From positions 192,001 to 256,000 of the forward strand of contig JAEOSU010000051.1 in NCBI GenBank assembly GCA_016840165.1: a DNA stretch of 64,000 bases, written 5' to 3'. Of this stretch, positions 1-64,000 are shown piece after piece. The notes beneath the pieces were generated by a model. The model did not search any database. It worked only from the letters and a program-made list of their open reading frames with translations, and was not told the DNA's origin. This stretch comes from Promethearchaeota archaeon (GTDB lineage Archaea > Asgardarchaeota > Lokiarchaeia > Sigyniarchaeales > SOKP01). Numbering within the stretch: position 1 is the stretch's first letter; every line of letters begins with the position of its first letter. The position numbers and the translations under genes are program-made.

Positions 1-174
1 TAACAATCCTATAATGTTTTATGAATATTCTTAGAGTTAGAAAAGTTATTAAAATTTAATAAACCTTGAGTTTCTAATTTAATAGAACTTCTCTCTATTC
101 TGCCTATATCAAATAACCTTATAATTTTATAAAAATGAAATAGATAAAATCTGAGATTGTCAAACTTTAGTGTA

Positions 175-906
175 TTATTCCTCACTTTTACTAAGCCAGT
201 TCATAATTAATTTACTTATTTCCTGTTCTGCTTGTTTTTTTGTTTTACTTGGATTAGACTTCAGGTTTTTGGGTAATTTCAAAAGCTTTTTTCCTTTTTG
301 ATCAAGGATTTTTGGATTTTTCGCTATCCATTGGAGATTGTGTTGAGCACCCACCGCAAGGTATTGGTATTCAATTATAGGTGTAATATTATATCTTTCT
401 TGGATTAGCTCTAATAAATCATTCTTAGGTGAATAAGAATAATCTGCAACGATTTCATCCCAATCAGTAAAAAACCTATCAACAATTTTAGTTTTTACGG
501 CTAATAAATCCTCTTTAGCATCTATAAATATTGCGCCACATAATGCCTCAAACACATCAGAGATAATAGAAGAATCTTTAATGTTTTGATTGCTTGATGC
601 GTATATATAATTCCATAATTTCATTTTAGTGGCAATCCTTCGAAAAGCCTGATTACTTTCAAGGCATTGCTTAATCTTGGTTAAATTTCCAGGGGTTTCT
701 ACTCCAAAATCTTTATATAGTTTTATACTAAGTATGAGTTTTATTACCGCATCTCCTAAAGTTTCTAAAATTTCATAATGAGCTATATTAAGCTCATTTC
801 CTAATTGCGGTGTGGTTAACGCTTGACGTAAGATCGATGGATCGTTAAAGGTATAGTGAATGTATTTTTGAAGCTCGCTTAATTTATATTCGTCGTGCAT
901 TTTCAT
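175..906 (-). CDS. rnc: Ribonuclease III family protein with C-terminal dsRBD-like region
   Basis: Signature EILETLGDAV (cf. ERLEFLGDA), second acidic motif SDVFEALCGAIFID, QALT upstream, dsRBD-like PKNDLLELIQ...KTKKQAEQE. Confidence 0.85.
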   Translation of the reverse strand: MKMHDEYKLSELQKYIHYTFNDPSILRQALTTPQLGNELNIAHYEILETLGDAVIKLILSIKLYKDFGVETPGNLTKIKQCLESNQAFRRIATKMKLWNYIYASSNQNIKDSSIISDVFEALCGAIFIDAKEDLLAVKTKIVDRFFTDWDEIVADYSYSPKNDLLELIQERYNITPIIEYQYLAVGAQHNLQWIAKNPKILDQKGKKLLKLPKNLKSNPSKTKKQAEQEISKLIMNWLSKSEE

Positions 907-946
907 AACTAATTTTTGGAAAAATTTAAAAATTTATACTCGCCAT

Positions 947-1390
947 ATGTATTATATGAAACCAGAAGAAATTGATAAAACACTTTTACTAATAAATGAT
1001 TTGGACGAAAAAAGAAAGCAAATCCATTCTCTGCTTTCCAAAATGGCAGTATCATCACGATTAGATCTCCTTGAAGAGATCACAAAAGACGTGCTAGATA
1101 AGAATGTTGCTCTTCAAGAAATGGGATATACACAAGAAAAAGTAAAAGCAAGTGAAAGCGATGGAGAAAGTGAATCACAAACAATTATGAATACTATTGA
1201 TAACCTTATATCAAATATTAAAACTAATCCTTCCATTAAAATAATTTACATTAAACTTTTCTTAGACAGGTTTCATGAAATTTCTGATCAAGATAAAAAC
1301 GCGATTCTCCAAGATGTTAAGGACTTAGATCCTGATAAATTAAAAGAAAAGTTATTACCTCTAATTTCTATATTCGAATTGGATAAATAG
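947..1390 (+). CDS. Hypothetical, predicted all-helical protein
   Basis: 147-aa ORF divergent from rnc across 40 bp; no recognised motif. Confidence 0.6.
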   Translation: MYYMKPEEIDKTLLLINDLDEKRKQIHSLLSKMAVSSRLDLLEEITKDVLDKNVALQEMGYTQEKVKASESDGESESQTIMNTIDNLISNIKTNPSIKIIYIKLFLDRFHEISDQDKNAILQDVKDLDPDKLKEKLLPLISIFELDK

Positions 1391-1432
1391 AAACTTAAAA
1401 AGAAAAGCATGAAAAAGAAGTGTTCTTCTTAC

Positions 1433-1831
1433 TTAATCATACTTAAATAGGTCTAGCAGTACAAGTACGTTCTTAATGCCCCGGATTTTAATTCGAAAAG
1501 TTAATATTTTTGCAATAATGCTTCCCATTGAAACATTTTCACCACCAAGTAGATCAACAAACGTTTCTGTTTTCGTTTGGAGAAGTCCATCCCAACCCGC
1601 ATTTTTCTTTTTGATATTCTCCTTTGGTTCATTTTTTATTCCTTCAACGTATATCTTTCCGTGGTCTATAATAAGCATAGCTGCCCATTTACCATCTTTC
1701 GCATTAAGTAAAATTTTCAATTCTCTATCCTTGAAATCTTCCCTAAATTTCTCAATTTCATTAAGAGGTTCAACTTGCTTTGAGACTATCCCAGCAAAAC
1801 CTCTTAATTTTTTCTTTTTTTCCTCAGTCAT
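1433..1831 (-). CDS. SCP2 sterol/lipid-binding domain-like protein
   Basis: Size and pattern (LIIDHGKIYV...DGLLQTKTETFVDLLGG...RIKIRG) resemble the SCP2 fold. Confidence 0.55.
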   Translation of the reverse strand: MTEEKKKKLRGFAGIVSKQVEPLNEIEKFREDFKDRELKILLNAKDGKWAAMLIIDHGKIYVEGIKNEPKENIKKKNAGWDGLLQTKTETFVDLLGGENVSMGSIIAKILTFRIKIRGIKNVLVLLDLFKYD

Positions 1832-1955
1832 ATTATCATATCACTTTTTTCCTATATGAAAGTTAATTTGATTAAATATGATATAAAGTTTTAATTTTTC
1901 TATATTTTACTAATAGAAATTATAAGGAAGAAAAATAAGTCTAATACGTAATGTG

Positions 1956-2204
1956 TTAATACCCATCTGCTTCAGATAAATCAAAGAATTCTTCGTAGGC
2001 TTTTCTATCTTGATCCGATATTCTCTCGCCTCTTAATCCTTCTTTAACAACGATTGGAGCAGTTTCTTTTTCATCGTGTTTTATAGTTTTCACTAATTTG
2101 TAATTTTCTCCTTTATCTAACTCAAATTCAAGATCACAAGCTTTACAGTATAGCTTCTTATTTTTCGGGATCAATATATTATCGCAATTTGGACAGAAAC
2201 GCAC
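1956..2204 (-). CDS. TFS/RpoM-like protein, N-terminal zinc ribbon only
   Basis: MRFCPNCDNILIP...LYCKAC matches the TFS/RpoM N-ribbon; GTG start; no second ribbon. Confidence 0.7.
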   Translation of the reverse strand: MRFCPNCDNILIPKNKKLYCKACDLEFELDKGENYKLVKTIKHDEKETAPIVVKEGLRGERISDQDRKAYEEFFDLSEADGY

Positions 2205-2507
2205 CGTTTAATATCACCTAACTATTTTATGTGTTTACTATTTTGTTCAAGTATTTGTATTAGGATATATAAAAAATATAACTCACTTATAAATTTACTC
2301 AAAAAATACCTTAAACCATAAGATTTGTCATCATTTACATATTTAAATTTTTCGAATTCTTTATTTATGTGTTGATAAAGATCTGATTATTTTCTATAAG
2401 CTACTACCTTTTAGAACCCCTCTACTTTTTCTTAAAATGGTTATTTAAGTAAATGTAAAATTTTAATGGTTTAGTATATTCTAAATTATAATTATTTTAA
2501 GAAAAAA

Positions 2508-3236
2508 TTGATACAGATGGTAAATATTAAATCTGATATTCTTGTTATTGGTCATAAAGGAGCAAGCAAGACGGAACCAGAAAATACTTTAAGGTCATTC
2601 AAACGTGCAATCGACTTGGAAGCAGATTTTATTGAATTAGATGTCCAGTTTTCAAAAGATAAAGAGATTGTGGTATTCCATGATTATGATATAGAAAGAA
2701 TAACGGGTCAAGACGGATATATTGAAGAGATGACTGTTAAGGAATTGAAACAATATGATATTGGAGAGGGTGAGTCGATACCAACCTTAAAAGAAGTTAT
2801 TTCTCTTACTAAAGGTAAAATTGGTTTACAGATTGAATTAAAAGAAGAAGGAACTGGAAAAGTCGTCATTGATATGCTTAGAGACGCAAATCTCATCGAT
2901 TCTACCATTATAAGTTCATTTAATCATAAAGAATTATTAATAGTACAAAAAATTGAACCGAGGATCCGACTAGGAGCATTAATTTCTGAAAGAGTTTCAA
3001 CTCCTTCAGATCTGAAAAAAGCTACTAAAAGGATTATTAAGAAAAAGTTTTTCGCAGTACATCCTCATTATGGAGGAGTAGATAAGGATTTAGTTGAATA
3101 TGCTCATAGTAATAATTTAAAGGTAAACGTATGGACTGTAAATGAAAAACAGGATATTCAGCGAATGATAGACATTGGTGTGGATGGAATTATTAGTGAT
3201 GATATTCCTTTACTTAAAAGCTTACTAGGTCGTTAA
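2508..3236 (+). CDS. Glycerophosphodiester phosphodiesterase
   Basis: GHKGA...PENTL, IELDVQ, VVFHD, VWTVN, GIISD motifs; start may be ATG at 2517. Confidence 0.9.
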   Translation: MIQMVNIKSDILVIGHKGASKTEPENTLRSFKRAIDLEADFIELDVQFSKDKEIVVFHDYDIERITGQDGYIEEMTVKELKQYDIGEGESIPTLKEVISLTKGKIGLQIELKEEGTGKVVIDMLRDANLIDSTIISSFNHKELLIVQKIEPRIRLGALISERVSTPSDLKKATKRIIKKKFFAVHPHYGGVDKDLVEYAHSNNLKVNVWTVNEKQDIQRMIDIGVDGIISDDIPLLKSLLGR

Positions 3237-3305
3237 TTAAATTTACCCATTTAACAAAATATTTTAGGCAAAGAACACTATTTCATTTAATCCTTTAAAT
3301 CATTT

Positions 3306-4832
3306 ATGGACTTTCTATTGAAGATAATGACAATTGAAACTAATTCTATTGTTCAAGAATTCGAAAAATTATTTTATCCGAGAGCAATAGGTATTATTGG
3401 AGCCTCCTACAACCCTGCGGGAGGGGGTTATTTTGTTGATATTATGCGCGGAAGGTTTCGAAATCCAGTTTATCTCTTTAATCCACGCTTAGCAGGTGAA
3501 GAGTTATATGGTTATAAGGTTTATAGCTCAATTTTAGAAATTCCTGAAGAAAATCCCATAGATTATGTAATTATAGGAGTACCAGCCAAGATTGTTCCGG
3601 GAATTTTAGAAGAAATTGGTCAAAAAAGAGTTCCCTTTGTTACGATTTTTGCCTCAGGATTTGGTGAAGTAGGAAATTTAGAATTAGAAAAACAAGTACT
3701 TTCTATAGCAAAGAAATATAATATTCGCATTATTGGTCCCAACTGTTTGGGTATATACAATCCTGAAGTAGGTCTTTATATAGGGAGAGGACAATCTAAG
3801 AAAGCGGGTAATTTTGGAGCCGTTCTCCAATCAGGAGGGTTAGCCGTAAATGTAGCACAGTTAGCGGTTGCATATGGTATTGAAGTTTCAAAAATGATTT
3901 CCATAGGTAATGCCATAGATCTGTCCCATCCAGATTTTTTAGAGTATTTCCTAAATGATAATAAGACAGCGATTATCGGACTTTATCTCGAAAATTTAAA
4001 AACCAGAGAAAATGGTCGAAGATTTATGGAAGCAGCAAAAGCGTGTAGCCTGAATCGTAAACCCGTCATACTATGGAGAGCAGGATATGGAGAAACCACG
4101 AAAAAAGCCATAATGTCTCATACAGGAGGTCTTGCAGGAAATAACAAAATATGGGAAGCTGTTGCAAAGCAGACGGGATGCTTGTTAGTAAGAAATTCCA
4201 CTGAGTTAGCTGCTTTAGGAAGTGCTTTTAAATTAACCCGTCTTCCAAGTACCAGAAATATAGGTCTAATAGGTATTGGTGGAGGTTCTACTATCGAAGC
4301 AGGAGATACATTGGAAAAATATAATATCAAGATTCCACGTTTAACCGATAAAACGATTCAGAAAATGGGGCGATTCCTCAATGATGTCAATACTAATTTT
4401 AGCAATCCAATTGACCTTGGTGCTCAGGGAGCACTCCCTAATATTTATTATAGAACTATATTAACCTTAGATAAAGATCCTAACATTTCTGCGATAATAT
4501 TTGTTAAGGATCCAGAACGATTTGGAAATCTTCAAAGTTCGTTAATTAGTCAAATGGGATTCGATCAAGGGACCGATCTAAATAGAGCATTTATTAAATA
4601 TATAGGTAAAGCAAAAAGACTTTGTAAAAAACCGATGATCTGCGTAATGCTAAAAATCTCTGAGGGATTTGAAGAGTATAAGAGTCGGTATAAGTTCAAG
4701 TTAAGATTATTAAACCGCAATGTTCCTGTCTTTGAAAACTTTGATATTGCAGGAATGGTTATAGATCGAATGAATACCTATCGAGAATTTTTACAGAAAC
4801 ATGGGAAATATCCAAAGAATCCTGCCATATAA
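3306..4832 (+). CDS. NDP-forming acyl-CoA synthetase alpha-like (CoA-binding) subunit
   Basis: IGIIGAS, GPNCLG, QSGG, SIGN, phospho-His motif SHTGGLAG, NPIDL; no ATP-grasp domain. Confidence 0.85.
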   Translation: MDFLLKIMTIETNSIVQEFEKLFYPRAIGIIGASYNPAGGGYFVDIMRGRFRNPVYLFNPRLAGEELYGYKVYSSILEIPEENPIDYVIIGVPAKIVPGILEEIGQKRVPFVTIFASGFGEVGNLELEKQVLSIAKKYNIRIIGPNCLGIYNPEVGLYIGRGQSKKAGNFGAVLQSGGLAVNVAQLAVAYGIEVSKMISIGNAIDLSHPDFLEYFLNDNKTAIIGLYLENLKTRENGRRFMEAAKACSLNRKPVILWRAGYGETTKKAIMSHTGGLAGNNKIWEAVAKQTGCLLVRNSTELAALGSAFKLTRLPSTRNIGLIGIGGGSTIEAGDTLEKYNIKIPRLTDKTIQKMGRFLNDVNTNFSNPIDLGAQGALPNIYYRTILTLDKDPNISAIIFVKDPERFGNLQSSLISQMGFDQGTDLNRAFIKYIGKAKRLCKKPMICVMLKISEGFEEYKSRYKFKLRLLNRNVPVFENFDIAGMVIDRMNTYREFLQKHGKYPKNPAI

Positions 4833-4835
4833 AAA

Positions 4836-5633
4836 TCATTTTTCATAATTTCGCTCAATAGGTCTACCGGGACTCCCTTGATAAAAGAACTTATCTGGTT
4901 TTCCTCTCCAATTTTTATGCAGTACCGTATTTGGAAAAATTACATTATTCGCATTGGTAACTGCATTGGGACCCGCTATAGCTCCGGGATATAGGGTAGT
5001 ATTATCACCCAATTTAATTTCGAGCATTGTTATTTTACCAAATATTGTATTTACCGCATGGCTAGAGAGAGCTGAAGTAGGATAAAAAAAGGTATTTTCT
5101 CCTAAATCTGTGAACTCTAAGCCTACATACGCATCGCAATAAATAACATTATGCGCAATTTTATTATGGCTAATTCTTCGAAGCGCTCGATTTACCAACC
5201 AGGGAAACATCGACTTTGACGTCAACCACATCGGAAATTTGATAATGAAACCCCTGCGATGGTAAAATTTCATCATTTTGCCTTCCTCACTGTTTAAATC
5301 ATCCAAAACTCTTTGAAAAACTCCTTGTTTTGGAGGTGATTTTTTATGCCACCGGGAAGCCCAGAAAGCCGTAAATTCTACAAGAAGTATAAGATAGACA
5401 TAATAAAGCATAATAAGAAAACATGGAATAAAGAATAAATGAAAGATGGGGTCAAGAGGAAATAGTATTGCAAAAAGATATATGTATAATATAAATAACC
5501 CAAGACATGGGTATAAAGGCACAATAAAACTCAATAGATTAATTTTAAAGAAATCTAGTACTGGAAGCTCGACAGTTTTTTTTTCTTCCATTTCATTTAT
5601 ATTGCTATTATTATTTCTCTTATTATTCTTCAT
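4836..5633 (-). CDS. Membrane protein with C-terminal left-handed beta-helix (acyltransferase-like) region
   Basis: Two N-terminal hydrophobic helices followed by LGENT/SSH/IKLGDNTTLYPGA/YQGSPG hexapeptide-like segments. Confidence 0.55.
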   Translation of the reverse strand: MKNNKRNNNSNINEMEEKKTVELPVLDFFKINLLSFIVPLYPCLGLFILYIYLFAILFPLDPIFHLFFIPCFLIMLYYVYLILLVEFTAFWASRWHKKSPPKQGVFQRVLDDLNSEEGKMMKFYHRRGFIIKFPMWLTSKSMFPWLVNRALRRISHNKIAHNVIYCDAYVGLEFTDLGENTFFYPTSALSSHAVNTIFGKITMLEIKLGDNTTLYPGAIAGPNAVTNANNVIFPNTVLHKNWRGKPDKFFYQGSPGRPIERNYEK

Positions 5634-5693
5634 ATTGATAATATTGTTCGTAATTGATTAAAAAATTATTCATAGATTTTATGGAAAAATAGT

Positions 5694-6632
5694 ATGGTCG
5701 ATTTTATAACTACAATTTTAGGAATCTCAATTGCATTAATTGCGACCTGTTGTTTCAATTTTAGCATCATTCTCTTAAAAATAGGTTTAAGGGAAGGTAA
5801 ACAAATAAAGTTTGATGAGGGGATAAGAAGTCTTTTAAATGTCTTTAAAGAACTTAGTAAACATAAGTTATGGGTTATTGGAACCGCTCTTGGAGCAATT
5901 GGGATGATTCCATATGCAATAGCAATGGGTTTGGTTGGCATTATTGTTGTACAACCAATTATGAGTGTAGGATTAATTATTTTTTTTATTTCTGCTGTGG
6001 TTGTACTTAAGGAAAAAGTTAATTATTTAGAAGTTATTCCTATTATACTATTAATATCTGTGCCCTTCCTTATTGGTTTAGCTCAGATATCAGAGGTTGT
6101 TATCGATTTATATACTTTTGTAGTACCTTTTCTAATTCTTTTTTCTATACTATTTACTTTAAGCTTAATTAGTTATCTTTATTCTAAAAAGAAGAGAGGA
6201 ACAAGACTTGAAGGCATTTTTATAACATTTACTGGCTCGATATTTTACTCTCTTGGTGCCATATTTACTAATATATTAGCTCAAGCATTAGTTGATTCAA
6301 GCATTTTTGTTCCCTTCTTCTGGGAAATTATCTTTGGAATCTTTTGGTTTGATTATTTACATTTATGGGTATTTATTGGCTTCTGGGGTTTAGTCATATT
6401 CAATATAACTAGCGTAATTTTTATCCAAAGCTCTCTTCAGAGAAGTAAAGCAATCTTGGTGATACCAATTCAAAATTCTATATCGTTTATATTACCAGTA
6501 ATCGCGGGGTTACTTGTTTTCAATCAAAGTTTTAAATATGACCTTTTTTTTATTGTCACGATCATTATCGTTTTGATTTCGACGGTAATGCTTAGTAAAT
6601 ATCAAGCTTCGATAGAAAGTATAGAAAATTAG
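5694..6632 (+). CDS. DMT superfamily transporter (NIPA/EamA-like)
   Basis: About 9 hydrophobic helices, LWVIG...VVQP...LKEK pattern. Confidence 0.65.
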   Translation: MVDFITTILGISIALIATCCFNFSIILLKIGLREGKQIKFDEGIRSLLNVFKELSKHKLWVIGTALGAIGMIPYAIAMGLVGIIVVQPIMSVGLIIFFISAVVVLKEKVNYLEVIPIILLISVPFLIGLAQISEVVIDLYTFVVPFLILFSILFTLSLISYLYSKKKRGTRLEGIFITFTGSIFYSLGAIFTNILAQALVDSSIFVPFFWEIIFGIFWFDYLHLWVFIGFWGLVIFNITSVIFIQSSLQRSKAILVIPIQNSISFILPVIAGLLVFNQSFKYDLFFIVTIIIVLISTVMLSKYQASIESIEN

Positions 6633-6643
6633 AATTAACTTTT

Positions 6644-9766
<3,123 letters not shown>

Positions 9767-9960
9767 TCAATTAATATCAATTTTTTGCTACTAAAAACAT
9801 TAAATATTGTAGCTTTAAAACAATAGATAATCCATAATTGATAGACTTATGAGAATGAGACAATAAATTTAATTAAAAGTATTTATTTAAATTTATACCA
9901 CTTAAAGCTATATTAACTTTTTTTTTAAGTTATGATTAACAAAAGAGAAACATCCTTATT

Positions 9961-11196
9961 ATGCAAAATGATGAATTAAATGTGAATAATCAAAATAACA
10001 GGAAGATATTCAAATACAAGAACTTAATGCCACTTTGGATTGCGGTGTTTATCGATATCCTTGGATTTACTTTGATTTTTCCGATAGCTCCTTATTTTGC
10101 AGACTTATTTAGCACTTCAACTTTTATGATTGGACTAGTATTTTCCGTAAATGCCATGTTTGGGTTTGTTTTCGGACCAATATTAGGAAAACTATCAGAT
10201 AAATTTGGAAGAAGACCATTATTGCTAATTTCACAAATGGGAACCTGTATTGGATTTCTTTTACTCGCATTTTCTAATACTTTAGAAATGCTCTTCATTT
10301 CAAGAATGGTGGATGGTATTTTTGGAGGGAATTTTCCCATTGCGAAAGCTATTGTGAGTGATGATGTTCCCCCCAAGGATAGAGGAATACAAATGGCTAA
10401 TGTCGGCATAGCTCATGTGTTAGCTAACTTATTTGGACCTGGTTTAGGTGGGATATTATTTACCATAGGAGGAAGTATATTTTTACCAGGTCTGTTTGCG
10501 GCAGGCTTATCAATTCTAACTATGATCTTAACTATTATTTTCTTAAATGAGACATGGCCAAAAGAAAAGCGTGATGAACATGCCAAGCTAAAAATTCACA
10601 TAGATATAAAAATTCGGAAAAATAAAAACGCAAAGTTTTTATTAACTTTATTTGGGTTTCATTCCACCTCCTTTATGATTATGATGGCCTCGATATCCTT
10701 TTTTGGAAAGATAGTTTTCAATTTGGATCCTTTAGAGATTTCAATTATATTGATGATTGGGGGGTTAGTGCGAACCTCGATAAGATTCACTTTGTTTAAA
10801 CCAACCGTTAGGAGATTAGGAGAGGCAAATGCTATCCGAGTAGGCTTGACGATGTTTTTGATTTGCTTCTCTATTATAGGTTTTTCTGTAAACGTGATTA
10901 TGTTTTTAGTCCTTTTGATCTTTATTAGTTTTGCTGCATCTTTGACACGTGGTCCACTTAATAGTAAAATTAGTCAAACTGTCTCTCCAAAAGTACAAGG
11001 AAAAATTAATGGACTTTCATCTTCTTTAGATAGTTTTGCTCAGATAATGGGACCACTTATTGGGACTTTTATCCTTCAGTTTTTTATGCCCTACTGGCTA
11101 GGTATAGTGGTAGCATCAATTGCCTTTCCACCAGTTATCATGGCTTTTCAAAAAATTGAACTAAAGGTCTATCAACCATCAGAGCAACAATCCTAA
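9961..11196 (+). CDS. MFS transporter (TetA/DHA1-like)
   Basis: Motif A GKLSDKFGRRP, FIDILG, about 12 TM segments. Confidence 0.9.
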   Translation: MQNDELNVNNQNNRKIFKYKNLMPLWIAVFIDILGFTLIFPIAPYFADLFSTSTFMIGLVFSVNAMFGFVFGPILGKLSDKFGRRPLLLISQMGTCIGFLLLAFSNTLEMLFISRMVDGIFGGNFPIAKAIVSDDVPPKDRGIQMANVGIAHVLANLFGPGLGGILFTIGGSIFLPGLFAAGLSILTMILTIIFLNETWPKEKRDEHAKLKIHIDIKIRKNKNAKFLLTLFGFHSTSFMIMMASISFFGKIVFNLDPLEISIILMIGGLVRTSIRFTLFKPTVRRLGEANAIRVGLTMFLICFSIIGFSVNVIMFLVLLIFISFAASLTRGPLNSKISQTVSPKVQGKINGLSSSLDSFAQIMGPLIGTFILQFFMPYWLGIVVASIAFPPVIMAFQKIELKVYQPSEQQS

Positions 11197-11210
11197 ACAA
11201 AAAAGTAATT

Positions 11211-12047
11211 TTAACTTTTTAAAAAATCGATTATTATCTTATTTATCTCTGGTGCTCTGGATATTGGAGAGTTATGTCCAGCTCTTTCAATAATAACTAA
11301 TCTACTATTTGGTATTATTTTTTCAAGCTCGATCAATACATTTTTAGTAGTTAATCTGTCATGAGAAGAGGCTATTAGTAACGTATTGAGTCTAATCTTT
11401 TTTAAATCATCATAACTATTTGGTGGATATATTGCGTTTGATTGATTAACAACATCTTGAGGAGTTACAGGGTTTAAATTCTGGATGTCAATTAAATCTT
11501 GAACTGACCATAGTCCATAAAATTTTTTATCCGGGTTAGTTTTCATTTCTTTTCTAAATTTGAAATGATATCCTAATCGAGCACTTGTCCAAAATGCTTC
11601 TTCTTTGTTTTTATTTCTAAATTCTAACTCATCTAATGAATTTTTCACAAGTATTTCCACAGCTTGTCTATTTGGAGCGCCTCTCACCGTGTTTATCAAA
11701 ATAAGTTTTTCTATACGCTCTGGATACTTAACTGCGAATTTTTGGACTATAATTCCTCCCATGGACCAACCTATAATGTGAGCCTTATCAATTTTAAGAT
11801 AATCCATTAATCCGTTTATATCATCTGCGAGTATATCTAATGTATTTGGAATATTTGGTCGATCTGAACATCCCCCATTCCTATTATCAAATCGAATTAC
11901 TCGAAAATGTTTAGAAAGTGGAATCCATTGACCAATCCAACCTTCTTTATTTCCTGTAAATCCATGAACTAATAGAACTGGAAAACCTTTTCCTTTTTCT
12001 TCATAACATATGTTTATACCATTATTTTTTGCATATTCTTCAGTCAT
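11211..12047 (-). CDS. Alpha/beta hydrolase (copy 3)
   Basis: HGF, DNRNGG, nucleophile GWSMGG, AGH. Confidence 0.9.
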   Translation of the reverse strand: MTEEYAKNNGINICYEEKGKGFPVLLVHGFTGNKEGWIGQWIPLSKHFRVIRFDNRNGGCSDRPNIPNTLDILADDINGLMDYLKIDKAHIIGWSMGGIIVQKFAVKYPERIEKLILINTVRGAPNRQAVEILVKNSLDELEFRNKNKEEAFWTSARLGYHFKFRKEMKTNPDKKFYGLWSVQDLIDIQNLNPVTPQDVVNQSNAIYPPNSYDDLKKIRLNTLLIASSHDRLTTKNVLIELEKIIPNSRLVIIERAGHNSPISRAPEINKIIIDFLKS

Positions 12048-12060
12048 CTATATCTACTTT

Positions 12061-12897
12061 TTATTCTTTTAAAAAATCGATTATGATCTTATTTACTTCT
12101 GGTGCCTTTTCTTTTGAAACTCCATGTCGTGCATCTTTTATCACCTTGAAAATACTGTTAGCGATTTGTTCATGGATATTTCTTTGCACTGAGAGAGTAG
12201 CGATTCGGTCTTTTTCTCCACAAATTATAAGCGTCTTACTTTTAATTTCATGGAGGCGATCTTTGACATTATGACCTTTAACTGCACTTGCAGCGTTATT
12301 GTTATCATCAGGGGTAGGAGGATTTGTTAAATCTATGTTTACTAAATCCTCTACAGACCACAAATCAAAAAACTTCTTCTTTGGATTTTGTTGCATCATT
12401 TTAAAAAATTCACGAGAATAACTAGCTTTTGCGCTTTTTAAAAACGCATTAAGAGGATCCTTTTTTAGTTCTTCAAAATAAGCTATTTTTCCCTTGCTAT
12501 ACATTTCTGGACCCTGCTCGTTAGGAAAACCTGGCCAAGAATTAATTAAAATAAATTTATTTACAAGTTCAGGATATTTTAAAATAAAATTAAGAGCGAT
12601 CATGCCTCCTAAAGATTCTCCTAATAAATGCGTTTTTTCTATATTGAGAAATTTCAATAAACCATTAATATCATCAGCGTACATATCCATTGTGTAGGGG
12701 TAATTAGGTCTAGAGCTCTTACCAGCTCCTCTATTATCGAATATTATAACTTTAAAATATTTTGATAAAGCTTTGACTTGAACAAACCAGCCATCCTTTG
12801 AACCACCCCATCCATGCACTAATATGAGGGGTTCTCCTTCGCCATGTATTTCATAACAAATTTTTATTCCATTAACTTCAGCATACAATACTGTCAT
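12061..12897 (-). CDS. Alpha/beta hydrolase (copy 2)
   Basis: HGW, DNRGAG, GESLGG, GEKD, ARH. Confidence 0.9.
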   Translation of the reverse strand: MTVLYAEVNGIKICYEIHGEGEPLILVHGWGGSKDGWFVQVKALSKYFKVIIFDNRGAGKSSRPNYPYTMDMYADDINGLLKFLNIEKTHLLGESLGGMIALNFILKYPELVNKFILINSWPGFPNEQGPEMYSKGKIAYFEELKKDPLNAFLKSAKASYSREFFKMMQQNPKKKFFDLWSVEDLVNIDLTNPPTPDDNNNAASAVKGHNVKDRLHEIKSKTLIICGEKDRIATLSVQRNIHEQIANSIFKVIKDARHGVSKEKAPEVNKIIIDFLKE

Positions 12898-12938
12898 ACA
12901 AATCAGTTTAGTAGGATAATATTATACTATAATATACT

Positions 12939-13790
12939 TCACTTTTTTAAAAATTTTATAATATGTTGATTAATTATATGAGGATATTCAAGTATTGACT
13001 GATGTCCAGCGTTCTCAATAACGATAAACTTACTATTAGGGAGTTTTTCGTGAATTCTTTGAACGATTGCCTTAGGAACTGTTTTATCTTTATCTGCAGC
13101 AAGTACTAAAGTTTTGTTTTTAATTTCATGTAATCTTTCATAAGTATCATGAGTTCTTAAAGCTTCACCCAAGTGATAAATATCTCGTTCTGTTGGACCA
13201 TAGGTAGTTTTTTCTTCTACTAGGTCTTCTACAGACCAGATATTATGAAATTTTTTTTTTGGATTTTCCTTCATTTGATTCCAAAATTCTTTAGAATAAC
13301 TTTTTTTAGCACCTTCTATAAACGAATTTAATGGATCTTTTTGCCGTACTTTAAGATCTTTAATTGCATTATTGATATACCATTCGATTCCTTGGTCTGG
13401 TGAAATTCCTGGAGGAGTTACACTTGCTATTGTGTTAATTAATACCATTTTATTTATTGTTTTAGGGTATTTTAAAGTAAAATTTAGCACTATCATGCCT
13501 CCCAAACTATGTCCTATAATATGCGTCTTCTTTATTTCAAGCTCATCTAATAAACTCTTGATATCATCGGCAAAAATTTCCATCGTATAATCACCATCAG
13601 GTCTATCAGATTTTCCAGCACCTCTATTGTCTAAACGAATGACTTCAAAATGTTTTGATAGTTCTCCCACTTGAGCACGCCAATGTTCTTTTCTGTCTCC
13701 GAAACCATGGACCAATACAACAGGATAACCTTTCCCATTTACATCATAGCAGATTTTAACACCATTGACATCAGCAAATGAATCAAACAT
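12939..13790 (-). CDS. Alpha/beta hydrolase (copy 1)
   Basis: HGF, DNRGAG, GHSLGG, DKD, AGH. Confidence 0.9.
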   Translation of the reverse strand: MFDSFADVNGVKICYDVNGKGYPVVLVHGFGDRKEHWRAQVGELSKHFEVIRLDNRGAGKSDRPDGDYTMEIFADDIKSLLDELEIKKTHIIGHSLGGMIVLNFTLKYPKTINKMVLINTIASVTPPGISPDQGIEWYINNAIKDLKVRQKDPLNSFIEGAKKSYSKEFWNQMKENPKKKFHNIWSVEDLVEEKTTYGPTERDIYHLGEALRTHDTYERLHEIKNKTLVLAADKDKTVPKAIVQRIHEKLPNSKFIVIENAGHQSILEYPHIINQHIIKFLKK

Positions 13791-13851
13791 AATTCTATCA
13801 TATTAATGATGATAAAATAATATTTCTATTTTTTAGCAAATTCAAACTCCA

Positions 13852-14904
13852 CTAAATCTTGCTTATGAAATAACCACAATATTCACAATTTCCATTATTG
13901 TCTAAGTTTATATTAGTTATACTATAAGCATTCCTTTCGATGATGATTCGAGAACAGTTGGGGCATTTTGTATTTTGAAACTCGTTATTAAAAATATTTC
14001 CTAAATATACATACTTTAAACCCGAATTTATAGCAATTTTTAGCGCCTTGTACAAAGATTTCTCGGGTGTTGGAGAAATAAAATTATGTTCATAGGATTT
14101 ATAATGGGGAAATGCTCTTGAAATGTGAAATGGAGTTTCCTCACCCAATTCATTAACAATTCTCTCAGATATCGCTCTTATCGTGGACTCATCAGTATTA
14201 AAACCTTCAAGCAAAAGAGTTGTGATTTCAACATGCACTCCATTCTTCTTTGCAAAGAAAATATTTCTCCACACTTTTTCAATATCAATACCACAATATT
14301 TCTTGGTCATCACAGCATCCCCCTTAATATCGATATTCATAGCATCTAAACCATGATGTATTAGTTCATATAGTACTGCTTCTGTCATATATCCATTTGT
14401 CACATAAGTGTTATACAATCCTGCATTTTTAGCTAATTGAAACAGCTCAACTGAATATTCAAATAATAAGGTTGGTTCGTTAAAAGAAACTGAAGTCCCT
14501 TGACATGAATTTTTTAATGCAATTTTAATAACTTCCTCAGGAGAATAATATTTAGAGGCACTCAGAGCTAAATCGTAAATCTTCTTCTTAGGATGAGACA
14601 AATGATGATTTTGGCACCAAAAACAGCTAAAATTGCAGCCATAAGTCCCTATAGTAATTGCGACGCTCCCCGGATAAAAGTGGTAGAGTGGTTTCTTTTC
14701 AATCGGATTGAAAGAAAGCGCGGGTATTAATCCATACACGATACTATAAATAATACCCTCTTTATTGAATCGAGTCTGGCAAAATCCAAACTTTCCTTCA
14801 GCAATTTCACATTTTCTTTCACAAATTAAACATTGGGTTGTGCTGTTATGTCGTTTTTGAAATAAGCCCTCTTTTAAGAATTGAGGATTAATTTGATTCA
14901 TCAA
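13852..14904 (-). CDS. amrS: AmmeMemoRadiSam system radical SAM enzyme (PflA-like)
   Basis: CLICERKC, PIEKKPLYHFYPG, CNFSCFWCQN (CxxxCxxC), C-terminal CPNC...CEYC. Confidence 0.85.
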   Translation of the reverse strand: MMNQINPQFLKEGLFQKRHNSTTQCLICERKCEIAEGKFGFCQTRFNKEGIIYSIVYGLIPALSFNPIEKKPLYHFYPGSVAITIGTYGCNFSCFWCQNHHLSHPKKKIYDLALSASKYYSPEEVIKIALKNSCQGTSVSFNEPTLLFEYSVELFQLAKNAGLYNTYVTNGYMTEAVLYELIHHGLDAMNIDIKGDAVMTKKYCGIDIEKVWRNIFFAKKNGVHVEITTLLLEGFNTDESTIRAISERIVNELGEETPFHISRAFPHYKSYEHNFISPTPEKSLYKALKIAINSGLKYVYLGNIFNNEFQNTKCPNCSRIIIERNAYSITNINLDNNGNCEYCGYFISKI

Positions 14905-14939
14905 AATAGATCTAGATTGAGATAAAATATAATTTATCC

Positions 14940-17036
14940 CTATCTATAAAACTCATTTACGAGAATTTGACTAAATTTGACCATTTTCTGTCCTAATTCC
15001 AATTCATTACGTGAGCTCGTTAATATCCAATCTTTTCCATACATTTTATTTAAATATTCTCCTTGAGAATCGATGGAAAAGGCAAACACTCGAAACCTTT
15101 TTCTTACATCGTGAATATCTGGGATGGCATCATATAAGCTATATCCACCATTTGCTGAAGGTTGGCCATCTGAGATCACTATTACAATATCATCTTTTTC
15201 GAGTTTATCAGCTTCATGTTTTATTGATACTCCATCAATATTTTGACAATAATTAGCATGACAACCAAATTTATCAAATTTCTTAGGATTAAGAGTCTCG
15301 TTGAAATCCTTAACTAAAATATTTACAGCGTGATAAGTACCAGTAAATAAAACTATTTTAATATTTGCGATGCCTTCTAATGCTTCATAAAGCATAATTA
15401 ATGCGATTTTTGCCGCTCTTATTTTAACCCCTCTCATACTTCCGCTAATATCAACGATTATTATCAATCTTAATTCTTTATTTATTATTTTTCTGGTAAA
15501 ACATTTTTTAAATTGGTAATCACTGGTGACAGCTTTTATTAATTTACTGTTTAACCGTCCCATCTTTTGAAATGTATCATTATCAGTCTTGTTTCTTAAA
15601 TCCTCAAAAATAGTTTTTAGCTTTTTGATGATGTTCATATATTTTAATTTAATCTGAGCATATGTCATGGCATCTGGAACCATTGATTGAGACTCAATCC
15701 TTACATCATCGACTTTCCTCTGCCCTTTACTACTCCTTGGCGTAGGTTGGTATATTTGCCGTTCTAAAGTCAAAAGACGTTCTTCCATAGCATCGTTTGC
15801 TTTTTCAATAAGCTTTCCTATTTGTCTAATTATCTCCTCTTTTTTATCATCTCTAAGTTTATTCTTTTTCACTTGGTTTTGATTTAATTTTTCTCTTATA
15901 TCTTTGCTTTCCTCACCCTCTCCCTTATTAAATTCTAAGTCCTTTGAGTCCAGATCTTCTTTACTAATTTCTTTCTCAGAGATCTTCTTTTTCTGTGAGT
16001 CTTCCAAGGATTTGTGTTTTTTATCGAGATTTTCATCTAAATCTTCATGATTGTCTCTTCCTCCACCTTCTTCATCAAAATTGTCCTCTTCTTTACCAGG
16101 TTTTTTATTCTTTCCACTTTTCCTTTTTTCATTCTTCTTATTATTTACTTTCTTTCCCTTTCTGTCTTTATCGTCATTTTCTTCATCTATTAAATCATCC
16201 AAATCATCTGGATTTAATTCTTGGTTTTTAATCTTGTCAATTAATTCTTCACTAGTCTTATCAAGCTCTGTCTTTTCATTATTTTTCTTATTTCTGGAAT
16301 TAAATTCCATCTGATTAATAGTATTCTGAGGTTGCGCCGATAGACCTCCTCTATTAGGTGGCGGACTTTTTGGTTGCTCAGGCAAATATTTTTTAAGAAT
16401 ATTGCAAAGTACATCACAAGAGATAATTGATGCACTTGGGCTCAGGGATTTCAGAAGAAACTTCTTTACTTTTGTAACTCCTTTCCAATCAACTTTACTC
16501 AAATTAAATTGAGTCAATTTTGGCTTTTTTTGAAAATCATCAAAATCTTCAAAATATAGATTAATGTAAGTTAGGATATCATTACCTGAATTTATGCGCG
16601 ACTTTAACTGTGGTAACATTTTGGATGTTAATATTCTCAAATTTCTATAAAATCCTGGAAACTTCCTTTTATTGATAGCATTTACTCGAACATCTTCCAT
16701 AACATTTATCAAATTTTTAGCAAAAATTGGTGCTACTTTATGCTTTTTAGATAATGTATCTACTAACTTTATAAAGCACAGTTCAAATGAGCCATATCCT
16801 ATATGTCCACCCTCATGAGCTACAAGACCTTGAGCTGATTTAAGATCTGTTTTAAATTTATTAGGTAAATATATGAACCGACAATCTGTATATACTGCGG
16901 GAGTATTTCCAGTAAATAGGATCATAATGTCTTTATTACCGCTGATACGCTTACCAATATTAGTTAATGCTAGGATATCAGAAGTAAATTCACGTTCGAA
17001 TAAATCAAATATACTCTTCATATCGGGTTCACGCAA
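14940..17036 (-). CDS. vWA domain protein with N-terminal HExxH metallopeptidase-like domain and charged linker (CobT/NorD-like MoxR partner)
   Basis: AHEGGH, NVMEDVRVN, K/E/D/N-rich low-complexity middle, MIDAS DISGSM and ISDGQP; ATG at 17021 is an alternative start. Confidence 0.8.
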   Translation of the reverse strand: MREPDMKSIFDLFEREFTSDILALTNIGKRISGNKDIMILFTGNTPAVYTDCRFIYLPNKFKTDLKSAQGLVAHEGGHIGYGSFELCFIKLVDTLSKKHKVAPIFAKNLINVMEDVRVNAINKRKFPGFYRNLRILTSKMLPQLKSRINSGNDILTYINLYFEDFDDFQKKPKLTQFNLSKVDWKGVTKVKKFLLKSLSPSASIISCDVLCNILKKYLPEQPKSPPPNRGGLSAQPQNTINQMEFNSRNKKNNEKTELDKTSEELIDKIKNQELNPDDLDDLIDEENDDKDRKGKKVNNKKNEKRKSGKNKKPGKEEDNFDEEGGGRDNHEDLDENLDKKHKSLEDSQKKKISEKEISKEDLDSKDLEFNKGEGEESKDIREKLNQNQVKKNKLRDDKKEEIIRQIGKLIEKANDAMEERLLTLERQIYQPTPRSSKGQRKVDDVRIESQSMVPDAMTYAQIKLKYMNIIKKLKTIFEDLRNKTDNDTFQKMGRLNSKLIKAVTSDYQFKKCFTRKIINKELRLIIIVDISGSMRGVKIRAAKIALIMLYEALEGIANIKIVLFTGTYHAVNILVKDFNETLNPKKFDKFGCHANYCQNIDGVSIKHEADKLEKDDIVIVISDGQPSANGGYSLYDAIPDIHDVRKRFRVFAFSIDSQGEYLNKMYGKDWILTSSRNELELGQKMVKFSQILVNEFYR

Positions 17037-18282
17037 CAGGAAATATTTCTTTAATAATTTTAGTTAAAGTCTCTAAGTTTTCTTGATATATCCATCTGAT
17101 ATAGGTTAATGTAATATTTCCATTGTAAAGATGGTCTTTTCCAGTTTCTTCTCTGAATTGATATGGTAGATTAAACATCTCAGTTAATTTAATATACTTT
17201 TGAAACGTCTCCCTGTTATGCATCCACATCCAATGGATTACTTTCCACATAATAAATCCATTATACTTGAATGTATTTTTTATTCCATATTTTTCTATAT
17301 AATTCTGAAAGCATTTTTTGGTTAATACGATAACCTCACTAATTTTTTCATTTGTTATATCAACATCATTCTCCCAAATCAACTCAACTGATTTCTTATC
17401 CTCTAATTCATCCCTAATCTTTGATTCGAACATCTTTCCATCTAAAATCATTGCAATACTTTTCTTTTCCTCTGGTGTAGTACCCAACTTATTGATTATG
17501 ACATTTTCTATGTTATTTTTCAAATAGATTAAAGGCATTTTCGAAATTAGCATACAGAAGTTAACAATTAATCGTGTTGAAAAAATTTTTGTTATAGAAA
17601 AATCCTGAGTTGCTTGTTTTCTTATCTGACGTGCGGAATCAACTACAATATCAGCAATTTTATTATCACATCCAGATAATTTGGTGACTATTTCGATTTC
17701 TTTATCTTTCAGCGGATAGTTTATTTCGGGACATATAATGAATCGATCCTCAAAAGCTTCTTGGAGTTTATTTATACCAGCAACACCTTTATTCATTGTA
17801 CCTAAAATTATTAACTTACTCTTGGGGTTCAATTCATGTTTTTCAAACCCTTTTGAAATCAAGTTAATATGTTTTTCAGATAATAATGAATTTAAGGATA
17901 TTTGCTCATTCTCCCGAATAGCGTTGATCTCATTAATTATTATGAATGATATACCATTCTCGTTCGCATCTTTAATTGCTAAAGTTAATGGACCATAGTT
18001 AAATTTAGTATCTCCTTTTAATAATTCCCAATTTCCTTCTATATCCCTTCGATCAAGATCAGGAGAGCCATCAATAATATAATAAGATGCATTATAAGAT
18101 TTTGCTAATGAGATAGCTAATAGGGTTTTGCCAGTGCCAGGTGGACCATGTAATAAAATCCCTACACAAACTCCCTTTCCAATAGAATTTATTAAACATT
18201 TTAAATAATCAAATTCATCTTTTTGTTGAATATATTCAATTTGATTTTCAATAACTGTATCAGAAATTCTACTTCCCTCCAA
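17029..18282 (-). CDS. MoxR/CbbQ/NorQ-type AAA+ ATPase with C-terminal extension
   Basis: Walker A GPPGTGKT, GPLTLA, Walker B variant IIINEIN, TMN, AFEDRF, STR. Confidence 0.85.
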   Translation of the reverse strand: MEGSRISDTVIENQIEYIQQKDEFDYLKCLINSIGKGVCVGILLHGPPGTGKTLLAISLAKSYNASYYIIDGSPDLDRRDIEGNWELLKGDTKFNYGPLTLAIKDANENGISFIIINEINAIRENEQISLNSLLSEKHINLISKGFEKHELNPKSKLIILGTMNKGVAGINKLQEAFEDRFIICPEINYPLKDKEIEIVTKLSGCDNKIADIVVDSARQIRKQATQDFSITKIFSTRLIVNFCMLISKMPLIYLKNNIENVIINKLGTTPEEKKSIAMILDGKMFESKIRDELEDKKSVELIWENDVDITNEKISEVIVLTKKCFQNYIEKYGIKNTFKYNGFIMWKVIHWMWMHNRETFQKYIKLTEMFNLPYQFREETGKDHLYNGNITLTYIRWIYQENLETLTKIIKEIFPVA

Positions 18283-18451
18283 TATTACTAATTCAAATTT
18301 AGAATACCAAAGAAATGTTTCATAAAGCCCCCAATTCTGAAATTATCGAAATTAATTCAGATTTGGTTTTTCATGATTTTTGTATTTTCAGTAATTAAAT
18401 AGTATTTTATATCGATATTTAAAAAGTGAGACATTTATGAATTTTTAAAAT

Positions 18452-19828
18452 TTACTTATATTTTGATTTTAATAGCACTCGAAGTAATTGAAAAGAATAG
18501 CTAAAAATCGTTTTGATCAATGGAAAGTCCATGATGTATCTAATTAATCTTAGAATTCTATACTTTTTTGGTTTAAACGTTGATAAATCCTTATCATAAG
18601 TAATCCGATTAATATAGAAATTCTTATTGAGAAAGGATAAAAAAAGGGAATAGGTTATAATTGCGATGATGTCCCAAGCACGATTGGCATTATCTTGAGG
18701 AAAATTCAATTTTTCTCCCATTGCTAAGCGGACAATTTCAATTATATGAAATATTTTGATCTTACTTCTTAAAAGCTCTTTAGTTGCCCATAATAAATAT
18801 AAACAACCACTACAGTATGTGACTAACGTTTCGGCTCCAGTTTCTTCTGCTTCTTTGAATTTTTTCATTCCATCACTAATTATATCAAAAATTATGGAGA
18901 TATTTTTAGTCCAAGATGCCCCCGAACCGAATCCACAACATAAAGAATCTTTCCTATTATGTTTCATTTCAGCAATTTGACAGCCACATAACTTTAATAT
19001 CTCACGGGGAGTCTCCCAGTAAGCACCTTTAGAAGCTTTTGAGTAACAATTGTCATGAACGGTGACTGATAAGCCCAATTCATGCTTAATATCAATTTCA
19101 TTAGATTCTATTTTGTTTAATAACCATTGATTAAAGTTAATAAAATTTTGACTGTGAATTACTCCCATTTCATTCGGATGGACTTGATTAAAGATATATT
19201 CAATAGCATCTAAGGATGCTGCTACATTTTTAACTCCCCATGAATCAAAATCCTCTTTAGTTCTCTCTGATATTTTTTGAACGACATCTAAATAACCCCC
19301 TTGATATAAATACGCACCTCCCTCCCACTGGTCAATTCTATCAATTGGTTTGAAAGTATCAAGTAATTTACTACCTCCAATTATAAATGGAAATAAATGA
19401 GTATAATTTCCGATTAAGAGGGGCGTCTCATCAGGTTTAGGAATGTTGTGCATCCATTTAAATATCCATCGCCGCTCTTGATTTGAAAGGAATACGTTGA
19501 GCATTTGCCAAATATTTGAATCCATCGTTGGGACAACAAAACGATATATAGAAGGAGCCCCTCTTTTTTTATATAAATCATTCCATCGTTCAAGGATCAA
19601 TTGATATGGATTTGCTTCTTGAGGACAATAGAGATTACAAGAAAAACATGTAGTACATCTATATAGAGCATATTTAGATTCTTTTCCATCAATTAAATTC
19701 TTCATTTCTATTTTTGCTTCTTCTAACGGGAGTTTTAATACGGGGCATTTATGTAGACAAATTCCACACAAATTACATAAATCTTCTCTAAAACCAGAAA
19801 TTCTTTTCGCCTTACTCATTTCTACCAA
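18452..19828 (-). CDS. Fe-S oxidoreductase, HdrD/GlpC-like (2x 4Fe-4S plus CCG; first CCG domain degenerate)
   Basis: CNLCGICLHKCP, CTTCFSCNLYCP, HDNC...LCCG...YCSGC. Confidence 0.8.
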   Translation of the reverse strand: MVEMSKAKRISGFREDLCNLCGICLHKCPVLKLPLEEAKIEMKNLIDGKESKYALYRCTTCFSCNLYCPQEANPYQLILERWNDLYKKRGAPSIYRFVVPTMDSNIWQMLNVFLSNQERRWIFKWMHNIPKPDETPLLIGNYTHLFPFIIGGSKLLDTFKPIDRIDQWEGGAYLYQGGYLDVVQKISERTKEDFDSWGVKNVAASLDAIEYIFNQVHPNEMGVIHSQNFINFNQWLLNKIESNEIDIKHELGLSVTVHDNCYSKASKGAYWETPREILKLCGCQIAEMKHNRKDSLCCGFGSGASWTKNISIIFDIISDGMKKFKEAEETGAETLVTYCSGCLYLLWATKELLRSKIKIFHIIEIVRLAMGEKLNFPQDNANRAWDIIAIITYSLFLSFLNKNFYINRITYDKDLSTFKPKKYRILRLIRYIMDFPLIKTIFSYSFQLLRVLLKSKYK

Positions 19829-21117
19829 GCCTCTTTATAGTCTGGAGGATTTTCAGGTATTTTTTCCAGTTTAAATGTCTTTTTAGAATAAAGTTTAGGA
19901 AGTTGATGTTTTACTGCTCCCCAGAAAAAATCATTTTCTCTTTTTTTTTTTGCTTCTTCAGTTAAAGAAGGTTTTTCTCCCATTGCCATCTGGATTAATT
20001 CAATGATGTGATAGTCCTTAAGTTTCTTAAAATATAATTTCTTATTTCCTCCAAAAGTGGCTAAGCATCCTGCACAATAAACACATACAGCATCTACTTT
20101 TGTTTTTTTAAAGGCTCTAAAATTCCGAATTGTCGAAGATCGAATATTAAATGAATGATAGGACGAATCAACGGAAAAACCCGCCCCTATACCACAACAA
20201 CGCATATTTTCCCGATAAGAATCGGTTTCTATAATCTTTGCGCCTGCTAATTTTAAGATTTTTCGCGGTAAATCCATATACTCATCTCCAAACATTTTTG
20301 CATAACAGGAATCTTGAATAGTGATTGTCATATCCAGCTTTTTTTTAAATTGAATTTCACCATTTTGTATTTTTTCCCATAAAAATTGAATGTAAGGTTT
20401 AATCTCTTCAAATTTATAAGTTAATCCATAGTGGGGCAATACATATTTAAACACGTTAGTACCCGCGGTACATAAAACGAGCAACTTTTTTGGTTTTAAA
20501 ATATTAAACCATTTATCTAATCTTTTAGAAATTTCATAAAGCTCTTTTCTATAACCAGTTCGAAATAAAGTCTCACCACAACAATATTCTAATCGTCCTC
20601 GTATATCTAACTCCTTAAAGAAACTAGCTTGTGTTAGTTCAGCAAAAGTTATAATATTACATCCAGGATAAGTCAAAGTATCTCCTTTTAGAGTTTCTAA
20701 GGAAGCCCAGCTTTTAACAAGATCTTTAGTTTTTTCTGGCAATCGCTCCATTACATAGGAACGAAAGTTAGGATAATATGGATAGAGAGTCATATAGTGC
20801 TTCGCTCTTATTTTAAGCCCTTCTTTTTGATATTGTTCGTTCCATCTTTGTAAAACTAAACCTGCGGGATGAGCATTTTCTGGACAGTAAAAATTACACG
20901 AAAAACAGCTCTGGCATTCACTTAAAACTCTTTTAGTTGGCTCTCCTGCAATAAGGGCTTCCATTTCCTTAATTGCTAAGTCCTTAGGAAGCAACATCAC
21001 TGGACATTGATGAAAACATTTACCACAGCGAGTACACGCCTTCTCATCAAAATTAGCAAAAAAATCATCACTAACTGGTTGAATCTTTGAAATCTTTATC
21101 CCCTTCCTATTTTTCAA
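19822..21117 (-). CDS. Fe-S oxidoreductase, HdrD/GlpC-like (2x 4Fe-4S plus 2 CCG domains)
   Basis: CTRCGKCFHQCP, CQSCFSCNFYCP, YPGC, YCCG, DSC, RCCG, YCAGC. Confidence 0.8.
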   Translation of the reverse strand: MKNRKGIKISKIQPVSDDFFANFDEKACTRCGKCFHQCPVMLLPKDLAIKEMEALIAGEPTKRVLSECQSCFSCNFYCPENAHPAGLVLQRWNEQYQKEGLKIRAKHYMTLYPYYPNFRSYVMERLPEKTKDLVKSWASLETLKGDTLTYPGCNIITFAELTQASFFKELDIRGRLEYCCGETLFRTGYRKELYEISKRLDKWFNILKPKKLLVLCTAGTNVFKYVLPHYGLTYKFEEIKPYIQFLWEKIQNGEIQFKKKLDMTITIQDSCYAKMFGDEYMDLPRKILKLAGAKIIETDSYRENMRCCGIGAGFSVDSSYHSFNIRSSTIRNFRAFKKTKVDAVCVYCAGCLATFGGNKKLYFKKLKDYHIIELIQMAMGEKPSLTEEAKKKRENDFFWGAVKHQLPKLYSKKTFKLEKIPENPPDYKEAW

Positions 21118-21933
21118 TTATTGAGCAATTATTAAAATTATGATATATGCAAATATTAAATTACCTAAGATAATCCCTGTATCTTTTAATGATGTTCTTC
21201 CTAATAAATCATCCCTAGGTTTTCTAAAAATATATAATATCCCAATTGGAAATATAATAATCGGTAAAAATAATAAATGTTGTGTTATTATTATTGAGGC
21301 AACACCTATTACCAGTGAGACGATACATGCAATCCAAATTACAATTTGGGACTTTTTTGGTGTCAATTTGGAAAGTGAATCTCCATCAATTAATTCATGA
21401 AGCATTTGACCCGTAAAGGCTACTGATGCCACAGCAGCAAGAACTAACCATTCAAAAATAGATAAAAAGGGAAAAATGTTCAAAATAGTCTCTCCAGCGT
21501 TAATTTTTATCATGAACCAAGGAAAAAAGATATGGGATATTCCTAAAATTATATGATTGATAATGACTAATGATTTAAATTTACAATAAAATACCACTAA
21601 AGCGACAATTATAATGAGATAAAAGGCTAATAAAGGCTTTTCGACAAAAGTATTCCAAAAACACATTGTGCCTAGAACAAAACTTGCAATTGAGAGCACT
21701 AAAATTTCTTTTCTTTGATAACCTTTAACCCTTTCAAGTGTTTCTAATTCTGTAGGATCGTTCATATCAATAGCGTCATTAAGTGTATTCCCCGTTATTG
21801 CATAAAAACTAAATCCTGCTAAAATCCAAAAATGGGCAATCGGATTATAATCATTAATATAAATACACAAAAGACAAGGGACTAAAACTGAAAAGATGTA
21901 CTCTATTCGGAGTAACTTAAAACCTTTGCTCAT
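21118..21933 (-). CDS. UbiA prenyltransferase superfamily membrane protein
   Basis: KLLRI start, Asp-rich NDAIDMND, second motif HELIDGD, about 8 TM helices. Confidence 0.65.
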   Translation of the reverse strand: MSKGFKLLRIEYIFSVLVPCLLCIYINDYNPIAHFWILAGFSFYAITGNTLNDAIDMNDPTELETLERVKGYQRKEILVLSIASFVLGTMCFWNTFVEKPLLAFYLIIIVALVVFYCKFKSLVIINHIILGISHIFFPWFMIKINAGETILNIFPFLSIFEWLVLAAVASVAFTGQMLHELIDGDSLSKLTPKKSQIVIWIACIVSLVIGVASIIITQHLLFLPIIIFPIGILYIFRKPRDDLLGRTSLKDTGIILGNLIFAYIIILIIAQ

Positions 21934-22088
21934 CGTAACTAACTGTTTTAATTCGGTATATTAAATTAACTTTATAGAATTTTTAAGAAAATTTAAGATT
22001 TAAGAAATTAATTAAGAGAAAGATAATCTCAAAAGGTTAAAATAATAATATCGATCAACAAAATAATTACTATAAGAGAGTAATTACG

Positions 22089-23162
22089 ATGAATACTACG
22101 CATCGAATTTATTTTAAGAACTCCAATGAAATGTCTGAGTTATCACCAGATTCAGTTGATCTGATAATAACTTCCCCTCCATACCCAATGATTGAAATGT
22201 GGGATTCACTTTTTAGTGAATCTAATTATGAAATTAAAGACGCTCTTCAAGAGGAGGATGGAAGAAAAGCTTTTCTTCTTATGCATTATGAATTGAATAA
22301 AGTCTGGAAAGAATGTGTAAGAGTTTTAAAAGAAGGGGGGCTTATGTGCATTAACATTGGAGATGCGACCAGAAAAATCAATAACAACTTTCAATTATTC
22401 CCGAATCATGTATTAATAACAAATTTTTTCCAAGAACATGGATTCATTTCTCTTCCCTATATCCTTTGGAGAAAGCCAACCAATGCTCCAAATAAATTTA
22501 TGGGATCAGGCATGCTTCCCCCTAATGCCTATGTGACGCATGAACATGAGTATATCTTGCTCTTTCGAAAGGGAGAGCAAAAAGCGAAAATACCTCCCAA
22601 ATTAGAACAAAGATATAATAGTGCATATTTTTGGGAGGAAAGAAATAATTGGTTCTCTGATATTTGGTCCGACTTGAGAGGAACGGCACAATCCTTAATA
22701 AATGGGATACCTAATTCTAGTGGTGCGGAAGATGAGATCCGAGAACGTTCTGCTGCATTTCCAATAGATCTTCCCTATCGGTTAATTAATATGTATTCGA
22801 TATATGGTGAGACTGTCTTAGATCCCTTCTGGGGAACGGGGACTACTACCCTAGCGGCTATGCTTTGTGCCAGAAATTCAATAGGTTATGATTTAAATCC
22901 AGAATTGGGGAGGATATTTGAACTTAGACTTAAAGAGGTAAAGATTTTAAGTAAAAAGATCAATACGGAACGTTTGGAAGCGCATATTAGCTTCATTAAT
23001 CAAAAAACAAAACTAGGGAAAGAAATAAAGCATGAAAATATAAATTATGGCTTTAAAGTCAATACACTCCAAGAAAAAGAACTACTACTTTATGCTATTA
23101 ATAATGTTACGATAAAGAACAACTTTTACTCAGTTGATCATGAGCCTTTTTACCTAGAATAG
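22089..23162 (+). CDS. Site-specific DNA methyltransferase, beta class (probably N4-cytosine)
   Basis: Motif IV ITSPPY precedes motif I DPFWGTGTT; HEYIL, AAFP. Confidence 0.9.
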   Translation: MNTTHRIYFKNSNEMSELSPDSVDLIITSPPYPMIEMWDSLFSESNYEIKDALQEEDGRKAFLLMHYELNKVWKECVRVLKEGGLMCINIGDATRKINNNFQLFPNHVLITNFFQEHGFISLPYILWRKPTNAPNKFMGSGMLPPNAYVTHEHEYILLFRKGEQKAKIPPKLEQRYNSAYFWEERNNWFSDIWSDLRGTAQSLINGIPNSSGAEDEIRERSAAFPIDLPYRLINMYSIYGETVLDPFWGTGTTTLAAMLCARNSIGYDLNPELGRIFELRLKEVKILSKKINTERLEAHISFINQKTKLGKEIKHENINYGFKVNTLQEKELLLYAINNVTIKNNFYSVDHEPFYLE

Positions 23163-23205
23163 ATTTAATTCCAAAAAAGCGTACTTAAAATTAATTTAGA
23201 TAATC

Positions 23206-24021
23206 TTAGAAATACATCCTAACTGCAAGAATAATTAACACTATTGCCACAAAAAATTGGAGATAAACACGAGGCATACGTTTTGAAATTTTAGCTCCAA
23301 ATATAGAACCAAGAACTGATCCAATTGCAACAAGAATACCAACTAAATAATCAATCTCTCCTAAGATTGCTTTTATTATTGTATTATAAATCGCTGTAAA
23401 GAATATTATTGATGTTGAAATTGCTGTCGAATAATGAATTGGATAGTTTAAAACAATATGTAGTGATGGAGTATTTATTATTCCTCCCCCAATGCCTAAA
23501 AGATTTGCGGTAAACCCTGCAAGCAAAAAAAGTGGTATAGACTTCTTGAAATTGGATTTATAATCATGTTTTTCTAAGAAAAAATTTTGTTCTGAAAATG
23601 GCTGCTTTTTATGTTGATTATTGGTCTTAATTGCTTTATATATCATATTTCCCCCCGCAATAAGTAAGGTCGATGCAAATATTATCTTTAATAGAGTATT
23701 GTCTATTGGGATAAATAGAAATAGAATCGTGGTTAAGATACTACCCAATATTGAGAAAGCAGAGAATAGCAATGATAATTTTAATGTTGTTCTTTTTTGT
23801 TTTAAATAAGTAATGAAACCCGCTAATGAAGATGTTAAAATAATGAAAGTAGAAGTATCGATAGCAATATTTATTGGAATAATAAATACAACCGTCATGA
23901 TACTTACAAATAATACTCCACCCCCAATTCCTGCAATCACCGCTATCGTCCCTGCTAAAAATCCTAAAGAGATCAAAATAAAAATAACAATAAACGTTAT
24001 CTCCATAGAAAAAAAAACCAC
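23206..24021 (-). CDS. TSUP (TauE/SafE) family permease
   Basis: Duplicated GIGGG motifs, AIxTS, about 8 TM. Confidence 0.9.
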   Translation of the reverse strand: MVFFSMEITFIVIFILISLGFLAGTIAVIAGIGGGVLFVSIMTVVFIIPINIAIDTSTFIILTSSLAGFITYLKQKRTTLKLSLLFSAFSILGSILTTILFLFIPIDNTLLKIIFASTLLIAGGNMIYKAIKTNNQHKKQPFSEQNFFLEKHDYKSNFKKSIPLFLLAGFTANLLGIGGGIINTPSLHIVLNYPIHYSTAISTSIIFFTAIYNTIIKAILGEIDYLVGILVAIGSVLGSIFGAKISKRMPRVYLQFFVAIVLIILAVRMYF

Positions 24022-24124
24022 TAATTAATCATAAATTTTGTGAAAAAAACTCAATTAAATTAAAAAACATGAAAGGTTATTAAATTACTAACTAATCATT
24101 TTCAAATTTCCTTACTCTCTGATA

Positions 24125-24514
24125 ATGCCTGATTCAAACGACAATAAATTTGTTCTTGAATTGGTACCTTGTTCTCGCTGTGGGAATCCATTTATGAAAC
24201 CAAAGGGTAAAAAAGCTACTGAAGAATTGGTATGTGATAATTGTATTAAACTTGAAAAGAGAAAAAAGCAACTGACAGATTCAGTTATAGATGTTCAAAA
24301 AGATATTGAATCATCTATCAAAGATTTTAAAAATCAGTTAAGAATGGCAAAATCACAGAAGACAAAAGAAATATTTTTTGATAAAATAAAGGAACGCTCT
24401 AAACTATTATCGAGATCTGTAGAATTACTCAAGAAAATAGATGAGACAAATGATGAAAAATATATTGAAGAATATAAGAAGTTATTCGAGCGCTTGAAGC
24501 AAGAATATTCATAA
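24125..24514 (+). CDS. Small zinc-finger (CxxC...CxxC) coiled-coil protein
   Basis: CSRC and CDNC followed by K/E-rich heptad-like helices. Confidence 0.6.
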   Translation: MPDSNDNKFVLELVPCSRCGNPFMKPKGKKATEELVCDNCIKLEKRKKQLTDSVIDVQKDIESSIKDFKNQLRMAKSQKTKEIFFDKIKERSKLLSRSVELLKKIDETNDEKYIEEYKKLFERLKQEYS

Positions 24515-24524
24515 CTAAAGCCTA

Positions 24525-25394
24525 TTACTTTTTAATGAATATGAAACCCAAGTTCATTCCATTGTGAAGCTTGTGATGTTTAGCATCAATTTTCATTAAT
24601 TTAGAAAGTACTTTTACCACAATTTTCCATAATAACATGAAAAAGAGGTTGGATTGATATCTATGGCGCAAATTTATTAATTTTTGTTCGGTTTTCTTTG
24701 GATTAAGCGTTTGTAAGAACACAAACTTCATTAACTTTCCATATACATTGAAATATCTGATACATATAAGATGATATTTCTTAAATAGCTCAATTAATTG
24801 ATCAATTTCATATCTTCGATGGTGCCCAATGAGTTGATCTTGAATAGTATAATAGTCCATTCTATGAGGTACAGTGATTATACATATCCCATCTTTTTTT
24901 AAAACCCTACTGATTTCCGCTATAGCTATCTCATCACTCTTTATATGTTCTAATGTATCTAAAGAGCACACAATATCAAATTTTTCATTAAGGTAAGGCA
25001 GATTTCCAATATCCCCGCATAGCGGATTAATGGAGTTAACACCAACTTTATTTTTTGTATATATTTCTGAATTAGATGTGTACTGAGTTAATGGTATTTC
25101 AGATATGTCTAAAAACGACTTATTTTTTACGTTCTCTAAACTATATAAAAAAGAATTACCCGAACATCCCAAATCAAGACCATTATTATATTTTTGGAAT
25201 CTATTTAAATTATTTAAGATAATATCAAACTTACATTTAATTCCAGGCGATATTTCGTATTCTAATAATGATCGAGAAGAAAAATTAGTATGGGCATCAT
25301 AAAACAACTTTGAATTCAAAGCAAATAACTCCATTTTCACTTTTTCTTCAAATATTATGAAAAAAATTTTATTTTTTTCTATACTCTCAATCAA
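24525..25394 (-). CDS. Class I SAM-dependent methyltransferase
   Basis: LDLGCSG, LPY...FDIV...LEHI, RVLKKDG, ITVP, GHHRRY. Confidence 0.85.
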   Translation of the reverse strand: MIESIEKNKIFFIIFEEKVKMELFALNSKLFYDAHTNFSSRSLLEYEISPGIKCKFDIILNNLNRFQKYNNGLDLGCSGNSFLYSLENVKNKSFLDISEIPLTQYTSNSEIYTKNKVGVNSINPLCGDIGNLPYLNEKFDIVCSLDTLEHIKSDEIAIAEISRVLKKDGICIITVPHRMDYYTIQDQLIGHHRRYEIDQLIELFKKYHLICIRYFNVYGKLMKFVFLQTLNPKKTEQKLINLRHRYQSNLFFMLLWKIVVKVLSKLMKIDAKHHKLHNGMNLGFIFIKK

Positions 25395-25547
25395 TTAAAA
25401 AAAGTAATTTTGAAATAAATAATTACTTAGCAATTATAGATTTTAATAAAACGCAAATTCAGTATCATTTTTAAACAATCTATTTTTTTAATTAAATTAA
25501 GGCATAGTTAGATCATGTGCCATTCAAACAATAAAAATTGTTTAATA

Positions 25548-25964
25548 ATGCCAATTAACCAAATTTCTGTATTTCTCCCAAATAAGCCGGGGCAATTAGC
25601 TAATTTCTTCGAAATGTTAATGGATAAAAAAATATACATTAGATCGCTTACTGTCGCAGAAACAGAAGAGTATGGCTTATTATTATTATTAGTTGATCAA
25701 TTCAAAGATTGTATTTCGTTATTGGATGAACGCGATCATCTCTATTCAATTACAGAAGTAGTTGCAGTTCGATTATCTGATAATATCGCTGGTCTCTATG
25801 AGGTTGCAAAAACTCTTGGTAAACATGAGATTAATATCGATTATCTCTATACCAGTCTTATTGATGATAACCCATTAGTTATCTTAAAATTGAGCGATAA
25901 TGAAAATGGGACAGAAGTACTTAAGGAAGAAGGATTTGTGGTAATTGAAAATCTAGATAGATAG
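25548..25964 (+). CDS. ACT domain-containing protein (2x ACT)
   Basis: QISVFLPNKPGQL, INIDYLY; start refined to ATG 25548 (ORF track 25515). Confidence 0.85.
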   Translation: MPINQISVFLPNKPGQLANFFEMLMDKKIYIRSLTVAETEEYGLLLLLVDQFKDCISLLDERDHLYSITEVVAVRLSDNIAGLYEVAKTLGKHEINIDYLYTSLIDDNPLVILKLSDNENGTEVLKEEGFVVIENLDR

Positions 25965-27344
25965 ATTTTTATCTGCCTTTTTGATAAGTTTTGCTCTCTC
26001 AATTAATATTTTGACCGCATACGCAGCCTCATCAGGAGTATAAAATATAGGTGCTTTTTCTTTTTTTGCTAATTGATTTATATTTTTAAAACTTTCTCCA
26101 AAAAATATTAATGGAATTAAAGGCTTTTTCCTTCCAGTATCATTCCACGCCTTAACTATACCTCGATAATGTTCATCAGAAACCATTTCTAAAAATGGGG
26201 GAATAACTACACAAGCAACTACGATATCTAATGAATCTTCTTCGAGCATTAATTTTGTTATATTATAATATTGATCTTCACCAGCAACCCCTATCATATC
26301 TAGAGGATTTACTAATTTTACCAATGGGATTAAAAACTTCTTCATCTTATCCTTGAGTTCATTTGTAAAGGACGCTAAACTTAAATTATATTCTTCTATT
26401 TTGTCACTAAAAAGAACTGAACTCCCCCCACTATTTGTTAAAACTCCGATATGCGACCCGTGGGGAATAGGTAGAATGGAAAAAGCTTTAAGGGCGGTTA
26501 TGAAATCAGTAGAATTTTCACATAAAAGTGCTCCTGTCTGGTTTATAGCCACTTTAAGTATTTTATAATTAGATGCTATTGAACCTGTATGGCTACTAGC
26601 AGCTTTCATACCTATAGAAGTTCTACCTCCCTTTAAAAGGATTAGAGGTTTATGTTGGACTATTTCTCTCAATTTATTGAAAAAGTTTCTACCATGTTTT
26701 ATGGTCTCCATGTATATCCCAATAATTTTCGAATTCATATCACGACTAAAAAATTCTAAAACATCCACGAATGATACATCAATATTATTTCCAATATTGG
26801 CAAATTTTGATATACCTAAACCCTCTTGTTCTAATGCATAAAAAGTTGCGCAACCAAATGAACCAGATTGGCTAATTATGCTAATATTTCCCAGTGGTGC
26901 AGTTTGAATAAAAGAAGCATTTAGACTTAAATCAATATTTTGAATTCCCACACAATTTGGCCCCATCACACGGATTCCTGCCTCTTTACACTTTCTTGTG
27001 ATGATTTCCTCCTCCTTTCGTCCTTCGTCATTAATTTCACTGAATCCTGCCGTTATAATTATTATTCCCTTTACACGCTTCTTAATACAATCATCGATCA
27101 CGGATTGGACTATCCTCGCAGGGACCAAAATAATTGCGATATCTATTGCTTGAGGAACGTCCAATATCGAAGAATAACATTTTATTCCTAAAATTTCTTT
27201 TCTATTCTGAGAGATTAAGAAAAGGTCGATATTAGGATGTTTATTTTTAAGAATATTTAAAGTGACCGCATTACCAAATTTTTTTGGGTTTGCAGTTGCA
27301 CCAATTACAGCAATCGATTTGGGATAAAAAAAATAATCAATCAT
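25953..27344 (-). CDS. acdA: ADP-forming acyl-CoA synthetase alpha subunit
   Basis: PKSIAVIGA, GPNCVG, SQSG, ASSHTGSIA, TNSGG, NPLDM; start refined to ATG 27344. Confidence 0.85.
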   Translation of the reverse strand: MIDYFFYPKSIAVIGATANPKKFGNAVTLNILKNKHPNIDLFLISQNRKEILGIKCYSSILDVPQAIDIAIILVPARIVQSVIDDCIKKRVKGIIIITAGFSEINDEGRKEEEIITRKCKEAGIRVMGPNCVGIQNIDLSLNASFIQTAPLGNISIISQSGSFGCATFYALEQEGLGISKFANIGNNIDVSFVDVLEFFSRDMNSKIIGIYMETIKHGRNFFNKLREIVQHKPLILLKGGRTSIGMKAASSHTGSIASNYKILKVAINQTGALLCENSTDFITALKAFSILPIPHGSHIGVLTNSGGSSVLFSDKIEEYNLSLASFTNELKDKMKKFLIPLVKLVNPLDMIGVAGEDQYYNITKLMLEEDSLDIVVACVVIPPFLEMVSDEHYRGIVKAWNDTGRKKPLIPLIFFGESFKNINQLAKKEKAPIFYTPDEAAYAVKILIERAKLIKKADKNLSI

Positions 27345-27348
27345 AATT

Positions 27349-29253
27349 TTATTCTGACTCCTTATAAATTGCAGAACTAGGACATACTTCGATACATGTT
27401 TCACAACCACGACAAGTCGATTGATCTATAAAAGCTTTTTTATTCTTATCATCAAACATAATAGCCGGACACCCAAATTGGTTAACACAGATAAGACAGC
27501 CAATACACTCTTCTGGATCAACCTTTACAATTGGAGGTGTTATTTGTCTTTTACGGAGTTCATTAACCTCGAGTAATGAACATATATGACGTGAGATAAA
27601 AACTCTGACTCCTTTCGCATTCACAGCCTCCTCTAACTTTTTAATCATTAATGGAATATCATTAGAATCTTCAACCCATATATTTTCAGATTTGACCCCA
27701 CATCCTTTGACTAAATCTTCAAGAATAACCCTAGTACCCGGCTCTTTTGTAATTTTTATTCCCGTACCTGGGTTGTCCTGAAATCCAGTCATCGATGTGG
27801 AGCGATTGTCTAATATGATCACCAACATATCATTTTGATTATAAACAGCATTAATTAATCCTGGAATTCCTGAATGAAAAAAAGTAGAATCTCCTAAAAT
27901 TGCCAGAACAGGATTTTCTTTTGGTTGAACTTTCGAAATTCCATTTGCTAACCCGATTGATCCCCCCATACAAATTTCTGTATCTAAGCCTTCTAATGGT
28001 TTATAAACCGCCAGTGTGTAGCATCCGATATCTGAGGAGTTAACAAATTTCGTTTTCATTTTCTTTTCGACTTTCTTCAATGCATAAAATGTAGCACGAT
28101 GACTACATCCAGGGCATAATATAGGTAATCGAGGAGGAATGATAATCATATCTTCAGGAACAGTTTGTTTTTCAAAATCCAAGTCTATAAATCGAGCAAG
28201 AATATCTAAATACAATTCTGCTGGAAATTCTCCATTTTGAGGGAAATAATCTTTTCCATGGATTACAACCTCTTTGGATAGTCCCTCTTCATATGCTATT
28301 TGCTTTAAGATATTCTCTAAAAAGGGTTCTAATTCCTCCAACACTAAAATTTCATCTACATTTTTGAAAAATTCCTTTATAAGTTTTTTTGGTGGGGGAT
28401 AGACTAGCCCTAACTTCAATATTGATACTTTATCTATGAGATTAAAGTAATTTAACGTGTCAATCAAATGTGCATGAGGAACTCCTGCGGCTACGAACCC
28501 ATATCTAACTCCTTTGATCCTTTCTTTGGATATTGTGAGTTTATTAAACGGAAACTGATCCGCAAATTCAGTAATATCTTCAAGACGTTCCAAAAGCCGA
28601 ACTCTTAAAACTCGTGAATGAGAAGGAAGGCAAACCCATCTTGATCGATCCCAATCAAAACTATATTCTCGATTTATCTTAGTGATTTCTCCTAAGACAA
28701 CATCACCTCTACCATGATTAAGGCGGGTGGTTGTTCGAAATAATACAAGGGTTTGAAACTGTTCTGAAAATTCGAATGCATATTTAATCATATCCTTCGC
28801 TTCTTGAGGGGTTGATGGTTCAAATACGGGAACAAGAGCGTGTAATCCAAAATACCTATTATCTTGTTCATTTTGGGAAGAAAAACAGTTTGGATCATCA
28901 GCAGAAATTAAAACCATTCCACCTCTTGCTCCTGCATAGCAAGCCGTCATAAATGCATCGGACGCTACATTAACCCCAACATGCTTCATGCACGCAACTG
29001 ATCGAACATTTGACATTGAACCTCCATATGCAACTTCAAATCCTACTTTTTCATTTATACTCCATTCAAGTTTGAGATGTGGGTGAAAATTGGCCATCTC
29101 GGCTAATGTAGCCATAATTTCAGATGATGGAGTACCGGGATAACCTGCTGCAATTATCACTCCTGCTTCCAAAATACCTCTAGCTAGAGCTTCATTTCCC
29201 ATTAAAATTATTCTTTCTCCAGGAGAGTCATCAACGAATTTTGGATTACTCAT
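27349..29253 (-). CDS. iorA: Indolepyruvate:ferredoxin oxidoreductase alpha subunit
   Basis: MGNEA, YPGTPSSE, MKHVGVN, SSQNEQDNR, LCPGCSHR, DIGCY, GDSTFFHSG, C-terminal ferredoxin; start refined to ATG 29253. Confidence 0.95.
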   Translation of the reverse strand: MSNPKFVDDSPGERIILMGNEALARGILEAGVIIAAGYPGTPSSEIMATLAEMANFHPHLKLEWSINEKVGFEVAYGGSMSNVRSVACMKHVGVNVASDAFMTACYAGARGGMVLISADDPNCFSSQNEQDNRYFGLHALVPVFEPSTPQEAKDMIKYAFEFSEQFQTLVLFRTTTRLNHGRGDVVLGEITKINREYSFDWDRSRWVCLPSHSRVLRVRLLERLEDITEFADQFPFNKLTISKERIKGVRYGFVAAGVPHAHLIDTLNYFNLIDKVSILKLGLVYPPPKKLIKEFFKNVDEILVLEELEPFLENILKQIAYEEGLSKEVVIHGKDYFPQNGEFPAELYLDILARFIDLDFEKQTVPEDMIIIPPRLPILCPGCSHRATFYALKKVEKKMKTKFVNSSDIGCYTLAVYKPLEGLDTEICMGGSIGLANGISKVQPKENPVLAILGDSTFFHSGIPGLINAVYNQNDMLVIILDNRSTSMTGFQDNPGTGIKITKEPGTRVILEDLVKGCGVKSENIWVEDSNDIPLMIKKLEEAVNAKGVRVFISRHICSLLEVNELRKRQITPPIVKVDPEECIGCLICVNQFGCPAIMFDDKNKKAFIDQSTCRGCETCIEVCPSSAIYKESE

Positions 29254-29866
29254 TTTCTTTACCTCTAATTGTTTTTCCCTTTTCAATTCCTAATTCAAAA
29301 GCAGTTTTGTTTATATCCATAGTCTTTTTAGGAATAAATTTCATTATAGAGTCAAAAATTGTGTCTTTTTTAATGGGAATTTGATTGATGCCAACTAAAA
29401 CTCCTAGCATAACCACATTCATGGTTCTTTGATTCCCTGCTTTGAGGGCGAGATCATCGGCAGGGATGAGGTATACATTCTCTGAAACATTAGCTAGGAA
29501 CTCATGTATTTGACTAATAGTTGGATATTCAAGTCCTTGTTGATGGATCATCGGGGGAATAATAAGTTTATCATTAACTATAAAGTTAGTTTGTGGTCCA
29601 GCGTAATTGAAGTTTCTTACTGCTTCACTTGCCTCAAATGCTAATATAACATCCGCTTTACCTCTAGGGATTAATGGACCCTCAATTAAAGTTCCAAAAC
29701 GTAAATAAGAGGCAACACTTCCACCTCTCTGTGCCATCCCATGAGTCTCTGCGGTTCTAACCTTATATCCTTCTCGTAAAGCCGCCCATGAAAGAATCTG
29801 AATTGCTCTAATTACTCCTTGACCGCCTACTCCTACGTTAAGTAAATTATAATTTATTATCTCCAT
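29246..29866 (-). CDS. iorB: Indolepyruvate:ferredoxin oxidoreductase beta subunit
   Basis: GVGGQG, ETHGMAQRGGSV, NVVMLG. Confidence 0.95.
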   Translation of the reverse strand: MEIINYNLLNVGVGGQGVIRAIQILSWAALREGYKVRTAETHGMAQRGGSVASYLRFGTLIEGPLIPRGKADVILAFEASEAVRNFNYAGPQTNFIVNDKLIIPPMIHQQGLEYPTISQIHEFLANVSENVYLIPADDLALKAGNQRTMNVVMLGVLVGINQIPIKKDTIFDSIMKFIPKKTMDINKTAFELGIEKGKTIRGKENE

Positions 29867-29953
29867 AAGGAATCATTTTAAGAATACTCGTTTAAAATAT
29901 TCTTACTATTTTTTAATAATCTCCAAAATTTAATTATATTTTTCGTTATCTAG

Positions 29954-29984
29954 TATAATGGGAATATAATGGGATCAATCCCAT
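29954..29984. promoter_or_regulatory. Candidate operator: TATAATGGGA direct repeat overlapping the palindrome ATGGGAT-CA-ATCCCAT
   Basis: Repeats at 29954-29963 and 29965-29974; inverted repeat 29969-29975/29978-29984; lies between divergent iorB and the CrtI-like gene. Confidence 0.45.
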
Positions 29985-30161
29985 CAATAATTATTTTGGA
30001 AATCTCAATTCTGAAGATTTGCTCTTGAATATTTATATAAAACGTTTATATTTTATGATAATTAAGCAAGAGAAGATATTAAAGAAAATTTACAAAAATC
30101 CAAGTAAAAAAACTTTTATTAGAGCTTTATTTTTCTGATTCATAATTTTAGTTTAGGAAAA

Positions 30162-31700
30162 ATGAAAATGAAAATCGCTATTATTGGATCTGGTTTGGCA
30201 GGTCTTACAGCAGCAGCATATTTAGTGAGAGAAGGTTATGATGTAGAGATCTATGAGCAATTTGAAGAAATAGGAGGAGTCACAGCAACGATTCATAAAG
30301 AGGGTTATTCTTGGGATATAGGACCCTTACTTTTGGAAGGTTTTGCTCCTCATGAGAAGTTTGGAAAAATTCTTTCAGAATTAGGATTAACAGACAAAAT
30401 TGAATTTATCAATGATGATAGAGGCCAATCATTCCCAGATTTCCAAGTATGGAGACCAAAAGAATATGAGGGTCCTTATTGGAGACGGGAGTTTTTTAAG
30501 AAATTATTTCCATCAGAAAGTGTTGGTCTGGACAAATACTATGAATTCTATGATCATATGATGGCGATTATGTATTTAGGAAATCAATTACCCTTTGCTA
30601 AAGGTTTAAAGGCTTTCATATTAAAAGTAAAAATACTAGTTAAATTTATGAAAGTACGGAAATTTAAGGATTGGAGTGCTGCTCAAGTAACTGATTATTT
30701 CTTTAAAGAACAAAAATTAAAAGCAGTATACCTAGGAATCTTAGCAGATATGGTGGTAAGACCAAGCCAATTTTTTGGATTAGGTGTTCCAGCGTTTAAT
30801 GTAGAAACAGCTTTTGATAAAAGAATTCCAATACAAACTAATTATGGGAAATTACCTACTTATCATTACATCCAAAATGGTTGTGAGCAATTAGTTAAAG
30901 CATTAGCGGATTTTGTTACATCTAAAGGAGGGAAAATCTATACAAGTAGTAAGGTAACAAAAATAATTATAGAAAATAATCAAGCTAAAGGTATGATGCT
31001 TGAAAATAGCGAAATTATTGAATCTGATTTAATCTTAGCTAGTGGTGGGGTTCTAAATACTTTTTATAACCTTATAGGTCAGGAATATCTCCCTAATGAA
31101 CTTATATCTCTCATTGAGAACTTAGAGTACATGGAATCTGTATTTTTTGTTAATATAGGAATAGATTTTGATCCCTCCTCCCATCAAAGAAAAGCATTAT
31201 GTTATTATTATGGAACTTACGATATTGAAGGGGCAATAGATAATTGTATTTCAGGAAAATATCATGAAGGGAAAGATGGATTCTTAATATATATTCCTTC
31301 CATGCATTCCCCTGAAATGGCACCTCATGGGAATCATGCTGTAACAATATATACCATTGCACCCCATAAATTAGATGAAGGAGATTGGGCACAAAAAGGA
31401 GAAGATTTTGCAGAAAAATTATTAATAGAAGCTGAAAAGTACATTCCTGGATTGAGAGAGCATATTCAGACCAAAATCATCCTCACTCCTGATGATTTTA
31501 AATCTAGAATTAACGTAATTCGCCATAGTTTTGGAGGATTAGCGCCAATTATTGGACAAACAGGTCCCTCGCATCGAACTCCGATTGAAAAATTATGGTA
31601 TATAGGAGCATACAGTGAATCTGGAGGCGGAGTAGCGGGAACAGCTCTTGGAGCTCGAAATGTAGCAAAGATGATTTTAAGAGAGACTCAAAATAAGTAA
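30162..31700 (+). CDS. FAD-dependent oxidoreductase, phytoene desaturase (CrtI)-like
   Basis: IIGSGLAGL Rossmann motif, WDIGP, PSMHSPEMAP, TPDDF, GGGVAG. Confidence 0.85.
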   Translation: MKMKIAIIGSGLAGLTAAAYLVREGYDVEIYEQFEEIGGVTATIHKEGYSWDIGPLLLEGFAPHEKFGKILSELGLTDKIEFINDDRGQSFPDFQVWRPKEYEGPYWRREFFKKLFPSESVGLDKYYEFYDHMMAIMYLGNQLPFAKGLKAFILKVKILVKFMKVRKFKDWSAAQVTDYFFKEQKLKAVYLGILADMVVRPSQFFGLGVPAFNVETAFDKRIPIQTNYGKLPTYHYIQNGCEQLVKALADFVTSKGGKIYTSSKVTKIIIENNQAKGMMLENSEIIESDLILASGGVLNTFYNLIGQEYLPNELISLIENLEYMESVFFVNIGIDFDPSSHQRKALCYYYGTYDIEGAIDNCISGKYHEGKDGFLIYIPSMHSPEMAPHGNHAVTIYTIAPHKLDEGDWAQKGEDFAEKLLIEAEKYIPGLREHIQTKIILTPDDFKSRINVIRHSFGGLAPIIGQTGPSHRTPIEKLWYIGAYSESGGGVAGTALGARNVAKMILRETQNK

Positions 31701-31879
31701 GTATAGCTATAAAACAAAAGATTTAACCCAACACATCGATTTATTCATTATTTTTCTTAATAATTTAAGCAAGGGTTTTTCACAAACTATTTTAAGAAAA
31801 ATTGTTAAATTTTCAATTCATATCATACATATATTTTAACGAAAGCGAGTTTCAATCAAGAAAAATTGATGATCATTGC

Positions 31880-31897
31880 TTATTAAGATCTTAATAA
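31880..31897. repeat. Perfect 18-bp palindrome TTATTAAGATCTTAATAA
   Basis: Sequence equals its own reverse complement. Confidence 0.6.
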
Positions 31898-32166
31898 ATT
31901 CTTACTTGAGGGTGATTTGTAACTATTCTATTCAAAATTTATTCAAAATTTGGGATAATATGCTTCAACAAAATGACAATATGTCCCATGAATTCTGAGA
32001 AAAATTTTTATTTTCAATTAAAATTATGAGCCAACGTAGCTTTTATTTTTTAATACTTGCTTATAATGGAAAATAAAAAAAGAAGGAACATCAAACCAGA
32101 TATTAGCATTCTAATATATTGAATATTCAAATCAAACGGTTATTAAATTGACGAAACATTTTTATA

Positions 32167-32303
32167 GGTGGAATAACATATTATGGATTAGAAAATTTCG
32201 ATTTTCGTTTTGTAGTGGAATGTTTTTTTTTAGCCCATAATTTATTCCTCCACGAATTTTTTGGACTCAAAATCTAATACATTCCATTACTTTTTTCTTT
32301 TTT
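32167..32303 (+). ncRNA. Candidate structured RNA (interleaved stems/pseudoknot, UUCG hairpin, U-tract end)
   Basis: Pairings 32170-32176/32242-32248, 32180-32186/32235-32241, 32191-32196/32201-32206 (TTCG loop), 32212-32223/32279-32290; T-tract follows. Confidence 0.35.
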
Positions 32304-32428
32304 CCGCTTTAGGACTTTTTTTTTTGAATAAATTTGTTTTTGAAATAAAGAGGTATTACTGGGAATGAATTAAATATGAGAAGAAGAATATTATTTGGTA
32401 AAAGTAAGAGAAATGATTAATAAAAGTT

Positions 32429-33628
32429 CTATTCTTCTTCTTCTTTAACTTTTTTAATTTCATCAATAAGTACGGGAATTACTTTATGAAGATCGCCAAC
32501 GATACCATAATGAGCAACACTAAAAATCGGAGCATTTGGATCCTTGTTAATCGCTACTATAATTTCTGAATTTTCCATTCCAACTAAATGTTGAATCGCC
32601 CCTGAGATGCCACAAGCAACATATAACTTGGGAGTAACGGTCTTTCCAGTTTGTCCTACTTGTCTATCTTGATCTAACCAATTTAACTCAATAGTAACTC
32701 GCGAACCTCCCATTTCAGCTCCTAAGACTTCTGCCAATTCTTCAATAAGCTTAAAATTTTCTTTTGATCCAACCCCTCTTCCTCCTGCTACTATAATTTC
32801 AGCATCTTCGAGATTAATTTTTTCCTTCTGTTTCTTTACAATCTTTAAGATTTTCGTTACCGAATCTTTCTCTTCGAATTTTTTTATAATTGTTGTAATT
32901 TTAGGCTTCTTCTTTGCTATCTTATTTGCTTTAAATATTCCTGGACGTACGGTAGCCATCTGGGGTCGACTTGTAGGGGTTCTTATTGTCGCCATAATAT
33001 TTCCACCAAACGTAGGACGGGTTTGAAGCAAATTTTTTGTATCTTCTTCAATTTCTAATCCAGTACAATCTGCAGTTAATCCAGCATTCAGTTTTTTTGC
33101 AATTCGGGGTGCAAAATCCCTTCCCGTCGGCGTTGCTCCAATCAGTATAACTTCAGGTTTGCGATCCTCAATTATTTCAGATAGAGCTTTTACATACAAG
33201 TCTGAATAGTAATTCTTTAATAGCTTTGATTTAATATAGATGACTTCATCCACGCCGTAGTCACCAAAAGTCTCTAAAACCTCTTCAAAGTCATCTCCAA
33301 GAATTACTACTGTCAAAGACACATTTAATTCATTAGCAAGCTCTCTACCTTTCGTTAATAACTGATACACCACATTATGGATATTTTCTTGAAAATGTTC
33401 CGCAATAACCCACACTCCTTTGAATAAGGTTTTATCGATCTTGTCAATATACTCTTCCCGTTCTAAAGTGATTGCTTCTACTGGACATGCATCAACACAA
33501 GCTCCACATAATGTACAATCTCCAGTTATAACTGCAACATTTTCTATAAGTTCGATTCCGCCAAAAGGACAACTTGCGACACAACTTCCACAACCTGTGC
33601 ATAACTCATCATCTATGATAATACTCAT
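32429..33628 (-). CDS. etfA: Electron transfer flavoprotein alpha subunit with N-terminal 2[4Fe-4S] ferredoxin
   Basis: CTGCGSCVASCP, CTLCGACVDACP, GLTADCT, RPTFGGN, QVGQTG, GISGAIQH. Confidence 0.95.
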   Translation of the reverse strand: MSIIIDDELCTGCGSCVASCPFGGIELIENVAVITGDCTLCGACVDACPVEAITLEREEYIDKIDKTLFKGVWVIAEHFQENIHNVVYQLLTKGRELANELNVSLTVVILGDDFEEVLETFGDYGVDEVIYIKSKLLKNYYSDLYVKALSEIIEDRKPEVILIGATPTGRDFAPRIAKKLNAGLTADCTGLEIEEDTKNLLQTRPTFGGNIMATIRTPTSRPQMATVRPGIFKANKIAKKKPKITTIIKKFEEKDSVTKILKIVKKQKEKINLEDAEIIVAGGRGVGSKENFKLIEELAEVLGAEMGGSRVTIELNWLDQDRQVGQTGKTVTPKLYVACGISGAIQHLVGMENSEIIVAINKDPNAPIFSVAHYGIVGDLHKVIPVLIDEIKKVKEEEE

Positions 33629-33641
33629 TCTCTTTAACCTC

Positions 33642-34460
33642 TCATATGATCTTATCTTCCTTCAGGTTATCACATAAGCTCTGAGACATCTCTTCTATTG
33701 TTCCTTCAAGCTTGATATGTTCTCCTTTACGTTGAGGAACAAAAATCCGCCATACTTCAGTTTGAGAACCGTTTAACCCTAATTCTTTACTGTCTACTTC
33801 TAAATCTTCTGCAGTTAAGGGAATCACCTTTTTTTTCGAATAAGCATCAACAGTACCTTTCATACTAGGGTTTCTTGGTTTATTTATTTCCTTAAGTACT
33901 GAAATTAAAGCAGGTAATTTCGTTTCGATAATTACAACTTCTTCTGCTCTGAATGCCCGTTCGACTTGGATTTTATCTTTTCCCTTCATTTCGAATTTTA
34001 ATACATAGGTAATTTGGGGAATATTTAATTCTTCTGCAAGTTCTGGTCCCACTTGTGCAGTGTCGCCATCAATGGCTTGAGTACCACAGATAACAAGATA
34101 ATCCTCCTTTTCCTGTGATTCTTCTAACAGTTTTTTTATTCCCAAAGCGAGAGTATGTGAAGTGGCTAAAGTATCAGCTCCCGCAAATGCTCTATCAGTT
34201 AGCAAATATGCGATATCAGCTCCCATTGCTAATGCTTCCCGCAAGGCTTTTTCGGCTTGAGGAGGCCCCATACTCAAAGCAATCACCTCTCCACCATACT
34301 TTTCTCGGAGGGAAACTGCCAATTCAATAGCATGTTTGTCGTGCGGATTTACAATCGAGGGAATTCCTTCTCTCACTAGCGTATTACTTTTTGGATCGAT
34401 TTTAACTTCAGAAACCCCGGGAACTTGCTTGATACACACAAAAATTTTCAAATTTACCAC
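33642..34460 (-). CDS. etfB: Electron transfer flavoprotein beta subunit
   Basis: CIKQVP, NPHD, SMGP, GADTLATS, DGDTAQVGP. Confidence 0.95.
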   Translation of the reverse strand: MVNLKIFVCIKQVPGVSEVKIDPKSNTLVREGIPSIVNPHDKHAIELAVSLREKYGGEVIALSMGPPQAEKALREALAMGADIAYLLTDRAFAGADTLATSHTLALGIKKLLEESQEKEDYLVICGTQAIDGDTAQVGPELAEELNIPQITYVLKFEMKGKDKIQVERAFRAEEVVIIETKLPALISVLKEINKPRNPSMKGTVDAYSKKKVIPLTAEDLEVDSKELGLNGSQTEVWRIFVPQRKGEHIKLEGTIEEMSQSLCDNLKEDKII

Positions 34461-34563
34461 ATAGCAGTAATTTTTTATTTGTATAAAATATTAAAACACT
34501 TTTAAACAATATATTTTTGTCTTTTGAAAGATTTTACAAAAGAATCAAATTTAAGCAATTGTA

Positions 34564-35724
34564 TTATCTTTTCCTTAACATATGACTAGCGATGACTAAT
34601 CGTTGAATCTCGCTTGTACCTTCATAAATCTCTCCTAATTTTGCATCACGAAAATATCTTTCAACAGGATATGCCTTCATCAGCCCGTATCCTCCGTGAA
34701 TCTGTAATGCCTGATGTGCAGCATTCATTGCAGCCTCTGAAGCTACAAGTTTTGCCATTGAACCTGCTAATCCGTATGGCTGTCCTTGATCACATAACCA
34801 TGCTGCTCTATAGGTTAATAATCTTGAAGATTCCACGTCTGTGGCCATATCTGCTATCTTCCATTGAATCCCTTGAAATTTTGCTATCTTCACTCCAAAT
34901 TGTTCGCGTTCATTCGCATATTTGATGGCTTCTTCCAAACATCCTTGGGCTAATCCAAGACATTGTGCAGCGATAACAATACGTCCATAATCTAGAATCT
35001 GAAGTCCTAATTTAAAACCACCACCAATATTTCCTAAAATTTGATCATCGGGTACTCTTACATTATCAAACACTAATTCTGAAGTGTTTGAAGCTCTACA
35101 ACCTAATTTATCTTCTTTAACTCCGACAGAATAACCTGGGGTATCACTATTAACAATAAAAACGGTTAGTTCTTTTCGAGAGCCCTTTTCTCCTGATTTT
35201 GCTACAACAAGCATTGTTTCAGCAATTCCACCATTTGTTGCGAATATTTTACTTCCATTCAAAATCCATTCATCTCCATCCTTTTCAGCTGTCATTTGAA
35301 CACCACCAGCATCAGAACCTGCATTTGCTTCGGTTAATAAAAAGGCTCCAATCTTTTCACCTTTTGCTACTGGGATAAGGAATTTTTGCTTTTGTTCCTC
35401 TGTTCCATACTTATAAATAGGATAAGCACAGACAGAACAATGAACACCAGTTGTAATAGCCCAAGAAGCATCTATCCTTCCAATTTCTTCCGTAATTATT
35501 GCAAAAGCTATAGTATCATCATGTAAGCCCGCTCCACCGTATTCTTCTGGAATACATGTTCCAAAATAGTTTAATTCTTTCATTTTCTTCATGACTGTTG
35601 GATCTAATTCTTGTATACGATCAGATTCTTCCGCTACTGGAGCAATATATTCTTCAGCAAATTCACGAGTAAGCTTTCTTATCATTTTTTGTTTTTCTGT
35701 TAACTCAAAATCCATAATAACCAA
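34564..35724 (-). CDS. Acyl-CoA dehydrogenase (Bcd-like)
   Basis: LTEANAGSD, NGSKIFATN, REQFG, QIHGGYG, EIYEGTSEIQR. Confidence 0.95.
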   Translation of the reverse strand: MVIMDFELTEKQKMIRKLTREFAEEYIAPVAEESDRIQELDPTVMKKMKELNYFGTCIPEEYGGAGLHDDTIAFAIITEEIGRIDASWAITTGVHCSVCAYPIYKYGTEEQKQKFLIPVAKGEKIGAFLLTEANAGSDAGGVQMTAEKDGDEWILNGSKIFATNGGIAETMLVVAKSGEKGSRKELTVFIVNSDTPGYSVGVKEDKLGCRASNTSELVFDNVRVPDDQILGNIGGGFKLGLQILDYGRIVIAAQCLGLAQGCLEEAIKYANEREQFGVKIAKFQGIQWKIADMATDVESSRLLTYRAAWLCDQGQPYGLAGSMAKLVASEAAMNAAHQALQIHGGYGLMKAYPVERYFRDAKLGEIYEGTSEIQRLVIASHMLRKR

Positions 35725-35861
35725 TTATAGTATATATTAGTTGTTTAGATACAAAATATAATTAAAACTACTTTAAAAGAATAAATGTTTTCATTTTATT
35801 GAATTAAAAATCCTTAAAAATAACTTCTTATATCCGATTCGACAAGAGGAAAAAAAAATAT

Positions 35862-36671
35862 TTAATTAGTTATAACAAAAGGCATTTCAGAATCCGGTTT
35901 GCGAGAGAGTTTATTAGGACCGAAATATATAAGAACAAGAATAAGATAAACACCAATCATTATGCCTCCCCCAATATAGAATATCATCTGAGGTAATAAT
36001 CCTAAATATCCAGTAATAAAAGCTCCATTAAAGTTAAAGCAGAAATGGAATAATACGGCGATTATCAGACTTCCTTTAGTGTTATTATACCCCCATGTTA
36101 TTAAAATTGAAATTACAAGATTTAGGAAAATAAATATATAAAAAGGTATGCGGGTTTCAACAAAATATAACGGGATATGCCAACAACCCCATATCAACCC
36201 TAAAACCAAGCTTGAAGCTAAGGCACTAAATTTTGATTCAAGTCTTGGTAAAGCAAATCCTCTCCATCCTGCTTCCTCGCTTAAAGGACCGGATAATAGA
36301 GTAGTTAACAAGTAAAATAGAAACAAAGGAAAAGTTAATCCAGTTACTGGTCCTGGTGCGCTCCCTCCAAGCAAAAGATAAATCCCTGAAAAAATAAGTG
36401 GAGCAATCATTAAAAGAAATGCGGCTAAATACCATTTATAACCTACTTTCCATTTTAGAAATCCCTTTAAGAGGATTTTTACTTCTGTCCAACCTCCAAT
36501 TAACCAAGAAGTAATCAAAGCTGCTATTGTTGGATTCCAAACTGAAAAAAACCAATAAATTATGAAATCTAAACCCCAAAATAATCTAAGAATAACAGTT
36601 ACAATCATTATCAGATAAGTTAATACAAAATAGAAAGTAAGCGAATACTTTTTAATAAATTCTGAAGACAT
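35862..36671 (-). CDS. CPBP family intramembrane glutamic endopeptidase
   Basis: EEAGWRG, WHIP, HFCFN, multi-TM. Confidence 0.9.
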   Translation of the reverse strand: MSSEFIKKYSLTFYFVLTYLIMIVTVILRLFWGLDFIIYWFFSVWNPTIAALITSWLIGGWTEVKILLKGFLKWKVGYKWYLAAFLLMIAPLIFSGIYLLLGGSAPGPVTGLTFPLFLFYLLTTLLSGPLSEEAGWRGFALPRLESKFSALASSLVLGLIWGCWHIPLYFVETRIPFYIFIFLNLVISILITWGYNNTKGSLIIAVLFHFCFNFNGAFITGYLGLLPQMIFYIGGGIMIGVYLILVLIYFGPNKLSRKPDSEMPFVITN

Positions 36672-36760
36672 AATATATGAAATTTGACTTTTTTATATAA
36701 AAAGATTTCATAGCTCAATATTTAATTAGTATTATATTTTATTATTGCATACTTAAATTT

Positions 36761-37579
36761 ATGGCGAATAGCACTCAACACTTCGAAATTTCAAAACTTA
36801 AAGAATACCTATACGTGATTAAAGAAAATATCTCTCTTGTTCATCCTATTTATACAAATGATCCCCTAAATATGTATCTGCTTTTAGGAGAGCATTCGGC
36901 TCTACTACTTGATACTGGTTGTGGTCTCTCTCCTATCAAACCAGTTGTTGAAGATTTAATTGCAGATCGTGAGTTAATCGTTTTAAACAGCCATACTCAC
37001 TGGGATCATATCTTAGGAAATAATGAATTCGGAGAGGTGTTTGTACACGAAGAAGAAGCCCATATCGTTTCACAATCCTATGATGTTTCGTATTTTCAAG
37101 ACTCTCCTAACAAGAAAGTTATTCAAATATATGCAAATCAGAATTTTCTAATTACTCCAGCTCCAGTTATAAAAACATTCAAAGATCAAGATGAATTTGA
37201 CTTGGGTGGATTAAAAGTGAAAATTATACATTGCCCAGGACATTCTCCTGGCTCTGTTTGTTTACTTACGAGTAAAAACGAACTTTTCACTTCTGATGTG
37301 GCTTATTACGGAGATCTTTTTTTACCAAATAGGGTAGAAATTCCCCAGGTCCTTAATTCTCTAAATAAATTGATAAATATATGTAAAAAAGAAAATATTA
37401 AAAAATTATACCCCTCTCACAGAAAAACACCTTGCGAGATAGGTCTGTTGATAGACCTCCGTAATGCGATTAATAATATTGAAAATAGATGGGATACTAA
37501 AAAGTCGTTTGATTTCTTTCAATCATGGCAAATTGGTGAGATAACAGAGAAATTCAGATTTTTTGTGGCTAAGTACTAA
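36761..37579 (+). CDS. Metallo-beta-lactamase fold hydrolase
   Basis: DTG, HTHWDH, PGHSPG, SD, PSH. Confidence 0.9.
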   Translation: MANSTQHFEISKLKEYLYVIKENISLVHPIYTNDPLNMYLLLGEHSALLLDTGCGLSPIKPVVEDLIADRELIVLNSHTHWDHILGNNEFGEVFVHEEEAHIVSQSYDVSYFQDSPNKKVIQIYANQNFLITPAPVIKTFKDQDEFDLGGLKVKIIHCPGHSPGSVCLLTSKNELFTSDVAYYGDLFLPNRVEIPQVLNSLNKLINICKKENIKKLYPSHRKTPCEIGLLIDLRNAINNIENRWDTKKSFDFFQSWQIGEITEKFRFFVAKY

Positions 37580-37656
37580 ATTTCTCTTAATTGATAATTT
37601 ATAATCCAAACTAAAAAATAATCAAGCTGTTTGTTTAAATATGAGGTGATAATTGA

Positions 37657-38166
37657 ATGGCGAAAATTGCTATTTTAGCAACTGATGGATTTGAAGAAGC
37701 AGAATTAATTTACCCCTTTTATCGATTAAAGGAAGCCGGTCATGAAAGTGTGTTGATTAGTCTTGGAAAACGACCAATAGAGGGAAAATTTGGTTATCTT
37801 ATGAAACCAAGTTTTAAAATTGTAGATGTAAATGCCGATGATTATGATGGAGTAATTATTCCCGGTGGAACTAAAAACCCCGATTATTTAAGAAGAAATC
37901 AAGTGATACTCGAGTTTGTGCATAAAATCAACGAGCAAAAAAAATTGGTAGGGGCTATATGTCATGCTGGATGGGTTTTGATATCAGCAAAAGTCATAAA
38001 AGGGCGAAAGGCTACAAGTTATTATGCGATAAAAGATGATATGATTAATGCTGGAGCAGATTTTCATGATAAATCAGTGATAGTGGATGAAAATTTAATC
38101 ACTTCCCGAATGCCGGATGATTTACCTGATTTTATGAGAGCTGTCTTAAGATTCTTACAAGAGTAA
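37657..38166 (+). CDS. PfpI/DJ-1 family protein
   Basis: GFEEAE, IPGG, AICHAG, TSRMPDDL. Confidence 0.9.
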   Translation: MAKIAILATDGFEEAELIYPFYRLKEAGHESVLISLGKRPIEGKFGYLMKPSFKIVDVNADDYDGVIIPGGTKNPDYLRRNQVILEFVHKINEQKKLVGAICHAGWVLISAKVIKGRKATSYYAIKDDMINAGADFHDKSVIVDENLITSRMPDDLPDFMRAVLRFLQE

Positions 38167-38285
38167 CTTATTAATTAATTCTAACTTTTTTTATCCATTA
38201 ATATTTTTAATAGAAATTAATACATATTTTTAACATATTAAACCAGATTTTATTTAAGAAATATACTTTGAAAGAGATTATTAGC

Positions 38286-38780
38286 ATGAAAATTTTGATA
38301 ATATATTATACAATGGGAGGAAGAACTAAAAAGACCGCTGAAGCGATTGGTAGCACGTTAATCGATCACGAGGTTAATTATTTTGCAATAGAACTACGTG
38401 GAAAAAGAATTGAAAAAATAAAACAGTTTGACAGGTTTCAAAATGGAGATTACTCTGAGATTGAAAAAAATCTTAATTCCTTGGATATCAAACCTTTTGA
38501 ATTAATAATAATTGGAATGCCCACTTATGGAAAGTTCCCCCCCAAAACGTTTGATGAAATCATTAGAAGGATGGGAAATTTAAACAATAAAAAGGTAATC
38601 GTATTCACGACCGCTAGATTCTCGGGAGGAAAAGCCCGTGATTACATGGAATCGAAAGTAGAAAATTCTGGTGGAAGGGTGATAAAAAAAATGAAATTTA
38701 AAAGACTTTTTTGGATTGGAACTAAAAGAGCACTAAAATACGGGAAAGTTCTCAATAAGGCTTTTGACCAAAGACCTTAA
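38286..38780 (+). CDS. Flavodoxin family protein
   Basis: YYTMGGRTKK phosphate loop, GMPTY; ATG 38286 (TTG at 38268 is an alternative start). Confidence 0.8.
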   Translation: MKILIIYYTMGGRTKKTAEAIGSTLIDHEVNYFAIELRGKRIEKIKQFDRFQNGDYSEIEKNLNSLDIKPFELIIIGMPTYGKFPPKTFDEIIRRMGNLNNKKVIVFTTARFSGGKARDYMESKVENSGGRVIKKMKFKRLFWIGTKRALKYGKVLNKAFDQRP

Positions 38781-38827
38781 AAGTTTACATCTATTTTTTA
38801 ATTCTAAATTTAATTTTTTTAACAAAG

Positions 38828-39817
38828 ATGAGATTTCATTATATTATCTTAGTATTAATTCTAAATCCTATATTGTTATGTATCACATCACAATTTAATG
38901 GGATTTCTGATTATAATGCTAATAACAAATTAAATGAAGACTGGCCTACAACCTCCCAATCATATATCGATCATCCTCCTATTCTGATAACAAGTGACGG
39001 CGTTTTTTCAGGATATTCTTTTACGGGAAATGGAACTTCTGATAAACCCTATATTATTGAAGGATACAATATTACGGCTGTTGGTTCTCTCACATTTGGA
39101 ATTGAAATAAGGAACACATATTCTCATTTCATTATAAGAGATTGTATTATTTATACCGAGTTTATGGGAATAGGGTTATCTTATATTCAAGCAGGAACTT
39201 CAAAAATTTCTCATAATATATTGATTTCAACTACTAATGACGGCAGTGGAATTGCATTAAGACATATGAATAACAGTACTGTTGAACGGAATACATGTAA
39301 TGGTTTCATTCAAGGAATTCATATTGATGATGTTTATGGATGTAGGATCCATAGTAATATAATAATCAATTCTGAATATCAAGGGATTAATATTCGCTAT
39401 TCTGATTCAAACATTATCACAAATAATATTATTACTAACACAAATCAACATGGAATAGCTATTGTAGGAACCTCAATAAATAATACAATTCACCATAATA
39501 GATTAGAAAACAATGCATGGGCAGACTCCTATGATATTGATGGAGGTCCATCCCAAGGCCCCCCAAATAGTCAAGCTTATGATGAGGGTTCTAATAATAT
39601 TTGGTATGATGAAGAGTCTCAAGAAGGTAACTTTTGGTCAGATTACTTTGGAATCGGACCTTACTCTATAGATGGACCTACTGGTGCCGTAGATCTTTAT
39701 CCTTTTCACACGACAGGATTAACTCCCTTTATTATAATAATCACAATAATCCCATCTATTGTAGCGATTTCAGTGCTTCTTATACTTGTTTTAAGGAAGA
39801 GACGAAAAAATAACTAA
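38828..39817 (+). CDS. Surface protein with NosD/right-handed beta-helix repeats and C-terminal membrane anchor
   Basis: Signal-like N-terminus, GNGTSDKPYIIEG, GI..N repeats, GNFWSDY, C-terminal TM plus RKRRK. Confidence 0.8.
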   Translation: MRFHYIILVLILNPILLCITSQFNGISDYNANNKLNEDWPTTSQSYIDHPPILITSDGVFSGYSFTGNGTSDKPYIIEGYNITAVGSLTFGIEIRNTYSHFIIRDCIIYTEFMGIGLSYIQAGTSKISHNILISTTNDGSGIALRHMNNSTVERNTCNGFIQGIHIDDVYGCRIHSNIIINSEYQGINIRYSDSNIITNNIITNTNQHGIAIVGTSINNTIHHNRLENNAWADSYDIDGGPSQGPPNSQAYDEGSNNIWYDEESQEGNFWSDYFGIGPYSIDGPTGAVDLYPFHTTGLTPFIIIITIIPSIVAISVLLILVLRKRRKNN

Positions 39818-39877
39818 ATTTTATTTACTTCATTTATTTTTGAATTAATCTAACCCAATCTAAGGTCATTTTTAGTA

Positions 39878-40207
39878 CTAATTTTTCTCCTTCACCAACG
39901 TTAAAAGCTTTTTAATTTTTTCCTCGTCAATGTCATAAGTACTTTTAATTTTAATATGACGCATTGTTTTCCCAGTTCCTTCAAGGAGTTTAATCTCATC
40001 TTTACTTAAATTTTTCATCGAAAACCCTAAATTTACATGGGTTTTTAGAGCAACGAAATAATATAAATTTCCATAGTTGGGTACTCCCCATTTCATTTCT
40101 TCTTTTATAGAAGGAAAAGTCTTCAATATTATCTCTCTGAGCCTTCGACAGATCTCTTTTTGGGGTGAGTTTTGCTCCTCTATATATTGGCTTACTTTCT
40201 CATCCAT
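39878..40207 (-). CDS. DUF1801 (YdhG-like) protein
   Basis: EEMKWGVPNY, HVNLGF, LEGTGKTMRHIK. Confidence 0.85.
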   Translation of the reverse strand: MDEKVSQYIEEQNSPQKEICRRLREIILKTFPSIKEEMKWGVPNYGNLYYFVALKTHVNLGFSMKNLSKDEIKLLEGTGKTMRHIKIKSTYDIDEEKIKKLLTLVKEKN

Positions 40208-40329
40208 GATTTTATTCTTCTTATAATTTGAATCAAAAATGTTTATAAATTAGATTAGTGTTTCACAGTATTATATGTTCACTATTTAATTAAACTCACA
40301 ATTTTAAATTATTTGAAAATGCGATTAAT

Positions 40330-41022
40330 ATGACTGAAGAATCTAATCTAACAACAGAAGAGCAGATTAAAAAAGATATTGCTAAAGAGGAAAAAATATA
40401 TTTGAGGAATTTTTCTAAAATCATCTTTTTCTATCCACTCTTCCTTACATCTTTTATTTTGTTTCTGATTCAATTTTTTACAGGAATAGATGAACCAGGA
40501 CTTGGAGCAATTTGGGTCACTGTTTTTTTCGCTAATTTATTTGTAATTGCTTTTGATACCTCATCAATTAAATTTTTAATCCTACTCTTAATTGCTATCA
40601 TTTTAATCATCATATTTGCTTTTCTATTTCATCCAAGTACAATAATTTCACAAATTTTGTCATTTGAGATTACAATTACAATGAGTTATCAATTCTATCT
40701 TGTCTCAACAATTATTCTTGGACTGATCTTTTTAATAGCCTGGATTTCAACAAGGTTTGATTACTGGAAAATAGAACGTAACGAAATAATCCATAAAAAA
40801 GGAATATTTATATCAATTGATAGGTATCCAACAAAAAATCTTAGAATAAAAAAAGAAATTCCTGATATTTTCGAATTTGCATTATTAAGAGTTGGTAGAA
40901 TTCAATTTTTTTTCGGAGGACAAGATTTGATTGACCTTAATACTATTATAAATATCAATAAAAAAGCGAAGCAATTAGATTACCTACTCAGTGATATCGA
41001 AGTTGAGGTGGAAAAGCCCTAA
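40330..41022 (+). CDS. Hypothetical membrane protein (about 4 TM plus a soluble, possibly PH-like, C-terminal domain)
   Basis: Hydrophobic helices followed by IIHKKGIF...IPDIFEF..L..G. Confidence 0.55.
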   Translation: MTEESNLTTEEQIKKDIAKEEKIYLRNFSKIIFFYPLFLTSFILFLIQFFTGIDEPGLGAIWVTVFFANLFVIAFDTSSIKFLILLLIAIILIIIFAFLFHPSTIISQILSFEITITMSYQFYLVSTIILGLIFLIAWISTRFDYWKIERNEIIHKKGIFISIDRYPTKNLRIKKEIPDIFEFALLRVGRIQFFFGGQDLIDLNTIININKKAKQLDYLLSDIEVEVEKP

Positions 41023-41226
41023 TCTTATCTTCTAACTATAGTAAAAATCGTTTTAATTTAATAAATACAATACCCAAATTGGTCTTTTAAAAATTCCAAT
41101 TAAGGCATGATCCTTTCCTTATTATGTATAATAAAATTTAACCTAGTTTGAGCGATAAAATAATTTAATAAATTATTATACTTTAAACCAAATTAGTAAT
41201 AATAAAATCAACTACGTGATTTTCGA

Positions 41227-42900
41227 GTGTTTGATAAAAATTATTTGTATAAAATTAATCAAGAGAAAGAGAAATGGGAAGAGAAATATAAAGATGCGAA
41301 AGAACGGGATGTGAAATTTGTCACCGATTCTGAAATACCTATCAAGCGATTATATACTCCTTTAGATGTGAAAGGTGATTATTTAGGAAAGGTTGGATTT
41401 CCGGGCGAACTTCCTTATACTAGAGGGGTATACCCTACAATGTATCGTGGTCGACTATGGACGATGCGTCTCTTTTCAGGTCATGGAACTCCTGAGGAGA
41501 CTAATGAGCGCTGGAAATATTTATACGAAAATGGAGAGACAGGATTTAGCGCTGCTGTTGATGCGCTTACATTTAATGGAATTGATCCTACAAATCCTGA
41601 TGGAGCACCAGAAGTAGGAACTTCAGGAGTACCTTTATATTGCATTGATAGCTTATTTGCGCTCACCGAAGATATACCAATCGATAAAATCAGTGTCGCA
41701 TTAGTAGTAGAGCCTTTTACGAGTGCACCTGTATGTGCGATGTATTTTAATATGGCTAAAATGCGTGGTTATGAAATTAATCAACTAATGGGTACTACTC
41801 AAAACGATATCTTAACAATGACCGTTGGATATATTCCATATAAAAATTGTCCTCCCAATCACTTGTTACGGATAGCTTGTGATTTTATTGAATGGACAGT
41901 GCCTCAGAAGAACGTTCCAAAATGGCACCCAATTAATTTCACGGGATATAATTATCGTGAAGGAGGTATAGATGCTGTTCAAGAGCTTGGATTTGTCTTC
42001 GCAAGTGCTTGTTCGCATATTGATAATTTAATTGCTCGGGGTTGGAAGATTGATGACTTTGTTAATCGTTTAGCTTTTCATTTGGCCGCACATAAAGATT
42101 TTTTTGAAGAAATTGCAAAATATCGGGCAGCAAGGAGAATATGGGCTAAATTGATGAAAGATCGTTATAATGCTCAGGATCCTCATTCGCATCAATTTCG
42201 TTTTCACGTACAGACAGCTGGGAGTTCCCTTACAGCGCAATTGCCATTGGTTAATATCGTAAGAACGGCGATTCAAGGGTTAGAGGCAACAATAGGAGGT
42301 TGCCAATCGCTTCATACCAATAGTTTTGATGAGGCAATATGTTTACCCAGTGAACAAGCAGCTTTAGTAGCATTACGTACTCAACAAGTTATTTCGGATG
42401 AGACTCGTATTGCTAATACTATCGACCCAATGGCAGGTTCCTATTTTGTTGAATGGCTTACTGATGAGATCGAAGAGAGAGTATGGAAATATCTTGATAA
42501 GATTGAATCGGTAGGAACTATTGATAAAGCTTTATCTTCGGGTTGGTTATATAAAGAAATGCGTGATGCATTCCATAAACGGAGGATGCGTATTGAAAAA
42601 AGAGAGGAGATAATGTTAGGAGTAAATAAATATCCAATCTCTTATGATACGGTAACAGATGTATTTCGAACCAATCAAGAAGCTATAGATATTGAAGTAA
42701 ACCGAATCAATAAATTGAAAGAACGACGGGATAATGCAAAACTTGAAAGGATTTTAGATAAACTCCGTAAAGTCTGTGAAAAAGAAGAAAATGTTATGCC
42801 TGTTGTGATGGAAGCCACTAAGGAAGGTGCAACCGTACAAGAAGTCTGTGATATTTATCGTGAAATATGGGGTACCTGGGATCCACCATTAGCAATTTAA
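41227..42900 (+). CDS. B12-dependent acyl-CoA mutase, large (substrate-binding) subunit, MCM/ICM family
   Basis: PYTRGVYPTMYRGRLWTMR, QNDIL, EEIAKYRAARR, FHVQTAG, QSLHTNSFDEA; GTG start. Confidence 0.9.
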   Translation: MFDKNYLYKINQEKEKWEEKYKDAKERDVKFVTDSEIPIKRLYTPLDVKGDYLGKVGFPGELPYTRGVYPTMYRGRLWTMRLFSGHGTPEETNERWKYLYENGETGFSAAVDALTFNGIDPTNPDGAPEVGTSGVPLYCIDSLFALTEDIPIDKISVALVVEPFTSAPVCAMYFNMAKMRGYEINQLMGTTQNDILTMTVGYIPYKNCPPNHLLRIACDFIEWTVPQKNVPKWHPINFTGYNYREGGIDAVQELGFVFASACSHIDNLIARGWKIDDFVNRLAFHLAAHKDFFEEIAKYRAARRIWAKLMKDRYNAQDPHSHQFRFHVQTAGSSLTAQLPLVNIVRTAIQGLEATIGGCQSLHTNSFDEAICLPSEQAALVALRTQQVISDETRIANTIDPMAGSYFVEWLTDEIEERVWKYLDKIESVGTIDKALSSGWLYKEMRDAFHKRRMRIEKREEIMLGVNKYPISYDTVTDVFRTNQEAIDIEVNRINKLKERRDNAKLERILDKLRKVCEKEENVMPVVMEATKEGATVQEVCDIYREIWGTWDPPLAI

Positions 42901-42914
42901 CGGAGGTTTATCAT

Positions 42915-43313
42915 ATGTCACAGAAAAAAATTCGGGTTTTAATGTCTAAACCAGGGATTGATGGTCATTGGAGAGGTGGGATTGTTGTTTCAAGAGCGAT
43001 TCGTGATGATGGGATGGAATTAATTTTCGGTGGATTTCAAAATGTTCAACAGATCGCAGAAGCAGCGATTCAAGAGGATGTAGACGTTATTGGATTAAGT
43101 ATTCATAGTGGGGCGCATTTTTCATATACCCAACAACTAATAGATCTTCTAAATGAAAAGGGTGTTTTGGATAATTTTATGATCTTGGTTGGTGGTGTTA
43201 TTCCCGCGAAAGATTTTGATAAACTTCGGGAGATGGGTGTTGCTAATGTATACGGTCCAGGGTCAATGACTTCCGATATTGTAGAATTCATAAAAGCACA
43301 CGTCAAAAAATAA
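42915..43313 (+). CDS. Acyl-CoA mutase cobalamin-binding small subunit
   Basis: KPGIDGHWRG (DxHxxG), GLSIHSGAH, VGGVIP; GGAGGT SD at 42902-42907 supports ATG 42915. Confidence 0.9.
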   Translation: MSQKKIRVLMSKPGIDGHWRGGIVVSRAIRDDGMELIFGGFQNVQQIAEAAIQEDVDVIGLSIHSGAHFSYTQQLIDLLNEKGVLDNFMILVGGVIPAKDFDKLREMGVANVYGPGSMTSDIVEFIKAHVKK

Positions 43314-43387
43314 AAAAGAAATAATTTTATACTTTTATTCTATTTTTTAAAAATTTATTTGAAAAAAGGAAAAAACAACGATTTATT

Positions 43388-45127
43388 TTATTCATTCATT
43401 TCATAAGCATCCTTTAGCGAGTGAACAATCTTCCATACTTTATCAAAACGTTCTGGGTCGACATTGGGTTTTTTAATCATCTTCAAACACCATTCCATCT
43501 GTTTAGGGGTAGTACTAGATTTATGATATAAATTTAATGCGTATTTAGAGAAGTCTCTTACTAGAAAATCAAATATTTGGTCTATAGTGTCTTCATCAAT
43601 ATTGTATATTTTTGCATTTTCTATAATTAAATGAGCATATACGATAAGAGAAAAGATCTCTCCGATTCCTGAAAGCATGAAGTCCATATCCTTTTGTTGT
43701 TTAGCACTAGGCATAGCTTTAACTCCCATAAGATTAAACATCTTAATTTGTTCTAGAAAGATTTTAACATTTGGTAGATCAAATTGCTCAAACGCTGGTT
43801 TCCAGTCATGAAGTCGAATCTTTCCTAACCCACGAGTTGGTCCCTGATTGAAAAGATAGGTGTCGTCTTTTACTTGATCTTGTCTTGGTACTTCCTCATA
43901 TTTCTTATGATTCATGAAGAAATTTAACATGAACTTCAAAATTAACGCAATATTTACGTGAACTGTCCCTTCAAGCTTAGGTAATGCACGTATATCCCTT
44001 GCAGCACTTTCAAAATACATATCTTTTTCAAAACCTTTCGCAGCGATAACATCCCATAAGAGATTTATAACTTCCTCTCCCTGAGTAGTAGTTTTCATCT
44101 TCATTACTGGTGCATACAGTAAATATCTGCGGTCATCATCGGATGCGATTCTCATATAATCAGCTGTTCTTAAGCCAAATAATTTCATTGCTACCAGACG
44201 GGTGTACGCATCAACAAAGTTCTGTTTTACGTGTTGAAAATCAGTGACATACATCTTATAGAGCCTTCGATGAGCAGCGTGATGAATTGCTTCATAAAAT
44301 GCATGTGTACATATCCCTATTGAAGCCCAACCTAAATTATATTTACCTACGTTTACAGTATTAAGAGATGCATTCCAAGCATCCTCTCCCTTAGAAAGAA
44401 TATCTTCCTCGGTTATGGGATAATCATGGAGTGCAAAATTTGCAACGTAATTTTGACTATCACAGACATTCTTTATTAACTCATAGTTTTTGTTTTTATA
44501 ATTAGCAACAAAAAAAACATATTGATCTTTGTTTTTCATATCATAGGGTGGAATATTTCCTTGCTCATCAGCAAATTTCCCAAAGTTTGAAACCATTTCT
44601 GCCTCATTACCATTGCCAATGTAATATTTTTCTCCATTTGCTCTATAGGTATCATCTTTTTGAGGAGTTAATGACATTTCAGTTCCGTAAATATCGGCCC
44701 CATGCGCTTGCTCGGATAATCCGAAAGCAAAAATAGCGCCTTCTTTTAATAATTTGGCAGCCTTCTCCTTTGCCTTTTCATTTTTACTCATCCAAATAGG
44801 CCCTAATCCTAAAATTGTCACTTGCCAAGTATACCAATAACTTAATCCATAAAATGCAAGTATTTCATTGAATTCGCAGATTCTCCATGTATCCCATCGA
44901 AAATTTTCATTCTCTCCATATTGAGAAGGAGTCAATAGATTAGCAAAAACATTATAATTTTTTTGGAATTCTAAAAAATCAGAATACCAGACTCTTTTAT
45001 GATCGTCTTCCTTTAATTTTGCTTTTCCTTTATTTTCGAAGAATTCAATCGTTTTAAGCATGATTTCCCTTGATCTCGCATCTGGATAATACCGTTTATG
45101 TTGTTTTGGATTTAATAAAATTGTCAT
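43388..45127 (-). CDS. Acyl-CoA dehydrogenase (long, FadE-like)
   Basis: FGLSEQAHGAD, GEKYYIGN, AAKGFEKD, LPKLEGTVHVN. Confidence 0.85.
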   Translation of the reverse strand: MTILLNPKQHKRYYPDARSREIMLKTIEFFENKGKAKLKEDDHKRVWYSDFLEFQKNYNVFANLLTPSQYGENENFRWDTWRICEFNEILAFYGLSYWYTWQVTILGLGPIWMSKNEKAKEKAAKLLKEGAIFAFGLSEQAHGADIYGTEMSLTPQKDDTYRANGEKYYIGNGNEAEMVSNFGKFADEQGNIPPYDMKNKDQYVFFVANYKNKNYELIKNVCDSQNYVANFALHDYPITEEDILSKGEDAWNASLNTVNVGKYNLGWASIGICTHAFYEAIHHAAHRRLYKMYVTDFQHVKQNFVDAYTRLVAMKLFGLRTADYMRIASDDDRRYLLYAPVMKMKTTTQGEEVINLLWDVIAAKGFEKDMYFESAARDIRALPKLEGTVHVNIALILKFMLNFFMNHKKYEEVPRQDQVKDDTYLFNQGPTRGLGKIRLHDWKPAFEQFDLPNVKIFLEQIKMFNLMGVKAMPSAKQQKDMDFMLSGIGEIFSLIVYAHLIIENAKIYNIDEDTIDQIFDFLVRDFSKYALNLYHKSSTTPKQMEWCLKMIKKPNVDPERFDKVWKIVHSLKDAYEMNE

Positions 45128-45321
45128 AATTATCTTAAACTTTTTAATTATTAATTATCTTTTAGAATCATTATTTCAAAATTAACTTTTTTAATGTTTT
45201 ACTTCTATTGAAATTCACTCTTTAAGGATATCGATTTTTATAGAAAAGATAAAAAAGAAATGATATATTTTCATATCTAAGTTAGAAGTTATTTTTTTGA
45301 AGTTCTGAAGGTCTATTATTC

Positions 45322-46299
45322 ATGAAAACTGAATATGATATTGAATCCTTGATTACGAGGTTTAAACAAAAGGATAAGGTTGCGTTAGCGAAATTAATTA
45401 CTATAATTGAAAATGAGCCAGATAAAGCCTCAGAAATTTTTAAGCATTTTGAAGAGCTAAAGCATGATTCCTATATCGTTGGAGTTACGGGTTCACCCGG
45501 TGTTGGAAAAAGTACTCTCACAGGGGCTATATCTCAAAAGATACTTGATGAAGGTAAATATATAGGAATCATCTCAGTTGATCCTACCTCACCTTTTAGC
45601 GGAGGAGCGTTCTTAGGAGATCGAGTGCGTATGACTAACATAACCTTACACCCCAATCTTTTCATGAGAAGTCTTGCATCGCGTGGTTATAAAGGAGGAA
45701 TATCACGAGCCGTATTTGATATCAGTATGCTTTATGAAGCATTTGGTATGGATCTAATTATCATTGAAACCGTTGGAGTGGGACAAGCAGAATTTGATAT
45801 CTACAATTTAGCTTATACTATTGTAGTTGTTTTAGTCCCTGGATATGGTGATGCTATTCAAATGCAGAAAGCGGGAATCATTGAAATTGGAGATATATAT
45901 GATGTGAATAAAAAGGATCTCGGTGGGGAAGATATTGCGGTACATATCGAAATGATGCTGGATGATACTACTTTTCAGAGTGGTTGGAGACCACCGGTTT
46001 CAATGACTGACGCAATTACAGGAGAGGGCGTGGATGACCTTATTCAAAATATATGGGACCATAAAGAACATGTAGAATTATCTGATCTTATCAATGAAAA
46101 GAAAAAGAATCGCTTTAAATATAAGATAAAAGAACTCATTTATTCAAAAGTGGAAGAATTAATCTTTAAAAGCCTTATTAATGAACAAGAGATTGACAGT
46201 ATTATAGAAAATGCTCTAAATAATAGCAAATTTAAAATGTATCAAGATATTCATAAGAAGTTCGAATCAGTAGATTTTACGATAAAAAAGGAAAGCTAG
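45322..46299 (+). CDS. meaB: MeaB/ArgK GTPase metallochaperone for the B12 mutase
   Basis: GSPGVGKS, VDPTSP, LGDRVRM, ETVGVGQ, NKKD. Confidence 0.92.
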   Translation: MKTEYDIESLITRFKQKDKVALAKLITIIENEPDKASEIFKHFEELKHDSYIVGVTGSPGVGKSTLTGAISQKILDEGKYIGIISVDPTSPFSGGAFLGDRVRMTNITLHPNLFMRSLASRGYKGGISRAVFDISMLYEAFGMDLIIIETVGVGQAEFDIYNLAYTIVVVLVPGYGDAIQMQKAGIIEIGDIYDVNKKDLGGEDIAVHIEMMLDDTTFQSGWRPPVSMTDAITGEGVDDLIQNIWDHKEHVELSDLINEKKKNRFKYKIKELIYSKVEELIFKSLINEQEIDSIIENALNNSKFKMYQDIHKKFESVDFTIKKES

Positions 46300-46395
46300 G
46301 GTAATAATCTAATTATAATTCTCTTTATAATGTATTATTTAGCATTAATCATCTAACTATTAAACTTAAAATGTAATGCTTGAGTTTATAAACCT

Positions 46396-47178
46396 ATGTC
46401 TGAAGAATTAATTCATTATAATGTAAAACTTCGTATAGCAGAAATTATTATCGATCGTCCTGATAAAGCTCATGCTTTTAATGTAGATATGTTAAAGTTG
46501 CTCTATAATTACTTAATCGAAGCAGATAAAGATGAGAAAGTGAAATACATCCTAATTAAAAGCACTGGGACAAGATTTTTTTCTGCTGGATATGATTTAA
46601 AACAAATACAAGGTTCTCCTGAAAATGTTAAACAGGTCACTGAATGGGGAAGAAAAGTAAATGAGACTATGCTCTTCTTAAAAAAACCAATTATCACCCA
46701 AGTTCAAGGCATTGCTGTTGGATTTGGAGTTCTAATGATTTTGGCATCTGATCTAAGAATCTTTGCCGATCGACCAAAAGAGGAATTATATTTGCGTCTT
46801 CCTGAGCTTGCTATTTCAGCTTTTCCCCAAACTGGCGCAACATTGCTTCCATTATTAGCTTTTGGTCTAAGTTATGCCAAATATATGTTATTTACAGCTG
46901 ATAAGGTTGGATTAGATGACTTAAGAAACCTCAATTTTCCAACGCGCGTTTTTCCTCTTGAGAATTTAGATGCTAATACAAAAACTTTCATGAGTGATTT
47001 GGTGAAATATAAGAATGAGTTTATTTTTTCTACTAAAACCATGCTCTCCATCATGAATAAGACATATATTAAATCCTGTTTTGATTTAGAAGACGAATGT
47101 GGAACAATAGCATACGCCAATAAACCATATGAGGAATTGAGCGAATTTATAGGAAATTTATATAAAAAATATACATAA
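46396..47178 (+). CDS. Enoyl-CoA hydratase/isomerase (crotonase) family
   Basis: DRPDKAHA, FSAGYDL, KPIITQVQGIAVGFG, LPE. Confidence 0.85.
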   Translation: MSEELIHYNVKLRIAEIIIDRPDKAHAFNVDMLKLLYNYLIEADKDEKVKYILIKSTGTRFFSAGYDLKQIQGSPENVKQVTEWGRKVNETMLFLKKPIITQVQGIAVGFGVLMILASDLRIFADRPKEELYLRLPELAISAFPQTGATLLPLLAFGLSYAKYMLFTADKVGLDDLRNLNFPTRVFPLENLDANTKTFMSDLVKYKNEFIFSTKTMLSIMNKTYIKSCFDLEDECGTIAYANKPYEELSEFIGNLYKKYT

Positions 47179-47289
47179 ATCCTTGTTTTTAATTTCTTTT
47201 CATTTTATGTAATTGTTCGATAAGTGCACCAATTTATTTATAAAGGACAGGGAATACTTTTCATCTGAATAGATTTAGGAGTGTAAGAA

Positions 47290-47892
47290 GTGAAAATAGA
47301 TAAAATTATAACATCAATAAAGGAATTTTTTATAACAATTGGATGGTTGACAATCCCTCTTTTTCAGTATATCCCTTGTGCTTCAGTTTGGTTTGGTATT
47401 ATGAGTTTGCCACTGATCGGATATTTGTTCTTCTTTATTTCGACGCCTATGATTGCAAAAAGTGATTTTGAATTCTTTTTAGGATATGGTTTCCCATGGA
47501 GCATCATTGCGATAATTAGTGGATTCATATTTCTATTTTGTCTTGGTTATCAATTAGTTAATCGTAAAAAATTAATTTTAAAGGGACCATATAAATATTC
47601 TCGCCATCCACAATATTTAGCAATAATTATTATGACGTTTAGTTTATCAATGATTTCATTAAATACAAGTCCAATTAATCCTTTCAGCTCAAATATCGAA
47701 TTCAGCCGAGTTTTAATATTTTTTATATGGTTTATAGAAACTATTGCTTATATATTACTAGCAAAATTAGAAGAATTTTGGTTAGAAAAGAAATATGGAG
47801 ACATGTACAATCAATATAAGCAATCCGTTAGTTTTATGCTTCCATTTACAAAATTTTTTCGCGAAAAACTAAAAATTGTGGTTACTATTTAA
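47290..47892 (+). CDS. ICMT/PEMT-like membrane methyltransferase
   Basis: GPYKYSRHPQY, EE..L...YG..Y..Y. Confidence 0.75.
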   Translation: MKIDKIITSIKEFFITIGWLTIPLFQYIPCASVWFGIMSLPLIGYLFFFISTPMIAKSDFEFFLGYGFPWSIIAIISGFIFLFCLGYQLVNRKKLILKGPYKYSRHPQYLAIIIMTFSLSMISLNTSPINPFSSNIEFSRVLIFFIWFIETIAYILLAKLEEFWLEKKYGDMYNQYKQSVSFMLPFTKFFREKLKIVVTI

Positions 47893-47961
47893 AATATGTA
47901 AATACGAATTCTTCCATTAAAACAATAGGAATGGATAAGAAAGGGAAGAAATTGAATCATT

Positions 47962-48672
47962 ATGAGAGAAATTAAGCCAAAAAATAGCAAATTGGTAGTA
48001 ATTCTTCTTATAACAATACCAATATCTCTTTTTTTAGTTATTTTAATTTTAATTCAAATAATTTCATTGTATAATGAGACATTTGGGCAAATCGAGAGAC
48101 CTCTTTTAGGGTTTATAATTGTTATATTGTTGCTGTTATTCATTGTGCTATTAGCATTCACAATTGTTTTATCTGTAAACGAATATCACAATCGTATGAT
48201 TCGAAGAGTAGCATCCTATAATAATCATCCAAATTTGACATTGGAGGAGATCTTTGAAAATGAACACCGAAAAAAAATTATTAAGTGCATATTGAATGAT
48301 CCTGGTATTCATCATAATGAATTGTTAAGGCAATGTGATTTACAGAAAGGACAGTTGCAATGGCATCTAAATGTTTTACTAAATAATAAAATCATCCATA
48401 AGGAAAAGTTTGGCCAATATAGCCTATATTTTCCATCGTTAAATGAAATAGAGAAAGCGGAAGGATTCATAAATGGAATAGCAAAATCGGATAATACCAC
48501 TAAGATCTATGAAATTATTAAAAAAAAGCCCGGGATTACCTCCTCAGAAATTTCTGATGAGATCCAGATAGCCAGAAATACAGTCAAATACCACATCGAT
48601 AAATTATCAAATAATAATTTAATAGTATTGAAGAAAAGTGGTAGAAAGAAAAAATTGTATTTAAAACAATAA
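47962..48672 (+). CDS. Membrane-anchored tandem winged-HTH transcriptional regulator
   Basis: Two N-terminal TMs, PGIHHNEL...WHLNVL, PGITSSEIS...KYHIDKL. Confidence 0.8.
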   Translation: MREIKPKNSKLVVILLITIPISLFLVILILIQIISLYNETFGQIERPLLGFIIVILLLLFIVLLAFTIVLSVNEYHNRMIRRVASYNNHPNLTLEEIFENEHRKKIIKCILNDPGIHHNELLRQCDLQKGQLQWHLNVLLNNKIIHKEKFGQYSLYFPSLNEIEKAEGFINGIAKSDNTTKIYEIIKKKPGITSSEISDEIQIARNTVKYHIDKLSNNNLIVLKKSGRKKKLYLKQ

Positions 48673-48682
48673 ATTGTTGTTT

Positions 48683-49564
48683 TTAATGTTTTATAAGTTT
48701 CGGAAACCTTATTTCCATTTCAATTTCTTTTTGAATAATCTTATCTAATAATTCTTCTCTCTCGGCACCTGAAAGTACTTCTAGCTTTCTAATGCTCAAA
48801 GGATCCACCTTTTCCCTTAATAGTCTAATTTCCTTAACTGTAGGTGGTTTAGTCTCTGTTAAATTTTTATCAATTAATAAATCAAAGCCAGTTGATTCCT
48901 TTACTTCTTCAACAGTAATTCCTGGGTGTGTCGTTCTTAACTTCATCCTTCTAGTTTTCATGTCGAAATCTAAGTATGCTAAGTTGGTAATAACGCATTG
49001 AGGTCCTGCTCCTTCACATATAGATTGTCGTCCTCCAGGGAATCCAACACCCGATATGAAGAATAATTTCTCGGTGGGAACAAATGTGCGATTATCATGT
49101 CTTGGTGTGTAGAGAAATGACCCTCGAGTATAAAACATGCTAAAATCAGCTATTCCGGCGCATCCTGGTAAACGTAGTTTTGGTTTACTCCATTCACCGA
49201 TACAAATGTTATTTGTATTTCCAAATTGGTCAACTTGGGCGGGTCTAAAAAACTCAATGGTAGTCAACTTTTCAGAAGGCAGCGATTCAAGAGTGCACTC
49301 TCCTGAGTTTTGAAATCGATAAGCTCTTGCAGTATTCATCTCCAAGTAGAGTAATGAAACTTGACGTGCCTGATTCACAAAAGTATTTCCCATAATATAA
49401 TGATATATAGCGTCAGGAGCATGTGTTAATTTAGCTAAAGTAAACGCAGACCATACCATTGGGGTTGCTACTCCAACAATCATCACATCATCATTTCGTA
49501 CTTCTCTTGACATTAGCACTGTCATTAACTCATCAATCGAATAATCTTTTGACGTTTCACTCAT
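48683..49564 (-). CDS. Family I CoA-transferase-like beta subunit (GctB/IpdB-like)
   Basis: AQVDQFGNTN, RLPGCAG, VITNL, HPGITVEEV..TGF. Confidence 0.85.
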   Translation of the reverse strand: MSETSKDYSIDELMTVLMSREVRNDDVMIVGVATPMVWSAFTLAKLTHAPDAIYHYIMGNTFVNQARQVSLLYLEMNTARAYRFQNSGECTLESLPSEKLTTIEFFRPAQVDQFGNTNNICIGEWSKPKLRLPGCAGIADFSMFYTRGSFLYTPRHDNRTFVPTEKLFFISGVGFPGGRQSICEGAGPQCVITNLAYLDFDMKTRRMKLRTTHPGITVEEVKESTGFDLLIDKNLTETKPPTVKEIRLLREKVDPLSIRKLEVLSGAEREELLDKIIQKEIEMEIRFPKLIKH

Positions 49565-49706
49565 TTATTCTTCACTCGAATTATAATCATTATAGAATTT
49601 TGACTTAGGTAAGGTAATATCAATTAAAGATTTTATTCATTATATATAAAAGACTTTAGATCTTATTAAAAATCAATCTTTTAATGCAAATTTAAAACTA
49701 AGAAAT

Positions 49707-50309
49707 ATGTACATTGCCTGTTTTGATTTAGAGGGAGTTTTTACCCCTGAAGTTTGGATTGAAGTAAGTAACTCTACTGGGATTGATGAGCTTAAGCTAA
49801 CAACAAGAGACATTTCGGACTATGATGTACTTATGAAAAACCGAATCGATTTATTGAAGAAATATCATGTCACCTTGAAAGAAATTCAAGAAGTAATTAT
49901 GAATATGAAATTATTACCAGGAGCAAAAAAGTTTCTTGATGAAATACGCCCTATCGTTCAGGTGGCGATCCTAACAGACAGTTTTATGGAGTTCGTTGAT
50001 CCATTCCTAAAAAAATTGGGCTATCCTGTCTGTTTTTGCCATAGTCTTGAAATTGGTAAAAAGGGACTGATCACAAATTATAAGATCCGCATTGAAGATA
50101 TGAAACGACAGACCATTTTAGCTCTTAAAAGCTTAAATTATGAAATAATAGCAACTGGAGATTCTTATAATGATGTTCCAATGTTACATGAAGCAGACCA
50201 TGGTATCTTCTTTAGACCTCCTAACAAAGTAATTGATGAATTCCCACAATTTCCGGTAGCTAAAGAATATCCTGAATTAAAACGTTTAATCTTCAATTAT
50301 TTAGGCTAA
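49707..50309 (+). CDS. thrH: Phosphoserine phosphatase / homoserine phosphotransferase
   Basis: DLEGVFTPEVW, TTRDISDYDVLM, GDSYND, FRPP. Confidence 0.9.
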   Translation: MYIACFDLEGVFTPEVWIEVSNSTGIDELKLTTRDISDYDVLMKNRIDLLKKYHVTLKEIQEVIMNMKLLPGAKKFLDEIRPIVQVAILTDSFMEFVDPFLKKLGYPVCFCHSLEIGKKGLITNYKIRIEDMKRQTILALKSLNYEIIATGDSYNDVPMLHEADHGIFFRPPNKVIDEFPQFPVAKEYPELKRLIFNYLG

Positions 50310-50326
50310 TCTAATTAATGTCATAT

Positions 50327-51685
50327 TTATAAAGAGAATTTTTCTATTAAATAATTCTTGAAATCTTTATACTCTTTAATTATTTTTTGGTCAAGGAATT
50401 CTTTCCTTTTTGTCATCTTTTTTAAAGAATTTGGCATCTCTGGGGTGACATTAGTCAATGAAATTATCTCATTTGGAAATTTTGATGGATGAGCAGTTTC
50501 AAATGTTATTGATTTAAGATTATTATGTTCTGGATAAGTTTTGCGAAAAATATTAATAGCAGCCCAGCCTACAGCACCATGGGGCTCGATTATTTTCTGA
50601 TAGTTGTTAAAAAAACTAATGATGGTCTCTCTAGTAGAATTATCGTTTATTGAATATGAAATGATATCTTTACGAATTTCGTCTATATCTGGTAGATGAT
50701 GAACTTTTCCAGTCTCATCTATTCTACCTCCGTAAAGATCAAATATTCTTGCCAAATTAGAAGGATGACCCACATTCATAGCATTAGAAATACAATTTTT
50801 TGAAGGCTCGATTTTTTTATAAATTCCGGTTTTTAAAAATTGAGGAAATTCATCGTTCTCATTGACAGCTGAAATAAATCTCTTAACAGGGAGCCCCATT
50901 CTCTTAGCGATTAAACCTGCTGTAAGATTTCCGAAATTACCAGAAGGTACAGAAAACAATATCTCCTCGTTTTTTCTTTCAATAATACGCGAATAACTCC
51001 AGAAATAATATAGCGTTTGAGGGAATAAACGACCAAAATTTATCGAATTCGCAGAAGATAAGTTAAGTTGCTTTAAGTCTCCATCAGCAAAGGCATTCTT
51101 TACTAATCTTTGACAATCGTCAAATTTCCCATCAATCCCTAAAGTAATGACATTTCTACCTAAGGTAGTCATTTGTTTTCTTTGTAGAGTAGTGATTTCA
51201 TTCCGGGGATATAAAACCACCACTTTAATTCTGGGCATTTTATAAAAAGCCTGCGCAACCGCGCCTCCTGTATCTCCTGAGGTCGCAGTCAAAATAGTTA
51301 AATTTTTATTATCATTTTCAAGGAAATATTCCATTATCGTAGCTAGTATTCTAGCTCCAAAATCTTTGAAGCTACAGGTAGGACCATTATCTAAATAACA
51401 TATATAATCATTATTTTCAACTTTTTCTATAGGAATTTTAAAATTTAGAGCTTCATTAATGATCTTTTTGAGATCCGCTTTTTTTATACTATTCTCTATG
51501 AATCTAGAAATAATATTAAGAGCAATCTCAATAAAATTCATGTTTCTAAAAGAATAAAGAGTCTCTTGATCAATTCTTGGAATTTCATTTAGCATATATA
51601 AACCATTATCGATAGCTTGCCCTTTCAGAATTGCAGTTTTAAAATCTATCTCCCCTGAATTATAATTAGTAGAATGGAATTTCAT
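50327..51685 (-). CDS. thrC: Threonine synthase
   Basis: GPTCSFKDFG, TATSGDTG, SANSINFGR, VPSGNFGN, TAHPSKF. Confidence 0.95.
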   Translation of the reverse strand: MKFHSTNYNSGEIDFKTAILKGQAIDNGLYMLNEIPRIDQETLYSFRNMNFIEIALNIISRFIENSIKKADLKKIINEALNFKIPIEKVENNDYICYLDNGPTCSFKDFGARILATIMEYFLENDNKNLTILTATSGDTGGAVAQAFYKMPRIKVVVLYPRNEITTLQRKQMTTLGRNVITLGIDGKFDDCQRLVKNAFADGDLKQLNLSSANSINFGRLFPQTLYYFWSYSRIIERKNEEILFSVPSGNFGNLTAGLIAKRMGLPVKRFISAVNENDEFPQFLKTGIYKKIEPSKNCISNAMNVGHPSNLARIFDLYGGRIDETGKVHHLPDIDEIRKDIISYSINDNSTRETIISFFNNYQKIIEPHGAVGWAAINIFRKTYPEHNNLKSITFETAHPSKFPNEIISLTNVTPEMPNSLKKMTKRKEFLDQKIIKEYKDFKNYLIEKFSL

Positions 51686-51696
51686 TTTACATCTCT

Positions 51697-52716
51697 TTAA
51701 TTACTACCAATTTTTTTCCTTTCTTTAATAATATATATTAAATCATTGAGTATTGCAGAACCTGCTTCGAAACCTCCCGCTCCTTTTCCTATTAAAATTA
51801 CAGGACCTGCGTACTGAGTTTGAAGTTCGATTATGTTAAGAGTTCCACTAATATTTAGGGGGGAGCCTTTTTTAATCATCCGTGGTTCTACAATTAGATT
51901 ATCATTTTCAGCAATAGCTAAATGTTTAACTACATAACCGTCTAATTTAGCCAGCTTTATAGCGTTTGGCGTTATCTTTGTGATTCCTTCAATTTTTGCA
52001 TCTTTGATAGTTTTAGTCCATCCAAGTAATTCATTTGCCAGTATTACTAATTTACCGGCTGCGTCAAATCCTCCCACATCTAAATTAGGGTTAGCCTCGG
52101 CATAGCCTAACTCTTGCGCTTCTTTAAGTGCTATTTCAAAAGGTATATTCTCAGATGTCATTCGACTTAAAATATAGTTACTTGTACCATTTAGGATCGC
52201 TTTAATTTGAGTGATCTTATTTCCTATGAGATTTTCCTTAATAGATAAGGCAGGTATACAACTTGCCACTGTGGCTTCATATCTTATGAAACATTTATTA
52301 TCATTAGCTAATTCTTTAATTCTTTTATATTCTAAAAAAAATGGAGCTTTATTTGAGGAAATCACATCAATTTTGTTATTTAACGCTTCTATAATATGTG
52401 TAAGTGCAGGTTCTCCTGTATTTGGATTTGTTGGTGTAGCATCTATACAAACATCTAGATTTAATTTAGAGATTAAATCTTTTGCCTTAAGATTTTTTTT
52501 CCAAAATTTATTTTCTCTAAAATCGATACTATCGTTTAACAATTCATCTAAAATTAATCCATCTTCATTAATTAGGGCTCCATCGCGTTCAAAAATAGCC
52601 AATAGTTTACATTCACAATTATAACGTTCTTTTATTATCTCTTTTTTTCTTTTTAATAATTCGAGAAAACTTGTCCCCACAGTGCCCTTTCCTATCAAAC
52701 AGATTTTTAATTCCAT
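51697..52716 (-). CDS. hom: Homoserine dehydrogenase
   Basis: GKGTVG, SNKAP, YEATV, ILNGTSN, AQELGYAE, GKGAG. Confidence 0.95.
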   Translation of the reverse strand: MELKICLIGKGTVGTSFLELLKRKKEIIKERYNCECKLLAIFERDGALINEDGLILDELLNDSIDFRENKFWKKNLKAKDLISKLNLDVCIDATPTNPNTGEPALTHIIEALNNKIDVISSNKAPFFLEYKRIKELANDNKCFIRYEATVASCIPALSIKENLIGNKITQIKAILNGTSNYILSRMTSENIPFEIALKEAQELGYAEANPNLDVGGFDAAGKLVILANELLGWTKTIKDAKIEGITKITPNAIKLAKLDGYVVKHLAIAENDNLIVEPRMIKKGSPLNISGTLNIIELQTQYAGPVILIGKGAGGFEAGSAILNDLIYIIKERKKIGSN

Positions 52717-52732
52717 CTCAATTCGATTTCAT

Positions 52733-53245
52733 TTAAGATTCTATTAAAAAGAGATCTTTCTCTTTACAAATCTTTTCGATTTCATGAATGATACTAATCT
52801 TTTCCATCGATTCAGGAAATTCTAACTTCAGTTTAACGTCACTTATTTTATCTAATCCATTAAATTTAGCTTGTAATTCAATAACCTTAATATCTTTTGA
52901 ATCTAACCGATTAATTGTTTCATTTATATCGGTATCAAAAACATGTCCTGACAGAATAATGGTTACAAACTTATTTTTTGAACCTATAGAAAGTTTTGTG
53001 ATTTCAATTTTTTTTTCGGTTAGTTCTTTTCGGATATTAAAAATTGATGTATCCATGAGCTCCTTGTTTAACTCAAACCAAACATTTACGGGAATCATAT
53101 TATTTATTTTTTTATCGTGATTGTGTAATATACCATAAATGTTTCCACCATTCTGGGAGATGGGTTTAATCATCTCTATTAAACTTCCCGGTATATCTGG
53201 TAATTTAACTTCGAGATAAATCATAGTAATTATTACATTACTCAC
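52733..53245 (-). CDS. ACT-domain allosteric regulator of homoserine dehydrogenase (archaeal type)
   Basis: LPDIPGSL...PIS..GGNI, GHVFDTDI..TI; immediately upstream of hom. Confidence 0.8.
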   Translation of the reverse strand: MSNVIITMIYLEVKLPDIPGSLIEMIKPISQNGGNIYGILHNHDKKINNMIPVNVWFELNKELMDTSIFNIRKELTEKKIEITKLSIGSKNKFVTIILSGHVFDTDINETINRLDSKDIKVIELQAKFNGLDKISDVKLKLEFPESMEKISIIHEIEKICKEKDLFLIES

Positions 53246-53357
53246 TTTTGATGAAGAATATCTTAATAATTTATTTTAATTTATTAATCTCTTTCTAATT
53301 TACAACTAGTCTATCCAAGTCTACTTTTTAATCTTTCGAATTAAAAATTATGAAATC

Positions 53358-54131
53358 TTAAAATAATTTTGAGTTGAATTCAAGTAATTTGTCTTGTATT
53401 TTATTTTTTATTTCTTTTATTAAATTCACTTTAATATCATCAGGTATATATTCCAAATATTCATTTACTTCATGTTGAAGGATGGGATCAATCTGATCGA
53501 TAATGAGTTCAAATATATCATGACGCTTTAAATAATATTTTTTGAACGATTCAATATATCTCCAATTCAGTTTTTTTAACCAGATCCTACCCTTATTTTC
53601 GAGACTAACTATGATTTTCTTAGCTTTAGACTCATTAAAGTGGCTAAATTCATAGTTATGATCAGAAAGGATTTCCTTAAAATGATTTAATATTTCACTT
53701 TTTTGTTTTGCCTTCAAATCTGTATTAGAATTAAGAAATGTAATGATAATAAAATCTAATAGAAAATAAATTTGAGCTTTAATATTGGAACCATAAATTT
53801 CAAGGTGGGATAAATTTTGAATATTAGTTTGCCCAGCAAATACTTTAAAAGAACTAAAATACATAGAAATTAAATCAATTTCCAATAAATTCTTATCAGT
53901 CTCTGAAAGATAGGTTTTAATTGGCTCATAAATCGCTCCATTTTCTGACTCATATTCATAGATCATTATCGCATTACCATATTGATCAGCAACTATAAAA
54001 CCTATGATTGGAGGTATTATATTAAAATTAGATGCCCGAAATTTACTATCTAATAGTTGATTTTTTATGAGAGAGAATTTATTTGTATAAACATGATTGT
54101 TTTTTGTCGGATAATATCCTTGATTTACCAT
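53358..54131 (-). CDS. Longin/roadblock-like domain protein
   Basis: GFIVADQYGNAIMIYE...DLISMYFSSFKVFA...LEI...IIITFL pattern, followed by a helical tail. Confidence 0.5.
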   Translation of the reverse strand: MVNQGYYPTKNNHVYTNKFSLIKNQLLDSKFRASNFNIIPPIIGFIVADQYGNAIMIYEYESENGAIYEPIKTYLSETDKNLLEIDLISMYFSSFKVFAGQTNIQNLSHLEIYGSNIKAQIYFLLDFIIITFLNSNTDLKAKQKSEILNHFKEILSDHNYEFSHFNESKAKKIIVSLENKGRIWLKKLNWRYIESFKKYYLKRHDIFELIIDQIDPILQHEVNEYLEYIPDDIKVNLIKEIKNKIQDKLLEFNSKLF

Positions 54132-54260
54132 TGCGTTATCTCTGAAAACAATGTGGACATAGTTAATTAAAAGTATATACAGAAATGCAGATATTGTTAT
54201 AAAATTACAAGGGAGTGCAAATTTTTATAAAAAACATATCACTCATGTGATATATTGTAA

Positions 54261-55061
54261 TTAGTCTTTTTGATTACCATTGATCCAATTTTTAATCGCA
54301 ACTTTAACAGAGCGACGCATTTCTATAGAAAAATCAGCTCCTAACTTTTCAAAATAAATTTGTTGCCCAAAATTTTCAGCATAATCAATTATGCGTTTTC
54401 TTTCGACTCCTTCGAACATATTTTTATAATCTTCTCTACTCAGTTGATGGTATATATTTTCATGAACAATATAATCCACAGGAAAACGATTTGTAAGCGG
54501 AATTTTATCTTTATCTCCTTTTGGATGTCCAAAACAAATTAAAGTTATTGGAAAAACCCATCTTGGTAATTTAAGAAGTTCTTGGTGAGTTTCATAATTC
54601 TCCATAATGTCACCGATATAGCATGACCCAATTCCTAGAGCCTCAGCAGCTATCACGGCATTCTGGGCAGCAATTAAAGCATCACAACATGCTAAGAGTA
54701 AATCAGATTCTTGAGGTTTCTCAAAATTCACATGCATTTCATTGCATTTTTTTTGAACATCACAAAGTTCAAAATAGTTCCACCACCTCTGCATATCTGC
54801 TAAAAAGATTAAAACTAAAGGCGCTTTTGCTATATGGGGTTGATTATCACAGCTAATTGCCAACTTTTCCTTCAATTTCTGGTCCGTTACTTTTAAAATA
54901 GAGTATAACATCAAATTTCCCGCAGTAGGAGCTCTTATCGCGGCCCTAATAATGATTTTCTCATCTTCCTGACTTATAGGTTTTGCACTGTAAGCACGTA
55001 TAGTCCTTCTTTTATTAAGTAACTCAATAGTCTTATTATCAGGACTTTTTTTTTTCATCAA
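54261..55061 (-). CDS. Nitroreductase family (NfsA-like) flavoprotein
   Basis: RRTIRAY, APTAGN, AAEALGIGSCYIG, FGHP. Confidence 0.9.
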   Translation of the reverse strand: MMKKKSPDNKTIELLNKRRTIRAYSAKPISQEDEKIIIRAAIRAPTAGNLMLYSILKVTDQKLKEKLAISCDNQPHIAKAPLVLIFLADMQRWWNYFELCDVQKKCNEMHVNFEKPQESDLLLACCDALIAAQNAVIAAEALGIGSCYIGDIMENYETHQELLKLPRWVFPITLICFGHPKGDKDKIPLTNRFPVDYIVHENIYHQLSREDYKNMFEGVERKRIIDYAENFGQQIYFEKLGADFSIEMRRSVKVAIKNWINGNQKD

Positions 55062-55078
55062 AAGTATAATTCCTTAAT

Positions 55079-55924
55079 TTATAATAGTATATTTAATATT
55101 GCTTTAGAACCCCCAACCTTATCCAAATATTCAGCATGAGAATCAATGGAAACAAATTTTTGCTTATATTCAGAAAAGTCCATTTTTAGATATTTTTGAA
55201 TGTGCAATGCATCAAAAGTATAACGGTCATAGCAAGAAGTAGGATGAGCTCCAAATGGTAATTTTACGACTGCTTTGGTAGTTTGCATAGGTAATTGAGC
55301 TTTTCCTGGAAGATATCTTATATCTTCAGTTTCCACTAACCTCTCGCAAGTAATAATAGTTCTTTTTGCTGTTTTTGCCATATCATCATCCATCCAGACC
55401 GCACCAGGAATATTTGCATTACCAAATTCATCAGCATAAGGAACATGGAGTATTGCTACGTCTAGATCTATTTTCGGAAGTGCCATTAATTTTGTTCCTG
55501 AACCTAAGGGATCTTCAAATTCTTTAATGTCATCTCGAACTTTTGGAAAGTCCGTTCCAATTATTCCTTTAAGCGGCATAAAAGGAACTTTTAAATATGA
55601 ACATTTTAAACCTAGTGCAATAGAAGCCTCGCTCTCTTCTGAGATAGTAACATTTCCTGATTCAACGGCTTTTCGGTAATGGGGAGCCATACCAAACATT
55701 TCCATGCCTACAAAACAAGCTTTCACTTTTGAAATACAACCTCCGGCTATTAGCATATCTACTTCTATTCCCCCTACAAACGTACAGACCGTGAGGTTTT
55801 TCTTTTCTTGTCTAATGATCTCGCGGACAGCAGCCATAGGTTTTCGCCAAAATGAGAGCCCTCCAAAACCAACTATATTTCCGTCTTCAATATTATCAGA
55901 AATTGCTTCTTCTAATGACATCAA
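55079..55924 (-). CDS. Family I CoA-transferase-like alpha subunit (GctA/IpdA-like)
   Basis: SLEEAI, GG..F.RKPMA, PFMP..G..GTD, ADEFGN, PFGAHP. Confidence 0.85.
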   Translation of the reverse strand: MMSLEEAISDNIEDGNIVGFGGLSFWRKPMAAVREIIRQEKKNLTVCTFVGGIEVDMLIAGGCISKVKACFVGMEMFGMAPHYRKAVESGNVTISEESEASIALGLKCSYLKVPFMPLKGIIGTDFPKVRDDIKEFEDPLGSGTKLMALPKIDLDVAILHVPYADEFGNANIPGAVWMDDDMAKTAKRTIITCERLVETEDIRYLPGKAQLPMQTTKAVVKLPFGAHPTSCYDRYTFDALHIQKYLKMDFSEYKQKFVSIDSHAEYLDKVGGSKAILNILL

Positions 55925-56175
55925 TTTCGACTCTATTTCTAATCCCCTTATCTTATTTTTTTCTTTAGTGTTTTAAAAGAATAATTAGAAAAAATAGTTA
56001 TTATGTTAAAAATATTTTTTACAGATTATAATAGATAATGTTAATTCATTTTAGATGAAATAAGTCAAGTTTCTGAAAAATTGATACTTGAATTGAATAA
56101 ATACATTTTTATACCATAAACCGATAAAATTATCGTTAAAATAATATTTTTAGAGATGTAATTTCGGAGATTCTC

Positions 56176-59100
56176 TTGATAGTCATTACTTTAAGTCATT
56201 TAAAACCATTTTTTAGACCATATATCTTTTTAAAAATACCAGATTCGGTTGAGAAGGATAAGCTTAGTCAAATCCCATTCTTAATGCAAATGTATGATAC
56301 TGGTTTTTTTAAGCATCTCTTTGGAACATTTAAAACAGCAAACTTATTATTTGAAATCCCCAGTGAATATTCAAGAACAAATAAAGAACAATTATTAATT
56401 TCAATAATAATTGATAAAAAAGACAAATTTAATACTGAATTAACGCAGAAGCTTTTAGAAGAGTTTGTTAAAGAATTTAAAAAAATTGAATCAGCTTTTA
56501 AAGCTTTTTATATCGACTCTCAAGTTTATAAAGGAGATATGGATAAGTATAATAAAGTTAAGAATCTATTAGATACTTTCTATATCACCTTTCCTAAGAA
56601 AGATGTAATATTTGAGCAAAAAGAAGCAAATGTGTTAGTTTTTGGTTTATATCTAGCTGGAAAAACTACACTCATAAGATGTAGACGAAAATCAATATCA
56701 AAAACTATATTTCCGACTATAAGTGTAGATATTTCTAGGATTTTAGTTAACAATGTCTCTTTATTAACATATGATACTCCTGGGCAATCTAAATTTAAAG
56801 AGATATGGAAACCATATCTAAAAAATCAAGATGGGTTAATTTTTGTGCTAGATATTACTGACAAAATTAAATTCCCGGATGCTTTCGCGCTATTAAATGA
56901 GATCGCAGGTCATCCAGAATTAAAAGAACTGCCCTTGCTCATTCTTTTCAATAAAATAGATTTAGAAAAACCGGATACCAATGAGATTAATGATCTAATA
57001 AACGCAATGGATTTAGAAAAGTTAGGGAAGCGCCCGATAAAATACTTTTTAACAAGTGGGATTAAAAATATAAACGTGGATGAAGCTTTTAACTGGTTAT
57101 CTTTAAAACTATCAGAAAGACTTGAGACATATGTTCCAAGGAGTGAGGTCGGAATAATTTTTTGTAGATGGGATGAAAATCTTGGCGTAAAGATTGAATT
57201 TGCATATCCTGAAGATGCATTCGAAGACCCTGAGTTAATCTCAATAAAGAGTTTTTCTGTTTCACAATTCTTTATAGCAGGTGCAGAATTAAAACAAAGA
57301 TCTGTTATTCTTCCCTTTCCTCATTTAAATTCATATGCTGCCGTTTATTTTGATTACATTCCAGATGAGAGTATTAGGGGCGGATTATTACCTTTATGCC
57401 TTATCGTATATTATAATGAAAACTTTCCAAAAGAAATTATTAGCCATTTTAATAATTATATTTACGAATTGTTTGATAACATAAAGAATAATTACCATGA
57501 TAAAAGTAACATCATTAATTTAATCAAGTCAGCACAAAACGCAATAATAAATCAAATTGAGCAATTTAGACCCTCAATTGAAACTCTAAAGTTGGCTGAA
57601 TTACGATATGAAGCTTTATTTAGAGCCGCGCGAGATGCAATCTTAATTATAGATCGACGCTCGGGCATTATAATCGATGCTAACAAACAAGCAGAAAAGT
57701 TATTCCAATTGCCTTTTGAAGATTTTATTGCCCTCCATTCAAGTCAGCTACTTACAGATGATATTAGTGTTGATTTTTACGAAAGAATTATTATACAGAT
57801 TGAAAACCCCGTACCTTTAATTACAAACATTATAAGTATATCCGGTAATCTTGTTCCTGTTGAAATTAGCGTAAATGAGATAAAAGTAGGTCAGCAATTA
57901 TTAGTTCAGTGTATAATCAGAGATATTAGTAAGAGAATTGAGACTGAGCGAAAGTTATGGGAATCTGAAAATAAGTATCGACACCTATTCCAAGATTCTC
58001 CTTTTTCAATACTTTTAATCGATTCTAAAGGAGTTGTGGTTGATTGTAATCCCGCATTTGAAATATCCTTAGGATATAAAAAAGGGGAATTAATAGGGAA
58101 AAAATTTGTTGAACTTTCCCTTATTCAAGAGGATTATTTAATCAATCTACTTAATAGATTTAAAAAAGATAAAAAAGATCGAATTTTTTCTCCAATCGAA
58201 ATTCAACTTTATAAAAAAGATGGAAGTCTCATCTGGGCGTTAATGCAGACATCTATCGTCAAAATTGAGAATCAAACATACCATCAAACAATCTGTCAAG
58301 AAATTACAGAAAAGAAGAAAATAGAACAAGATCTCGCCAAAATTTTGAAGTTCTTAACAATAATCACTCGCATTATATCAAAATTTATTGGAGTTAAAAA
58401 TGTCAATAAAGCAATCTATGAATCTCTCAGAGAGATTGGGGACTTCATTAATTCAAATAGAATCTTTCTCTATATCTTCAATGAAAAATATAGTTTTATT
58501 GATAGATCCTTTATATGGTATTCAAAAGTGACATATCCGCAGTTAGAACCTCTTAAAAAAATAGACTCTAACAGTTTTCCTTGGTTAAATGAGAAACTTA
58601 AGACTAATGACTATTTCTATATACAAAATATAGATGATCTTCCAAGTACAGCAAAATCTATAAAGTCATTCCTTCAAGATCAAAATATTATGAATTGTCT
58701 TGTATATTCAATTAAAATTAATGATGTGCTAGAAGGTTTAATTTTCTTTGGGAATATTTTAGACGATGATTATTGGGGATTTAAACGTTTCGATACTCTA
58801 TGTATTTTTCCTGAGATCCTTGTAAATGTCATAGAGCGTGAAGTAATTCAGGAAGGTGTACTTATGAGTGAACAAGAATTTCACCGCCAATTTGATCAGG
58901 AATATTTCTATCGAGAACTCTTTGTAAATGACATTTATAATATAGTTAACAGTCTTTTAACTCTAATTGAGGAGTTTAGTAAGCAACAATCTCAATTTCC
59001 AACAACTTTTTCAAAAAATTGGTTAAATAATGTTATTAGTCAATGTACAAATAGTTTACAGTTAATCTCAATTATCCGTACACTAACTCTTCTTAATGAA

Positions 59101-59556
59101 TCAAAAATAGTAATAAAACGAGTTGATATCAAGGAAATAATTGAGGATGTCTTAGATTATTTTGTAAAAGTATATATAAATAAAAAGATAAACCTAACAA
59201 TCGAAATCCCAGATGAGAATATTTATCTTTTAGCTGATGATTTCTTATTTGACGTTTTTACAAACATTATATTTAGCTCCATAAAATATAATCCAAATCC
59301 ATTAGTTGATTTTAAAATAATAATTTATCGAACACTTCAAGATAACATAAATTATGTTAAAATTGAATTTGTAGATTATAAGAGTGAAATTTCCCATATA
59401 CAAAAGGAAACTCTGTTAATAAAAGACATTGAGAAAGATAGTAACATTAAGGAACTTCTCATAGGTTTCCTTTTGGTTGAACAAATTTTAAATAACTATA
59501 ATGGTAAAATCTGGGTTGAAGGAGGCAATTTTGTGATTATGATTCCTGAAGGGTGA
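56176..59556 (+). CDS. Multidomain signalling protein: uDENN/longin-like, Arf-like GTPase, uDENN/longin-like, PAS, PAS, GAF, degenerate histidine kinase
   Basis: G1 GLYLAGKTT (56644), G2 FPTI, G3 DTPGQ (56773), G4 NKID (56950), G5 TSG; RWDENLGVKIEFAYP; PAS ends IIRDIS and CQEIT; H-box FVNDIYN; GKIWVE. Confidence 0.8.
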   Translation: MIVITLSHLKPFFRPYIFLKIPDSVEKDKLSQIPFLMQMYDTGFFKHLFGTFKTANLLFEIPSEYSRTNKEQLLISIIIDKKDKFNTELTQKLLEEFVKEFKKIESAFKAFYIDSQVYKGDMDKYNKVKNLLDTFYITFPKKDVIFEQKEANVLVFGLYLAGKTTLIRCRRKSISKTIFPTISVDISRILVNNVSLLTYDTPGQSKFKEIWKPYLKNQDGLIFVLDITDKIKFPDAFALLNEIAGHPELKELPLLILFNKIDLEKPDTNEINDLINAMDLEKLGKRPIKYFLTSGIKNINVDEAFNWLSLKLSERLETYVPRSEVGIIFCRWDENLGVKIEFAYPEDAFEDPELISIKSFSVSQFFIAGAELKQRSVILPFPHLNSYAAVYFDYIPDESIRGGLLPLCLIVYYNENFPKEIISHFNNYIYELFDNIKNNYHDKSNIINLIKSAQNAIINQIEQFRPSIETLKLAELRYEALFRAARDAILIIDRRSGIIIDANKQAEKLFQLPFEDFIALHSSQLLTDDISVDFYERIIIQIENPVPLITNIISISGNLVPVEISVNEIKVGQQLLVQCIIRDISKRIETERKLWESENKYRHLFQDSPFSILLIDSKGVVVDCNPAFEISLGYKKGELIGKKFVELSLIQEDYLINLLNRFKKDKKDRIFSPIEIQLYKKDGSLIWALMQTSIVKIENQTYHQTICQEITEKKKIEQDLAKILKFLTIITRIISKFIGVKNVNKAIYESLREIGDFINSNRIFLYIFNEKYSFIDRSFIWYSKVTYPQLEPLKKIDSNSFPWLNEKLKTNDYFYIQNIDDLPSTAKSIKSFLQDQNIMNCLVYSIKINDVLEGLIFFGNILDDDYWGFKRFDTLCIFPEILVNVIEREVIQEGVLMSEQEFHRQFDQEYFYRELFVNDIYNIVNSLLTLIEEFSKQQSQFPTTFSKNWLNNVISQCTNSLQLISIIRTLTLLNESKIVIKRVDIKEIIEDVLDYFVKVYINKKINLTIEIPDENIYLLADDFLFDVFTNIIFSSIKYNPNPLVDFKIIIYRTLQDNINYVKIEFVDYKSEISHIQKETLLIKDIEKDSNIKELLIGFLLVEQILNNYNGKIWVEGGNFVIMIPEG

Positions 59557-59571
59557 TATCCACACCAGACA

Positions 59572-60339
59572 TCAATCTTTCTTAACTTTCTCTAATTGCT
59601 TTTTTAATTTTACAAAAAAATCTGGAGTTGAGATTTGGAATGGTATTGGATATCTTGTTCCTGCTTTATGTGTTTTTTCCATTCCAGATAAAATCTCATT
59701 CACTAGACTAAATGGTATGGATGCAATCAAGTCATTATCGGTTGCATTACCAAATCGACGATCACCTAAACAAGGGAAGGCAATTTGGAGATCTCGAGTG
59801 AGGAGTGTCTTAGTTATCGTATCAGCACATACTCCATCGCAAAAAGTAGACAAATTTACCCTTCCTCCCCTTTTCCAGAGATATCCTTGAATAATTCGCA
59901 TCATCTGAGCAGAATTTCCCCAGATTAATATTAAATCCGGTTCATAGTCTACGCGTCCTAATGCTCCGCTAACTATCGCCTTATATTCATTCGTAGGTAA
60001 TCTTGGCATGCTTGCGGTTGTCAATTTTGCAGCTTGTTTAGTTTCGTTATAACGTCCAATAAAAAATGCCCCTTCTTCAAAAAGGTCATGAGGCTCTTCA
60101 AAACCCAGAGTGATACCTGCTAATGGACATATATTTTCCTCACCAGTACATCCCATTGTCCATCCATAGTAACGAGAATAGCTAAATAGTTGACAAATAA
60201 TAATATCTTCTTCTGGTTTTTTAAGGAACTTAATTTCCTTTAATTTTTCTAGATCTTTATATAATTTCACAGCTACAGGGAATGTAGCTAGCCTTAGATA
60301 CTTAATTAACTGGGTATCTAAACGTTCCCATTTACTCAT
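59572..60339 (-). CDS. DUF169 family protein
   Basis: PVAVK, ICQ, CPLA...LG, PDLI, GVCAD, PCLGDR. Confidence 0.85.
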   Translation of the reverse strand: MSKWERLDTQLIKYLRLATFPVAVKLYKDLEKLKEIKFLKKPEEDIIICQLFSYSRYYGWTMGCTGEENICPLAGITLGFEEPHDLFEEGAFFIGRYNETKQAAKLTTASMPRLPTNEYKAIVSGALGRVDYEPDLILIWGNSAQMMRIIQGYLWKRGGRVNLSTFCDGVCADTITKTLLTRDLQIAFPCLGDRRFGNATDNDLIASIPFSLVNEILSGMEKTHKAGTRYPIPFQISTPDFFVKLKKQLEKVKKD

Positions 60340-60350
60340 TTTAAATTCCT

Positions 60351-61478
60351 TTATATTGTTTTTTGCTCTAATCTCTTTTTTCTTTCACTGATTTTATCAA
60401 ATAAATCATCCATTGTAGGGAACGGGGTAAATTGTTTATCCCTTTTCTTTAAACTAATAGCTTCTACCGGACACTTTACCACACAATTACCACAACCAAT
60501 ACAACGCTTTTTCTTAATTTTTGAAATGTCATCTTGTAGTTTAATTGCTTCCATAGGACAAATATTTACACAAGTGCCGCATCCATTGCAAAGTTCGGGA
60601 TCAATTTCGGCATAATAGTTTGTAATGCTCATACTTCCAGGATTTGGAAATTTAATATAACGAGATAAAGATTCACAGCAACAACTGCAACAACTACATA
60701 TAAATCCTAATTCTTGAGAATTATCAGGTTGAAGCACCAATCCATCTTCTTGATTTTGCCGTAATATCTCGATTGCTTCATCCTTACTTATTTCACGTCC
60801 CCAACCTTGTTCAATATACATTTTTGCAGCATAACCAAATCCCATACATACCTCTCTCCTTGAAGTTACTTTGCAGGGCTCCCCCTCCAAATCTTTTAGT
60901 TGTTTGCATATACAATTTGTCACCATATATGGTCCTTGTGTACTTTCTATTAAAGATTCAAGGTTATCAAAATCAGCAACATTTTCTTCAAATTCGATAC
61001 TTTTCTCTATCGGAATGGTACGCAATTGAGATCCTTTAACTTTAAATGCCTCTGGAAGCCAAGATTCGTCGAAATAATCATGAAAATCCTTAATGAACTC
61101 TTCAGGTAATTGGTCCAATCTATTAACTTGAAATTCAAACATACCCACCATCAATAATGCATTACCATAATACTTTAAGCTATTTTCTTTTTTGAACATC
61201 AGTAAACCCTTCTTGACCATTGAATCCAATTTCTCTTCTAACTCTTCTTTCGTAATATTTTTATCTTTTACTCGTTCATAAATAACATCTATTGGCTCCA
61301 AGTCTCTTTCCCAGCTAAATCTAAGGTAAGTTGCCAACTCTGCCTCTTCTGGAGTAAAAAGATGTTTAAGTAAACGAAGTCCAGAGCCAGATTTACTTGG
61401 TGGAAAGCCAATTGGCATTTTGTCAAGATGTTGCTGCAACTTTTTATATATTTCTATTTCAGATATTTTCTCATTCAT
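60351..61478 (-). CDS. 4Fe-4S dicluster protein with N-terminal HTH-like region and Cys-rich motif
   Basis: LFTPEEA, CICK, CSCCSCCC, CNGCGTCVNICP, CIGCGNCVVKCP. Confidence 0.8.
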   Translation of the reverse strand: MNEKISEIEIYKKLQQHLDKMPIGFPPSKSGSGLRLLKHLFTPEEAELATYLRFSWERDLEPIDVIYERVKDKNITKEELEEKLDSMVKKGLLMFKKENSLKYYGNALLMVGMFEFQVNRLDQLPEEFIKDFHDYFDESWLPEAFKVKGSQLRTIPIEKSIEFEENVADFDNLESLIESTQGPYMVTNCICKQLKDLEGEPCKVTSRREVCMGFGYAAKMYIEQGWGREISKDEAIEILRQNQEDGLVLQPDNSQELGFICSCCSCCCESLSRYIKFPNPGSMSITNYYAEIDPELCNGCGTCVNICPMEAIKLQDDISKIKKKRCIGCGNCVVKCPVEAISLKKRDKQFTPFPTMDDLFDKISERKKRLEQKTI

Positions 61479-61592
61479 AAGATCACAAGTTTTTATTTAT
61501 AAGCTAAATATTATTCTAAATTTATTATAGGATATAAAAATTAATTTTATCTTCAAAATTTTCTTGTTAGAAAAAAAAGGAGAGATAAAAAA

Positions 61593-62132
61593 ATGACACC
61601 AGAAAGAATAAGACTTGAACAAGGGATGATTCAATGCTATTTTGGGCGAGGCAAGGGAAAAACCACTGCTGCCTTAGGACAAGGCTTACGCGCAACAGGA
61701 CATGGATTTAAAGTCTATATGATTCAGTTTATGAAAGGTTGGCATTATGGAGAGATTGAAGCTATTAAACTTATTCCGAATTTCAAGTTAGAACAGTTTG
61801 GCACCCCAGATTTAATCGCAGAACCGAAGAAAATAGATATCGAAGAGGGTAGGAAAGCATTGGATTTTGCTAAAAAGGTCATTATGAGTGATGAGTATGA
61901 TATTATCATTCTTGATGAAATAGCAGTTGCGGTTGAGTATAATATCATTAAAGTTGAGGAAGTATTGGAGCTTTTAGATAATAAACCGGAAAAAGTAGAA
62001 ATCATATTGACGGGAGGTCCAAAAATGCATCCTAAAATTAAGGAACGGGCTGATCTTCTTACTGAAATGCGTCTCATAAAGCATTATTATGCATCTAAGG
62101 GAATAACTGCGAGAAAAGGAATTGAGTATTGA
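61593..62132 (+). CDS. cobO: Cob(I)alamin adenosyltransferase (CobA/CobO/BtuR type)
   Basis: GRGKGKTTAALG, QFMKG, ILDEI, ILTG, ARKGIEY. Confidence 0.92.
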   Translation: MTPERIRLEQGMIQCYFGRGKGKTTAALGQGLRATGHGFKVYMIQFMKGWHYGEIEAIKLIPNFKLEQFGTPDLIAEPKKIDIEEGRKALDFAKKVIMSDEYDIIILDEIAVAVEYNIIKVEEVLELLDNKPEKVEIILTGGPKMHPKIKERADLLTEMRLIKHYYASKGITARKGIEY

Positions 62133-62134
62133 AT

Positions 62135-64000
62135 TTATTCAAGGATTTTTAATTGATCTTTTAGTTGTTCAATTTTAACTTTTAAATCACTGAGATTTTG
62201 CTTTTCCTTCTCAACTAATTCTTTTGGTGCTCTTTCTACAAACTGACTTTGGAGTTTCTTTTCGATACTTTTCATTTTCTTTGTTGTTTTTTCTAATGAT
62301 GTCGTGACTCGTACTCTTTGCTTATCGAAATCTATCATTCCTTTAAGTGGAATGAAAGCAGGGATACCTCTCAGTACTATTCTTGCAGCTTGAGGTGGAG
62401 GCGTAATCTTAGATTCGATTTTAAATTTCTCCTTATCAATGTACGCCATTTTAATTAGTTCATTTTTGCATAATTCAAATAACTCCTTATCTTTTTCTGC
62501 CTCAATATAGAGGGGAACTAAAGTTTTTAAGGGTATATCGAAATCATGTTTCATACGTCTTATTTCTCGGACATACTCTTCCATTAATGAAAAACTCTCT
62601 TCGATCTTTAAATCGATAAAATTTTGATCTGACTCTGGCCAAGGAGCATACATTATTGTAGGAACATTCTTAAAGTTTGCTGGAAGAGCTTGCCATAACT
62701 CTTCTGTGACAAATGGCATAACTGGATGAATTAATCTTAAAACTGTTTCTAATACATGAACTAATATTGATTTATGGATATATTGATTCGTATATTGATC
62801 GTTGTAGAGAAAATTTTTGCTCATTTCAATATACCAATCGCAAAACTCACTCCAGAAAAATGATTTAATCTCTCTTGTCATTTGTAAATAATCATAATTA
62901 TCCATATATTCTTGAACAAGTTCAATAACTGAATTTAAACGTGAAAGAATCCATTTATCAGGAAACTTCAATTCGTTTAAATCAAGCTCGTTTAGTTTGG
63001 GAATACTCTTATCTGAACTAATGCTACTTAACACAAATCTAGATGCTTGCCATATTTTGTTGCAATACTTATGGGCTACATCAATATTTTTTGGATCCAA
63101 GTTAGTGTCCAAACCAGGAACACTATTGGAAATAAGAACATACCGAAGAGAATCTGCACCACACTCCTTAATAATTAGCAATGGATCGTAATCATCAACA
63201 TTTTTCATGGATTTACTGATTTTTTTACCTTTTGCATCTCTGATTAACCCATGCAGGTAGACCATATGATAAGGAACTTTACCTGTTAGTTCAATGCTCA
63301 TCATCATCTCACGTGCAACCCAAAAGAAGAGAATATCATAGCCAGTCTCTCTGGTATCAGTGGGAAAAAATCGTTTAAAATCAGGATTCTGTATATTTGG
63401 CCAACCTAGTGTTGAAAAAGGCCATAATGCGCTAGAAAACCAAGTGTCCAAAACATCATCATCTTGATGCACTTTAGAACTTCCACATTCAGGACAGTTC
63501 TTAAGATCTTCGATATCCGGTTCTGGACAAATTTCTGCAGAACAATCATCGCAATACCATACCGGAATTCTGTGACCCCACCACAATTGGCGTGAGATAC
63601 ACCAATCATGGATGTTTTCCATCCATTGAAAATATCTTTGCTCCTCTCTTAAGGGAATTATCTTAGTCTGACCATTCTGTACTTTCTCCATCGCCGCTTT
63701 AGCAAGATTTTTGGTTTTAACAAACCATTGAATAGAAAGGCGAGGCTCAATAATAGCATGACAACGTTGACAATGTGCTATAGAATGAGTATAAGGTTCA
63801 GTTTTTTCTAATAATCCCTCTTTCTTTAGATCTTTGATAATAAGCTCTCGACATTCATATCTATCTAGTCCTGTATAAGATTCAACGAAACCAGGAAGAA
63901 TTTCAGCGTTCTCGTTAAAAATATTTATAAATTCCAGATTATGACGTTTTCCAATTTCAAAATCAGTAGGATCATGAGCTGGGGTAATTTTTAAAGCACC
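62135..64000 (-). CDS. valS: Valyl-tRNA synthetase (5' part lies outside the window)
   Basis: Frame continues beyond the ORF-track start to the window edge (GALKITPAHD...QWFV); DWCISRQLWWGHRIP, DVLDTWFSS, KISKS, C-terminal coiled-coil arm. Confidence 0.95.
   Translation of the reverse strand, partial: GALKITPAHDPTDFEIGKRHNLEFINIFNENAEILPGFVESYTGLDRYECRELIIKDLKKEGLLEKTEPYTHSIAHCQRCHAIIEPRLSIQWFVKTKNLAKAAMEKVQNGQTKIIPLREEQRYFQWMENIHDWCISRQLWWGHRIPVWYCDDCSAEICPEPDIEDLKNCPECGSSKVHQDDDVLDTWFSSALWPFSTLGWPNIQNPDFKRFFPTDTRETGYDILFFWVAREMMMSIELTGKVPYHMVYLHGLIRDAKGKKISKSMKNVDDYDPLLIIKECGADSLRYVLISNSVPGLDTNLDPKNIDVAHKYCNKIWQASRFVLSSISSDKSIPKLNELDLNELKFPDKWILSRLNSVIELVQEYMDNYDYLQMTREIKSFFWSEFCDWYIEMSKNFLYNDQYTNQYIHKSILVHVLETVLRLIHPVMPFVTEELWQALPANFKNVPTIMYAPWPESDQNFIDLKIEESFSLMEEYVREIRRMKHDFDIPLKTLVPLYIEAEKDKELFELCKNELIKMAYIDKEKFKIESKITPPPQAARIVLRGIPAFIPLKGMIDFDKQRVRVTTSLEKTTKKMKSIEKKLQSQFVERAPKELVEKEKQNLSDLKVKIEQLKDQLKILE

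Follow-up and report, generated by a model that had tools for sequence, protein, structure and literature searches.

The gene lies on the forward strand of the window (the whole 64,000-nucleotide stretch of DNA that was analysed) and forms a single, uninterrupted and intact frame in a Lokiarchaeia-type Asgard archaeon. A GGAG sequence is found 8 nt 5' of the TTG start, and the N-terminus of the ORF protein agrees with the M-K-x-L-I-L-S-H start of its homologues. From the N-terminus, the protein consists of a longin, an Arf-like GTPase, a second longin, two PAS domains, a probable GAF domain and a DHp/CA-like tail (Table 1). Pfam models match at residues 147-309 (Arf, E 7e-31), 477-590 and 600-712 (both PAS) and, weakly, at 1022-1121 (HATPase_c, E 0.045). 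No transmembrane segment is predicted, with the Kyte-Doolittle maximum not exceeding 1.45 over all 19-residue windows.

The first-pass annotation of this DNA had described an Arf-like GTPase between two longin/uDENN-class domains, followed by a PAS-PAS-GAF-kinase-like tail without a transmembrane segment. The former is borne out by the Pfam Arf match, the longin topology and the fold matches, the latter, with GAF as a probable domain, by Pfam and TIGR00229, by profile matches to 6bhn and HK853 and by the Kyte-Doolittle values. As had been proposed, GTPase modules of eukaryotic type and sensor modules of prokaryotic type are indeed combined in one protein. The GTPase motifs quoted at the time are present (GLYLAGKTT at 157, PTI at 180, DTPGQ at 200, IWKPY at 210, GLIFVLD at 220 and NKID at 259), as are the quoted starts of the two flanks, LSHLKPFFRPYIFLKIP at 6 and FCRWDENLGVKIEFAYP at 329.

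Table 1. Coordinates of the gene, its domains and two residues of interest, numbered within the window.
Feature	Residues	Position	Strand	Basis
Whole gene	1126 aa	56176..59556	+	TTG start; stop codon included
N-terminal longin domain	1-146	56176..56613	+	AF2 topology, local pLDDT about 85-90
Arg67, candidate arginine finger of the N-terminal longin	67	56374..56376	+	covariation with residue 204
Arf-family GTPase domain	147-316	56614..57123	+	Pfam Arf E 7e-31; Arf1 E 8.7e-40
Gln204 of D-T-P-G-Q	204	56785..56787	+	motif columns
Middle longin domain	318-470	57127..57585	+	AF2 pLDDT 86, pTM 0.83; fold searches
PAS domain 1	477-590	57604..57945	+	Pfam, TIGR00229
PAS domain 2	596-720	57961..58335	+	TIGR00229 596-720; PAS_9
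Probable GAF domain	730-890	58363..58845	+	family profile; Pfam GAF in homologues
DHp-like helical region	895-960	58858..59055	+	motif columns, profile alignment
Degenerate CA (HATPase_c-like)	1000-1126	59173..59553	+	profile alignment, motif columns

Homologues covering residues 1-470 number 126, most of them full-length, colinear over ~1123 aa and from independent assemblies. More than 120 are colinear, at 45-87% identity, and the homologue contigs reach 1.8 Mb. The architecture is conserved: within the host family, 28 of 68 genomes carry the gene, these being species-representative genomes with an open frame of similar size. Purifying conservation is seen in every domain of the protein and is higher in the two longins and the GTPase than towards the C-terminus, in the sensor and tail. 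An independent soil study contains identical pieces across 57096-57626 (Logan contigs). It is thus vanishingly improbable that the gene is an artefact, i.e. a chimeric contig or a decaying gene joining an Arf-like gene to a sensor kinase: the colinear homologues in independent assemblies exclude the chimera raised as a risk by the first-pass annotation, and nothing was found to point towards an artefact, the Logan contigs on the stretch being short unitigs, none of which spans the whole gene. A few apparent contig 'joints' were disregarded for their short sides and low likeness. The sequencing-run search listed no RNA runs with the stretch.

Sensor domains and a degenerate kinase tail

Both PAS domains score above the curated cut-offs (PAS_9, 80 bits; TIGR00229, 127.6 bits and E 2.9e-37 for the whole protein, in two stretches). 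The region that follows is the least conserved part of the protein, and Pfam detects no GAF domain in the ORF sequence alone. A profile of the family over this region matches the CBCR GAF domain 6bhn over its full length (E 0.0069, 162 residues), while Pfam GAF is found at the equivalent place in the homologue P0152 (E 1.1e-8) and also in P0079 and P0099. Residues 730-890 are hence probably a GAF domain.

As in HK853 and other HisKA sensor kinases, PAS/GAF inputs lie upstream of a DHp and CA region; the tail profile covers both parts of HK853 with E 2.7e-13, and HATPase_c scores 14.6 bits on the ORF protein (cut-off 26.4). Unlike in these kinases, acceptor His, Mg-binding Asn and G1 box are all missing from the tail in the clade of the ORF. 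The canonical acceptor position is occupied by Asn918 (Asn922 is also present), with His at 918 in 18 of 107 family members and an invariant His903 located 15 residues upstream. Ser1034 aligns to N380 of HK853, replacing the Mg-binding Asn, and the G1 box D-x-G-x-G is lost, reading D-Y-K-S-E, with one G2-box Gly remaining. The sister forms P0084 and P0087 retain the His, the Asn and D-x-G-x-G. Judged by these motif columns, the tail is a pseudokinase in the clade of the ORF. With all three elements missing, phosphorelay from the ORF protein would not be expected, and the two-component output suggested previously is not supported for this clade. No partner recurs in the neighbourhoods of the gene and of five homologues, and neither response regulator nor kinase genes adjoin any of them.

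An Arf-family GTPase between two longin domains

The GTPase domain scores 107.4 bits against Pfam PF00025 (cut-off 22.3), its family profile finds Arf1 among PDB sequences with E 8.7e-40, and its fold matches Arf6 with Z 24.8 and an rmsd of 1.9 over 164 residues. The G1-G5 motifs are intact, reading G-x4-G-K-T, P-T-I, D-T-P-G-Q, N-K-I-D and T-S-G. The usual Arf G3 is D-x-G-G-Q, and the ORF protein reads D-x-P-G-Q. Classical Arfs possess an N-terminal amphipathic helix for membrane binding; this is absent from the ORF protein, where the GTPase core begins at residue 147 straight after the longin helices. A departure from the classical N-terminus has already been noted for some Asgard Arfs (PMC11914678).

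In AF2 models both flanks display the order strand-strand-helix-strand-strand-strand-helix-helix, which is the longin topology, and the N-terminal domain is identified as a longin by this predicted topology. A single-chain AF2 model of residues 1-470 reached a pTM of 0.46 and interdomain packing was not obtained; fold searches with this 470-residue model returned lists filled by GTPases, which are uninformative on the flanks. Complex prediction of the two longins and the GTP-supplied GTPase gave ipSAE values of 0.29 and 0.15 (mark 0.32), with the GTPase as the scored partner, and is not used here as evidence for or against any model. Sequence profiles of either longin gave chance-level matches only against PDB sequences.

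The closest solved fold of the middle longin is the Loki Roadblock-Longin 8yqg (Z 15.4), followed by Lst4 (Z 13.3), FLCN (Z 12.7), an NPRL subunit (Z 11.6) and C9orf72-SMCR8 (Z 11.3 and 11.0). Lower scores were obtained for DENND1A (Z 9.6), Mon1-Ccz1 (Z 9.1) and roadblock domains (~Z 8). Atlas fold matches are SMCR8 (TM 0.75), folliculin (0.74) and NPRL2 (0.67). By model-based fold comparison, the middle longin ranks with the FLCN, Lst4, NPRL, C9orf72 and SMCR8 longins, above DENND1 or roadblock domains. Pfam finds nothing on any member of the middle-longin alignment.

Two sets of residues stand out in this domain. W332-D333-E334 and G337 vary little or not at all (W332 in 68/68 members, D333 in 67/68) and make up a C9orf72-type W-D-x3-G motif that runs from the end of strand 1 into strand 2. 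Its W and G lie 5 residues apart (W332 to G337), as do W33 and G38 in C9orf72 (W33-D34 and G38-P39), where the W33G/D34K mutant abolishes GAP activity on ARF1 (PMC8213707). A Pro follows G337 in only 9 of the 68 members, while G337 itself is invariant. R401-G402-G403, in the strand 4-5 loop, is likewise invariant (R401 in 68/68).

The N-terminal longin belongs to a large Asgard family of 515 clusters. Among 120 cluster representatives, an Arf domain is found in 40 and PAS in 38. These representatives combine a GP-motif Gly with an Arg-Gly loop, each conserved to 90% or more, as described for GAP longins and for some Asgard longins (PMC12290439). In the ORF protein, the GP motif is R14-P15 and the Arg-Gly loop is R-T; within the alignment of its own family P15 is invariant, G14 is present in 38 of 71 members and R67, in the strand 4-5 loop, is kept in 55 of 71. 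Pfam Folliculin (PF11704) and NPR2 (PF06218) do not match the ORF protein, and Folliculin gives weak matches on 3 of the 71 members (E 0.007 or weaker, below threshold). A genome-wide search with the two models reached other loci only, all below cut-off, and not the ORF. Atlas feature searches yielded only sub-threshold leads to an Asgard cluster with NPR2 in 19% of its members.

Profile-profile alignment of the two longins is colinear and places R67 opposite R401, with a probability of 3.5% and E 0.012; at that probability, an origin by internal duplication is unsupported.

Across 107 full-length members the column of residue 204, the catalytic Gln, holds Q in 52, K in 48, Y in 4 and H in 3. 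Arg67 is retained in 67 of the 68 rows with Gln or His at 204, and in 11 of the 59 rows with Lys or Tyr. It is thus relaxed almost only in lineages that have lost the catalytic Gln204, a pattern that would fit a role in hydrolysis, not exchange. This joint loss arose separately at least twice, in a Lys clade and in a Tyr clade. An independent-pairs test found 5 usable pairs, about 2 in the same direction and 0 opposite (median p about 0.5), and is under-powered; the apparent association rests on few independent events, with the sign test far from significant.

Relation to eukaryotic and Asgard longin systems

Like C9orf72-SMCR8(-WDR41) (PDB 7mge, 6lt0, 7o2w; PMC8213707), the ORF protein brings together two longins of the same class and an Arf-family GTPase, with an arginine in a loop of both longins, a GP-type motif (read as R-P) in the N-terminal longin and the W-D-x3-G of C9orf72 in the middle one. 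The published structure of that complex was obtained with an artificial ARF1-SMCR8 fusion (PMC8213707), whereas the three parts occur here in one natural chain, without DENN lobes and without WDR41. Identity is about 6-11%, the invariant arginine is located in the C9orf72-like rather than the SMCR8-like domain, and the GAP role of the ORF protein is a prediction. The candidate fingers R67 and R401 are putative counterparts of FLCN R164, NPRL2 R78 and SMCR8 R147.

GATOR1 (NPRL2-NPRL3) and FLCN-FNIP/Lst7-Lst4 provide the best eukaryotic fold matches, and the ORF protein would share with them the logic of a GP motif with an arginine finger, in a sensing pathway that ends in a kinase. In contrast to these GAPs for Rag/Gtr, the client in the ORF protein resembles Arf and not Rag by sequence; a roadblock C-terminal domain, Ragulator and DEPDC5 are all absent, and neither Pfam Folliculin nor NPR2 matches the protein. 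DENN Rab GEFs (DENND1A/B uDENN) resemble it in longin fold and strand-turn-strand start. They match more weakly than GAP-class longins, however, and the ORF protein has neither core DENN nor dDENN lobes and no DENN Pfam match, its longins preceding the GTPase or PAS instead. DENND proteins lack the GP motif (PMC12290439).

The annotation had ranked the protein as the best candidate for an undescribed system, which overstates its novelty, as related fusions appear in Liu et al. (bioRxiv 10.1101/2020.10.19.343400) and Tran et al. (PMC10933270). According to the available portion of the former, NPRL2-like longins fused to two-component domains are numerous in Asgard archaea (Fig. 5c), and in genomes of the Loki and Thor types an N-terminal NPRL2-like longin is joined to domains of PAS and histidine-kinase type; that portion of the text describes neither the arrangement with an Arf GTPase and second longin, nor GAP-type motifs, nor a pseudokinase state. 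Tran et al. report Lokiarchaeia proteins in which a GTPase is attached to, or set between, longin and roadblock domains. Such longin/roadblock-GTPase fusions (LokiRagO 8yl2, LokiRagM 9m28, 8yqg) include the top fold match of the middle longin, but they are about 300-470 aa long, lack a sensor or kinase, and carry a roadblock as C-terminal flank where the ORF protein has a longin. The general class was therefore known in outline from 2020-2024, and this is not a wholly new class of system.

Proposed mechanism and alternatives

We infer that the ORF encodes a cytoplasmic multi-domain signalling protein, present in a single family of Lokiarchaeia-type Asgard archaea, in which the longins act in cis as a GAP on the Arf domain and the tail gives its output via protein contacts, a model to which we would assign an even chance. 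The two longins would pair and act on the GTPase of the same chain, with Arg67 of the N-terminal longin as putative arginine finger beside a remnant GP motif, while the W332-D333 face of the middle longin may grip the switch regions in the manner of C9orf72 on ARF1. Helical linkers would pass both the nucleotide state and the PAS-PAS-GAF ligand state to a dimeric DHp/CA module of histidine-kinase origin, where the two would be integrated. As its acceptor His, Mg-binding Asn and G1 box are gone, this module would presumably signal through protein contacts and not phosphotransfer. The sensor may control the GTPase, as first suggested, or the GTPase may control the output; because the GTPase module is also N-terminal in relatives with an active kinase, it probably serves at least in part as an input.

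Several points speak against GAP action in cis. R401 is invariant and R67 is not, so R401 could be catalytic or structural; the GP motif and Arg-Gly loop of the ORF protein read R-P and R-T; and a tethered GAP would leave the GTPase short-lived unless gated. The longin platforms Mon1-Ccz1, DENN and TRAPP act as GEFs, and MglB-type roadblock platforms have been reported as both GEF and GAP.

It is also possible, if on the whole unlikely, that longin-GTPase-longin is mainly an input, with a nucleotide state that reflects either the GTP level or the action of a separate GEF, GAP or partner. The dead transmitter would then pair with or titrate an active paralogous kinase or response regulator, and the GTPase itself would lack an effector. 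The module is N-terminal to the transmitter, the usual place of histidine kinase inputs. The sister forms P0084 and P0087 have a catalytically complete kinase, tandem kinase-bearing and kinase-less paralogues occur in one MAG, and the host genome contains an operon of a kinase and a REC-longin protein, as well as a paralogue with the order longin-PAS-GAF-PAS. Liu et al. also propose that Asgard growth control has remained centred on two-component systems with eukaryote-like regulators (bioRxiv 10.1101/2020.10.19.343400). Against this, genes for response regulators or kinases adjoin neither the gene nor the five homologues examined, and the greater conservation of the longins and GTPase relative to sensor and tail suggests that the main function lies there. 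Such an input role is compatible with GAP action in cis, differing from the proposed mechanism mainly in where the output is located.

The flanks had first been taken for GEF-like domains, and a longin/uDENN-like pair might indeed form a built-in GEF, with a PAS/GAF ligand switching on exchange to load the Arf-like domain with GTP. Exchange is the commoner activity of longin platforms (PMC12290439), DENND1A and Mon1-Ccz1 are among the fold matches of the middle longin, and the GP motif of the ORF protein is degenerate. We nevertheless consider a GEF improbable: GAP-class longins rank higher in three fold searches, conservation extends to the arginine loops and to the W-D-x3-G motif of C9orf72 type, relaxation of Arg67 tracks loss of the catalytic Gln, and neither longin precedes a DENN core domain. 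A built-in GAP is hence predicted to be the more likely role, because GAP-type fold ranks and W-D-x3-G in the middle longin coincide with GP/Arg-Gly motifs in the N-terminal family and with the covariation of Arg67.

A 2025 survey of longin GAPs described Asgard longins with a GP motif and arginine finger, leaving open whether Arf-related or Rag-type GTPases are their clients (PMC12290439). The present family is a natural Rosetta-stone fusion in this respect, covalently linking a longin of the GP/Arg type, a GTPase of the Arf family and a longin with a C9orf72-like W-D, and its candidate finger appears to decay along with the catalytic Gln. As residues 1-470 form one soluble chain, GAP activity, finger identity and gating by PAS/GAF are amenable to ordinary biochemistry, and the fusion allows a direct test of whether archaeal longins were already GAPs. 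The decay of a two-component transmitter to a pseudokinase while the eukaryote-like module stays conserved also bears on how signalling was rewired towards eukaryotes. A bolder and rather doubtful proposal is that longin-Arf-longin is an archaeal forerunner, in a single chain, of the longin-GAP machines of eukaryotes (C9orf72-SMCR8 with Arf; GATOR1 and FLCN-FNIP with Rag), wired directly to ligand sensors and a kinase or kinase relic. If so, the logic of ligand or nutrient sensor, longin GAP, small GTPase and kinase would predate eukaryotes on a two-component chassis, and co-loss of Arg67 and Gln204 would mark lineages in which the switch has become a permanently GTP-bound scaffold. Among relatives, the longin-Arf-longin unit also exists alone (499 aa), and the pair of N-terminal longin and GTPase likewise stands by itself at about 314 aa.

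Fold of the longin-Arf-longin module

Residues 1-470 were modelled with AlphaFold2 from an alignment of 71 homologues (pLDDT 79.9), and the model displays three domains: residues 3-138, the GTPase (145-315) and residues 325-469. Both domains flanking the GTPase have longin topology in this model, sharing the order strand-strand-helix-strand-strand-strand-helix-helix, unlike roadblock domains, where the helix comes first. The single-chain model has a pTM of 0.46, leaving domain packing unfixed, and a complex prediction of the longins with the GTPase reached no verdict.

By fold and by sequence profile, the GTPase belongs to the Arf family. It was found to match Arf6 (Z 24.8) and Arl8b (E 1.6e-13), with the Asgard GerdArfR1 and LokiRagO among the fold matches listed, while Arf1 is top of 715 profile matches (E 8.7e-40) and Pfam places Arf at residues 147-309 (E 7e-31). 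Every motif string quoted in the first-pass annotation is present at its expected position. The N-terminal amphipathic helix is missing because the GTPase begins directly behind the longin helices; longin extensions on Asgard Arfs have already been noted by Zhu et al. (PMC11914678).

The middle domain, when folded alone (pLDDT 86, pTM 0.83), has the Lokiarchaeota longin 8yqg as its best solved match (Z 15.4), followed by the longin of K. lactis Lst4 (Z 13.3), FLCN (Z 12.7), a GATOR1 NPRL subunit (Z 11.6) and C9orf72-SMCR8 (Z 11.3 and 11.0). DENND1A (Z 9.6), Mon1-Ccz1 (Z 9.1), the SNARE, adaptor and TRAPP longins (Z 8-10) and roadblock domains (Z ~8) rank lower. An Atlas structure search concurs, with Asgard longin-GTPase proteins at TM 0.82, SMCR8 at 0.75, folliculin at 0.74, Avl9-like proteins at 0.71 and NPRL2 at 0.67. 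Hence, the initial description of the flanks as uDENN/longin-like is correct at the fold level, and for the middle domain it can be refined to longins that form GAP complexes, since Lst4, FLCN, NPRL and C9orf72-SMCR8 outrank DENND1A and Mon1-Ccz1.

The middle domain contains W332 (68/68 members), D333 (67/68), a conserved E334 and G337 (68/68), all located where strand 1 ends and strand 2 begins; the W332-to-G337 spacing equals that of W33 to G38 in C9orf72. An invariant R401-G402-G403 occupies the strand 4-5 loop. The candidate-arginine loops of the protein are presumably similar to the segments containing NPRL2 R78 and FLCN R164. A 2025 survey characterizes GAP longins by a GP motif, an arginine finger and the C9orf72 W33-D34 pair; the GP motif lies just ahead of strand 2 in FLCN, NPRL2, SMCR8 and C9orf72, and is missing in FNIP2, NPRL3 and the DENND, adaptor and TRAPP longins (PMC12290439). 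Mutation of C9orf72 W33-D34 abolishes ARF1 GAP activity (PMC8213707).

Covariation of R67 with Gln204

The N-terminal longin is a member of an extensive Asgard family, which forms 515 clusters at 50% identity and in which the Gly of the GP motif and a loop Arg-Gly are at least 90% conserved. Among 120 representatives, Arf is found in 40, PAS in 38 and HATPase_c in 12. Within the aligned homologues P15 is invariant and preceded by Gly in 38 of 71 members, this position being Arg in the protein studied here. R67, located on the strand 4-5 loop, is present in 55/71.

The catalytic Gln204 is not fixed: of 107 full-length members, 52 have Q in column 204, 48 have K, 4 have Y and 3 have H. Lys occurs at this codon (window 56785-56787) in about half of the 1123-aa clade, and Tyr in a smaller clade. 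Members with Lys204 or Tyr204 may be GTP-locked pseudo-GTPases. In a comparison of 127 rows, R67 is retained in 67 of the 68 with Q or H at 204 and in only 11 of the 59 with K or Y, the remainder having K, N, G, T, L or P at position 67. R401 is invariant regardless of residue 204. The K204 and Y204 clades are separate, and a tree built without columns 67 and 204 shows 5 changes of the Gln state and 8 of the Arg state. Independent pairs (n=5; ~2 changing the same way, 0 the opposite) are too few for significance. The covariation pattern, while suggestive rather than proof, is the one expected if R67 and Gln204 cooperate in hydrolysis.

Sensor domains, kinase tail and proposed mechanism

Pfam detects two PAS domains, in agreement with two NCBIfam sensory_box stretches (best at residues 596-720), as well as a weak HATPase_c (1022-1121). 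Conservation across the protein is lowest in region 730-890; the family profile of this region matches the full-length cyanobacteriochrome-type GAF 6bhn (E 0.0069), and the homologue P0152 has a Pfam GAF (E 1.1e-8) at the equivalent place. Across the whole protein, every 19-residue window falls short of the hydrophobicity of a membrane helix, as the first reading of the sequence had indicated.

The tail profile matches the DHp and CA domains of HK853 (E 2.7e-13). In this alignment S1034 occupies the position of the Mg-binding Asn380, D-x-G-x-G is replaced by D-Y-K-S-E, and one Gly is left in the G2 box. Asn occupies the H-box position (918, or 922 if the register is shifted), and the invariant His903 is found upstream of it. 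Judged from these residues, the kinase tail is catalytically dead. The ancestor was probably a working kinase, given that shorter sister forms (~945-970 aa, without GAF; e.g. the homologues P0084 and P0087) often retain His918, Asn1034 and D-x-G-x-G; the present clade would have gained the GAF domain and lost catalysis.

The identity of the parts, their motifs, conservation and distribution, and the dead state of the kinase are established. We propose that the two longins pair and would cup the Arf-like domain in cis, akin to SMCR8 and C9orf72 cupping ARF1, and speed up hydrolysis, i.e. act as GAP rather than GEF. R67 would be the more likely arginine finger because of its covariation with Gln204, and the W-D face of the middle longin would hold the switch regions. 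As to the presumed direction of signalling, PAS, PAS and GAF would modulate the longin-GTPase unit or be integrated with it, and a helical spine would carry this integration into a dimeric transmitter relic. The main rival reading places the output elsewhere: the GTPase module would instead feed a two-component-type transmitter; both the N-terminal position of the module and the existence of kinase-active relatives fit such a role. The protein makes a question explicitly posed in PMC12290439 answerable by a one-protein experiment.

Liu et al. (bioRxiv 10.1101/2020.10.19.343400) described numerous NPRL2-like longins joined to two-component domains, and also noted Rag-family GTPases fused to longins. 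Tran et al. (PMC10933270) described GTPases placed between longin and roadblock domains. The full architecture, C9orf72-type motif, finger/Gln covariation and pseudokinase state are not described in the accessible portions of the texts of Liu, Tran and Zhu, the Liu figure excepted.

Distribution, gene context and longin relatives

Residues 1-470 as query retrieved 126 proteins. The majority are ~1123 aa long and colinear over their full length at 45-87% identity; they come from NCBI, JGI, ENA and Logan assemblies with contigs of up to 1.8 Mb. Using a middle-domain profile on species-representative genomes of the phylum, with the best 12 candidates per genome scored so that counts are lower bounds, we found the orthologue in at least 28 of the host family's 68 genomes (E 1e-54 to 1e-76), in open frames of mostly 830-1148 aa, and none at E <= 1e-20 among the best 12 candidates in each of 233 genomes from 29 other families. 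The architecture recurs in Asgard genomes, as the first-pass annotation had proposed to check. The chimeric assembly it feared is excluded by the mostly colinear homologues, the several assembly sources and the recurrence in 28 genomes; for the 57100-57700 segment it had flagged, identical short contigs from an independent soil study cover 57096-57626. NCBI MAG labels of homologues 60-87% identical span Thor-, Heimdall-, Odin-, Hod-, Hermod- and Promethearchaeota, and are probably unreliable because, in the genome search, a single family of the phylum yielded the protein.

Window G+C is ~31%. The frame starts at TTG, with GGAG 8 nt upstream, and this start is taken as correct because the first residues fit the homologue consensus M-K-x-L-I-L-S-H. 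The flanking genes, on the opposite strand, are metabolic and unrelated (CoA-transferase subunit, nitroreductase, DUF169, Fe-S protein). Neighbourhoods of homologues are variable; no response regulator was found in those examined, and kinase-complete forms often adjoin a longin-Arf paralogue. A downstream DUF169 gene is common to the window and the locus of P0087, a kinase-complete relative 49% identical to the protein; with a similar-sized next gene in both, this looks like conserved gene order, any functional link being only putative. The tandem paralogues P0118 and P0084 could form a heteromeric pair.

Coordinates of the gene, its neighbours and longin-containing relatives
Feature	Location	Strand	Remarks
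Longin-Arf-longin-PAS-PAS-GAF-kinase-like gene	window 56176-59556	+	one uninterrupted frame, 1126 residues
DUF169 gene and next gene	window 59572-61478	-	tail-to-tail downstream of the gene; next gene a 375-aa Fer4 protein
DUF169 gene and next gene, P0087 locus	L012:5667-7698		next gene a 383-aa protein without recorded Pfam match
Tandem paralogues P0118 and P0084	L011:1861-7916 (GCA_014728645.1 contig WJLH01000182.1)		P0118: 957 aa, Arf and PAS present, HATPase match absent; P0084: 971 aa, kinase catalytically complete
Longin-PAS-GAF-PAS paralogue	G000:C48:19844-21529 (L007:259-1944)	-	561 aa; N-terminal longin very similar to that of the protein (E 4e-47)
HisKA+HATPase_c kinase	G000:C47:16511-18435 (L002:11-994)	+	327 aa; directly before response regulator
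REC-longin response regulator	L002:1045-1935 (G000:C47:16511-18435)	+	296 aa; receiver Pfam E 7.5e-25
Longin + Ras/Rab-like GTPase, two tandem proteins	G000:C92, L003:1477-2520, L005:1480-2532	+	347 and 350 aa
Longin (weak Folliculin match) + Gtr1/RagA GTPase	G000:C92, L004:535-1947	-	470 aa
Longin + Arf-like GTPase	G000:C58, L010:907-1950	-	347 aa

Shorter natural forms comprise longin-Arf-longin alone (P0133, 499 aa), longin-Arf alone (P0135, P0136 and P0141; ~314 aa) and PAS-less proteins (P0114 and P0117; ~640 aa). In the host genome, to which all G000 loci of the table belong, the longin-PAS-GAF-PAS paralogue has neither GTPase nor kinase. The response regulator has a relative of the middle domain (E 2.8e-10) as its C-terminal longin and, by domain content, forms with its adjacent kinase a two-component system with longin output; the genome-search match at this locus contains one in-frame TAG near its end. 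The presence of Ras/Rab-, RagA- and Arf-type longin fusions in one genome reveals a combinatorial set of longin-GTPase fusions.
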